A stretch of 63,571 nucleotides of DNA, the filler included, from Craspedostauros australis (lineage: Eukaryota), in the NCBI GenBank assembly GCA_030167865.1. It is 12 parts of 12 records of this genome, joined end to end, with 100 filler letters (N's around TTAATTAATTAA, not from the genome) between each part and the next. Parts side by side here need not be neighbours in the genome. Positions count along the whole stretch, not along the records: positions 38,101 to 45,591 come from JALAGF010005497.1; 11 more parts are not named here. One strand, 5' to 3'. The translations under genes and the position numbers were made by a program. Shown piece after piece: positions 1 to 63,571 of the stretch. How positions within the stretch are numbered: position 1 is the first letter of the stretch; each line of letters starts with the position of its first letter. The notes below the pieces were generated by a model. It searched no databases, was not told the DNA's origin, and was given only the letters and a program-made list of their open reading frames with translations.

Positions 1-711
1 GACTACTTGATGAGCATCTGAATGAAATGGGATGAGAATAAGCAGGGTGAATAGCGGTAATGTACGCGCTTATCGCGATGCAAGTTCCATCCAACTTTGT
101 GATGTTCAGATGATCAGATGAGCCAATTTGACGCGCTGTTTCGTACAATANNNNNNNNNNNNNNNNNNNNNNNNNNNNNNNNNNNNNNNNNNNNNNNNNN
201 NNNNNNNNNNNNNNNNNNNNNNNNNNNNNNNNNNNNNNNNNNNNNNNNNNNNNNNNNNNNNNNNNNNNNNNNNNNNNNNTTATGCCAGTTTGACATGTTG
301 TTTCGAGCAACACATCGTCAGCAAACGCGTCTGTGAACATCTGAGCCCTCAATTTAAGATCAGAAGTGTAAGGAGATCTCGGTTTGAGCTTCATGTGACA
401 CAATGAATCTTGGGTGAGAAAGCAGATGTTGGCACAGGCACATGTTTGCATTTCATGGCATGCTTCACTCATGATGACATAACAAAGGATCTGTGAATGC
501 ATGCAGAAAGAGGTTCTTGGCCTTCCTGCACAAGAGTTGGCGGTGACAGGTAGCAGTCTTGGTTGAGATGCGCCTCCAGCATATATATTGATTGATACCG
601 TGAGACGAAGAGATTCGCAGGAAACGGGCACGGGAATGGTTTGTTTCCCGTTTGTGATTTGAGTCACAAAAGTATCCCGATACCATACTCTTGGGGCCAT
701 GAACTCTAACT

Positions 712-812
712 CCCCTTGTTGCCACTGGTTTGCTTGCTTTTGGGAGAAACGGCGATTTAATATTTAGATCTATTTCGTGTTTGCTCTCGCTGATCCGTCT
801 TCTACGTCACAG
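712..812 (+). repeat. Dispersed ~100-bp repeat, second copy at ~23470-23572
   Basis: ccc(c)ttgttgc.actggtttgcttgcttttgggag.aacggcgatt...tttaga..tatttcgtg...gacgtcacag-like core shared by both sites on different scaffolds. Confidence 0.8.
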
Positions 813-1362
813 AGAGCGGGCGCCACGTCATGCAATAGCATTCGCAACAGAGGGACATCGTGTGGCTCTTCCTCTGCAAGACAAGATGACCGTGTGCAGC
901 AACAACAGAATGCCAGCAGATCCGAAGGTTCGTCATCTCGCAGTCAGCAACTCCACTGATAAGGATCCGTCATTCCGGTCAACCACCATTTGCAATCTTT
1001 GCATGTCATCTGCGCCCGACCTCGCGTCTGAATCTCTTTGTTCTCGTACACAACTGCAGAGCAGAGCAGAGTGGAGCAGCTCCATCGCTTCCACTTCTTG
1101 CACTGCTTCCTTTGGTGTCATAAAAAGGATCAGCCCACAACCAACAACCAACGATCAACGATTGATCAACGAACAACGAACAACAAACAACAAGCAACCA
1201 AGAGCGGCCAATACCGTGAAGCCATCACTCCTTTCTGCCAGGCCCTTGCAGCATCCAAGCATCTTATCCTCACGTCGGAGCTCAATGAGACACCCGAAGG
1301 ATCCAAGCACGAAGAGAATGATCAGGATGTTCAATCGGCACCTCCCTGCATTGCATCTCCGC

Positions 1363-2043
1363 TGTCAGGAATCGAGGGTACGACTCCGTCGGAAAGATAC
1401 CCATGATTGCCGCAACTCCCAACATTATTTGTCACACCTTTGGATATTATTCGTCACACCTTTGAATATTGTCCATTCCACCCACGACACGAATCACACG
1501 GGAATGACCCCAGTCTTACCAAGCAAACAAGCCTGTCCTCTATGAATCAAGAAAAGGCCATGACATCTAAACCATGTGAAGGAAGATGATGACCGACACA
1601 TTGATGATCACCCCATCTAGAGATCATGGCACGTGTCACCCACGGACTAGAACAACTCAGAAAGGGCATCAACCATGACACCAATCATGACACCAATTGT
1701 AAAGTTTGGTGTCAGGAGATCAAGAGCGAAACGCAAGACTGTGGAATCGTACCGCAGGGAATGTAGAATAAGGATATGCACGACGAGTCGCAAGGCAGGA
1801 ATGCCTTCGGATATGCACGACGATGTGCATGACAAGGATGCCTGCGGATGAGGCCTCATGCATGCAAGCGATGATCCATGATGATGAGATGCATGAATGC
1901 AACAGTCTAACGAGATGCTGCTGCAGGAGATGCTACATGAGAAACGAAAGGCAAAGAAGCTGAAGAGAATGAGCTCACAGTTCTGAATAGTACGATCTAA
2001 CAACGAATTAGTTCTTACTAACACTAACCCCGGATTTCCAACA
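1363..2043 (+). mobile_element. ~680-bp TG..CA element (solo-LTR or TIR type), family member 1
   Basis: Starts TGTCAGGAATCGAGGGT, ends ACCCCGGATTTCCAACA (imperfect 17-bp inverted termini); both ends shared with 34321-35051 and 61644-62399. Confidence 0.8.
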
Positions 2044-2663
2044 TGGGCGATCAACTCTGCATGTGCTGGAATCCCACCCAAATTGAAATAGAGAACAGTG
2101 TAGTTCCAATTGTCTTCTTTGTCAAGGCGTTTGCGAGGACTACCAGGCTTAGCAATACTACGCCCTCCATCCTTTCGCAACCATCCTTTTGTTTTCGCGC
2201 CTTTCTTCATCTGCTTCGTGAGCTGAGCGATTGCTGTTGCTTTCTGACGCCGCGAGACCTCGAGAAAAGCTGCGATTTTGGCTTCTTGCGATTCTGTGGT
2301 AGTTGGGGATGGTGTGGGGGGCTTAGCCTTGTTATTGGCACGCATGGCAGCGACAGAGCGATGCTGGGGAGAAAGGAGGGAAGGCTTAGCAAGGCCTCCA
2401 GCAGTGCGAGTCCGCGCGAAGGTAGCGAGGCTATGTGGTTTGCACAGGTCCTCACGAACAACATACATTCGGTTCTGCCCCATCACTGGGGTCACCATGA
2501 CCATTGCCACCTCTCCTGCTGCAAGAGGCCCATTGCATTTGATTGTAGCGCCATCCGTGGTCTGCTTCATTGCAAACTCAACATGACATACGCCCAGGTC
2601 ATGGACCCTGCCGCTTGAGCTCTGGTGGGATGCCACCTTCACACAGTCACCAGCGCGCAGCAT
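2044..2663 (-). pseudogene. Hypothetical ORF (~207 aa) truncated by the TG..CA element
   Basis: ATG-initiated open frame with protein-like composition runs straight into the element terminus at 2043; no recognisable domain. Confidence 0.35.
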
Positions 2664-4366
2664 GCTTGCGAGGTGAAGAGTTCAGTGGTTGCAGGATGGT
2701 GTGTGCTGTGTTGATGGAGGCTGCAGTGTACTTCAAAGACGCGTCGCGACGCACACCAGAAACACGAGGACAGCAACGCAGCGCATCGCATCACCAGCCA
2801 TCGACGCACAGCACGGCGCAGCGCGTCACAGGGGGCATGGGCAACATTGGAGGACGGTCACAGTCATTGTACATTGTTGTACAAGCAATGGCTACAAGCA
2901 GCAGAGAATCAACAGCAGGTCGTTCCAGATGTGCAGTGTTTCCGCTGTCCACTTTGTGAGGTCAGTTTTGTTGTTGTGGAATGGAGGCGAAATTCGGGAC
3001 TCGCAAAGTGTTCCCATTGGTTGTCACATTCGGTAGATTTGTGGTTAATCTCCATGGCCCCCAACAGCAAAAACTGTTTGAGAACACCAAACACAACACA
3101 ACAACACGACAATGGAGAAGCACAACAAAACTCCTCAAGCGCCGTCGAACGGCATCATCGGCACTGCGACAACCAGCGGTCCAGTGCAAGATCTGACTGC
3201 ATAGGCGGAACCGCCATGGAAAGTTGGGTGGATGAGCGAGAGCGGGATGTCATCTTGGCTTATTTGGGGCCGTGGCAGGCCCACGCGCAAGCGACACGAT
3301 TCGGAGAAAAATATGCTCGTTGGATATGGTCTCTGCCTGGAATGCACAGGCCATCCCAATGACTATTGATGGGCAAGACGCATCAAAGAGGATACGATGA
3401 AGATGCACACGAAGTTGGAGGGTGGGGGGTGGCCTGGAAGGTGCCCTCCGCAAGAAACAAGTGGCAGGCAAGAGTTTTTTGGTGGGTGGCGGCGGACACA
3501 TCACGTGACTTCGCTGGTGATGGGTGCCATTGACAAGTCACCCAGATCGCCAAGCCACCCATTCAAGATGTGTTCAGAATTAACTCAGGGATCGGTTCAT
3601 GAAGCGTCAGAAAAAACAAAGGTCTGGAAGAGGCTTCAACCTGGGATGCACACAAAAGGTTTTTTTTGGGTGTCGGAAAGACAGCATGGTGACATCATCA
3701 CATGGAGATGTACCTTTGGAGGTATGAACGCCCCACCCATTCTGAACACATCAGTGTGTCGCCAGAGAATGTGGGANNNNNNNNNNNNNNNNNNNNNNNN
3801 NNNNNNNNNNNNNNNNNNNNNNNNNNGAGAATGTGGGAACGCATGAGGGGCATGTGGAGGAGCTGCAAGGATCGTATCGACGAGATACGGATCCAAATAC
3901 GAACGGCATCTGCGTCGGAATCGGGTGTTCGAAATTTCTGCGTTTCAGTGCAGGGAGACTTTGGAGTATGAGATGAGCCTATCTGCGCAGGATCTTCATG
4001 GAGTGGATAGATGGGGGGTATCCGGAGCTAATGTGGTGCGCAGATTGTGAAAATGCCAGGGATGATAATGATGATCATGGGTGCTGAAGGTAGGGCAGCA
4101 TGGTGGCACCCCGAATTTTCTGCACCCACCACCTGACAGACAGCAAGCCAAAATGACATTAAAAATAAAGTTTATAAAATTTTAACTTCGATATTCAGAA
4201 TAAACGATAGTCAAGCGTCCGAATGCACTGTCTATTTTTAATTTTAAATGGTGCGTTGTTGAGATATAACATCATAAGCAGTTCTTTGGATTTTTTTGAT
4301 GTGCTCTATTTTCGTCTACTTTAACACGAGTCATTGCCCGCAAAACTCAAAAAAACACTCCACAAC

Positions 4367-4438
4367 TAGTGTTATCGCGAGTGCATCAACTACGATCTGG
4401 AGCTCGTAGTGTTATCGCGAGTGCATCAACTACGATCT
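4367..4438 (+). repeat. Direct repeat, 2 x 32 bp at 40-bp period
   Basis: tagtgttatcgcgagtgcatcaactacgatct at 4367-4398 and 4407-4438, next to an AT-rich tract. Confidence 0.9.
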
Positions 4439-5077
4439 CAAGGTCGTACGAACTGCAATTTGTGTTGGTGCAGTTGACTCGATCGGAACAATGCCGCTGG
4501 GACAGACACCAGGCGGAGCAATGATGTGCCAGTCATCCACAGATTTGATTCAACGGCTGACAGTCATTACCACCACCAAGCTGCACAGCACAAGGCAAAC
4601 AGCAGCAAAAGCTCATAATCTCTTGTAAGTTATCTGATTACACCACCCACATCAATCACACAGCACTGCCTCTGGTCTATTGCTTCGGTTCATGGCCGAG
4701 TAGGGACCGCTGCAGAAGTTGTTGATTCAACAATTTAGGTGTCCTTCACAAAAACGCCTCTCTGCGACATCGTGGGAAGCGTCTCTTCTGTTTGGTTCAC
4801 AAACCCTGACAACGTCACTACAAACGCGACACCACTGCGTTTCCACCAAATAACACCATCACAACAGCAACCCATCCCTGTCAGCCCATCGCCGCCGCCA
4901 AAAGTGACACACGAGGAGATAACGCACAATTCAAAAGCAAGCATTAGTATATTCCATTGTTGTGGAATAGAAGCCAAGCCAAGCAAAAGCAAAGTGGAGT
5001 TGAGTTGAGTTGAGTACCAAAGTACTCTATTCGTTTAGAATAATACTCTAAGCACTATTCCATCGAACCTGCTGGCC

Positions 5078-5259
5078 ATGGCGAGGTCCATCTCAAGCAA
5101 CAACACAAGGCTGTCGTCAACGGCGCAGACTGCGGTCACGTTCACGTCCGGCAACGACTTTTACGATGATGGATACAACGAGACAGAGTTAGCTGCGCAG
5201 ATCCACTCCAAGCTGGATTTTCGCAACACCCAGTTCTTCGGTCGATCAAAGGAGCTGGA
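5078..5259 (+). CDS. 5' fragment of probable AAA_16/STAND-type ATPase-domain protein
   Basis: KLDF....FFGRSKEL resembles the (F/Y)GRxxE motif that precedes Walker A in this family; truncated at scaffold end. Confidence 0.45.
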
Positions 5260-8200
5260 NNNNNNNNNNNNNNNNNNNNNNNNNNNNNNNNNNNNNNNNN
5301 NNNTTAATTAATTAANNNNNNNNNNNNNNNNNNNNNNNNNNNNNNNNNNNNNNNNNNNNAGAGGGTGTCTAAATTTGCGTGATTAGCCTTACTTCTAGCA
5401 AAAATGTCAATTACGTCATTCACATGTCAGACATACATCATACTGATGTATGATGTTTGTCAGCTGATTGCATACTGACGTCGGATGTTGATCAGCTTGC
5501 TGTGCATGCTGGTCCGACCAACGTCGTACGACGTCGGCTGGACCTCATAGCGACGTGACTGTTTGCCACAACAACGCACTTGTGTCTGTCTAGTGCGGAA
5601 ACATGCCTGCATACACAACATCAACGAAGCAACGACGTCCATCATCCTCATGGCAACAAACGAGTTGTTCTTGCGTGAGACATGTCCGTTCTGTTCCACA
5701 CCAAAGAAGGACAACAATTAATCATTCACATCTCGCCATCACCGCAGCGGAGGATTCGCCACACACAAGGTCGAGCAGAAACTGACATTCTCTTGCGGTT
5801 TGACATTCGACGGCAGTCACGGCAAACCAACAGAAGAAAAAGTGCTTTGTCTTTACGACCATTTGGTTTTTGTTTTCTATCAATAGTCATAGGTCAGCAG
5901 TGGTGGGCGATCGCTGTTTTGTGCATGTGATCTTGGCGCGGAACGGGGGTTGCTCAGGAAGACCTGAACGACAAATGTGTCAACGAACTGGGCGCTATCG
6001 TACCAATACCAGACATGGGGATGCGTGCACGATCTATCATCCACGACATCACAAGCAACATTGATTACCAACAGATGAATCACCAGGCAACTACACTTGC
6101 GGTACGGCTGCGAATGACCACGACCAACACTCCTCTCTCCAACAATGCTGTACTCTAGACACGATTAATTGTATTCTGGTGAAACAATAGTATCGGATGA
6201 CACTCATGCGACGAGACACCGCGATGAACACGACAGCGGGCTGGCACCCTCGCGACTCCTGTTGTGTGCATTGCCGTCCTCAGTCGCACTGTATGTTCTG
6301 TCCGCAGGTGTCGTTGCCACCTGTTTACGTGGACAACTCCGCTTCCGCAGGTGATGGCGCCGTGGCGGTCACAGTGACATCCCCCCAACCATTGATGCAG
6401 TGGCTGCTGCGTGGTTCACTCAAACATCATACAAGCATTGTTCGGGTACGGTTTGACTTGACATTTCCTCTGTGTTGTGTCAAGACATTTTTGGTCCGGC
6501 AAAACCACGGTCCGATTGTAGGACGGTTTTTGTGTTTCACTTGAATTGCTTGTGCTCGATTGATTCTGGTACAGCATCATTCTGCACAACCATTGGCGTG
6601 GCGGTGATGTGCGTTCCCTCAAACATGGTGTGGTTGGCCACACAGCGAACTCCTATCAATCGACACATCGGATGATGATGGTGCTGTTGATGTTTCGGAA
6701 ACTGCGGAGGTTGTCCTACTTTCATTGACAGTTCGAAACCAAGGATCTCCTCTCGAACAGATATTCATCGAACGTACTAACGGACATGGTGTCGGACCAA
6801 CATTGGATGACGCCGAAATACACGATGTCCGATATGCGCACTACTGCTAACTGAAGTACGATCATGTGAATCCGAAATCGAACAATACCGCATAATGTCC
6901 GCTATTCTGTGTAATATCACAACTATACGGCAACCTCCGTGTGGTTTGGATCTTTCTGTTCACATCTGGATCTTCGAAAACCCGAACCTTCGACTGATAC
7001 GACTATGAGTCAGATCACCAAAGAAGATCAACGATTGTTTGGACATCTTGTCGAAGCACAACGAATACGAGAGATCAATCATCGTGACACGCAAGTGGTT
7101 CGAAATGGTCGTTGGGTGTTTCCATCGGTCTGAACGGTCTTGTGGCCTTGAGTCTGCCTCCGACTACTCGACTTCAGTCACAATCAACACCACAACAATT
7201 TGAAACAAACAACGTGGAAGTCTTCGGATGCAGAGAGAAAGAGAGAGAGGGAGCTGTCACCATGACCACCACCACCATGTGCGCCATGCGTACCATGACC
7301 CACGCTTGCTTGCGTCATCGTGGCATCTGCAAGACACGCTTGTCTGCCTGTCATCACAAGCACCAACTTGAGGTTCAAACCAATGCCTCGAACAACGATG
7401 AAGCCACTGATGTGACTGCGTTTGTTGGTTGCCTTTGTTGGTCGCGACACATCGCATTTGGATTTGGCTGGTTGCCATCCCACCTCATTCCAAGCATCGC
7501 CATCCGCGCGGGCAACAAGAGTCCTCAACATCAAACCAACACCACATTGCGTATTGGGATGGGGTGACATGTTCAGCAATCAACAGGCAGAGCGATACTG
7601 TGCCGCCTCCATTGTTCCTGTTGCACGGACCACCAACATACAGCACCATGCGCATTCTATCAATAGGCATGAGTGCCGCCGTCTTGGCTTGTGACTTGCG
7701 GAGCATCGATGCTCAACAGAGGCGATCGACAAGAACATCCGCCTCATCAACGAAGTTGGGAGCACCACAAAGGAGGACATGTGGGTGTATGGTGCTCATG
7801 GTCCATGGATCGCTGACCGTGTGCTTCTTCTGCCATATGGAACTCTGTGTCAACCACGATTAGCAATACGGCACTCGCACTCTGCATGGGGTTGCTTGTT
7901 GGTTGGTTCGTTGGTTTCTTCTTTTGCTCGTCAAGCACTCTGGATGTTTGGACTGCGCTGGCTCGTCGGTTCTTGTCTTTCCACCACGCTGGCACTGCTC
8001 GCTTCGAAGATTGGAATGGATGGTGACCCTGGCAGTTGTTGCTTCAATGGCGAGTGATCGCTCCTCCTGGGGCTTGGCAAGGGTCTTGACTGCAGTTTGG
8101 GCACAATGGTGGGAACGCAACTCCTGGAGAGATGAGGACAATAACGCGATGCGGGACGGTCGATGGAACCGTGCAGCAACCATGCTCCTCGCGGCTTCTC

Positions 8201-8591
8201 ACCATTTCCCTCTGCTTTGTTCGCCATGTGCTCTTCGTAGATCGTCTCTTCCACAAACTTGGATCGGCTGGCATTTTGGCAATGTAGCTTTCAATCTACT
8301 TGGCAGTGTGACTTGGAGTGGAGCGCTCTGTGTGCGTATGTACCGCAGAGAGCAGACCAGAGTAGTCATAGACAAGGTGGAGACAGTGTGGGAGCAGTAC
8401 CCAGCCCTTCAATCTCTTGAAGAATCCAGTGACTTTATCACAGCGTTCTATGGCACGAGTAGATAGAGTGCATGCGGTACTGTTCCAATCCTACATATCA
8501 TAGAACATTACAATCCATTCGCAGGTGCATTACATTACAGCGAAGTGAGTCTACCACACCTCTATGAGTATGATACAAATACGGAGCGGCC

Positions 8592-11155
8592 CATCCATCT
8601 CATTCCATACCATCATGTCGTGATGCATCACGGGTGGGAGTGTTGGTACCATTCATCGAGCGATCGCGGTACTGAGACACGCTCTTGTTCCTGACTGCTT
8701 TCTTTGGTGTGAGTTGCAGTGGCTTTGTGTCAGACAGCTTCTCATGGTAGACAGCATCGCGAGTCGACGATCTGTTTCGTCCACGATGATTTGATTGAAG
8801 GGCCCCGCGTGATGACGAACGTTCTTTGCCATGCTGTTCCTTGCCATGCCGTCCATCTTCATCTCTCTCATCGCTGTGCTGTTCGATGCTGTCAATTCGA
8901 CATCCTCTTGATCTGCTTCGTTGTCGCGCCGATGGTGATCGTTCATCGGAGGACTTCCTTCGCTGATCTTCGCCACTTGGTGTCGATTGGCTGCGGCCAC
9001 GTTGATTTGGTCTTCGCGAACTTCCCCGGGCATGCGTTCGGGAAGGTGAGCCCTTGCGTTGGTGCAAACCAGTACCGGTGGAGTGCGCATTTGAGTTGGA
9101 TTGGCGTGAGCGCGAGACTGCATTGATATCATCCGAACTGCCAGGTGTTCGTTGTCGCCGTGATGATGGCGATGAGTCCATCGATACTTGCGCAGTCTTC
9201 TGTGATCGCGATCGGACAGGCTTCGACGACTCCGCGCCGACGGCGAGCGGCGGCTTCTTCCAGAGAAATACGTGTAGATTTCTCCGTCACGACGATGACA
9301 CAATGATGGCGAACGCTCCACACTCTTTGATCTTGACAATGTCGAGTGCGGTTTGCCACTGGTGTGCTGTGCGCTTCTCCGCCGATGCCGTGGCGACGGT
9401 GATATCGATGGTAATATCAATGATGATGACGCATCTCTTGTTTTGCTGGTGTGGTGATGTCGGGGCCCATTGCCAAGCACCTTGGAGATCCTTTCCTTTC
9501 CTTGATCACATCGCGCAGAGCATCCGCGCTTCGTCCGCGTGAACGTCGTTGCTTTGAGTCTTCACTTGGGCGCAACGAACTGCATGCAGATCTGTTGCGA
9601 GAAGGAGCCACCCGGTCCTTCTTGCTCGATTGCAATTCGATTCCCAAACTCAAGGCTCCAGGACTGGATGAGGCTTGGGGTTTTGGCCGAGACACCTCCA
9701 TGCTTGTGTTGGAACTGTTGAAGATTGAGTTTGGATTTGGACTGTGATGATGATGATGATGATGACGGTGGCGACGGCGATGATGATGGCGATGATGACG
9801 CCTTTGCGGATGCTTCAGTCAAGGCAAGATCGGCCAATTGCGATGGTCGACATTCGAGAGATGGTCGTTGCTTCGATTTGGCAGGATTGGTTGACGACAC
9901 TTCACGTCATGATGATCGTTTGGCCTTGAGGATGCTTGCCAACGTCGACCTGCGCTTCTTCAACGACAAAGACTGTNNNNNNNNNNNNNNNNNNNNNNNN
10001 NNNNNNNNNNNNNNNNNNNNNNNNNNCGGTGGCGACGGCGATGATGATGGCGATGATGACGCCTTTGCGGATGCTTCAGTCAAGGCAAGATCGGCCAATT
10101 GCGATGGTCGACATTCGAGAGATGGTCGTTGCTTCGATTTGGCAGGATTGGTTGACGACACTTCACGTNATGATGATCGTTTGGNCTTGAGGATGCTTGC
10201 CAACGTCGACCTGCGCTTNTTCAACGACAAAGACTGTTGTCTCTATTCATGTATGTGGCTGAACGGGGCTGGTGTAGATGCCGCACTCCGACCTCCAGGC
10301 GTGACAGGGGCCACAGGGCTTCTCCCACCGTTCGTTGCAGCAGCACTTGTAGCAACGCCAATGCTGTCGTCGTCGTCGTAGAGACTTGGCAGATTGATCA
10401 GTGACTCCAGGCTCTTGCTGCGTGACGTCTCCGTTGTCGCAACTCGAGATAGAGCCGGGGTGCTGGCTGTACTCATCGCGCCTGTTGTGTCTGATGTGTA
10501 TGTTGTGCCTGGCATGTTGTGTCCGTCCTTCGAGAATTCCAAACTCTTGCTCCTCGATTTGGCGCTGCTGGTCGTTCCGTTGGAATTCGTTTGTGTCCTT
10601 GGCCTGCGTCTCCGACTCTGGACAAACTTCGTCTTGTCTTGGCTGCTCCATTCGCTGGTTGCGCCGAGTGCTGGGGCTGTGGCGAAGCAGAGCCCACCTG
10701 GGGTGATTGGCACCGGCATCGGTTTGTTGTTGTTGAACTTGCTGGGATCAAGGGAGTTGAATGACATCTTGTGATCTTGCATGTTGAGAATGTCGAGCAT
10801 GTCCAGACTCTTCGCACATGATAGTTTCACAGCCGAAGCTTTCGCATCTTTTGCTGTACTTCTATTGGCACTGCTTGGTGTATCTGTGCTGACACTCGCA
10901 CGACGACCTGATTTTGCAGCTGGTTTGGCCTCATTGGCTACACTGGTGGGCTTGCTCGCCTTCGATTTCGTGTCGGCCTGTTGCGGTTGCTTGGTCTCCG
11001 TTTGCTTCTCCGCTATCAGTCTGACACCGTCCTCTTCCAGCAACTTCGATTGTCATGACCTCATGAAGGTTCGAACAGAGTATCAGGCTGGACGCTTTGC
11101 TGTGGCAACTCCCAGAGTAGATCGTACTCATGGAAGGTTCCATAGCAATACTCAT
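8592..11155 (-). pseudogene. Disrupted Ser/Arg/Lys-rich low-complexity protein gene
   Basis: Chain of compositionally similar minus-strand ORFs (10243-11043, 9562-9900, 9417-9701, 8653-9480, 8600-9181) broken by stops and frameshifts; 9766-9976 is re-assembled at 10027-10236. Confidence 0.5.
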
Positions 11156-12149
11156 AGTCGTACGACGGGTGGGTCAAGGCATGGAGCAACTGGCGAGCCT
11201 TCCCACAGATCCTCTTGGATGTCGATGTCTCATCATCTTGTCTGTTTGTTTGTGCTTGTGTTGTTGGTGGTGGTACCAATTGTGAAGGGATGCGGCGTCA
11301 TTGGAGTGGTTGCCATCGCCATCGCCATCGCCATCACCATCACCATCGTCGAACAGAGTTGTGTCGAATGAAGACAACAGAGAGGTGATGTTGGTTGTGA
11401 GTGTTTGTGTGTATCATTGGTTGAATGAACAACGGATGGCAGACAGACGAGTACTCGCCAAACGCGCCAACAATTCTTGACACCATCCAAAACAACGAAT
11501 CTTCGATTTTGCACCCATGATTCATCAAACAACATCAACATCAACACAANNNNNNNNNNNNNNNNNNNNNNNNNNNNNNNNNNNNNNNNNNNNTTAATTA
11601 ATTAANNNNNNNNNNNNNNNNNNNNNNNNNNNNNNNNNNNNNNNNNNNNATAACAACACTCATCCTCACCCCAACAACGATCTGATCACTCTACGTTTCG
11701 GTGCGGAATCCCATCCTTGATTTCGTTCTAACATGTAATGACGAACAAAGAACCGAGGAGTGGGAATATTCCATTACCACGAAGTACAAAAAGGATCGTG
11801 AGAGAACCCTCCGGTGATAATGGATGAAGCTGGTGACGAACCAGCGAAATGCATGTGNNNNNNNNNNNNNNNNNNNNNNNNNNNNNNNNNNNNNNNNNNN
11901 NNNNNNNNNNNNNNNNNNNNNNNNNNNNNNNNNNNNNNNNNNNNNNNNNNNNNNNNNNNNNNNNNNNNNNNNNNNNNNNNNNNNNNNNNNNNNNNNNGCC
12001 TGTGAATCAACCATGTCTACGATGATGAATCTATCAGAGGAAAGACAGGGTGAATTCACGAGATGGGCAACCTTGCAAGATGAATACAAGGGAGATGAGC
12101 AGATGCAACCACGAGGATTGCAGCAGGAGATCGATCATCAACAGGAAAG

Positions 12150-12228
12150 AGCAATGAAGAGCTCACAGTTCGAAAGAGTAGATTCTAATAACGATTAGTC
12201 TCCTACTACTAACACCACCCCGGATTTC
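12150..12228 (+). mobile_element. Right end of TG..CA element family (cut by N gap)
   Basis: gagctcacagttc...ctactaacaccaccccggatttc matches 1970-2038. Confidence 0.7.
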
Positions 12229-12996
12229 NNNNNNNNNNNNNNNNNNNNNNNNNNNNNNNNNNNNNNNNNNNNNNNNNNNNNNNNNNNNNNNNNNNNNNNN
12301 NNNNNNNNNNNNNNNNNNNNNNGGATACGCATGTTGAGACCACGGTGGTAGTGTGGTGGTCATCAGCATGAAGGAATCGAGGTATGTTGTAGTAAGGAGG
12401 ATCTGAGGAGCATATAGTTCCCAGGTGGGGTGTGAGTCAGGTCGGTCAGGTTTGAGTCATGACGGATTCGTGAATGGAGGAGAGGAAGGAGGAGAAAAGA
12501 TTTGGTGGTCGATCAAGTCGGAAGATTTCGCGCCAAAACAAGAATTTCTCCCATCAGGTTGATACCGTGTTCGGTAATAGTCTGTCCCTCATTGAATCTC
12601 AACTCACTTTCTATTCTTTCTGAGTCGCGATTCGAAAAAAACGCCGTTTTCCCTTCCCCCCAGAGAAACAACAAGAAGCCAGATGGTGTGCGACCTGGTA
12701 ACTTTCGACGCGCTGCGTTCTGTCCCTGTTGACGTAGAATCTTGCCGTTCAAACTTGTACCAGCATGAAGCACCAGGAAGGAATCAACAGAACAACCCTG
12801 CAAGCTTGTTTGCGTGTTGGGAGCCCTTGATCGCACTCCAACAAAACACCCAGAAACACCACGCAAAACAGAAACACCACGCAAAACAGCGTGAACGGCA
12901 CAAATCCACTCAAAAGGTCACAAAATCAGAGCAACAATAACAATAGCAACAGCAACACCACAACATTCCCACTCTAATCATAACCAACGCGCAAAG

Positions 12997-15900
12997 ATGC
13001 AATCCAACAACGTCGGAGCCGCTCGGTTGCCTCGCGCATTGCGAGACAACAGAGCGGCGCCGCCAGCAGCGCCCAACAACGCGGCGAGGGTCCCGTCCTT
13101 CGCCGAACCCTACACCAATCCTCCTGCTGAAGATGTCACCCCTTCGGCGGACGAAACGCTGGCGCAAGCCATGGGACGTCTGTGTGTGCAACAGAAACTG
13201 ACGGTCGAGCAGGAGATCATGGGCAAACTTGGGGTTCCTCCCGAAAATCCACAACACATGAACCTCCTGTTGCAGCAACTGCGTGCACGAGTGCAGTCCA
13301 TCAGGCACAAACCGGCCTTTGACCTTGCTCTGCGACAGAATCCTGATTTCGTGAATAGTCCGCAATTCCTTGGCATGTTTTTGCGCGCAGAAAGGAACGA
13401 TGTCAACAACGCAGCAGATCGACTTGTGCGGCACTTCGAAGCCAAGCGAGAGATCTGGGGTGATGCCAAGCTCACCAAGAGGATCACCATGGACGACTTC
13501 ACCGCAGAAGAGAAACAGTTCTTCACCAAGAATGGCGGCAGCATCCAAATGTTGCCAATACGGGATCATGCGGGAAGAGCCGTGTTCTTCTCGCACGAGG
13601 GAGAACTTGCTGAAAGCCTCATGGACCAGAACCCTGAGATACACAACGTAAGTTCCGCACTTCTGCATCAGGCAATGTCTCCGATGTCCATCGATGGACG
13701 ATGTCTGTGAAGCTCATGTGCTTAGCTCATAACAGGTGTTGCAATAGGACCACGTGCATCCGCCAACGCGAAGTGCAGTTGGCATATGTTCTGGTATATG
13801 CAAGTCAATCCGCTGCTCACCCCATCTTTCCATCACTTCCTCCGACTCTGCTCCAACCCTGCTCCAACCCTGCTACATTCGTGTGTGCTCTCCTCTCTCC
13901 CAATTCCATAGACTCGCTTTCTGTGGTACCTTATCATGGCACACATGGAAGACAACGACGAAACACAGATCAATGGAATTGTGTACGTGGGATATGGAGT
14001 GGATTCCACACCCAAAGGAACCGAAGCCGAGCGCGATGTATGGTGGGCTACATGCAAGGCTCTCAACGCCATGCCCATCCGAATTACAGCCTTCCACTAC
14101 TGCTACCAGGGGGACCTGATGAAACCGTTGGTCAGCCTCGTGGCGCGGGGCCTGAGTCCCAGCCCTCGCTGCCGGATTCAACCAATCTGCGGTAAGTCAA
14201 TCCACCCATGCATGCATGTCTGCTTTAGCGTTCAACCATTCGCGCAGAGTTCGAACAGGCATCCGTTCGATTGAAGCGCAACCAAGTTCTCGCCTTTCCG
14301 CACGTTTCAAGTACACCTTCACTCACCGATCGTTCTTTGTTTGTTCGTGCTGTCCCTGCTGTTTGCTTTCAAATCGACATCACATCGCAGGAGGCCATGC
14401 CATATGCGTCGGTCACTTGAAGACGTTTGGCATCCCCGTGCGCGTCCTTCCCCTCGACGAGGACTACGCCGCATCATTCAAGCAGAGAGGCCAAAGCAAG
14501 AAGGAGCACCTTCCCATGCTGCTCAATCGCAGGGAATTCGAAAGGTTCCTGAGGCGCCGCAAGCTGGTTGAAGGGCATCTGATGGAGTACGCTCGCCGCA
14601 TCGAGCTGCTGAGACCGACCGACGTCATTGTTGGAAAGGGACAGAACCATCAGAAGCATCACGGAAACCTCGAATTCGCCAGGCTTGTGAATGAGCGCGT
14701 AGCAAAATTGGGCGCGAAGCGAAACAACAAGCAGAAGGGTGATATTGGCATGAAGGTGGCCGTTCAGATGAGGCAGAGCGGCATCCAATTCGTCCAACAG
14801 GTGGAAGAGTGTGGGATCTGGCGGCTTGCCGACTGGGAGGCAGCCGAGAACAAAGTTCGCATGCTGGTGGACCACATCATCGAGGCCAACAAGAACGAGG
14901 GCGAGGGCAAGGAGGAGGATAGTTCAACCAGCGTTGCTTCCAAGAGAACGAGAAGCATGCCACCACATCCTGGCTCATCACCAACTGCAGACAATCTTGA
15001 GACTGCCGGCATGCCTGTTGCCAACGAAGATGAGGATGAAGGCGACGAAGGCCGCGTTGCCACCACGAGCAGCCACCAAACCAGTGCGGGCAGCGACCAA
15101 GATGCCAAACCAGCCGCCAAACGAAGAGCGACACCGACAAGCGCACCCGCAACAGTTCCGGCTCCCGCTGTATCGTCGCCAGCGATGCAAGCAGCAGCCG
15201 TTGACGATGACGAAGTGCAAGTTGTCCAAGTCACCCCGGGCCCGACTTCGTCGCAGCTCACTACTTCTGCTGCCGGTGCCATTGCCCCACAAGCACAGAC
15301 TCCAACGCCATACGGAGCTGTGCCTTCTCCCAATTTCCCCCAATATCCGGCTCATCCGCGAGCTCCAACCTTTGCCGCCTACCAACAAGCGTCAATCCAA
15401 GGAAGAGGCGTGCAGATGGGTCAGGCTGGAATGCCAACAGGCATCATCCCGAACGCCCCGCAGCCGCCACAGAACCTGCAAGCGCAACAGGCGAGACCCA
15501 ACCTACAAGCGTTTGGTCAGCCCCAGCAGTTCCTGGCAGGTCCAGCCAGTGGCCTCCCCAATTTTACCATGCCTCAGAACGTTGGCTTTCGGGGCACTGG
15601 TGCCGTCCCGTTCCAGACTAGTATCGCGGGAGGGAACGTGGTCGGTGGAATGCCGGTGCCAACCAATCTAAATTCAGCTTCGGCCGCGCAACCGAATCTG
15701 ACCGCAGCCGTTGCTCCCAATACCGTCATGATCCCAACAAATGCTGGGACCCTTCCCAACCTCATGACAGGAAGTATTGGTGGAGTGACAGCATTCAACC
15801 AAGGCACACCATACATGCAGCTCCCACGGAATCTCACACCAAATCCCACCCAAAACTTCACGCAGAACATGCAAGTGCCCATGACATCCGCACAGGCACA

Positions 15901-16813
15901 ATCGCCGACAATGGTCGCCGAACAGATGGGCATGCGAATAGGGAGGCAGCTGGCCTTGGAGATGGCTATGGAAAGGGGAGTGCGGATTGGATTCAACCAA
16001 ACGATGGCGCAAGGAGCCATGCCGAACGCAAACATGGCAAACGTGAGCACCATGCATACTCCGACCATACCTCAACAAGGAATGATGTCAGCTCCAAATG
16101 TAAACGCGAATGCTGCTCCCACGACGCAGTTGCCGCAGCAACAGCCACCAATAACTGGCAGTGGTGGAGCACCGAGCGATTCTTCAACCACTCACGGACT
16201 TCAGCCGGCGTCCACTGCTTCTGACCAGTCGATAACGCCGGATTCGCAAGGATCAGAGCCAACAGTGGTCATTCCACCGACACCACCAGAGGGAACGGCA
16301 GCGGCAGCCAAGCAACCAAAGACGGCAGCTCCGACCGCACCAGAACCTCCAGCTGTCGCGCCACCCGAAGACACCCCGGAGAAGATCACAGAGCGAGACA
16401 CAGACATTTTGTTCGGCAGGAGCAGAACCTTTCACAAGCATTCGGGTAACATATACATGCACTCTCTTGTGAATGAACGCAAGCACCTCTTCGAGGCTGC
16501 AGCTAGAACCGAACGAAGACAATTCGTCACGGACGTGGTGGATGAATTGGTGGCCGAGGGGAGACGATTCTTGACTAGGCATACGAAGGACGCCGACGGA
16601 ACTTGGATCTGGGTCGAGGTTTCCAAGGAGAGGGCGGCCGAGAAGCTGGGGCATGCCTTCCGTGATAAACGCAAGGTGGTCGAGAAGGAGAAGAGTGGAA
16701 AGGCTTCCAAAGCCGGCGATGAAGATTCGGAGGCTGGAGCATCATCCAGCGGCAAGCAGATCTCAGAAGAAGCCGCTGCTGCCGAAGGCCTGGTCAACCT
16801 TAGAATGAAGTGA
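12997..16813 (+). CDS. CRAL-TRIO/Sec14-like N-terminus plus two DUF6824 domains; join(12997..13647,13912..14191,14391..16813), ~1117 aa
   Basis: GTAAGT donors at 13648 and 14192, AG acceptors at 13911 and 14390 keep frame; FLGMFLRAE..AADRLVRHF and RDHAGRAV (CRAL-TRIO-like), LKTFGIP..LP linker, two D(V/I)xxG(K/R)...HxGN...F...W...K motifs (~14610-14870, ~16395-16670). Confidence 0.85.
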
Positions 16814-17613
16814 TTGCGTCGAAGCCTTGGTCGGCCTTAGCGCGGAGTAATTGAAAAGCCACAGCATAATTGCATTCGTTATATGATTCTTGAGCTATCC
16901 AGCAGTGTGCTCTTGCGAAGGCAACCCATGACTTCAGTATGTGATGTTATTCGTATCAGCGTTGATGCTCTCGCTTGGGTTCTTCCGCGCAACAGTGCTG
17001 TTGCTGCAGACGTATTCTCTCGGTCGGGTGGAGCACCTTCCCTCCATCACATTCATGTTCCACTCGTTTGACCCTCCCAGTTGGTGGAGTCCGGTGTCTG
17101 GCACAAATGGATAGAGTACACGTAGATAGATGCATAGATAGTTGTCGCGGAGATGGTAGTAGTTGTCCTCTGAGTGGCNNNNNNNNNNNNNNNNNNNNNN
17201 NNNNNNNNNNNNNNNNNNNNNNTTAATTAATTAANNNNNNNNNNNNNNNNNNNNNNNNNNNNNNNNNNNNNNNNNNNNTCAAATGGTAAGTACTCATGGA
17301 GTAGAAGCCAGTACTGAATGAACAGAGTGTCGAATGCGGAGTACGCATCAAACACGGAGGATTGTGTAGCACGAGCACACGATGTAGAGAGAGAGAGAGA
17401 GAATACAGAGAGGAGCGAGAGAGGATCTCGCGTACCGACTCATAGTCGGAGACCGAATCTACGAAACAGATTGANNNNNNNNNNNNNNNNNNNNNNNNNN
17501 NNNNNNNNNNNNNNNNNNNNNNNNNNNNNNNNGTAATGAAATAGCAAACGAACGACTATCAACCAACACCATCTTCCACGATCGTAGGTTACCGTGAGCG
17601 GAACTTGCCAACA

Positions 17614-17854
17614 GATGCTCGTTGTTGTGGCTTTGGTTCCGTGCGTCGGCGTTTTAGCGATGGTGGGTGTCAGAAACTTGGTTATCGGAACCCCATTGGT
17701 TCCTTGACACGAATTCCGAAGATCCGCTTCAAGGTTCCGGATCTGTCTCCAAACGTGGGGTTCGGCGAAGTGTTCGTTCGATCTACTGGAATGCTGACGA
17801 ATCGGAGGATTCGTAGTCTCTCTCGCTAAGGTGGTTACTAGTTTAGCTCTATTA
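17614..17854 (-). mobile_element. 5' part of TA..TA LTR-like repeat (homologue of 28893-29132)
   Basis: Reverse complement aligns over ~240 bp with 28893 onward and starts at the same TAATAGAGC terminus. Confidence 0.85.
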
Positions 17855-18274
17855 AGAGGACAGCACATGCCTCTCCTGCGGACAAGAACATCCGCAGGTT
17901 TGGAACATCAGAAAGGATCAGAATATCCGCAGGTTTGGAACATCACCAAAGGTGACATCGATCATGAGACGACGGCGTCATGAGAATCAACGACAGAAAC
18001 ATGAGATAGGCAAGTGCTCAAGACTGCAGATCCCTACCATGCAAGCGTAGACAGCTACGACGATGCAGAGACAAGGAAGCAAGAACAGAGCATGATGAAC
18101 GAAGGGGGAAGCACCTAAGAGACAACAGGACGCCCCGTGTCGCCACCGCGACAGATGCCTGCCATGAAGATGAAATCGAAAGAGAAAGTGAGATTGTGCT
18201 CACAGTTCTAAAACGGTACAGTTTCTAACAGCAGATTAGAACTTAGTACTAACTATAACCCCGGATTTCCAACA
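17855..18274 (+). mobile_element. Right 420 bp of TG..CA element family
   Basis: Collinear with ~34648-35051; ends CCCCGGATTTCCAACA. Confidence 0.85.
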
Positions 18275-18886
18275 GACATGCATGTACCACCAAGTGCCCC
18301 ATGTCCATGCACTCATCACATTGTCTTCCCTCCAATAGTTTTGTTGGCTTAGACATTGCTGCATCACAGGCATCACTTGGATCATTCCATTTGATTGGAT
18401 CACAGTCTTCCATGTTTCACAAGAAAAACTTGGATGATTGCTTTCTCAGCTTTTCATCATTGCATTTCTACGATACCTCTCCAATACTTCACCAATGCTT
18501 CATAAATCCTTCGCTGGCTTGTCATCAGTGATTTGTTCACAATCCATCTCAGACTTTGTGACATCGGCCAGTCTCGAATACTCTTTTCTCATTCATTGCG
18601 ACATGTGGGCCGTAGTTGTGTGTATCATGATGTTGGTCATGAATCCAACATCCCTGCCCCCTGCAACATACATGTGTGATTCCCATTCCTGCATTGAGGT
18701 CATGAATGTCATGGTCTGGTTTGCATTCGGCACGTGGCATTCTCCACCGCAGGATGCATGCAGCTCACATTTTCTGTCACAAAGATCCGAAGTTGGAGGT
18801 ACGGTAATATATGGATTCTCTACACTTGGCTCCCTACTATTGGGAGATGCGGCAATGTGGTGTTTCAGAACACCCGATTCCTGACA
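18275..18886 (-). mobile_element. Left portion of another TG..CA family member in opposite orientation (inner boundary uncertain)
   Basis: tattgggagatgcggcaat...cccgattcctgaca at 18838-18886 matches 62341-62399. Confidence 0.65.
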
Positions 18887-19660
18887 GCTCTGCACCCTTC
18901 CCGTCTTCGCTGTGCAGGTGCTTGCCAAGGGAGGCGGCGGCGGCTCAAGCAGCAGGGGTGGAGCTGCGGGCAGTCACGGAGACGGTGGCTCGGCTGACCT
19001 GGCCTCGATTGGGATCATGGTGGGCATCTCAGCTGTCTTGGCAGGTATCAGCTTTGCCGTCGCCATTCGGCGGTATTGCAGTTCTCGCAATGCCGCTCCC
19101 AGATCGGCAACGGTCTCCTCCTTCGTGGACCAGAGCAAGCAGGCCAAGATCAACGTGCTGCAGAGCAGCGCCAACCATGTCGACAGTATGATCAACATCG
19201 CGGTTGCCACGCCGTGTAACGGCTGCTATAGATGCACCTACGACAAGAACGACAGTGCATATCCATCCGAGGAGCACCTGACCTTCGAACCGACCACCGT
19301 CAAGAACGCCAGTTTCGATGGCACAAACATCGACGACGAGATGGAGAAGCAGAACGCCATTGAAAGTGTCAGCGGTGGTACGACGTTGTGGAAGGTGACA
19401 GGCAAGGGTTCCGACAACGACGGCAACTTCCGTATCGACGAAGGATACATCGCCGCCAACGGCGATGCGTTCTGGGTGGAGATCTCGGAAACGATGGTGG
19501 GCTTGGAGGTGTTGGTCACGGGCCGCTTTGACTTTGTCAACGGAAAATCGATCCCGCATGTTGGGTGTGTAACAAGGGGACTGGCGGAGAGCTGTTCCAA
19601 TTCGAGTTGGATCATGCAGTGGAAGATGGCACAGTGATCACCAGCATGTCGGGCATGTAA
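18887..19660 (+). pseudogene. Single-pass membrane protein gene, 5'-truncated by element insertion and probably frameshifted at the A-run 19544-19547
   Basis: End of a signal-peptide-like stretch (LPVFAVQVLA|KGGGG), TM helix IGIMVGISAVLAGISFAVAI, beta-rich WKVTGKGSDNDGNFRIDEG..AFWVE domain; no ATG before the element end; shifted frame continues WVCNKGTGGELFQF to TAA 19660. Confidence 0.6.
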
Positions 19661-19769
19661 ATGCAAACGTGCAGCGCAGAGCGGTTCAGCTCAGTTCGGT
19701 TCGGTCCGGGGCGTGCAGACAACCACAGCGATGGCAGATAATGTTCCGTGTGGCGCTCCACCAATACAA

Positions 19770-20033
19770 GTACGTGAATGTGTACGTGAATGTGTACGTG
19801 AATGTGTACGTGAATGTGTACGTGAATGTGTACGTGAATGTGTACGTGAATGTGTACGTGAANNNNNNNNNNNNNNNNNNNNNNNNNNNNNNNNNNNNNN
19901 NNNNNNNNNNNNNNNNNNNNNNNNNNNNNNNNNNNGTGTACGTGAATGTGTACGTGAACGTGTACGTGAATGTGTACGTGAACGTGTACGTGAATGTGTA
20001 CGTGAACGTGTACGTGAATGTGTACGTGAACGT
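19770..20033. repeat. 12-bp minisatellite (TACGTGAAYGTG)n, gapped
   Basis: At least 15 visible near-perfect units; right block alternates T/C variants. Confidence 0.95.
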
Positions 20034-20559
20034 GCACGATTCATACCCGCCCACTGCACTATACTCTGTTGTACGAGCTGCTCTGCTGCGCNNNNNNNNN
20101 NNNNNNNNNNNNNNNNNNNNNNNNNNNNNNNNNNNNNNNNNTGCTCTGCTGCGCTGGATGACATGCACTTCTTCGGAGACTCATACAGTTTTGATTTTCT
20201 TTTGGCAATGGAAGACATTAAAGTATAGCAGTGTAGCATTGTGTTTGAAGTGGAGGACCATGCGCATTACACCAATAGGGAGTATCCTTTGCAAAAGTCT
20301 CCCTCTCGGGGACTTCTCCATCAAGTTGACCGACTCTTTCGTGTCCTTATCTCATCAATTTCATTCTGAATCTTGCGGCGCCTGCAGCTTCATGCTTGTA
20401 CTTGGTCATTATTTTTCGGCTATCTCGAGAGCATTACTTTCTATTGGTAGAGTGATCGATTTGGAGCCAATCTTGATCCTGTCGGTTCATCCATTTCTCG
20501 CTTCTGTGCACAACCCACCCCATCTCTTCCGCCACCTTCCCCTTCACCCTGCCACGACT

Positions 20560-22269
20560 TCAGGCCATTGTACGATTCAGCTTGTCCAAGAGATCGTCCC
20601 AAGTCGACACGCCTTTAAACAAACGATCCAGATTCACGTGACAGAATTCACGCTTCTCGTAAACGGTGCGGTGGAATGCCTCGCGGTGTGCCGCTTCACC
20701 GTCAGGAGATGCATACCACTCAGGCATCCACTTCTCCTCCAACGTCAGCGATATGTTCAGGAGCTCTTGCAATTCATCCTCCGGCGGACAATCCAGCGGG
20801 AGATCCGTGAAGGTCTTGTTCAGAACACGTTTATGATAATCCGCCAATTCGTTTGTCACGTCCATCCTGGTTCGGTTGGCTTGTGTGGCTTGGCTGATCA
20901 AACCACGCTGTGCTGCAGTGAAGACTACGTTGCTGATTTCCAACCAAAGCTTTGATCGGGAGTTGGCCTTGGTGGCCTCCTTTCGATGCTCGAGGTATTC
21001 ACATGACTTGGGAGTGTCTGGAATGGTGTCGCACAGCAGCTGCTCAGAGATGTGCCGTTTGCTGTGGAAGTTCAGGATGTGGATGGGATAGCCGCTTTCT
21101 CTCCACGCTTGGATCATTCTATCTATGAAGACGAAAGATACACCATGATTTCCCAAAAGAGTCATCATCATGGGACCATCAGCGTGCGGCTTTGAACTTC
21201 TCGTCTTCCATTCTCGAATCTTTGACCACGTGTTTGTGCATAATATTCCACGTTCCCCAGGCCAAAGAATTGAGCGCTGGCCTTCCTCTGCCCGCACCTC
21301 GAAGATTTGCTTCCAAGAGCTGAGCATCCAGTCAAAGGCGCGTCGGTAGGTGACGACCACCGATACATCCCAGTCTTTGAGGAAGTGGTGAAAGTTGTTG
21401 AAGTACGTCGGACTCTGGGATCGTGTTTTGTCATAAAAGCCGGCAAAGCCCTGGAGCTCGCTGCTGTACACCAACGAGATGTTCTGCTCTTTGGCCGCAT
21501 CAAGTACTCGTTGTGTTTCCACTAAAGGGGCTGGCAATCTCGGTGGCGGTGGCTGCCGTGGTGAACCGAATGCTGCTTGATCTGTGCTGTTCATGAGCGC
21601 TTGCTGTGCCAGCTGGTTCCTGTACTTGGAGTAAGGCGTATGCAGGACCCTGCCGTTGAACAAGCTTTCGATTGAACATAATCGCAGCCGTTGATCCGTA
21701 AATGGTTCTTTCAGGCATTCTATTCCTGAATCCCAGTAGTGGTCGCTGGCGAGGATCTGCTTGTTTCTGAGTTCCACCAGGTCCGCTTGCAGGGAGGTCG
21801 TGGCAGTCTTCGGTGGTCCGAAATGGAACACCAACCGGTTTTTCTTTTCTTTGGGAGCAGCCTTCATTGGTGGCTCTACTGGTGGCTCCGCTGGTGACGC
21901 TGTTGTCGAATCCATTCCTGATACATCTGTGCCGACGTCGGCTTGTGCGTGTTCCACAATGGGAGATGACCGCAGTCCCTCAATGATCGCAGATTCTGTC
22001 GTTGCACCACCCATTGTTGAGGATGAATACTGCCATGGTGAGATCTGCATCACGGAGAATTGGAAGGCTATGAGGGAAAATGCCACTATTGCGAGTCTCA
22101 TGGTCTTGTTCGCTGTGGTCGATCGGCGGCGACTGATTCCATCGCCATTGTTCATCTGTTTCGCCGAGGGAGTTGCGACCCTCCTATGACCGCTTGCCAA
22201 GGTAGCCTTGCGGTTGGAGCGCTTGAGTTTACCAGACTCCGCACGAATTCCACGCGAAGAGCGACCCAT
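20560..22269 (-). CDS. Type II membrane P-loop sulfotransferase-like protein (~569 aa)
   Basis: Basic N-tail, TM LAIVAFSLIAFQFSVM, stem, then VFHFGPPKTATTSLQ (5'-PSB-like), YSSE and VVVTYRR..DWMLS (3'-PB-like); intact frame; first ATG at 22269. Confidence 0.75.
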   Translation of the reverse strand: MGRSSRGIRAESGKLKRSNRKATLASGHRRVATPSAKQMNNGDGISRRRSTTANKTMRLAIVAFSLIAFQFSVMQISPWQYSSSTMGGATTESAIIEGLRSSPIVEHAQADVGTDVSGMDSTTASPAEPPVEPPMKAAPKEKKNRLVFHFGPPKTATTSLQADLVELRNKQILASDHYWDSGIECLKEPFTDQRLRLCSIESLFNGRVLHTPYSKYRNQLAQQALMNSTDQAAFGSPRQPPPPRLPAPLVETQRVLDAAKEQNISLVYSSELQGFAGFYDKTRSQSPTYFNNFHHFLKDWDVSVVVTYRRAFDWMLSSWKQIFEVRAEEGQRSILWPGERGILCTNTWSKIREWKTRSSKPHADGPMMMTLLGNHGVSFVFIDRMIQAWRESGYPIHILNFHSKRHISEQLLCDTIPDTPKSCEYLEHRKEATKANSRSKLWLEISNVVFTAAQRGLISQATQANRTRMDVTNELADYHKRVLNKTFTDLPLDCPPEDELQELLNISLTLEEKWMPEWYASPDGEAAHREAFHRTVYEKREFCHVNLDRLFKGVSTWDDLLDKLNRTMA

Positions 22270-22312
22270 CGTCAACAATTCTGCCTTGGACTTGTGAGTT
22301 GTCGATGCTCGT

Positions 22313-22383
22313 GTGGTTGGTGTTGTTGGTGTGGTTGGTGTGGTTGGTGTGGTTGGTGTGGTTGGTGTGGTTGGTGTGGTTGG
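22313..22383. repeat. 9-bp tandem repeat (GGTGTGGTT)~8 upstream of the sulfotransferase-like ATG
   Basis: Direct reading. Confidence 0.9.
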
Positions 22384-24113
22384 AGGCTCCAACGAGAGCG
22401 GCGTTCGTTGATGTGTGTCGCGTTTGTTGCGCTTGTTGTCGTTTTGCGAAAACGTTTTCACAACAGCATCACATCGCAGAACGCCCGCACAATTTCACGA
22501 GATGAACACACACGCATCGCGATGGCAATTTCGCTGCGTTTTGGTCCAATGACCTATTCCAATGACCATTCGAAAGGACCTGTCGCAACGGAGGGGTTCG
22601 TGGCTATTTTTGGCATGGCCGGCGACCCCAGCCAATCAAATGGCTTACATTTATCACCGGCACGAGCAAGCCATCCCATTGAAGGGTGAATTGAGGGGAG
22701 GTTGGGTCATTTCTCCCGAGCTTTGTTGCGCTTGGGGTTCTCATTTGGAACCGTGTGACGCAGATGATCTGTTCCCTGTCAGATCGATTCTCGTTGTGAG
22801 CGCTGACAGAGGCGGTGGGATTGGGTGGTCGGTTTCGCACGAGGAATTGTGGAACTTTGACACTTTCTCAGAAATCACGGTATGAACAAATAAACTGCAA
22901 TTTTTACGTGCAGTATCTCCGTTTGAGTATCTCGAGGCGACAAACTTCATTGTCGTAACTGAACGACGATTCCGACCGATACGTTCATGATATCGTTGCG
23001 ATGGGACTATCGTGTGCTCCGTATTGTTGTCGCTCATCGCAAGTACTACCACCATAATACCAAATCATACGAAAAAATGACAAAATTGCTTCCACGAAAT
23101 CCCAACAAAACAAGGACAGAAGTGTCCCTTTGATGTGAACGGGGACACAGCGCCATCACCACCACCCATGCCAACATCAAGACCAGGATTGGCATCGACA
23201 CAGAAAATGGTATCGACACTGTCATTGAGTCCAACTATGCAGAGGCTTGCATTAACAAAAAGGTTCAACATGCTCTGTATAGTGCTTGGAACAACTACCT
23301 GCTGAACACATTCAGCCACGCTTCCGACGATACACATCCAAAGACGCACATCCAACAATGCAGTCTCCATCCGCTTTGTTGGAGGTGATGGCAACATCAA
23401 GATCACCAGTTCTACTAGCTGCAGAGAATGTAAAACGGGGTCACGATAGCATTAGTTGTAGAGTTTTGGCCCCTTGTTGCAACTGGTTTGCTTGCTTTTG
23501 GGAGCAACGGCGATTGTACATTTAGAGATATTTCGTGTTGTTCCTCCATGATCTGTGTTCGACGTCACAGGACAGATTCGACGTCATGCGAAACCACTCA
23601 CAACACAAGATGTGAGTGCGTCTCGCAGCACGTGGCCCTTGCTCCGCGACACAACGTGATGGCTGCGCAGCACACACCAATCGCGCCGCAACACACATGG
23701 ACCACGACACAAAAATAACGGTCCTCGTCACAAAAAATCACACCACTCATCACAAAACACAAAATGCAAAACACACACCATGCCACACATCACAATCCTC
23801 CATGCCATCAAGCAGATGATGCACACACAAACACTCTAATCACAGGTGTGTCTAAAACATATAATACTACTACTTCAATTTGCAGCTACACCTCTGCTGT
23901 GTTGGCATCCTGCTCTGCTTTGTTTGTCAAGATGTACATGTGAGTATATGTCAAGATGTACGTGTATATGTGCATCGTTCACCCGCTATTCTCTCATACG
24001 CACTTGGACGGTANNNNNNNNNNNNNNNNNNNNNNNNNNNNNNNNNNNNNNNNNNNNTTAATTAATTAANNNNNNNNNNNNNNNNNNNNNNNNNNNNNNN
24101 NNNNNNNNNNNNN

Positions 24114-26739
24114 CGTTGACACTTACACTATCTCGCGCACTGCTGCGCGATACGGATGGAATGTCATAGGACGAATGAATCCATGTGAGGACTGTGCAAT
24201 CGGCAAATCTCGACAAAAATGTTTGTCGAAAATGTCACTGGCGAAGGCGAGCAGAGTTGGCGAACGGCTGTTCATGGATACTTCCAGTGTCCAGACGTAC
24301 AGTTTTGGTCGCGGAAAATTCTGGCTCCTGATCATCGACGACTACAGCGACTACTGCTGGAGCTACTTCATCAAAGAGAAGAGTGAAGTGGGATCGAGGA
24401 TGATGTCGCTCTTGAGATGGCTCAAGGCGAATCAGAACGTGACTGTCAAGAATATCAGATGTGACAACGCAGGCGAGAACTACAGCGCAGAGGCGCAGCT
24501 ACTCAAGGAGGGATTCGGCCCGACGTTCGAATACACGGCAGCTTCAACTCCACAGCAGAATGGTCGCGTGGAACGAAAGTTCGCCGTGCTATACGGAAAG
24601 GTCAGGGCGATGCTCAATCAGACCCACCTACCAAAGCACCTACGAGGAAAGCTATGGGCTGAAGCAGCAAGAACAGCGACGCAACTCGAGAACATCATCG
24701 GAACGAAGTCGAGAGAACCGGCTTGCGTGCTATTCAATGGGCAGACACCCACATACGTGGACGGACTGCGTTTGTTCGGCGAGATTGGCATGGTGTTCAT
24801 CGGAGGCCGAGTGNNNNNNNNNNNNNNNNNNNNNNNNNNNNNNNNNNNNNNNNNNNNNNNNNNTCGCGTGGAACGAAAGTTCGCTGTGCTATACGGAAAG
24901 GTCAGGGCGATGCTCAACCAGACCCACCTACCAAAGCACCTACGAGGAAAGCTATGGGCTGAAGCAGCAAGAACAGCAACGCAACTCGAGAACATCATTG
25001 GAACGAAGTCGAGAGAACCGGCTTGCGCACTATTCAATGGGCAGATACCCACATACGTGGACGGACTGCGTTTGTTCGGCGAGATTGGCATGGTGTTCAT
25101 CGGAGGCCGAGTGATCAAGGCGAAGCTGGACGATCGGTCCAAGCCTGCGATGTTCGTCGGATACGGACAGTCACATGCGAGCGGAGTATACCGAATGATG
25201 AACCTCGCAACGGCAAGGATCCTAATCACGCGAGACGTGACGTGGATGAACCAGTCGTATGGGCAATTCAAGGGTGTTGAGAATGCCAACAGATCGGTGA
25301 TATATGATCTGGATGACGACGACTCTGAGACTGGAGATGCATTCCAGAGAAAAAGAGTGACTTGGGGGCGAAGCTCGAATATCGCGAGGAACGCGAAGAT
25401 CGGCATCGCAGAGAGGAGCGGAAGAGCCGGACACACAAAGGGAGACACAAATGACACCGCTCACGAGCAAGATGACTTGCTACCTACCCAAGGGGAAGAA
25501 CCATCGTACAATGATGAGGGCGATGAATCCGGAAGGGACAATGACCGTGCGGGGCGGATCGATTCGGCTATTGAGCAATCGACTGCTCGCACTCCCATGA
25601 GACCGTTAGCGCGCGTACCGAGGATGGTGAGTGGCCTGGCAGGCTACAACAACTCACCGATTCCCCAAGAGGAGAGGGAACGAGAATCAGAANNNNNNNN
25701 NNNNNNNNNNNNNNNNNNNNNNNNNNNNNNNNNNNNNNNNNNGGACGGACTGCGTTTGTTCGGCGAGATTGGCATGGTGTTCATCGGAGGCCGAGTGATC
25801 AAGGCGAAGCTGGACGATCGGTCCAAACCCGCCATGTTCGTCGGATACGGACAGTCACATGCGAGCGGTGTATACCGAATGATGAACCTCGCAACGGCAA
25901 GGATCCTAATCACGCGAGACGTGACATGGATGAACCAGTCGTATGGGCANTTCAAGGGTGTTGAGAATGCCAACAGATCGATGATACATGATCTGGAAGA
26001 CGACGACTCTGACACTGGAGATGCNTTCCAGAGAAAGAGAGTGACTTGGGGGCGAAGCTCGAATATCGCGAGGAAGGCGAAGATCGGCATCGCAGAGAGG
26101 AGCGGAAGAGCCGGACACACAATGAGAGACACAGACAACACCGCTCAAGAGCAAGATGACTTGCTACCTGCCCAAGGGGAAGAACCGTCGGACAATGATG
26201 AGGGCGATGAATCCGGAAGGGACAATGACCGTGCGGGGCGGATCGATTCGGCTACTGAGCGATCGACTGCACGCACTCCCGTGAGACCATTGGCGCGCGT
26301 ACCGAGGATGTTGAGCGGCCTGGCCGGCTACAACAACTCACCGATTCCCCAAGAGGAAAGGGAACGAGAATCAGAATCAGATTCGGAATCGGAGGCAAAC
26401 GAAGCATCAGCATCAGGCGATGAGGATGGCTACGATACTGCGCAGGAGACGATGATAGTCCCCGCGGCTACTGGAGGACCCAGCTTCCATACAGATGGGT
26501 CGATGTTCAACAGGGACGTCGCCAGCATGATGATCGATACTACCCAAGGGAGGATGAGACTTATCGACTTCATTGCTGCGAGTCAGGATGTTGAGAACGA
26601 ACGGAATGATGAGTGGTCAGAACAAGCCAACACGGCTGTGATGTTGGATCCAATGACGTTCGAGGAGTGCTGGGATCATGCTGATCCCGAGAAGAGAGAG
26701 AAGTGGCGTGGGGCTATCAACAAGGAGTTCACCGACATG
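24114..26739 (+). mobile_element. Ty1/Copia pol fragment (GAG-pre-integrase, integrase, SH3, linker, start of RT), with assembly-duplicated blocks
   Basis: CEDC, LFMDTS, IRCDNAGE, PQQNGRVERK, LWAEAA, MFVGY, P.TFEECW..KWRGAINKEF; closely related to the element at 38101. Confidence 0.95.
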
Positions 26740-26883
26740 NNNNNNNNNNNNNNNNNNNNNNNNNNNNNNNNNNNNNNNNNNNNTTAATTAATTAANNNNN
26801 NNNNNNNNNNNNNNNNNNNNNNNNNNNNNNNNNNNNNNNCTCGGGCTTTCGTCACACCTGAGCACGAAACGTACAGGTGTGAC

Positions 26884-28794
26884 ATGTTGATTGCTGATCT
26901 CCAAGAAGACCTGGCACGGAACGCGACCGCACCCTCTATTGCATTCCGCGACATGAACATGCTCTCACCACAAAAACGGAGCCGCCACAATCAGGACCCT
27001 GGACACAACCTCACCCCGCAACAGACAAGAACACCCACTATGACGTTCCCAAAGTACACCCCGTTCTACAAGGGCACTCATTGTCCCGTCGCCGGATCCA
27101 GGGTGCTATATCCCGCAGGAAAGAAGGGAATCTTCCAAGGAATCGTCGTCGGATACAGTGGCCACAGAGTCCGAATCTTCTGCACGAAGGGAAACAAGAA
27201 CGCACCAGCCGGCCGTGTTTCCCACGTAGAGAAACAATCCATCTACCCTCTCACCCTCTCCGAATATATGGATAATGACCTCCAAACCACCCAGGTCCTC
27301 AGCATCGCCATAGCCGATGGCCAGTGCTTCTACCCCGCTGAAGACGGCGCATGGGGCGAACCACCCGACGAGTTCCGCTCGACCATGCGGAAGCCATCCA
27401 TATGCCACTTCTTCAAGGTGAGGAAGAACCGGATCCCAATCATCCTCGCACGCGCAAGGAAGGCACGAATGGTCCGAAAACAAAGCGACACCCTCGCCGC
27501 CAACCTCACACGAGAGAAGAAAGCACTCGCGAACGAGCCTTTTCCCCCTTCCAATGAGGATGACATGGTCGACGGAATACCATCCCTCGAAGACACCCGT
27601 CCCAGTCTCGAAGAGGGAGAGACACCAGAAGGCAGGTTCCTGGATGAGATCCCGGACGGATTCTTCGACGAGAAGATGACCGCAGAAGAAGCCAGCCATC
27701 AGGAGTCTGAATCAGAGGCGTACCGCGATGGAGACCAAGAATCGCAGGACCCAGGAAGTGTGATTGACGTGGAAGCAGAGATCGCAAGTGGAGCNGTGAT
27801 CAGCCATCCCAGACCTCCCGTCAGGCGATCCTCACGACCATCACCGGCGTCCAAAATCTTGACAGCCACGCGAGATGGACAAGGGTATACCGACAAGGTA
27901 CGGCCAAAGCCCGTTATCCCAACTGATCATTCGATGGACAGCGCGTCCGTCCCAGAGCCCGGCGACAGTGATGATTCTGGGTCCATCTACCGACCAGAAG
28001 GCAAGCCGACCAAACGAAACCAAGCGTCACGACGATACAGCTCTGGAGCCAGCAGCATGCAAAGCAACCGCCCCAAGAGAAAGGGGCTCTTCGACGAATC
28101 CGAGGACTCCACCATTTCCTTGGGAATGTCGGGAATCAAGATGATCAAACAGGTCAGGTCCGCCAAGAAATCCACAAGTGGGGCCATCAACACGAAAAGA
28201 GCTCCCACCGCGGCCGCGGAGAAACCTAGCGAGGCGACAGAACCGGTGCCTCCCATAACCCAGGATGAGCAACCAGAGGTCCCTACACTACCGGAGGAAC
28301 CAACCAATGATGACGTGCCGGTAGCAACCGCGTACCCGGCACCTGTAAACCACAACGAGTATGCGGACATCAACACTCGCGAACCCCACATCCTGAGTCC
28401 TCCTCTACCATCGACACTGGATACGCAAGGGACCAGCAACGTGAGAAAGAAGGCACGAATGGAGCCTCGACCAGTGATCGCATACCTGTCGCCCCGACGT
28501 CTTCGATCTGGGTACATCATGTCCAGCAACCATGGACCAGCAATGATGCAACCATCCATGTTCCAGATGCCTCATGACCCCACCGCTCAAATCAGGGCCG
28601 TTCTCCAAAACGACAACAGGACTTCCCCGGTCATCCAAGGTCTCGCCGACATCCTCTTTCGCGGAGGGTTTGACCACATCAATCAGGTTCAACAGGTCAG
28701 CATCACCTCCTTATTGAACGAGGCATTGGAACTCATGCATACCATCCGCCTCCAAGGCCGCGGCTACAACGTCAACAACGAACAGCCCGAATGA
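26884..28794 (+). CDS. Orphan ORF (636 aa; ~584 aa from ATG 27040), probably retroelement-borne
   Basis: Uninterrupted 1.9-kb frame; ends ~90 bp upstream of a purine tract and an LTR-like repeat; no TM helix or recognisable enzyme motif. Confidence 0.7.
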   Translation: MLIADLQEDLARNATAPSIAFRDMNMLSPQKRSRHNQDPGHNLTPQQTRTPTMTFPKYTPFYKGTHCPVAGSRVLYPAGKKGIFQGIVVGYSGHRVRIFCTKGNKNAPAGRVSHVEKQSIYPLTLSEYMDNDLQTTQVLSIAIADGQCFYPAEDGAWGEPPDEFRSTMRKPSICHFFKVRKNRIPIILARARKARMVRKQSDTLAANLTREKKALANEPFPPSNEDDMVDGIPSLEDTRPSLEEGETPEGRFLDEIPDGFFDEKMTAEEASHQESESEAYRDGDQESQDPGSVIDVEAEIASGXVISHPRPPVRRSSRPSPASKILTATRDGQGYTDKVRPKPVIPTDHSMDSASVPEPGDSDDSGSIYRPEGKPTKRNQASRRYSSGASSMQSNRPKRKGLFDESEDSTISLGMSGIKMIKQVRSAKKSTSGAINTKRAPTAAAEKPSEATEPVPPITQDEQPEVPTLPEEPTNDDVPVATAYPAPVNHNEYADINTREPHILSPPLPSTLDTQGTSNVRKKARMEPRPVIAYLSPRRLRSGYIMSSNHGPAMMQPSMFQMPHDPTAQIRAVLQNDNRTSPVIQGLADILFRGGFDHINQVQQVSITSLLNEALELMHTIRLQGRGYNVNNEQPE

Positions 28795-28880
28795 AGCCCG
28801 CTCGCCGCCATCTTGGGCGGCGGAACAAACCACACTACGATTAGCTTTCTTGCTTTCAGTCAACTCACGTTTCAACGTGA

Positions 28881-28892
28881 GATGAAGGGGAG
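28881..28892 (+). promoter_or_regulatory. Polypurine tract candidate GATGAAGGGGAG
   Basis: Directly abuts the 5' terminus of the repeat at 28893. Confidence 0.65.
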
Positions 28893-29586
28893 TAATAGAG
28901 CTAAACTAGTAACCATCTTAGCGAGAGAGACTACGAATCATCCGACTCGTCAGCATTCCAGTAGGTCGAACGAATACTTCACCGGCCCCCACGTTTGGGG
29001 ACAGATCCAGAACCTTGAAGCAGATCTTTGGAATTCGTGTCAGGGAACCAATAGGGTTCCGATAACCAAGTTTCTGACACCCACCATCGCCAAAACACTG
29101 ACGCACGGAACCAAAGCCACAGCAACGCGCATCATCGCCCATTGTCTCTCACAGAACTCAGACAACGGATCTCGACCCACGGTNNNNNNNNNNNNNNNNN
29201 NNNNNNNNNNNNNNNNNNNNNNNNNNNNNNNNNAACTCAGACAACGGATCTCGACCCACGGTACTTGGGCTACACAACCCACACGCATTGTCATTCAGGA
29301 CACCACAGGAGATCCCCCTCGAAGGGAAGAACCATAGCACTAATCTCATAATCCGCACGTTTCTTCACCATCTACCAGTATTCTCAATTGACTACTTGTG
29401 GAACAGAAGACTCTCGTCCGGACCGCTTGCCAGTCAAGCCTCTGCCTACAGCTAAAGAACAGCCAACAAGACAACAGCCATTACGTTTGGGCTCTATTAT
29501 CACGTTCGGACCGCTTGCCAATCAAGCCTCTGCCCAAAGCTATCAACAGCCAACAAGACAACAGCCATTACGTTTGGGCTCTATTA
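28893..29586 (+). mobile_element. 3' LTR-like unit with TA..TA termini and an internal 87-bp-period duplication of its 3' end
   Basis: TAATAGAGC...GCTCTATTA perfect 9-bp inverted ends; left edge defined by the copy at 17854, right edge by the abrupt start of host-gene homology at 29587. Confidence 0.75.
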
Positions 29587-30155
29587 AAGCTTGCCCAGAG
29601 TCGGAGACGCAGGCCAAGGACACAACCGAATTCCAACAGAACGACCAGCAGCGCCAAATCGAGGAGCAAGAGTTTGGAATTCTCGAAGGACGGACACAAC
29701 ATGCCAGTCACACCAGTCACACCAGACACATCAGACACATCAGGCGCGATGAGTACAGCCAGCACGCTGGCTCTATCTCGAGTTGTGACAACGAAAAGTC
29801 TCGCAGCAAGCGCCTGGAGTCACTGACCAATCTGCCAAGTCTCCACAACAATGACGACAGCGCCGGCGTTGCGACAAGTGCTGCTGCAACGAACGGTGGG
29901 AGAAGCTCTGTGGTCCCTGTCACGCCTGGAGGTCGGAGCGCGGCATCTACACCAGCCCCGTTCAGCCACATACATGAATAGAGACAACAGTCTTTGTCGT
30001 TGAACAAGCGCAGGTCGACGTTGGAAAGCATCCTCAAGATCAAACGATCATCATTACGTGAAGTGCCGTTGACCAATCCTCCCAAATCGAAGCAACGACC
30101 ATCTCTCGAATCCCGACCATCGCAATTGGCCGATCTTGCCTTGACTGAAGCATCC
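29587..30155 (+). pseudogene. Second, diverged copy of part of the Ser-rich gene at ~9810-10630
   Basis: QSRRRRPRTQ..SAKSRSKSLEFSKDGHNMP..VTPGGRSAASTPAPFSHIHE*..LADLALTEAS shared; frameshifted. Confidence 0.85.
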
Positions 30156-31479
30156 GAGATACAACATGAGGCCCTGGACGTCCGACAGCAGGACACTCTT
30201 CGGAGTTTCCTTGTAATCGGATTAGTCCAATTTGACAATTTCCCCNCNAAAATATTTGGTCTTGGTTTTCTCACGACTGTCCGCCAACGCGAAGCGCGTA
30301 CCCCTGGGTACGAACCAAGACCAAGTGAGAATTATCAAGCTACAAGGGATTGGAGACTACCAATCACAGATGCCTGTCAAGAGGTTCATTGCAGCTTATG
30401 TTTGAATCACAAGAGTGATTGCATCGAACTGCAAAGACTGCTTGGCTGTAAGATCCCAGCCCTTGACATGATTAGCATGATAGAAGAAAGGGTCATGCCC
30501 AACAGCTCTNNNNNNNNNNNNNNNNNNNNNNNNNNNNNNNNNNNNNNNNNNNNTTAATTAATTAANNNNNNNNNNNNNNNNNNNNNNNNNNNNNNNNNNN
30601 NNNNNNNNNTGGGGCAATCGTTTGCCACCGCGAAAGGAATATGGCGATGGTGGTCCCCCACCGCGTCTTTCGTCAACCCACTAGTGGAAGGACCATACCA
30701 TACCACACCACACAGCACTCCACAACGCATCGAGCAGTACTTGACTGCACATCTTCCCCACCTTGTTGGTAGCTCTGACTTGACTGCTGCTTCGCACATC
30801 GTCGCGACAAAGAGCACAAGCACAAGCACAAACAAGCACAAACAAACACAAAGACATCCAAGAGCGGCCTCTTCCTCTCACAAAACTTGATCATCTCACA
30901 ATCCAAACCGACAAGCAACCACAACCAGCTGCACAGCAAACAAAAGGTAAGAAGACATGCAGCACTCTCCACCCCCGACAGTGACTACCGTTGCCATCGC
31001 GGCTGAAGCAAGTTGCCATTCCAATGACAAACACAACCATCATGGCGGTGGCGGCGGCGGCGGCAACGGCAGCAGGGCCATGGCAGTTCGACTTCAACAT
31101 CGCAGACGTCCACACGGTGGCGCAGACAATTGCGGCGCAGACCATAGTGATGAGGGGCACCAAGGACCAACGTGATGCTTGGTTTGGCGAAGTCATGGAG
31201 CAGCGCCCGTGGTGATCCTTCCGCCTTTCGTCGCCTCGCCACCGCGATGCGCACCTCCGTCGACAAGAAGTCTGCGATGATTTCTCGTGCGATGGTCTTG
31301 GAGCAGCCTTCCTGTGCTTCGCTGCCAACTCACTATGTGCCGTAGACAGAGTGAAGTCGAAAATACTGCCTGTGAAGGGAGCACGATAGCACGCAACGGC
31401 GAGCGCGGCGAGGCGAACCCATCATGTTGTGCGGAAAGCAGTCGCACCACAAGATGTCACATTCCCTCTCTGTGTCGGA

Positions 31480-32049
31480 ACTCTGCCATTCCCAATTCTC
31501 CATTTCTCACACCAACCTTGCCATCTCTGTCTCTCTATCTCCCTATCCATCTCTGCACATTATTATGCGTGTGGCGACAGTGGCAGTGCGACCGTGAACT
31601 ATTATACGAACGAACAGACATCAACGTCCGAACCTTCACAAAACCAACCAAACCAAACCAACACAATGAAGTTCGCAACCAGCTCCCTCATCTTGGCTCA
31701 CATCGCCACCACCGCCACCGCNNNNNNNNNNNNNNNNNNNNNNNNNNNNNNNNNNNNNNNNNNNNNNNNNNNNNNNNNNNNNNNNNNNNNNNNNNNNNNN
31801 NNNNNNNNNNNNNNNNNNNNNNNNNNNNNNNNNNNNNNNNNNNNNNNNNNNNNNNNNNNNNNNNNNNNNNNNNNNNNCAAGCCACCCGTTTCTTCCGACC
31901 CCAAGTCTGACAAGGCCAACGGCATGAAGAACAAGAAGGCCAAGGACAGCGACATGACCCCTGCCACCTTCCTGAGCACGCTCGGAACACCAAGCACCGC
32001 CGCCGGAGTTGCTCTCCTCGCTGTCATCAAGAAAGAGGCCGACCTCCTC
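31480..32049 (+). other. Partial duplicate (alternative haplotype or paralog) of the 5' end of the Cys-rich gene
   Basis: Near-identical to 32100-32670 with substitutions (ATFLST vs AAFLAA), flanked by N gaps. Confidence 0.8.
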
Positions 32050-32287
32050 NNNNNNNNNNNNNNNNNNNNNNNNNNNNNNNNNNNNNNNNNNNNNNNNNNG
32101 AACTCTCTCATTCCCAATTCTCCATTTCTCACACCAACCTTGCCATCTCTGTCTCTCTATCTCCCTATCCATCTCTGCACATTTTTGTGCATGTGGCGAC
32201 GGTGGCACTGCGACCGTGAACTATTATACGAACGAACAGACACCAACGTCCGAACCTTCACAAAACCAACCAAACCAAACCAACACA

Positions 32288-33592
32288 ATGAAGTTCGCAA
32301 CCAGCTCCCTCATCTTGGCTCACATCGCCACCACCGCCACCGCCGATGATGGTGCCGCCAACCTCCGCGTCCCAGCCAACAAGGAAGAAAAGGTCGCCGG
32401 AAACAGCAAGCTCTCCTGGACTTACTACGGAAACAATGAGAGAAAGATCGAGGAGGTCACCGGCGTCACCAAGAAGCTCCGCCGCCTCAAGGATGACATC
32501 AAGCCACCCGTTTCTTCCGACCCCAAGTCTGACAAGGCCAACGGCATGAAGAACAAGAAGGCCAAGGACAGCGACATGACCCCTGCCGCCTTCCTGGCCG
32601 CGCTCGGAACACCAAGCACTGCCGCCGGAGTTGCTCTCCTCGCTGTCATCAAGAAAGAGGCCGACCTCCTCGAGATCTTCGCCAGCCAAGCCAGCACCGC
32701 CGCCGGTGTCGCCCTCTTCAACGACATCAGCGGAAAGACCGGTGTCCTCGAGGCATTCACTGCCGGAGCCGCTGCTGACGGAGACATGTTCACCGGAACC
32801 GCCGCCGAAGCCGCTGCCTGGTGCGGCAAAGCAGGACGCACCTGCTGCACTGGAACTGATGCTTGCTCCTGGATGGGAGTTGCCTCCATCGCATCCAACA
32901 GCTGCATCGGAAAGGAGGCTTGCAAAAGCATCGAGACCCAGTCCATCATCTTCCAGGGATCCTGCGTCAGTGGTGCCGGGGGTGACGATGACAAATCATG
33001 TTCATACTTCAACTTCAACTCCGGAACCAAAAAGGCCTCCATTGTGGCCCCAGGATCCTGCATGGATGGAGAAAGGGTGTGCTATGCCTTCGCCCAGCAG
33101 TCCAACGGTGATGCCATTATCGGAGCAGGTTCCTGCAAAAAAACCCTAGGCTGCGCCGCCATGGGTGCGGGACCAGCAGCCTACGCCTCCGCCACACCAA
33201 CCACGGGCAATGGCACCACCGACAACAAGCGTGTCTCCGACACCATCGTCGGTGCTGGATCCTGCATCAACAACTTTTCGTGCTCTTACCTCAACGCCCA
33301 TGTCAGTGACACTTATGTCGACCCGGCCACCCCATACAACCAGTTCGAGGGATCCACCTTGATTGGCGATGGCACCTGCGTTCCAGCCTACTCTTGCCGA
33401 TACTTGGGATACCAGTTCTACTGGAGTGCCGACATCAACCTCTCCGATGGCGTGTGCAACGACACGCCTGTTGCCAAATACTCCGGATGCAGCTACTGCT
33501 ACTACAATTTTGAGGCCCCCAACGCCTGCACGCCTCTCACTGCCGTTTTTACCGTCGCGTCCGGCAGCTCCTGCCCAGCCTGCACATCTTAA
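32288..33592 (+). CDS. Secreted Cys-rich repeat protein (434 aa) with RxL site and Lys cluster
   Basis: Signal peptide MKFATSSLILAHIATTATA; NLR, RRL; KSDKANGMKNKKAK; ~7 repeats of hydrophobic-xxGSC-x(4-11)-C; strong C-ending codon bias. Confidence 0.9.
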   Translation: MKFATSSLILAHIATTATADDGAANLRVPANKEEKVAGNSKLSWTYYGNNERKIEEVTGVTKKLRRLKDDIKPPVSSDPKSDKANGMKNKKAKDSDMTPAAFLAALGTPSTAAGVALLAVIKKEADLLEIFASQASTAAGVALFNDISGKTGVLEAFTAGAAADGDMFTGTAAEAAAWCGKAGRTCCTGTDACSWMGVASIASNSCIGKEACKSIETQSIIFQGSCVSGAGGDDDKSCSYFNFNSGTKKASIVAPGSCMDGERVCYAFAQQSNGDAIIGAGSCKKTLGCAAMGAGPAAYASATPTTGNGTTDNKRVSDTIVGAGSCINNFSCSYLNAHVSDTYVDPATPYNQFEGSTLIGDGTCVPAYSCRYLGYQFYWSADINLSDGVCNDTPVAKYSGCSYCYYNFEAPNACTPLTAVFTVASGSSCPACTS

Positions 33593-34320
33593 GCGGCTTG
33601 TCTGCTCAGCGGCAGCGGCACCAAGGGAACGACCCACTTCTCTGACCGGATCAGCTCCACGCCAAACCCAAGTCTTGAAGGGCTTGAGCCAACGACGGAT
33701 GATGATCTCATCATCGTCTCCAAATGGTGCCTTCCGCCCAACTGAAATCTGCAAAGCACAACTACCTGCAAAGCAGCACCAAAGGCAGATGATGAGAAAG
33801 CACAGCAAGCATCTGCAAAAGTAGTGAACGTGCCAACCCAAAGGACGTCGGCAATCACATTCCCAGGACGAGAAATCGATGCACTCCCACATTTTGACCA
33901 ACTTCTCACTGCCCCAACAGGCGACGTCCACAGTACCAAAACACAATCATACATGTCTGAGTAGGAACATCAAATTACCACACACACGAAAACGCCATTC
34001 TGATGTTTGCTTACTTGTGTGCCGTATCGGGTCCACCTCCGCCTCTGCGATGAGGTGCGATTTTCGCCGCGAGTACGATCGTTGCACCATACGCATGATG
34101 CTGATATGCCAAACAGAGATACATGTGAAACCGTTGAATTGGCGTTGCGGTGTGAACACAGGTGTCAACCAATCAGGAAGTAGCAGTAGCGTAATGGAGC
34201 GTACATGTTGCACTCAGTAAGACTCACAATCTGCGTTCTTACACTTTTACAACTCATTTTGGGTTTCATGCATGTAATGACTTGATGCCATGCGCTGGTA
34301 CGATTGTTGTTGAAAGCCTC

Positions 34321-35051
34321 TGTTGGGAATCGAGGGTAAGACTTTTTTGGAATACCCATTATTGCCGCACCTCCCAACATTATTCGCCACACCTTTGAAT
34401 ATTATTCGTCACATGTTCGGAGACTATTCATCACACCTTTGAATACCATGTCATTATGACTATGATTAAGGACACGGACGTGATTGATACCTGTACTACC
34501 GCGAGGAGGGTAGTTTGTCCTCTGGTAACGTAAAGACGACACCTACAGCGGGTCAGGAGGTCCCAATACCAAACCAACCAAGGCAACCATGCAGACAACG
34601 ACGTCGATCAGAACAGCAGGTCAATATGCAAGTGACGCACCCCCTTCAGAGGACAGCACGCGCCCCTCCTGCGGACACGAACATCCGAAGGTTTGGAACA
34701 TCACCAAGGATGACACCAATCGTGAGACGATGGTGTCATGAGATCAACAACGGAAACATATGACAGGCAAGTACTCAGGACTGCAGATTCCTACCATGCA
34801 AACGTAGACAGCTACAAAGATGCAGAGGCAAACAACAAAGATACCAAGATAAGGATGCAAGAACAGAGCATGATGAATGCAGAGAGAAGCACCTAGGAAC
34901 ACAAGGACACCCCGTGTCGCCACCGCAGTAGACAACTGCCATGAAATCGAAATCGGAAGAGAAAGTGAGATTGTGCTCACAGGTCTAAAACGGTACAGTT
35001 TCTAACAGCAGATTAAATTACAGTACTAATTATAACCCCGGATTTCCAACA
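34321..35051 (+). mobile_element. 731-bp TG..CA element, family member
   Basis: TGTTGGGAATCGAGGGT...ACCCCGGATTTCCAACA; internal homology to 17855-18274. Confidence 0.85.
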
Positions 35052-35074
35052 CATGAGAACTCTCGATCGACTCT

Positions 35075-35175
35075 TTGTGAACAGAAGAACACATGTCCGG
35101 ACAGCCCGCAATCAAGCCTCTGCCTTCAGCAACAACTACTACCAGGACCACAGCCATCACGTTTGGGTTCGACTA
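35075..35175 (+). repeat. Diverged relic of the 3' end of the TA..TA LTR-like family
   Basis: gaacagaaga...gtccggac...tcaagcctctgcct.cagc...acagccat.acgtttggg aligns with 29400-29499. Confidence 0.7.
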
Positions 35176-35552
35176 CTCACCAACACAGAGATTCTGGGAG
35201 CGAACTCCACAGCAGAGAGTACCATAGTCAAAGGAAAAGCTCATAGGACACACATGAAACCATGCACGACAATGCACAACAATGCACAGTTGCCAAAGCT
35301 AAGAGGAAAGGAACTTGATTGGGAGCGTGTGTGTTGTTAGCAGTACTATGCTCGTACTACATTACATTGTGTTTTCCTGTTCCTTGTTCATCGTCGTTTC
35401 AAAACAACTTGCTTGAATCTGCAACAATGAGGAGCTTATCATCGCGCCTGCCGCATTCGATTGCATTTCCAGACGGCCATGTTCAATACACTTGTATGTC
35501 CCTGTCCTTTCCCTTGTACTTGCGTTTACGTTTGCGTTTGCCTGTTGGGTAT

Positions 35553-38000
35553 TTAGGAACGGTCCTTGCTGGCGTCTTCCACCTTGCCCTCCAACCACAC
35601 CATGAACTCTTCCACCGTGCTGAAATCGATGACGTGATGCTCCAATTCGGCTGGTGTCAGTCGGAGGCACTTCTCCGTCGTGATTGTCGTCTTCGCCTTG
35701 TTCATACTCTTGGGGTTATCGTCGTGGCGGCTGCTGTTGCCATCCTCTCCATCCACCTCGTCCGCAGCATCGATGGCATCGACAGCGCGAAATTCAGCAT
35801 CAAAGCACTGCTCAATGCGAACGCGTTGCTCGCGTGTCAGCTGGATCTGATTATAGTGTTCGACCATGGCGATCGCATCCGATGCGATCATGTACCCCAG
35901 CTCCACCTGTCGATCTATACGTCCAGGTCGGATCAAGGCCGGATCCAGAACGCACTTGCGGTTGGTCGTCATGATGATGATTCGACCGGGCATGTCGATG
36001 NNNNNNNNNNNNNNNNNNNNNNNNNNNNNNNNNNNNNNNNNNNNNNNNNNCAATTCGGCTGGTGTCAGTCGGAGGCACTTCTCCGTCGTGATTGTCGTCT
36101 TCGCCTTGTTCATACTCTTGGGGTTATCGTCGTGGCGGCTGCTGTTGCCATCCTCTCCATCCACCTCGTCCGCAGCATCGATGGCATCGACAGCGCGAAA
36201 TTCAGCATCAAAGCACTGCTCAATGCGAACGCGTTGCTCGCGTGTCAGCTGGATCTGATTATAGTGTTCGACCATGGCGATCGCATCCGATGCGATCATG
36301 TACCCCAGCTCCACCTGTCGATCNATACGTCCAGGTCGGATCAAGGCCGGATCCAGAACGCACTTGCGGTTGGTCGTCATGATGATGATTCGACCGGGCA
36401 TGTCGATGATGCCGTCCAGGACGTTCAGCAATCCCGAAAGGTTCAGGGTATCGCTGCCATCGTTCTCCTCGCCGCTTGTACCTCGACTGTTCATGTTGGT
36501 CTGGTGGACAGGACCGGCAGGGCGATGTCCTGGTTGTTCCCAGGGTCTCACTTGTTCGAAGGATCCGCTGTCGCTGCCGGTGGTCGTGTCTGTGCCCGTG
36601 GTTGCGCTTGCCGTGCTCGAAGCCGCGTCTGGTGGTGTCATCAAATCACGTGCCATCACAACGTCGGACGAAGCATCGATGTCTTCGNNNNNNNNNNNNN
36701 NNNNNNNNNNNNNNNNNNNNNNNNNNNNNNNNNNNNNCAATTCGGCTGGTGTCAGTCGGAGGCACTTCTCCGTCGTGATTGTCGTCTTCGCCTTGTTCAT
36801 ACTCTTGGGGTTATCGTCGTGGCGGCTGCTGTTGCCATCCTCTCCATCCACCTCGTCCGCAGCATCGATGGCATCGACAGCGCGAAATTCAGCATCAAAG
36901 CACTGCTCAATGCGAACGCGTTGCTCGCGTGTCAGCTGGATCTGATTATAGTGTTCGACCATGGCGATCGCATCCGATGCGATCATGTACCCCAGCTCCA
37001 CCTGTCGATCNATACGTCCAGGTCGGATCAAGGCCGGATCCAGAACGCACTTGCGGTTGGTCGTCATGATGATGATTCGACCGGGCATGTCGATGATNCC
37101 GTCCAGGACGTTCAGCAATCCCGANAGGTTCAGGGTATCGCTGCCATCGTTCTCCTCGCCGCGTGTACCTCGACTGTTCATGTTGGTCTGGTGGACAGGA
37201 CCGGCAGGGCGATGTCCTGGCTGTTCCCAGGGTCTCACTTGTTCGAAGGATCCGCTGTCGCTGCCGGTGGTCGTGTCTGTGCCCGTGGTCGCGCTTGCCG
37301 TGCTCGAAGCCGCGTCTGGTGGTGTCATCAAATCACGTGCCATCACAACGTCGGACGAAGCATCGATGTCTTCGAACACGTACACGACATCCTTGTAGCT
37401 CAGATTCAGTGCGCGGTCCCCGTTCGAGCCTCCGTACTTCTTCGTGAGGAAGAGCGTCATCAGCTCTTGGTTAGTCTTGACTCTTGACAGAGGGATAGTG
37501 ACGATATGGCGATCGGTGTGATGTGCGATGGCCTTGATGAAGCTGGTCTTGCCCGTGCCCGGTGGTCCGGAAAGTAGCAGTCCTAACTTGTACGGGTATC
37601 CTGGAATGGCGTACTTGCCGCTGCGGCTTTGGAATCGGTCGACGAGATTGATGAGAGAGCCGAATTGATGCGAAAAGAGGGAGGTGAAGGTCTTGTCATC
37701 GGAGAGCCGGGCCTTCATGAAGGTGGGGAAACGATGGTGATCCCGTCCATCGAATCCCTTGAGATCGAAGAAGTAACGCCCGCCTTTCTGTGTCTGTTCC
37801 ACTTGCGCTGTGTACCATTCGTGCGCCACCTTGAGGAAGGCATCGCAGGATGTTTGTCCTGTTGACATGAGGTTGACCTCGGTCTTCTGCTGAATGCCAG
37901 TCCCGACGCCACCTCCAGATTTTCCCGAACGTTGGCCAAAGCCAAACCCGCCCGATTTGCCACCCGTGTTCCCGGAGAACATGATGTACACGCGCTCCCC
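35553..38000 (-). CDS. BCS1-like AAA ATPase, 5'-partial; C-terminal part assembled three times
   Basis: [14 protein letters not shown] (Walker A), VYVFEDID (Walker B), [26 protein letters not shown]. Confidence 0.92.
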
Positions 38001-38100
38001 NNNNNNNNNNNNNNNNNNNNNNNNNNNNNNNNNNNNNNNNNNNNTTAATTAATTAANNNNNNNNNNNNNNNNNNNNNNNNNNNNNNNNNNNNNNNNNNNN

Positions 38101-41100
38101 AAAGGCAGGGCACAAGATCATCCAATGCTTCAAGCTGAAGGCAGCAATGAAGGAAGCTGAGAGCGCCAACATGGCGATGGATGGCGACGATGCGATGGAC
38201 GATATGGCATTGGTCATCGCAGATGGTGGTTTCGTTGAGATTGACGATCTTGATGAGATCGAACTCGAGGATGGACTCGAAGAGGATCTCTTCGAAATCA
38301 TGGAGTCGTTCCCTTCGAACGAGAGAGCGGAATCGCCGATCACCGAAGGCATCCGCGACCTCATGAACGACGATCTGCTCGAATCAGACGAGAGCATTGG
38401 GGACACCGAAATCGCGATGCCAGGGGTCGACGTCAACAACGCGCCACCTGCGCAAGGTGAGGAAGCAGTGGCCACTTGGATGAGTAACGCCATCGACTAC
38501 TTCCTGCGCGACGAAATCGACCGCGTGTGTGAACGCAGCAGAACGGATGCATGGTGTCCAATCTGCCTCGCGCGTGGAGCGATGTATTCGTGGTGCACAG
38601 AATGCACCGAATTCGACGTGTTCAAGATTCGAGCACGTTGGGCGTTCAGAGACATCCCAACAACCACCGAACCTGAAAGGATTCGCTGTCGAGCAATCCT
38701 GAGCAGGTTCAACTGCGTGGAAGACGCGATCAGAGTCTCCCTATCCAACGTATTGGCAGCCAACGACGTGCGTATCAACGACGCACTCCTCTGCTTCGAT
38801 GTGAGGAAGAAGTCCATCGAAGATGGAGTCAACTGCATGGGAGCTCGGGAGCTCTACTACATGCTGACTCAGATCGGCTTCAATGGAGCATTCGATGTAT
38901 CATGCAAGATTGTGATCATCAATGAATTGCTTGAGGAAAGACAGCTACCACTGCTACCCCAACACCTAATCATGAGGATGAGCAGAATGGCAGCATCACG
39001 ACTAATGTGGATGCACAACTGGGAGGACACCGAAGTACGCGACGGGCTGGAATGTCCAGAACTCCCAAAGGTCAGACCAATGGAGGGGAGTCCGCAATAC
39101 AAATTCGAACTCATGGAACACTTCGACCGAGCAAGATTCGGACACGAAATGGCCATGGTGATCGAGGATCACGAATCGAATGAGAGCAACCGCGAGCTGG
39201 TTGCACCAGACCAACATGAAGCAAACACATGGTTGGGGGATACCGGCGCATCGTGTCACTTGACGAACAATGATGAGGGCATGACTAATGTGCGCCTCTC
39301 GAATTTCTCTGTGAAGGTGAGAAGCGGAAAATTCCTCCGCGCCACCAAGGTCGGTGATCTACGCATGCGAGTGATGCAGAAGGACGGCAAGAGCGCCATC
39401 ATCATCCTGAAGGGAGTGCGTTACATGCCTAAGCTCTGGGTCAACCTGTTGAGCATCGGCAAGGCGCTCCATAATGGATTTAACATCAGTAACAATGGCG
39501 TGATCATCGCACTGGATAAGAACGGGCAGCACATCCGATTCGATCGGATCATGGCAACTCACAGCGGATTCGTGCTCGGTGTGAACATGGTACCTGCCCC
39601 CAAGAGTGAAGAGATGGCAAATGTCGGGCTTGATACAAAGAAGCCCATGGATGTGAATAAGCTCCATAAAATGCGAGGCTACGTTGACTCTTACACGATC
39701 TCCAGGACGGCGAGACAATATGGATGGAATGTCACTGGGACTCTCAATCCATGCGAGGACTGCGCGATCGGAAAGGCGAAGCAAAAACGCCTGACCAAAA
39801 CTCTCCAACTACGAGCGAAGAAGGTCGGAGAACGACTCTTCATGGATACTTCAAGTGTCCAAGCTACGAGCTTCGGGCATGGAAAGTACTGGTTGCTGGT
39901 CATCGACGACTACAGCGACTACTGCTGGAGCTACTTCGTTAAGGAAAAGAGCGAGGTCGGTCCCAGACTGCTATCATTGTTGAAGTGGCTATCAGGCAAT
40001 CAACAAGTGACAGTGAAGAATGTCAGATGTGACAACGCCGGAGAGAACTATAGCGCCGAGGCACTACTACTGAGGGCAGGCTTCGCCCCAAACTTCGAAT
40101 ACACCGCCGCATCAACTCCTCAACAGAACGGAAGAGTGGAACGGAAATTCGCGGTTCTCTATGGTAAGGTCAGGTCAATGCTGAACCAGGCGCACCTACC
40201 AAGGCAACTGCGCGGCAAACTATGGGCAGAGGCAGCAAGGAACGCAACGCAGATCAAGAACATCATCGAGACTAAGTCGAGAGACCCTGCATGCCTGCTA
40301 CTCAATGGACAGACCCCAACCTACGCGAAAGGATTGCGTATCTTCGGGGAGATCGGAATGGTCTACATCGGCAGTCGCGCAATCAAAGCGAAACTGGATG
40401 ACAGATCCAAGCCAGCCATGTTCGTCGGGTACGGACAGTCTCATGCGAATGGTGTATACCGCATGATGAATCTGGCAACCACGAGAATCCTAATGACCAG
40501 AGACGTGACATGGATGAACCAGTCGTATGGGCAATTCAAGGGTATTGAGAATGCCAACAGAACACAATGGGTGGATCTGGGAGACGACGACTTCGATGCC
40601 GGAGCAGCACTCCGCAATACGAAGGTTACTTGGGAGCGTGACGCGAGTATCGCAAGAGAAGCGAAGGCCGTATCAGCTGATCGAAGCAGAGAGTCCGGAA
40701 CAGACTACGAAGATACCACAGGCTATGCATCGAAGCAAGATGAACTGCTACCTGCCCAAGGGGACGAACCATCGGACGATGAAGACGACGATGAATCCGG
40801 AAGGGACGACACACGAGTGACTCGAAGACAAGCCGCCGAAGGCAGAGAAATCGAGGAACCCCCAGCGAGACCTGTGGCAAAGATGTCAAGGATGCTACGG
40901 GGTTTGGTCCCGTACAACAATCCACCAGGATATGAATCCGACTCAGAATCAAGCAGTGGAGACGATGAACCAGCTGAGACAGCTGAGATGATCCCTGCAA
41001 CTACGGGCGAACGAGACTTCCATTCGAACATATCCATGTTCAATCGAGACGTGGCGAGTCTAATGATCGACACCACGGAAGGGAGAATGAGGCTGGATGA

Positions 41101-44042
41101 ATTCATCGCAGCAAGCCAACGAGTCGAGAGAGGGGATTGGAACGAGACGTCCGAGCATGCATACACGGCAATGATGCTGGACCCAACCACCTTCGAGGAA
41201 TGCTGGGATCATGCAGATCCAGCGAAGCGAAGGAAGTGGCGGGAGGCCATCAACAAGGAGTTCNNNNNNNNNNNNNNNNNNNNNNNNNNNNNNNNNNNNN
41301 NNNNNNNNNNNNNNNNNNNNNNNNNNNNNNNNNNNNNNNNNNNNNNNNNNNNNNNNNNNNNNNNNNNNNNNNNNNNNNNNNNNNNTGGTTGCCTGTGGAT
41401 ACTCACAGATTGCTGGAGTGGATTTTTCCGCTCATCATGCGCCAGTGATCCACGATGCAACGTACCGAGCGATGCTGACCATGAAGATGTTGTTGAAGAC
41501 AGACAGCATCATCATCGACTTCGAAACCGCCTTCCTGCACGGAGACCTCGAGGAAGAGATCTACATGCAATGCCCCAAGGGAATGGAGCATGAGCCGGAC
41601 GAATGCCTGCTACTGAAGAAGACCATCTACGGGTTGGTTCAGAGCGCAAGGCAGTGGAATAAGAAGCTTGTGGACATCCTGATCAAGCTTGGCTTCCGGC
41701 AGAGCAAGGTGGACCCGTGCCTGCTAATTCGGAATCGGGAAGGGAACCTCGTCCTCATCGAGACGTACGTCGATGATTGCCTGTGCATCGGAAGCACCCT
41801 CGAACTGAAGCGACTGGTGAAGGACATCAAGCGCGAACGATTCGGAATCAAGGTCGAGGATGGACTCGAAGACTACTTGAGTTGCCGGATCGAATTCAAC
41901 AAGAGTGAAACCAACTGATGGGTGAACCAGCCACACATCATCAAGAACATCACGGATACATTCAAGAGCGACGTGACGAAGCTTCAACGATATGGAACCC
42001 CAGGCACACCAGGTCAAGGGATCCAGAGGAACAGTGAAGCACCCAAAGTCGGCAAGGATTGACACAGCAGATACCGCAGTGGAGTGGGTATGCTACTATA
42101 TCTGGTGAAGCATTCGAGACCAGACATCGCGAATGCAGTCCGAGAACTCACAAAGGTGTTGGATGGACCAACGACCACAGCATACAAGGAGATGCTGAGA
42201 GTGATGAAGTTCGTATCGGACACGAGAGAGTACGGATTGAGGATGGAGCCCAAGCCGTTGAACAACAACGCATGGAAGATCGTGGTGTACACCGACAGCG
42301 AGTTCGCTGGAGACAAGGACAACCGCATCAGCGTTGGAGGACATCTGGTCCTACTGCAAGGAGTGCCTATCATCTGGAGATCGAAGGCACAACGCAGCGT
42401 GACATTGAGCTCGACCGAGGCCGAGTATGTTGCACTGTCAGAAGCTGGAAAGGAGATCCGCTTTTTGACTCAACTGATGGAGGACATCGGATTGGAGATG
42501 GAGAAACCTGGGACACGCGGCAAAATGTCTGGCACGATCAAAAAACCTCTTTCCTTAAACCAATTAAATAGCTTCGGTGTCTTTTGATATTATTTAGGTC
42601 ATCACAACGAAATTGATAAACTCATACTGTCATGTGTCATTGTCGGGAATGTCGGGAATGCCGGGCGCTTTGTCGGGAATGTCGGGAGTTTTGTCGGGAA
42701 TGTCGGGTGTGTTGTCGGGAATGTCGGGTGCGTTGTCGGGAATGTCGGGCGTGTTGTGGCGATTGTCGAGAATGTCCGGAGTCTCGGCACCAGACATCCG
42801 CACCTGGATGGGCAGAGCTCACGGGGAACGGACAGACGAAACAATCGAAGAACGAAAACGCGTGGTGGTAACAAAGGAAACAGACACACACGGGACGAAA
42901 CCAACACACTCGCGATCATGTTGTGGATGTGTACTTGACTGGCACAAGTTGAAGCACGACTGGAGATTTTGAACTGCAGCTGCCCCTTTGCGTCCGCATG
43001 CCAAACGTTTCTAGTCATAGGCTACAACGAAACAATAACTTTGTGTTTACAAGTCCCAGGAGCTTAAAAATTTACGAATCTACTCTACACACCATAATAG
43101 GATGACATAAGTGCTTATGTTTAAATATTACAATCACTATATGAGTGCCCTGCATTGCATACATGGACTGTGATGTGATGCGAGGCGACATGGTGTGTCG
43201 TTGTTGTGGCGTCAAGCGAAAAAGCTGCCCGNNNNNNNNNNNNNNNNNNNNNNNNNNNNNNNNNNNNNNNNNNNNNNNNNNTGGACTGTGATGTGATGCG
43301 AGGCGACATGGTGTGTCGTTGTTGTGGCGTCAAGCGAAAAAGCTGCCCGTTGTTTGTCCAAACCGGGAATCCGCACGGCAACAACAAACAACACGCTCAT
43401 CCCATTTGGGTGGCATTTTGTGTGTGTTCGGGTTGAAACTTCATGGATCGCAACAGCACTCACGCTCCGCCAACGTCATCCAAACAGATTGTCAACTTTG
43501 GTCGAGTATGTCGACTGTTGTGTGAGGAATGTCNNNNNNNNNNNNNNNNNNNNNNNNNNNNNNNGCTTTGTCGGGAATGTCGGGTGTCTTGTCGGGAATG
43601 TCGGGTGCTTTGTCGGGAATGTCGGGAGCTTTGTCGGGAATGTCGGGAGTTTATCTGCTACGACTCAAGGTTCTCTCAAGGGAGTAATTGACGCAATACG
43701 CGGCAATGATGTATGACCAATTCATAATATCATGACATTATTTTGCTTAACACGTTTCCGGTTGTAGCAAATCCTGACTTTCTGCCGAGTGTCCCTGCAG
43801 ATGTGATGGTCGACAACGTGGGGGCGATCTTCATCGCCACCAATCCATCGACATCAGCGAGAACGAGACACATCGATATACGCANCCACTTCATCAGAGA
43901 GCTGATTGCTAACAAGGAGGCGAGAGCTCGATTCGTGAAGTCNGAAGATAACATCTCCGACGGNTTCACGAAGAACACTAAGAAGGAGATCTACGATCGG
44001 CACAAGGGGAGCATCATTCAGCCCAGATCAGCATTGGACTGA
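38101..44042 (+). mobile_element. Ty1/Copia gag-pol (end of Zn knuckle, PR, IN, RT, RNase H), inactivated
   Basis: GHKIIQC knuckle, WLGDTGAS protease, DDE integrase, IYGLVQS/YVDD RT, TDSEFA..SSTEAEY..RHIDIR RNase H; order PR-IN-RT-RH; in-frame TGA at ~41916 and ~42060; split by insertion 42511-43794. Confidence 0.96.
42511..43794. mobile_element. Non-autonomous PIF/Harbinger-like TIR element nested in Copia RNase H
   Basis: 22-bp TIRs (GGACACGCGGCAAAATGTCTGG vs GGACACTCGGCAGAAAGTCAGG, 18/22), CTG duplicated at 42508-42510 and 43795-43797; removal restores EKP|ADVMVDN in frame; 21-bp TGTCGGGAATGTCGGG subterminal arrays. Confidence 0.9.
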
Positions 44043-44052
44043 ACATGGTGGA

Positions 44053-44440
44053 TGATATCCATAATGATTTTGGCCTGGTACTGGCCTACGTGGCTTGCGT
44101 CCGGACGCAAATTGGAGGTGCAGTTTGCGTCCCCACGCAAATTGGGCCAATTTGCGTCCAGACGCAAGCGGCGACTCAACGGACTAGCCCAAATACGCTT
44201 TACGAGAAGCCGTTTTTTTTCAAACCCTTTTTCGCTGGCCATCTCGACTCACGACATGACTCATGTCTTATGACAATTCTCACCGAATTCCTTACTTCTT
44301 ACTCCTCTACTAATCCTATTAGTCAAATACTGGTCGGGGGCTGTCTTCGGACAGCACTCACAAATAAACAACAAGAGCTCCGACCAGGGCACGAAACAAC
44401 GGGCCAATACGTCTTTCGTAGTTACTTGCACTGTTTGACA
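44053..44440 (+). mobile_element. Probable 5' LTR of a second Copia lineage (left edge tentative)
   Basis: Ends ...TTTGACA immediately before a tRNA-like PBS and 76 bp before a gag ATG; contains AATAAA and an inverted repeat at 44093-44169. Confidence 0.6.
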
Positions 44441-44455
44441 GATTAAGAGTCGTGC
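44441..44455 (+). promoter_or_regulatory. Primer-binding site complementary to the tRNA-Lys(CUU) anticodon arm
   Basis: GATTAAGAGTCGTGC; reverse complement contains GACTCTTAATC, the conserved tRNA-Lys(CUU) anticodon stem-loop. Confidence 0.7.
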
Positions 44456-44516
44456 TTACCAACACTGAGCAACACCCAACACCACACCACCTTTTACCAT
44501 CTTACGAGTTATCACC

Positions 44517-45591
44517 ATGGACCGTCCAACCAACGTCAACACCTTCAACAAGATCATCCAAGAGCTGGTTCAGCTCGATGACGACGAGATGGCGTTCATC
44601 GGCGAGAAACTCGGGAGAATCGATCGTGTCATCCGTAACTCGGACGTCACCATCGTGGCGGCTTTGGCGCTCTCGCCAACGCTGTCATCGATCAACATCA
44701 CAAACATCCTCCGCATCTTCGCGTACGCGCGAGCCAACACCATCACCGCACGCACCGATTGGGCAGCAATCGACTTGTTCAACGAAGCGAACAGCTACGA
44801 GCCACCGGCAGTCAGCACGCCAGTCGCAAATGCAGCTGCTCAAGTGCGATCGGAGATGGCGATCAGGGAGGCAGCCACAGCAGCGGAAGCCACGGGAACC
44901 GCGGGTCGCGAAATCACCGTCAGCTCACCGAGCCGCGCGAGACGCACCCCGCGATCACCACGAACCCCACGGACTCCATCAGGATGGAAGTTCGACAAGA
45001 TCAGCATGCCAGAGGCACCCGAGTTCACCGGGAACAACAGCGACTGGTATGACTGGAAGATCGCATTCAAGCGGCAACTGGTCACATCCAGATACGCCGC
45101 GTACCTCGATGTCGACAAGCCATCACACTACGCAGAGGACATCGACGCGCAGCTCTACACTGTCCTGCACACCAAGACAGAGAAGGGATGCGCGGCATTC
45201 ATCGTGGAGGCGCATGACCCGAGCGGCCATGACGCATACCAGGCGCTCGTACGCAACTATGAGTCCGTCGACCACAAAGCTGAGGCCATCGCAGAAGAAG
45301 AACAGAAGATTGCCGAGCTCCGTTACGACGGATCAGAGCCCTTCCCAGTCTTCGTCAATGACTTCTCCAAATGCATCCGTGTCATGGAGCAGAACGGAAA
45401 GCAGATGACCGACCAGCAGAAGATCGCGAAGTTCTTTCGCAACATTACCGACGATCGCTTCACAAGCGAGATGTCCAGATTCCGTAACACGGAACAATCC
45501 TTCAACACAATCCGCGAGGCATTCATGCAACATGATGCGCTACTCACGAAGTCGGAAGGACACTACTCTCCCAAGCGCAACCGTCGCTACC
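44517..45591 (+). CDS. Copia-type Gag (capsid region), 3'-partial
   Basis: PEFTGNNSDWYDWKIAF, AQLYTVL, SGHDAYQALVRNYE, LRYDGSEPFPVFVNDF, QKIAKFFRNI; follows LTR end and PBS. Confidence 0.8.
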
Positions 45592-45691
45592 NNNNNNNNN
45601 NNNNNNNNNNNNNNNNNNNNNNNNNNNNNNNNNNNTTAATTAATTAANNNNNNNNNNNNNNNNNNNNNNNNNNNNNNNNNNNNNNNNNNNN

Positions 45692-48600
45692 ATGGGTCAA
45701 CACGGTACAAAGCGAGGCTGGTGGTGAAGGGATACGAACAGATCCCTGGAGTGGACTTCACAGAGTCATTCTCCCTGGTCGCAAGTGATACCACAATTCG
45801 AACAATGCTGGCGGTGTGCCTGGCCAACACTGGATGGGTGATCAAAGCCCTGGATGTGGAGGCAGCATTCCTGAACGCAGAGATTGAAGAAGAGGTGTAC
45901 ATCGAGATCCCAGAAGGATTCGTGGACGGAGACTTTGACGGAAGGGCAGATCCAGAATATCGTCACAAGCATGTTGCAAAACTGCTGAAGGCGGTGTATG
46001 GAACGGTTCAAGCACCCAGAGCATGGATGAAGACTTTCACAGCAGCACTGGTGGACATTGGATTCACCAAGAGTCTGGCAGATCCATGCTTGTTCGTGTA
46101 CAAGTCGAGCGGGCAAGTCACAGCACTGGTGATCGTGTATGTCGACGATGCTGCTATCGGAGGAGACCCAGTCACAGTCGAATGGATCAAGGAAGAGATC
46201 GCACGCAAGTTCNNNNNNNNNNNNNNNNNNNNNNNNNNNNNNNNNNNNNNNNNNNNNNNNNNAAGCCCTGGATGTGGAGGCAGCATTCCTGAACGCAGAG
46301 ATTGAAGAAGAGGTGTACATCGAGATCCCAGAAGGATTCGTGGACGGAGACTTTGACGGAAGGGCAGATCCAGAATATCGTCACAAGCATGTTGCAAAAC
46401 TGCTGAAGGCGGTGTATGGAACGGTTCAAGCACCCAGAGCATGGATGAAGACTTTCACAGCAGCACTGGTGGACATTGGATTCACCAAGAGTCTGGCAGA
46501 TCCATGCTTGTTCGTGTACAAGTCGAGCGGGCAAGTCACNNNNNNNNNNNNNNNNNNNNNNNNNNNNNNNNNNNNNNNNNNNNNNNNNNNNNNNNNNNNN
46601 NNNNNNNNNNNNNNNNNNNNNNNNNNNNNNNNNNNNNNNNNNCTTGGAGAGCTCACCAAACATCTGGGAGTATGGTACAAGAGGATGACTGATGCAGATG
46701 GCAAGTGCCTGGTGGTCAGCATGGACGACTTTGTGGAGCAGATGATCAAGGAATTCGAACAGCACTACGGATCGAACATCAGACCCTTTGAGACCCCAGG
46801 ATACCCATCAACTACCCTGGTGAAGGCAGCCGAAGATGATGAAGTGGACAATCGCGCTGGATACCGATCCATTGTTGGCAAGCTCCTCTGGATGATGAAG
46901 AAAGTGGGACCAGAGTGTGCCAACGCTGTCAGAGAACTTGCATCACATCTGGAGCATCCAACCAAGGAACACTGGAAGGCGATGGCGAGACTGATCGGAT
47001 ACATCAAGGCTGAGATTGCGAAGGAGGACAGCTATGCCATCAAGCTCAGGAAGCCGCGCAGGCTGGAGATTGAAGCATGGTGCGATTCGGATTACGCAAC
47101 GAACAAGGATCATCGTCGCAGCGTCTCAGGCAACATCGTGACGGTCGGAGGGTGTCTTGTGAGCTGGCAGTCCAAGACACAGCGATCGGTGACACTCTCG
47201 AGCACAGAGGCGGAGTACGTGTCGATGGCAAACTGCGCAACCGAATGCNNNNNNNNNNNNNNNNNNNNNNNNNNNNNNNNNNNNNNNNNNNNNNNNNNGG
47301 ATACCCATCAACTACCCTGGTGAAGGCGACCGAAGATGATGAAGTGGACAATCGAGCTGGATACCGATCCATCGTTGGCAAGCTTCTCTGGATGATGAAG
47401 AAAGTGGGACCAGAGTGTGCCAACGCTGTCAGAGAACTTGCATCACATCTGGAGCATCCAACCAAGGAACACTGGAAGGCGATGGCGAGACTGATCGGAT
47501 ACATCAAGGCTGAGATTGCGAAGGAGGACAGCTATGCCATCAAGCTCAGGAAGCCGCGCAGGCTGGAGATCGAAGCATGGTGCGATTCGGATTATGCAAC
47601 GAACAAGGATCATCGTCGCAGCGTCTCAGGCAACATCGTGACGGTCGGAGGGTGTCTTGTGAGTTGGCAGTCCAAGACACAGCGATCGGTGACACTCTCG
47701 AGCACAGAGGCGGAGTACGTGTCGATGGCAAACTGCGCAACCGAATGCAAGTTCGCCAAGATGCTGCTGGATGAGATGACNNNNNNNNNNNNNNAGATCA
47801 CTCTACATGGCGACAACACTGGAGCAATCTTCTTGACCAAGAACCAGCAGGTTGGACTACGCACCAAGCACATCGATGTGGCATATCACTTCATCAAGGA
47901 GATGGTACAGGGAGGAGAGATGACCATGAAGTTCACACCATCCGAGATGAACTTCGCGGATCCCATGACCAAGAATGTGAAGGAGAGCATTCATGAGAGN
48001 NNNNNNNNNNNNNNNNNNNNNNNNNNNNNNNNNNNNNNNNNNNNNNNNNGGTCAGCATGGACGACTTCGTGGAGCAGATGATCAAGGAATTCGAACAGCA
48101 CTACGGATCGAACATCAGACTCTTTGAGACCCCGGGATACCCATCAACTACCCTGGTGAAGGCGACCGAAGATGATGAAGTGGACAATCGAGCTGGATAC
48201 CGATCCATCGTTGGCAAGCTTCTCTGGATGATGAAGAAAGTGGGACCAGAGTGTGCCAACGCTGTCAGAGAACTTGCATCACATCTGGAGCATCCAACCA
48301 AGGAACACTGGAAGGCGATGGCGAGACTGATCGGATACATCAAGGCTGAGATTGCGAAGGAGGACAGCTATGCCATCAAGCTCAGGAAGCCGCGCAGGCT
48401 GGAGATCGAAGCATGGTGCGATTCGGATTACGCAACGAACAAGGACCATCGTCGCAGCGTCTCAGGCAACATCGTGACGGTCGGAGGGTGTCTTGTGAGC
48501 TGGCAGTCCAAGACACAGCGATCAGTGACACTCTCGAGCACAGAGGCGGAGTACGTGTCGATGGCAAACTGCGCAACCGAATGCAAGTTCGCCAAGATGC

Positions 48601-48872
48601 TGCTGGATGAGATGACNNNNNNNNNNNNNNAGATCACTCTACATGGCGACAACACTGGAGCAATCTTCTTGACCAAGAACCAGCAGGTTGGACTACGCAC
48701 CAAGCACATCGATGTGGCATATCACTTCATCAAGGAGATGGTACAGGGAGGAGAGATGACCATGAAGTTCACACCATCCGAGATGAACTTCGCGGATCCC
48801 ATGACCAAGAATGTGAAGGAGAGCATTCATGAGAGGCTGGTGCCATCCATCAGACAAGGAGGGTTGAAGTGA
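45692..48872 (+). mobile_element. Ty1/Copia RT-RNase H (third family), blocks assembled 2-3 times
   Basis: YKARLVVKGYEQIPGVDF, LDVEAAFLNA, VYGTVQAPRAW, VYVDD, WCDSDYA, SSTEAEY, TKHIDVAYHF; no stops seen; purine-rich tract at ~48888-48904. Confidence 0.96.
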
Positions 48873-51800
48873 CAATCGACGTCATTTTGAGATGAAAGGA
48901 GAGGTTCTGCACAAACAGGGNNNNNNNNNNNNNNNNNNNNNNNNNNNNNNNNNNNNNNNNNNNNTTAATTAATTAANNNNNNNNNNNNNNNNNNNNNNNN
49001 NNNNNNNNNNNNNNNNNNNNGCTTGCGCATGATTGTAGTGACAGTTGGGTTGATGCCAGCATATGGACAGAAGTTGGTGTTGATTGAGGCGAAGTAGTTC
49101 TTGCGAGTAGGCCTGTGTACTGTGTGCTGCGTGAAGAGTGCAGTGTGTTGTGTGCTGCATGGCTGTGGCGACAAGGAACTGGAGGTTGTCTGGAAGCCCT
49201 GCAATTGTGTATTGCATTGCACTTGGTCCCATCAGGATGATGTNGAGTGGATGAAAAGTATGGATGACAAGAAAAGGAGAAGGAGAGAATGGGTGTGATT
49301 GTGTTGGTGTGCAAGTGTTTGAAGTGCTGCACACAAACGCACGATGGGCAATTGCTACGGTGATGGTGATGGGTTGCTGCAACTGCGGTTGTGTGTCAAC
49401 ACTTACCTCCAAGCCAGTGCATGTACTGGAAGTGCATGACCTCCACGATTGGATGGATGAGAAGACAAGAACTGCATCCAGGTTGGTGCAAGTCAACCTG
49501 ATGACGCAGACGAGGTTGCTTGGGCCTTTGGCAACATTCTTCATTAACTGCTTGTCGGCATGGCCATTGCAGAGATCCTCGAGGAGGTACCCTGCGCACT
49601 CCACGCATCCCACGATCATGTTCTCAGATAATCCTTTCATGTGCGCGACAGTGGCAGTGGCATGGAACGAATGGTACAGACTCTCAAGGACAACGCAGGC
49701 ACAGATGATCTTTGTGATTTAGCCACAGTGGACATCCTTTGGTATGACATGATGGCTTCGACGCATTGATGGTACCATGCATTCCACCATTTCTTGCTGG
49801 ACATGCAGGAGGATTTGGTCGGTTGTTGATGGCATTGATGTCATTGATGTCATTGATGGCATTGACGGCTGTGGGGGACTGGCCGATGAGCACAGTAGTT
49901 GACCATTGCTCCAAAAGATCTTCGGATGCGAAGAGCGGTATCNTATGTTTGGTTGGCATCTATTGGTGCAGCAGTTTGTCCATTCTGTGTGTTCTGCCAT
50001 TCGTGGANTTGGTCGTTTGTCTGTTGGTTGATTTGCGCTGCTGAATTGTGGATTTTGTTTGTTGTGCGGAGTGATCACTTGTCTGCCCATTCATTTGCGT
50101 TTGTTTGTGTTGGTTTGTTCATGCGTTCGGGAGCGGCGAGCGGCGACAGTTTGGAATGGATTTTGTGGATGGAATTGTTGATCGTACGATGCTCATGCTG
50201 TTTGACATTTGAGCCACGCAGAATCTGTAGTGTGTGCNNNNNNNNNNNNNNNNNNNNNNNNNNNNNNNNNNNNNCCAGAGGAGCAACATCAATTAGAGCA
50301 CAATGATCAATGAGTGGCATTGATGTAGGTGATGACAAATCAAACTGGAACAAGTGATTGTTGCCAAATACTCTGCTGATTTGTTGGTTGCAGCCAACAG
50401 AACTCAGTCAGGTGTTCTCTGTTATGTACCCTGCAGGCTCTGCAGCTGTGACCTGTGAGCTCTGCTTGCTGCCAAATGATGCAGAGTGATCTGTTGATCG
50501 TTTTGAGATACTTTGCTTTATGTACTATGCTCTTTGTTGGATACTCTGGTGTTGGGGATTTGTAGTTTCTTGATTGTTGCCAATTACTTTGCAGTGTATT
50601 CGATGCTTGATCCTTTTCTGCTGCTGGTTGCTTCCTGTTGGATCTTCTCTGTGAATTTGGTTGTGGTTGGATGCTCCTCGTTCTGAATGTGCTTCATTGC
50701 TTCACTACTGGTTGCCAAATGTCATGTGGTGGTGCTCACTACTAACCCACTAGTACCTGGTTGAAGCCAGATACTCTTCTCGATATTGATCCGTGTTTGA
50801 ATTCATTGGCTGTGGTTGGAAGCCCTTTTGCTTCTTCTGGAAACTGCCTACTACTTGTTGATCAATAACAATATTCCCGGANNNNNNNNNNNNNNNNNNN
50901 NNNNNNNNNNNNNNNNNNNNNNNNNNNNNNNNNNNGCAGTCTTCTCATCAGTTGGTTGCTTCAGGAAGCAGTCTGCACTCTGCATTCTGTGTGGCACCGG
51001 TGACTAGTATGTGTGTTGGTGTTTGCCGGATGTTGCCTTTCATGCTTTCGACGGGATGTGGTGCTCTCCGTCTGTTGCGACATACACTGATGAGATCTGT
51101 ACTATATGCTGTGCTCTCTGCCCANCAGNTGCTTCCAGCCAGATGCTCTGCTATTGACCATCAGCCNAATATNCAACTTCTGAAGACTACTGTGATGTTC
51201 ATTCCACANGCTCAATGCTCAGCCATCCACAAGGCTCTGAATGCACCAACTCACTGAGCATTGTCCTTGCCGCTGTGATGTCAGTGTTGTTGAGGTTGCT
51301 GTTGTCCTGATTCACAGCGTTTGCAGCTCGTTGTGCATTGCCAACTGCTCTTCACTGCCCTTTGCCCATTGACATCATAGAGGATGAGAATTTGGTCTGC
51401 AGTGGGAGTGCAAGGAGATGCAGCTCCAGATCCACCATTGCCCTTCAACCATACTTGTATTCCTTGTGTGTCGGTACAGAGTGTTGACGATGGTTGCTGC
51501 ATCCGTTGACGATGCTGNGGTAGGCGTTAGTGGAGTAGCTTGGTAGATTTCTCTGCTGGTGTGTTCATGAGATGGTGGTGTCTCATGGTCGTCGACGATG
51601 CTGTCGGCACTGAACTATGCAGTGTCATTCTGCTCAGCAAACACTGAGCATATCTTCGATAGCCACAATGGAGTCGTTGTTAATGATATGGTTGACCTGC
51701 GGCCCTGGTTGACTTGCTGTGCTGGATGCAATTGCGTTGTTGTTCAGTTTCTGCGGTGGATGGTGTTGTTGGGACGAATCTGTTGGTCCACCCAACGCCT

Positions 51801-51901
51801 CNNNNNNNNNNNNNNNNNNNNNNNNNNNNNNNNNNNNNNNNNNNNTTAATTAATTAANNNNNNNNNNNNNNNNNNNNNNNNNNNNNNNNNNNNNNNNNNN
51901 N

Positions 51902-52284
51902 ACCAACATGGCTGTCACGCCCGCGCGCAGACATCCCAGGAACATGGCGAAGAAGTGCAGACCGAAGTCGTAGCAGAGGACCACGCGGTCGCCTTTATTG
52001 GTGCCCCATTTGTTGCGAAGGAGGTGGGCACAGTGTCCCGCTTCATCCCAGAGCTGCTGGAAGGTGTAGTTATCGATTGCCTTTCCCTTCTCGTTGTACC
52101 AAGTGGAGAAGACGGTGTCGGACTTGCGTTCAACGACGAACTTGATGTGTTCGACGAAGGACTTGTTTTGGATGGATTTGTGGATGATTTCATGCTCAGT
52201 GGGGATGACGTTGGCGTTGGCGGCTTCGATATCATCAACAGCGATGGCGGGGTTGATATTGGAAGGAAGTGATGGGATACTCAT
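51902..52284 (-). CDS. 5' fragment of a fatty acyl-AMP ligase (FAAL)-type adenylate-forming enzyme
   Basis: TWYNEKG...YTFQQLW..A..AH.L...KGDRVVLCYDFGLHFFAMFLGCLRAGV; truncated at scaffold end. Confidence 0.85.
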
Positions 52285-53377
52285 GTTGGGATATGCTGTC
52301 GATACGGACAGGTAGGCTGCAGATGTATTGCGTTTGCTTTGATCTTGTTGAACTGGTTGATTTGTGAATCTGTTTGCCCTCGGACTGGAATTGTGAGGGG
52401 TTGCGAAAGTGAAAGTTCGTGTGGCAAGCATCGTTGTGCAGAGCAATCTGTCGTTGTCAACACATCTCGCTGAGCCACCCGCACCGTCGTCTGCGACTAG
52501 GCGTATCGACCTCTCACTTCAAGCTTCTCTTNGCCACCAGATCCCTTTCGCGGATGGTTCCATCAACCGATCGCGGGAGGAAGTTGCAGTTATGCTGCGG
52601 AGTACGAGTGCTCCGATGCCAGTTTGGCCGGTCATGTTTTTACGGTCGCGAGAGCTCACGACACTCGCTTCTCCCCAACCAAGAATGGGACACAACGCGA
52701 AGCCCACTCCACCAGAGCAAGGAAGAGTAGCNNNNNNNNNNNNNNNNNNNNNNNNNNNNNNNNNNNNNNNNNNNNNNNNNNCTTGTTGAGTCGAGGGGAA
52801 TGTTCGTTGGAAGCACGCATAGAGCACACACGAACCCATTCGCATGATGCCATGCACGGAATGAGCCGAGCATCCATTTCTTGAGTTCTATCACATTTCC
52901 TCCATCCTAACCTGCGTGCGTGATTGCCAATGGCATGGTGCTTCTTCTCTGGTCGCCACACGGTGTTCGTGTCTGGAACTGGGCGAGTGCAACAGTGGAT
53001 CGTATTGTATGCAGGGTGCCCCACCACTCTGTGGTTCCTATTCTTCAATGGTTCCCATGTTCCTTCTCTGTTGGTCACTCTGGTCGTGACTGGTGGCCAC
53101 GCGCATGTCGAAAATTGTCTGGGACACCAGGCAAAAAGCAACGAAATCGGAAATTCGACTAGTACAACGAATTAGACACCCAACAACGATTTTGTCGCCC
53201 AAACACGAGAAAGCCACATCTGGGACACCCAATAAATTGTCCAGAATACCGAAAATTACATGTTTTTGAATCTTGCCGGACTAATACAAGAGAAAATCAA
53301 TGCGATGATCGAATTGTGTGTTGACTTCTTCAAACACGACAATTAAGCCAGAAACTCCTTGAAATGTGAAATGATCA

Positions 53378-53508
53378 TTAACGGACAAGTCTATTGTCGG
53401 ACAAAAACAGATCCGGACAAATCCGGACAAGAATCCACGTTGACCCGTGGGAAGTAGAGTTGTCCGGATTTGTCCTCATGTTCAACTGTGTCCGATATAG
53501 TCCGTTAA
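53378..53508. repeat. ~130-bp imperfect palindrome bounded by TTAA
   Basis: ttaacggac..tcggaca..ggacaaatccggacaa mirrored by ttgtccggatttgtcc..tgtccga..gtccgttaa. Confidence 0.75.
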
Positions 53509-53934
53509 GACGGTGCTCGCCATTGCTGAATTCTTCTCTCAAATGGTCGACTTCGAAGAAAACCATGACAAACTTGATCGAAACTGTGGTTCTGTCCATT
53601 TTCAGTCCTGCAATACTAGAAAAGATGTCAACACCCAAATTCTGGACAAATCATCGGGCGTCCGTGAGTCAGCCATGATTCACTATCACCCAGTTTTCCT
53701 CTGTATTCGTGAGCATAGACTGTCGCATTGAAAGAACGCGACGACTTGCTCTGCTCTGTTTACAGAGAGTACACCTAGGATATCAACATGAGACAGGAAA
53801 GAGCGCAAGTAGAGTAGATACAGCGCGGCACCATTCGGCGTTGCCGGTGGTTTATCAACAAGTGCACTTTGGAACACATTACGAGTGTGTGTCGTCGGTT
53901 CCACCAACCCACTTTCACCCATTCACTCATCCTC

Positions 53935-55660
53935 TCATTCGCTCATCATCCTTTGCTGGGTAAAACCTGAAGGAAATTGCATGCCACCACCAGCACCGCC
54001 GCGGTCACCGCCACCCTCATCTCCATCCTTCTTCGGTTTGTCACGTGCGACGTCGATGCCCGGTAGCTTGGCCTTCAATCGTTTCGCAGCATCTTCCACG
54101 TCCAAACCGGTCTTGTTACCACCGACGACCAGTAATCGCAGCTTCGACTCGAAGACTTCGTCGGCATCCTGCATCATGCCCTCCAACAATTTCACGACCC
54201 CACTCTCATCCACATCATTCCCACCAACGTCCAACACTTCCAATGTGCGATGGCCGCCACGCAGCATCGGCGCGAGCTGTGCCAACCCGCCCGATCCGAG
54301 CTGATTGTTGAACAGCACGAGCTCCCGCAGCTGGCCGTGCTCAATCATATCACGTGCGCCGGTGACACCGCACTGCGTGCCGGTCAGATCCAACTTGGAC
54401 AGCTTCAATCTGTCTTCGCCCCGCAGCTTGTTCAGTGTTCTCGCAAGACGCTGTACGCTCTGCTCGTCGAAAGCGTTGTTGGACAGAATGAGATCATCGA
54501 GCTGATGGCAATGCCCCGCGATGGTCTCCAGCTTGTCGATGAACGATTCCAGTCCAGCCGAAGTGATGTTGTTGCTGCCGACATGCAGCACCCGCAAGCT
54601 GGAGATGCATTTTGCGGATGCGTCGGCGAAGCAGCGATCCGCCAGCGATCGCAGCCCTTCATCTCCGATTTGGCAATTCTCCAGATGAAGCTCGGTGATT
54701 GAGGAAGTCGGAATCAACGACGCGATGCTATCCATGCCGTCGCTCTGTATCGAGGGGTTGTTGTCCAGCCGCAGCTTGAGCGATCGCTGCGACAACGACG
54801 ATGATGACGATGGCTGTGACTGCATGATGGATGCNNNNNNNNNNNNNNNNNNNNNNNNNNNNNNNNNNNNNNNNNNNNNNNNNNCATCGGCGCGAGCTGT
54901 GCCAACCCGTCCGATCCGAGCTGATTATTGAACAGCACGAGCTCCCGCAGCTGGCCGTGCTCAATCATATCACGTGCGCCGGTGACGCCGCACTGCGTGC
55001 CGGTCAGATCCAACTTGGACAGCTTCAATCTGTCTTCGCCTCGCAGCTTGTTCAGTGTTGTCGCTAGACGCTGTACGCTCTGCTCGTCGAAAGTGTTGTT
55101 GGACAGAATGAGATCATCGAGCTGATGGCAATGCCCCGCGATGGTCTCCAGCTTGTCGATGAACGATTCCAGTCCAGCCGAAGTGATGTTGTTGCTGCCG
55201 ACATGCAGCACCCGCAAGCTGGAGATGCATTTTGCGGATGCGTCGGCGAAGCAGCGATCCGCCAGCGATCGCAGCCCTTCATCTCCGATTTGGCAATTCT
55301 CCAGATGAAGCTCGGTGATTGAGGAAGTCGGAATCAACGACGCGATGCTATCCATGCCGTCGCTCTGTATCGAGGGGTTGTTGTCCAGCCGCAGCTTGAG
55401 CGATCGCTGCGACAACGACGATGATGACGATGGCTGTGACTGCATGATGGATGCAAGACCAGCACATGATTTGACGTTCAAATTGCATTCCGACAAATCT
55501 AGTTCCTGCAAATTGCCAAAGCAACCGACGGCATGGACATCTGCGATCGAAGCAAAGGAACCTTCGGTGCCGATGCCTTCATTCCTGGAAAGGTTGAGTG
55601 TTTTCAGCCTGCTGCTTTTGCCCAATGTCGCAATGATGCGTTGCATGCCCTTTGCGCCGC
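53935..55660 (-). CDS. RNI-like leucine-rich repeat protein, last exon (5'-partial; ~570 bp assembled twice)
   Basis: Repeated LxxLxLxxNx(I/L)xxxG units (LHLENCQIGDEG, LHVGSNNITSAG, LVLFNNQLGSGG, LDVGGNDV); CAG acceptor near 55660. Confidence 0.9.
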
Positions 55661-57191
55661 TGGGCGTTGATGCGGGATGGGGTGATACGTTGTGAAAAAT
55701 TGATATGGGGTGGCGGCAGGTGCGAATCGCACATCGACAGTTCCGCAGTTGAAATGCTTCGTCAGCAATGGTATATGCGGCACATTGGCAATTGTCAAAA
55801 TAGTCAACNNNNNNNNNNNNNNNNNNNNNNNNNNNNNNNNNNNNNNNNNNNNTTAATTAATTAANNNNNNNNNNNNNNNNNNNNNNNNNNNNNNNNNNNN
55901 NNNNNNNNACAGGCGCGCAAGCCTCTTCCATCCCCGGTTGGCACTTTGTTTCGTCTGTTGGACCTGTTCGTGGCATCGATGGAATCGCGAGTATCTTCCG
56001 GTTGCGGTGGTGTGGTGGTTGCCTGCTGTGTGTTGTTCGTCGGCCCCTTGTGTGCCGTTGAAGTTGGTGCTCTCGGCTCGTGATTCGAAATTTTGTCGTG
56101 TCGGCGACTTCAAACACACCAACACCTGTATTTGAATCCAATGTTCACATGCAGCAATGAACATGAGGCCATTCCAAGATGTTGCCACCATCTATCAATG
56201 ATCATTGCTGGCGACAATGGTTTCAGAGCAGTGCAACGGATCCATAACAGTCAGCGATCGCTCGATTTGTTGGGGCGTGACGCTGTATCACTTCTTGCCC
56301 ATCAACATGCACACAACATTTGATTGAGACATCAACACTTTGATCGCACACATTCTGATCATCCCCCTCCCAACATCTCCGCAACACGAACAACATCAAC
56401 ATGAGGATCACTCTCGGAGCCAAGGTCNNNNNNNNNNNNNNNNNNNNNNNNNNNNNNNNNNNNNNNNNNNNNNNNNNNNNNNNNNNNNNNNNNNNNNNNN
56501 NNNNNNNNNNNNNNNNNNNNNNNNNNNNNNNNNNNNNNNNNNNNNNNNNNNNNNNNNNNNNNNNNNNNNNNNNNNNNNNNNGCCTGGAAGGCGATGAAAG
56601 TCCACTTCCCGACACCAAGGTCAAAGAATACATTCAAACCATCTTCGTTGGAAAAGGAGTTGCGGCGTTGGATGCTTTTGCAAAGAGCCACAGATTCCTC
56701 CCGCCACCAGAGGCGATCACTGGACCGGCGGATGCACCTGCAGTCAGCCANNNNNNNNNNNNNNNNNNNNNNNNNNNNNNNNNNNNNNNNNNNNNNNNNN
56801 GTGTGGTGGTTGCCTGCTGTGTGTTGTTCGTCGGCCCCTTGTGTGCCGTTGAAGTTGGTGCTCTCGGCTCGTGATTCGAAATTTTGTCGTGTCGGCGACT
56901 TCAAACACACCAACACCTGTATTTGAATCCAATGTTCACATGCAGCAATGAACATGAGGCCATTCCAAGATGTTGCCACCATCTATCAATGATCNNNNNN
57001 NNNNNNNNNNNNNNNNNNNNNNNNNNNNNNNNNNNNNNNNNNNNNNNNNNNNNNNNNNNNNNNNNNNNNNNNNNNNNNNNNNNNNNNNNNNNNNNNNNNN
57101 NNNNNNNNNNNNNNNNNNNNNNNNNNNNNNNNNATCGCACACATTCTGATCATCCCCCTCCCAACATCTCCGCAACACGAACAACATCAAC

Positions 57192-59962
57192 ATGAGGATC
57201 ACTCTCGGAGCCAAGGTCGCTGGCAGATGCGGGCCTCGTCGGTCCAACGCACCTCGCAAAAAGCATGGCTACATCGTGGGACGCATGATCAAGGTTCTTC
57301 CCAAACACAACTGGATCGTCCATTGGGAATCCTTGGGTGTCGTATGCCAACACAGTTCCCAAACCCTCATTTGCCTGGAAGGCGATGAAAGTCCACTTCC
57401 CGACACCAAGGTCAAAGAATACATTCAAACCATCTTCGTTGGAAAAGGAGTTGCGGCGTTGGATGCTTTTGCAAAGAGCCACAGATTCCTCCCGCCACCA
57501 GAGGCGATCACTGGACCGGCGGATGCACCTGCAGTCAGCCAAGACTTGGGTGTTGGGACGAACTCTCCATCCAGCAACATTCTCCCAAGCAACGATCCGG
57601 CTGCAACTTCTCTACCACTGAACTCTCCTCCCATCAACATTCACCTGACCAATGTTCCGGCCGCAACTTCCCAACCAACAAACTCTTCGCACACGCCCCC
57701 AACCAACAAAGTCAGTATTGACGGCGGATCCGAAGAGCCAGAGGATGACACATCTATGGATTGCAACATTGACAACAACTTTGACAACGACGTGTTGAAT
57801 TATGCAATTGAGATGGAGGAACAAATCCTCCACTATGAACCACATCACGCAGAGAAGGCCACACTGATCTCCGACAACACCTCCATCAGCGTGGGATCTC
57901 GAGCCGACGTAATGACGTGGAAGGTTGTACCAGATGACCACATTGGCAGCCCCAAAGATGGATCTTCACGGGAGTGGGTGGGGGTTGCAAACTTTGACTT
58001 CGCCAACCTAACTGTCGCGGGCAGGGGCAGGGACAGCAGGTACCAACGTATCAACATGCTGCATCTCCTACAGCACATGTGGCCTGGCGACTGGATTGCC
58101 CAGGTTGACAAGCTCAATCAAAGGATCATCACAAGGCAACTTCCCACAAGAATATCAGAGGATCAGATCGACAATCACCTCATATCTCATCACAAGTTTT
58201 GGGTGTTCTTTGGATTGCTCCTTCTGGGCACTATCGAAGGCACATCCTGCCTGTGGGGCGACGGAGACACTGAAGGATTCAAACAGCCAATGGACGTCAC
58301 CAACCACATGAAGAATTATCAGTTTCGTGCCATCCGAGAATCACTGATCCCACACATCTTCGCGGATGCATCCAAGCAATTCTCGGATCCATGGTGGCAA
58401 ATTCAACCAGGTGTGGATGCTTTCAACNNNAAGCGGGCGGAGATCATGTGCGCGAGCACACTGAAGGTGATGGATGAATCCATGAGTGCCTTCAAGACAC
58501 GAACAACCAAGAATGGGAACCTTCCTCACCTATCCTTCGTCCGCCGCAAACCTGAGCCGCTGGGCATGGAATTCAAGACCGTTGCCGATGGAGAGACAGG
58601 GATCATGCTGTTCTTGGAGATCCAACGGGGCAAGGAGGGAATGGAGGGTGCGGCCTTCCTTGACAGGGTGAAGGGCAAGAACGCTGCATGCACCCTTCGC
58701 ATGGCAACAACAACCAACGTCTGCACCGATCCTTCGAAATCTCCGGATGATCCGCAGTTCAACCAGGGCAAGAGCATCTTCCTGGGAGACTCGTGGTTCG
58801 CGTCTGTGGAGGCCACCAAGGCGCTTGAAACAGAGCTGGGTGCAAAGTTCATCGGCATTGTGAAGACGGCTCATCGTTTGTACCCCAAAGTCTTCCTGGA
58901 GACCACAATGAAGGCGTGGCCATCCGGAAGCCAGCTGCTGATGGAAAGTGAGTGCGGCGGTCACAAGTACTACACACTGGGGTACAAGTACTGCAAGGCC
59001 AAGGTACTCTGCTTCGTCTTTTCCGCGGGAGCTGGGCATGCAGGCTGCGGGGCGCCGTATTTGTCGAAGTGGATCTCGGACGATGGGTGCCCCATGACAA
59101 AGAAAGTGGATCGGCCGAGTGTCGCTTCGAAGTACTTTGAAAGCTGCAACAAGGTCGATGTCCACAACCAGGCTCGACAGGACATCCTCGGTCTGGAGAG
59201 AACTTGGCCCACATGCGACGGATACTTCAGGCTTGTCACGACTCTCTTTGGGATAACCGTTGTGGATGCATGGAGGGCATACTGATGCCACTTGGCGGGC
59301 AAGCACCAACACAAGAATGTGCCTCTCATGGATTTCGTGAACATGATGGTCAAGGACATGCTCCACAACAACGAAGCCCCTGATCCACCAAGCTCATTTG
59401 CCAGGATGAGAAGCGACCAGCCATCGGAAGTGCAATGTGGTGGCAATGGTGGCTCCTTGTCTTNNNNNNNNNNNNNNNNNNNNNNNNNNNNNNNNNNNNN
59501 NNNNNNNNNNNNNNNNNNNNNNNNNNCTGAGTGGCCCCGAGCAGACTTGATCAATGGCCACCACTTGGTAAAGCACCCAGGTAGAGTCCGGAACGGGAAG
59601 ATTGACCATACGAAGCAGGGGATCGCCAGGTTCATGACGAGAGGGAAATGGGGCAGATGTTGTGTGTGCACGAACTCGTCAAGGTACCATTGCCTGAACT
59701 GTCGAACAGGGTCTCCAGGCCAAACTGTTTGGTGCNNNNNNNNNNNNNNNNNNNNNNNNNNNNNNNNNNNNNNNNNNNNNNNNNNTCGTCAAGGTACCAT
59801 TGCCTGAACTGTCGAACAGGGTCTCCAGGCCAAACTGTTTGGTGCTGCGAAATGAAGGAGTACGACGGATTATTTCGACGATGTTTCGAAATCCATGCAG
59901 AGAAACATGCAGGATCAAGGTCGCGTAGTTCCACACACCCAGACAGCATGACAGATAGTTAA
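57192..59962 (+). mobile_element. piggyBac-like (DDE_Tnp_1_7) transposase with one premature TGA (59283-59285) and C-terminal Cys-rich domain
   Basis: VMDESMS, RKPEPLGMEFK, GDSWFASV, FIGIVKTAH, VDVHNQ, CCVC..YHCLNC..CC..CFEIH; 5' region re-assembled at 55909-57190. Confidence 0.93.
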
Positions 59963-60402
59963 AGAAAGATGAGTGAAGAAGTCTGTGTCACAACTCTTTC
60001 TATGTTCAATAGATTGTATGCAGAATCCAATGCAATGCAGGAAAGGAAGTGAAACGCCGCAGGGGGGATGATCGGCAGGAAGAAGCGATGCCACCAGTTT
60101 TCAGTGACCCGACCCGNCGATATTGGATGTGGCAGAACTCAACGAGGAGAAGAGATGTGAACACCAAACTTCGGGGAGGGATGCANCAGATGCAGGACAG
60201 ATAGCTGGTAAANTTTNGTGTTGGTAGGATTGAGTGAATGTTAATCCGGAGCAAAAGAGTGCGGATGTTGGTGTTTTTTGCAAGTTGGTGCTGTTTCCCT
60301 CGTAGCGGCTCCGTAGAGTTGTACCAGGATTCGACTACTTCGACCCTGTAGCCCTTTGTGGCCCCTTGTGGCCCCAAATGGGGGCGACACAAAAAGCGGA
60401 TA

Positions 60403-60481
60403 GGCACTATTTAGGGCACCTTTTCAAAATGTGCCTTAAATAGAGCATCTTTTCAAAACGTGCCATAAATAGGGCATCTTT
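60403..60481. repeat. Direct/inverted repeats downstream of the transposase (possible subterminal array)
   Basis: tatttagggcac/gtgccttaaata hairpin and 2-3 copies of gca.cttttcaaaa.gtgcc.taaatag. Confidence 0.65.
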
Positions 60482-61643
60482 GTTCGATGTAGGCTAGAGA
60501 CAATTCAATCACGGATTGATGAAACCAGAATGTCCAAATACGACATTCTAACCACAGATGGTGATGCTGTTCGTTAGTCCGATAGTCCGTTTTACCGGAA
60601 GTCCCTGGCACACTTCCTTCTGCAAACACTGTCCAGATGATGAGCGCGATNNNNGGTGCTTCAATTCCCCCATCTGAACAAGTTCGGGTGGAGGATGCAC
60701 GCCTTGTGCGGAAACGTGAAGCTTACGGATGGCAGAGCTGAGGCCAGATCACACATCATGCTGGAGATGTGTGCGATGTCTTGGCGTTGATGCCGATGCT
60801 GCACATCTTTGATCCAATGATGCCTTTGGCCAAGTCGTCAAGCTGGAGCATTGCTCAAGACACACACACCCTGAGGTGAATTGGTCCTGAGATGTGAAAA
60901 ACAATGGCTTGGCACCAATGCATCATATGGTACCAATACATTGCACCTGAAACGTATCGCTTTGAACACTGGAGTATCCGAAAATCCAACCAATTGGTTG
61001 GACTGCAACAAGCCTTGCACACTCCAACGGCAGTGATCCAAGACAGTGCAAGAGTAGAGCCAGGTGAGCATAGTTTCACTATCAGCACATACATGATCAC
61101 ATCAGTGGCAATCTTCAATTGGTGTCACATGACATCCCCTTGGCTGCTCTCCTGCTTGCACACTGTCTCTTGTTCTATCTTTTTGCTCAGCTCGATCCCA
61201 ATCGTGCACCAAATCCAGATCAAGAGCCACCCACACATGTCAAGTCAGATGTCATCGCAACATTCACACACTTCACCAAGTGATCATTCAGAGCATCGTT
61301 CGACACAGTGATGAGGGCACAAGTGTTGGAAATCCTCCAGGTATCGCAAAGGTATGCTTCGGTTGCATCAAGCTTGACCAAAGCACAATTGGCAAGGTGT
61401 ATGGCTCTTTCTTTGCTCGTCGGCTCACCAGCTGCCCCATGGCTGGTCCGAACAATCGGGTGAATGCTTGCATACCACAAGGACCCAACAATGAGATGAC
61501 AATGAAAGTGTCAATAGTGACTCCAACTGAGGTTCAATGCTGTTGATATTCCAAGCTCCTCACCCACTCACAGCCACATCCATCCTGTTTCACTATCCAC
61601 AACCAAACCAAATCATGAAGTGCAAGCTATCCATTGCATGATG

Positions 61644-62399
61644 TGTTGGAAATCCGGGGTTAAGGTAGTAGATTAATCTGTTATCAATCTGTACCAATTT
61701 AGAACTGTGAGAACAAACTCCTTGACTCTCCAATTCCGATTCAGCAGCAAGTGTAATCCGTAGCAGTTCACCATGATCATGCACATGTCCATGGTTGCTT
61801 TCATCTGCTTCATCATCTTGCTCTCATGCTCTCTTCTGCAGATTCATCATGCATCATCGTGGTGATTTGCATCTTCTACATTCGAGCAGCATCTCTCATA
61901 GACGCACAGGTACCTTCAGCATGGGTCTCAGTCTGATCGATCCCACTTGACCTTCGGTTCCTCAGTACTCCTCCTGCGCCATCATCACATACTCACCGGT
62001 CATGTTCATTCCATGTCGCGTCGTCAATCGTGCTCTTGAGCGGATAGGGGCATCGCTCCTGTTTCTCTTTCTCGGAGAGGCGATCCCTTGTCCGTCGATG
62101 CGTGTCGACATGTCTGATACATATCGACAGTTTCGTCCATAGTCTTGGCTCATGTGCGATTACATCCCTAGAGGTCGATCCATAGGTTCGCCCTCATCAC
62201 AGCGGTGGTACATGGATAGGNNNNNNNNNNNNNNNNNNNNNNNNNNNNNNNNNNNNNNNNNNNNNNNGTTGATGGGGGACAGGCTGCAAGGTGGTCCGAG
62301 TGTTACCAACAAAGTTGACCTCGTCGAGTTGTGAAGATATTATTGGGAGGTGCGGCAATCATGGGTATCTTAGTAAAAGCGTACCCCCGATTCCTGACA
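61644..62399 (-). mobile_element. TG..CA element family member flanked by ATGATG on both sides
   Basis: TGTTGGAAATCCGGGGT at 61644, CCCCCGATTCCTGACA at 62399; ATGATG at 61638-61643 and 62400-62405. Confidence 0.85.
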
Positions 62400-63571
62400 A
62401 TGATGAAGTGAATCACCTGCATCACCTTCTATACCACATGCACACTTGCCATCGTCTTTTCACTGCATGCACATGGAAGTGTTGAGCCAATGAGTGACTT
62501 GGAATGTGTGACACAGCAGTGGAGTGATTGCCATTTCCACTTTGCACCATCACCATCACTCCAATGAATTGACTTGCCCAGTACCCTTGTCTTCATCCAT
62601 AACCTTGCACAACTCCATCATGGGCATTGCAATGTACTCATCATCAAATCTGTGGTTCATTGTTCCACCATGACAGAGGGCATGGATGTCTCCCATCAGC
62701 TGAGGCTTCCAAAACAACTTGTTGGAGTCTCCATGGGTAAACAACAAATGTGTGTCTTCAGCGACCATCCTCATTGTTGCTTGCTGCATGCATGTGCAAA
62801 ATCAAGCAGAGTGCAGCCCTGGCTGCTTGTTGCCTTGTTGATATCACCTCTTTCATTCTGCTTCTTTCATTTCTTCATTGCTGTCAGATCACCAGTGCTG
62901 GAAGCAGCAAAGAGTTGCTTGTTTGAGACATCTGGCATGTTGAGATGGTGTTTGATAGCTGTCAAGAGGTTGCTGGACAGGCATCAGATGATTGGATGAT
63001 TGTTTGATTGGTTGAATGGTATCGCATGGTTGAATGGTTGGATGTTGTATGGTATCTCATGGTGCCTCTTGGCATGGTATGAGCATGGACTCATGCCATT
63101 CACAGCTCATCGAGGAGGACCGTCAACATGGAATGCAGATCCTTGTTGTGTCCAGGTCTGAGTTGTGTGGAGTGTTGGGTACGAACGAAACTAGATGAGA
63201 CGAAGTGGAACAGAGGAAGAGGTGCCGATCTGGACATGTTGAGAAAAGGGTATCCATGACTGGTGGGACCACCAAAGTCGACGGAACGTGGGTGTGATGT
63301 GTGCGGAAAAACAAGGAATGAGAACCATCCTTCGTTGACAACACACTAGTCACAGTCAAGTTAGAGGTATGCGAACAACTCGGAATCCAAACACGGAAAT
63401 GGCCAACACGAAGATCTATGACCCGGGTTCAACAGGATCGATGGATATTCCCCGATGATTCCAAATTGCTGCCTCTTAAACTTCACTCATCGATAGCCCT
63501 ATATGTGAGGACCCTACACAACCCTCAAGACCCCCCCTATCTCCTTTAGTTCAGAAGTTATTTTAATTTTA

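Follow-up and report, generated by a model that had tools for sequence, protein, structure and literature searches.

A Ty1/Copia retrotransposon with a candidate primer-binding site complementary to the 5' half of tRNA-Lys(CUU)

Half-tRNA priming is known from the hemivirus group and, more specifically, from copia and Ty5, which use initiator tRNA-Met, and from Tca2, which uses tRNA-Arg. For copia, a tRNA fragment was reportedly shown to be the primer by Kikuchi in 1986, and work by Ke in 1999 reportedly bears on the same mode of priming. Ty1 has an extended primer-binding site (PBS), with further boxes that complement the D and T arms of initiator tRNA-Met. In fungi, Donnart et al. (2017, PMC5445492) give an internal tRNA-Lys PBS, ATTAAGAGTCT, for the FunCo1 Copia elements of Pezizomycotina; PMC4139406 names internal regions of tRNA-Arg(UCU) and tRNA-iMet as PBS partners in Candida LTR families; and Kojima (2024, PMC10886601) adds the anticodon loops of tRNA-Tyr, Ile, Asp, Asn and iMet for fungal Copia and Helenus elements. 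We regard half-tRNA priming as a defining yet sparsely sampled trait of one Copia branch.

The window examined here (the whole stretch of DNA that was analysed, 63.6 kb) is a chain of separate contigs, in which we counted 11 N44-TTAATTAATTAA-N44 joints. One of these contigs carries an element that appears to belong with the systems above (Table 1). With a probability of roughly 80%, we read 44441-44455 as the minus-strand PBS of a Ty1/Copia-type LTR retrotransposon, pairing with positions 26-40 of cytoplasmic tRNA-Lys(CUU) and primed by half of that tRNA.

Table 1. Features of the element and the contig that carries it, in window coordinates
Feature	Position	Strand	Remarks
Contig with the element	38101-45591		joined to the previous part by an N44-TTAATTAATTAA-N44 linker
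Copia polyprotein	38102..41593	+	from gag zinc knuckle via protease-like barrel to integrase; begins at contig start
Reverse transcriptase, Ty1/copia type	41211..41918	+	Pfam PF07727 RVT_2 at 41211-41915, E 3.7e-30
RNase H region, two pieces	41976-42539 and about 43728-44042	+	stop codon 44040-44042
3' UTR/polypurine tract and single assembled LTR copy (putative extent)	44043..44440	+	between pol stop and PBS, one contig
Putative PBS core, exact complement of tRNA-Lys(CUU) positions 26-40	44441..44455	+	GATTAAGAGTCGTGC
Extension complementary to D-arm and part of the acceptor stem of the tRNA-Lys 5' half, about positions 3-21	44457..44479	+	small indels
gag, N-terminal 358 aa	44517..45591	+	open frame, truncated by contig end

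By its domain content, the element is a Ty1/Copia (Pseudoviridae) LTR retrotransposon, with an RVT_2 reverse transcriptase, an integrase upstream of it and a Copia-type gag. The 38147 frame matches Pfam Pol_BBD (aa 362-445, E 4.6e-13), rve (aa 559-641, weak at E 0.048) and SH3_retrovirus (aa 728-791, E 4.4e-10). These domains, a beta-barrel, the integrase core and the SH3-like integrase domain (aa 362-791), precede RVT_2, which is followed by the RNase H pieces, giving the Copia domain order PR-INT-RT-RH. RNase H was located by tblastn with the RNase H of a second Copia family in the window as query; aa 20-205 of the query aligned to 41976-42539 and aa 200-269 to 43812-44021, with N gaps and tandem repeats of a 21-nt unit, ~1.2 kb in all, between the two pieces.

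The gag frame has no Pfam match of its own. An exhaustive HMMER search recovered 40 distant relatives, and in an alignment of the window gag with 26 of them (alignment A1), 17 of the 27 rows match Pfam Retrotran_gag_2; on this transitive homology, the 44517 frame is a Copia-type gag. Further relatives were sought more widely: a word-indexed protein search returned none of near or longer length, viral contigs yielded none, none was confirmed among 204 pattern matches in metagenome contigs, and look-alikes in the ESM Atlas fell in unnamed clusters only.

The contig runs in the order INT, RT, RNase H, stop (44042), 398 nt, CA and PBS, 61 nt, gag ATG. Its opening codons (..GKAGHKIIQC) encode the second half of a CX2CX4HX4C zinc knuckle, and the truncated gag at the other contig end lacks exactly this half, which fits one element joined through a collapsed or shared LTR. 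The simplest reading is a single element family, ordered knuckle-PR-INT-RT-RH-[LTR]-PBS-gag and assembled via one LTR, either collapsed or shared. The copy seems to have suffered damage or mis-assembly, with RNase H interrupted and gag truncated by the contig end. Elsewhere in the window, a DUF6824 ORF occupies 14216-16810, a family that we presume to be rich in diatom members; this ORF is the one hint at a diatom host. No tRNA gene was detected within the window.

The 15-mer GATTAAGAGTCGTGC starts directly after the CA, and the gag ATG (44517-44519) follows 61 nt past its end. The tRNA positions that it complements run from G26 through the 5' strand of the anticodon stem and the loop to U39-C40; the next base of the element, T at 44456, does not pair with C25. 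The original prediction had placed TTTGACA and then a tRNA-Lys complement just upstream of a gag ATG, and both its letters and its coordinates are confirmed (44434-44440, 44441-44455 and 44517). It was also right about the register, with GATTAAG pairing with the anticodon C34-U35-U36 and with A37, A38, U39 and C40, and the complementarity that it anticipated to tRNA-Lys(CUU) positions ~26-40 proves exact against at least 73 environmental eukaryote-type genes and 2 viral ones. Base modification would work against this pairing, since in tRNA-Lys A37 is as a rule t6A and G26 frequently m2,2G; the same objection holds for copia with initiator tRNA-Met.

The matching tRNAs came from two sources. 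The reverse complement of the 15-mer occurs at 31 viral contig loci, 2 of which are tRNA-Lys(ctt) genes by ARAGORN and carry the arm GAGC-G-CACGA-CTCTTAA-TCGTG. The other 29 have the appearance of phage genes or chance, except for the tRNA-like L003 (judged by eye), and none is retroelement-like. Metagenomes were scanned with a degenerate pattern built from the PBS, with tRNA-like or element-like flanks, giving at least 120 stretches, from which 80 loci were fetched; within these loci, 78 of 83 matches take the tRNA form. Among the matches listed, 69 of the 80 loci contain tRNA-Lys(ctt) genes by ARAGORN, 73 in all. CCA is encoded by none of these genes, 42 have TTTT within 15 nt downstream, and the tRNA genes nearby have A34 anticodons (agt, aag, agc, aga, agg, aat and aac), features that are marks of eukaryotic nuclear tRNA genes. 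The remaining 11 loci comprise 7 cut or disrupted tRNA-Lys-like sequences (by eye), 2 element-like and 2 unexplained; L068 and L098, which have neither ORF nor LTR features, were taken as chance. Because the pattern was built from the PBS itself, the scan shows that a matching tRNA is common in environmental eukaryotes, not that the host has one.

Among the matches listed, the CA, the 15-mer and a following T recur in two metagenome loci that are not tRNA genes, L065 and L081. A three-way alignment of both with the window leaves this 18-nt block as the sole sequence in common, with conservation beginning at the CA, 44439-44440. In L065, the bases directly before the 15-mer read ..CCGTTTAACA, 7 of 8 of them as in the LTR tip of the window, GTTT(A/G)ACA. 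A 418-aa frame starts at an ATG 54 nt past the 15-mer, 69 nt when counted from the first base of the latter, and hhalign aligns this frame with the gag profile over 265 collinear columns (probability 87.5%, E 3.6e-6). By BLASTP, the same frame shows no similarity to the window gag, and this remote profile match in its absence makes L065 a distant Copia lineage with the same PBS. L081 differs at its LTR tip (..CATTACCA) and has its site beyond a fragment of a TLC ATP/ADP-transporter gene that contains an apparent intron and lies ~860 nt upstream; a short downstream frame looks gag-like by eye (hhalign probability 4.9%), and we treat the locus as a candidate retroelement. A constant primer site amid a diverging LTR, leader and gag is what function would predict.

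However the contig came to be assembled, the 474 nt from the pol stop to the gag ATG must accommodate polypurine tract, LTR, PBS and leader. The sequence before the PBS reads ..CACTGTTTGACA and ends at 44440, with TTTGACA at 44434-44440. We take the LTR to end there, from the CA, the similarity to L065 and the point at which conservation starts, with a single LTR copy assembled. A repeat search and self-BLAST found no second copy within the window, and inspection by eye for the LTR 5' end and the polypurine tract, in which TGTC.. starts at 44265 and 44344 and G-rich runs at 44335-44343 were viewed, gave nothing decisive. Folding the RNA of 44320-44520 places a stem of 44322-29 with 44433-39 immediately before the PBS (z = -2.33), and hairpins stand at the same place in L065 and L081 by eye. 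A standard TGG-type PBS next to a plausible LTR end, named in the original prediction as grounds for abandoning it, was sought against 170 distinct tRNA sequences (44 anticodon types, taken from the metagenome loci among the matches listed), and none was found. TGGTCGGGGGC at 44331, considered as a standard PBS, finds no partner among the 170 at a length of 10 nt or above.

If the site functions as read, the primer would be a 5' fragment of tRNA-Lys whose last base is C40, produced by a cut within the 3' strand of the anticodon stem. Reverse transcriptase needs a 3'-OH at the LTR-proximal end of the duplex, which excludes the intact tRNA as primer; that molecule would run on for 36 further nucleotides beyond the 3'-OH required. 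By analogy with the half-tRNA systems, tRNA-Lys would be cleaved before use, and extension of the fragment would copy U5 (..TGTCAAACAG..) as minus-strand strong-stop DNA. The arrangement is of the hemivirus type, with an internal tRNA complement that ends in the anticodon stem-loop and sits directly after the CA of the LTR.

The resemblance to tRNA-Lys goes beyond the core, so that nearly the whole 5' half of the tRNA is mirrored in the element, a feature that the original prediction did not include. When the 25 nt past the core are reverse-complemented and set beside the D-arm of tRNA-Lys, TGTT-GCTCAGTGTTGGTA aligns with TGTTAGCTCAGT-TTGGTA; positions 22-25 of the tRNA are mostly missing from the element, and one tRNA variant allows pairing to go on into the acceptor stem (TTGGGT), as far as 44479. 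The local alignment score of 24 was reached by 2 of 2000 shuffles and by none of 5537 random 25-mers from the window. The duplex predicted with a 41-nt tRNA 5' half has an energy of -47.8 kcal/mol, against -24.1 for the core alone; shuffled tails gave -36.6 +/- 3.0 kcal/mol, and 1 of 300 was as good as the real tail. Counting the extension, about 35 of 40 primer nucleotides would be able to pair. L065 and L081 lack it, scoring at chance level, and it is therefore not required for this type of PBS.

Two origins for the extension may be considered. It could be an extended PBS that stabilises and selects the half, in which case a near-complete complement to the half would make an unusually long PBS, or it could be the imprint of plus-strand strong-stop synthesis that read through the primer. 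On the latter account, 44441-44479 (~38 nt) would be a fossil reverse-complement copy of almost the whole tRNA-Lys(CUU) 5' half, made by read-through of the attached primer, a tentative idea that we think possible but rather unlikely. The only differences from tRNA genes are small indels that lie at positions 9, 16-17 and 22-26 or close to them, and tRNAs are commonly modified at such sites (an m1 purine at 9, dihydrouridines, m2,2G26). If the element does hold a fossil copy, indels at modified sites would mean that the template was a mature, modified tRNA fragment, and both termini of the primer, C40 at the 3' end and a base near nucleotides 1-3 at the 5' end, could be read from DNA alone.

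Pairing need not mean priming, and an intact tRNA-Lys might instead be bound for packaging or dimerisation, or the site might mediate silencing by 5' tRNA fragments, with priming by another route. Ty1 and HIV make additional tRNA contacts that serve annealing and packaging, and the extended pairing with the D-arm does resemble these. In Drosophila, a link between PBS-tRNA pairing and silencing has also been described (PMC13537249). However, no alternative primer site was found, and the window contains no further copy of the tRNA-sense 15-mer at up to 2 mismatches, so that the self-complement for Tf1-type priming is missing and self-priming of that kind is unlikely. The duplex is moreover flush with the CA of the LTR, the geometry that strand transfer requires, and in copia, the closest analogue, the fragment is itself said to be the primer, from Kikuchi's work of 1986. 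We consider a role apart from priming improbable.

The extension invites a different account, in which the leader captured an antisense fragment of a tRNA-Lys gene, a pseudogene or a tRNA-derived SINE and the true PBS is elsewhere or degenerate. A decayed insert might well look like the ~38 nt at 44441-44479, which read like a reverse-complemented tRNA 5' half that contains indels, and the copy is damaged in other respects. Such a fragment would nevertheless need its end at precisely tRNA position 40, right against the CA, and both L065 and L081 have the same CA and 15-mer without the rest of the tRNA. The Rfam tRNA model finds no match on 44380-44540, and the comparison with the 170 tRNAs offers no other PBS candidate by a plausible LTR end. 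Capture of this kind strikes us as quite improbable, and we retain the reading of the 15-mer as a PBS.

The length of the match was set against chance in several ways. At up to 2 mismatches, the 15-mer occurs once in the window against 0.12 expected. The 474-nt interval between pol and gag contains a 15-16-nt complement to the set of 170 tRNAs; 7 of 3000 shuffles of the interval reached at least 15 nt, and the longest complement among 217 further 474-nt window pieces was 14 nt. Across the whole window, tRNA matches of 12-14 nt fall at roughly 35 sites, which is chance level, and 15 nt is reached solely at 44441. The match there also stops within the anticodon stem at the point that known half-tRNA elements use. 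A 241-nt repeat without an Rfam match includes a 13-mer complement of tRNA-Arg(ACG), at 17808(+) and 28939(-); the repeat continues 47 nt beyond the 13-mer, which is therefore not an LTR-edge PBS. Chance complementarity combined with a conventional 3'-end tRNA primer at another site is very improbable, for although the 6617 distinct tRNA 15-mers would yield ~0.7 matches in 63 kb and the 3' end (+CCA) of a single tRNA-Leu(aag), that of L058, has a 12-nt TGG-type match at 44049-44060, the shuffles and window pieces speak against it, the same site stands before a remote gag homologue in L065, and the 12-nt match, which we rejected as chance, fits only 1 of 6 tRNA-Leu(aag) sequences, is of a length at chance level in the window and begins 7 nt past the pol stop with coding sequence upstream, so that no LTR can precede it.

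A tRNA-Lys(CUU) half as primer would extend the known range of half-tRNA priming, adding an alga-like host and, in L065, a second distantly related lineage that uses the anticodon arm of this tRNA. Novelty, which the original prediction had left unsettled, survives in part: an internal tRNA-Lys PBS is already in print for the fungal FunCo1 elements, and our literature search, whose scope left Repbase, the Gypsy Database and most subscription journals outside, found no statement of the PBS type of a diatom Copia element. The CoDi paper (PMC2806351) contains no occurrence of 'primer binding', 'tRNA' or 'PPT'. LTR annotation that keeps only PBS matches to tRNA 3' ends would discard elements of this kind, and LTRdigest filtering of that sort has been applied to a diatom genome, as described in PMC7466962. 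Our reading predicts that the host has a ~40-nt tRNA-Lys 5' fragment ending at C40, and such a fragment could also guide the host against the element.

Overall, the comparison with known systems supports placing this element with the Copia elements primed from an anticodon-arm tRNA fragment, a mode of priming that is rare but already described. Drosophila copia and yeast Ty5 (Hemivirus, Pseudoviridae) likewise have the PBS directly after the CA of the LTR and pair with an anticodon stem-loop, and their primer must likewise be a 5' fragment of about 39-40 nt. They use initiator tRNA-Met, whereas the element in the window would use an elongator, tRNA-Lys(CUU), and fragment priming has reportedly been shown biochemically for copia, whereas here we infer it. 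Candida albicans Tca2 and related families also use an internal, non-initiator tRNA, tRNA-Arg(UCU), some with homology called 'extensive' in PMC4139406, but tRNA and host kingdom both differ from ours. Within Copia, anticodon-loop PBSs change tRNA species repeatedly in the families of Kojima (2024, PMC10886601), all of whose hosts are fungi; tRNA-Lys is not among the anticodon-loop primers listed in the available part of that paper.

In choice of tRNA, FunCo1 is similar, with the likeness drawn from the PBS: its PBS also complements the anticodon stem-loop of tRNA-Lys(CUU), and its core, ATTAAGAGTCT, agrees with the window at 10 of the 11 bases of 44442-44452, with the single difference in the species-specific stem. 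The host here is alga-like rather than fungal, pairing begins one base further 3' (at C40) and runs 15 nt to G26, and the element has, in addition, the ~23-nt complement to the D-arm and acceptor stem. In that last respect it recalls Ty1, which also has tRNA-arm complementarity added downstream of the PBS core. Ty1, however, primes with an intact tRNA 3' end, whereas in our element the extra pairing would involve the same 5' half that primes.

Each of the 11 joints in the window has the form N44-TTAATTAATTAA-N44 (for example, at 38001–38100, 45592–45691 and 48921–49020), with TTAATTAATTAA acting as a six-frame stop linker. Because the window is thus a chain of joined contigs, features that flank a joint are not genomic neighbors. 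The RT-RNase H on the contig at 45692–48920 is that of a different Copia family and not the continuation of the gag that starts at 44517. Blocks of 277–300 nt recur on this contig at 98–100% identity, flanking N gaps on both sides, a pattern typical of scaffolding artefacts. The main family itself has a diverged second copy of its integrase region, which lacks a 5′ end for comparison.

Coordinates of repeats, coding regions and predicted structures in the window
Feature	Position	Contig or strand	Measure
Repeated blocks, second Copia family (examples)	46799–47098, 47299–47598, 48135–48434		
Diverged second copy of main Copia family, integrase region	24115–26730	separate contig	60–78% amino-acid identity to the polyprotein frame at 38147
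21-nt tandem repeat arrays	42625–42794, 43565–43671		
Duplicated 68-nt blocks	43164–43231 = 43282–43349		
TGGATGATATCC	44049–44060		
16-nt palindrome TTGCGTCNNGACGCAA	44095–44110, 44125–44140, 44152–44167		
Tetraloop hairpin	44340–44355		
Larger stem	44322–44329/44433–44439		z = −2.33 (predicted fold of 44320–44520)
865-aa ORF with DUF6824	14216–16810		E 3.7e-29
241-nt repeat	17614–17854 (+), 29133–28893 (−)	two different contigs	92% identity

Within the main element, the RNase H coding region is split into two halves, separated by 21-nt tandem arrays (unit TTGTCGGGAATGTCGGG plus four variable bases) and by 68-nt blocks duplicated around an N gap; these repeats reflect either an insertion or mis-assembly.

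Two further features were noted. One is a long ORF with a DUF6824 domain, a family common in diatoms and the sole pointer to the host taxon that the analysis yielded. The other is a 241-nt repeat in which 13 nt are complementary to positions 28–40 of tRNA-Arg(ACG) and which extends 47 nt past them; an Rfam search of this repeat returned no match.

Among the metagenome loci, the tRNA-Lys(CUU) genes of three (L063, L067 and L083) end abruptly, within the T arm or short of it, and give way to unrelated sequence, and from their sequence it looks as if something had inserted there. In L081, which carries a candidate element, part of a TLC ATP/ADP-transporter gene (Pfam E 5.1e-20), apparently interrupted by an intron, sits at 1–640, upstream of the element-like junction; it marks this contig as eukaryotic.

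Between the pol stop and what is presumed to be the primer-binding site (PBS), a tetraloop hairpin, GCTGTC-UUCG-GACAGC, is enclosed by a larger stem that, in the predicted fold, closes directly 5′ of the PBS. Hairpins just 5′ of the PBS also occur in L065, a remote Copia gag homologue, and in L081, where the hairpin is a near-perfect palindrome of ~70 nt. The motif TGGATGATATCC, which begins 7 nt past the pol stop, is complementary to one metagenome tRNA-Leu(aag) (L058) at its 3′ end with CCA added, a match that we judged to be due to chance. Soon after the pol stop, in the presumed U3 or 3′ UTR, come three copies of the palindrome TTGCGTCNNGACGCAA, an arrangement that resembles a series of binding sites for a putative dimeric factor.
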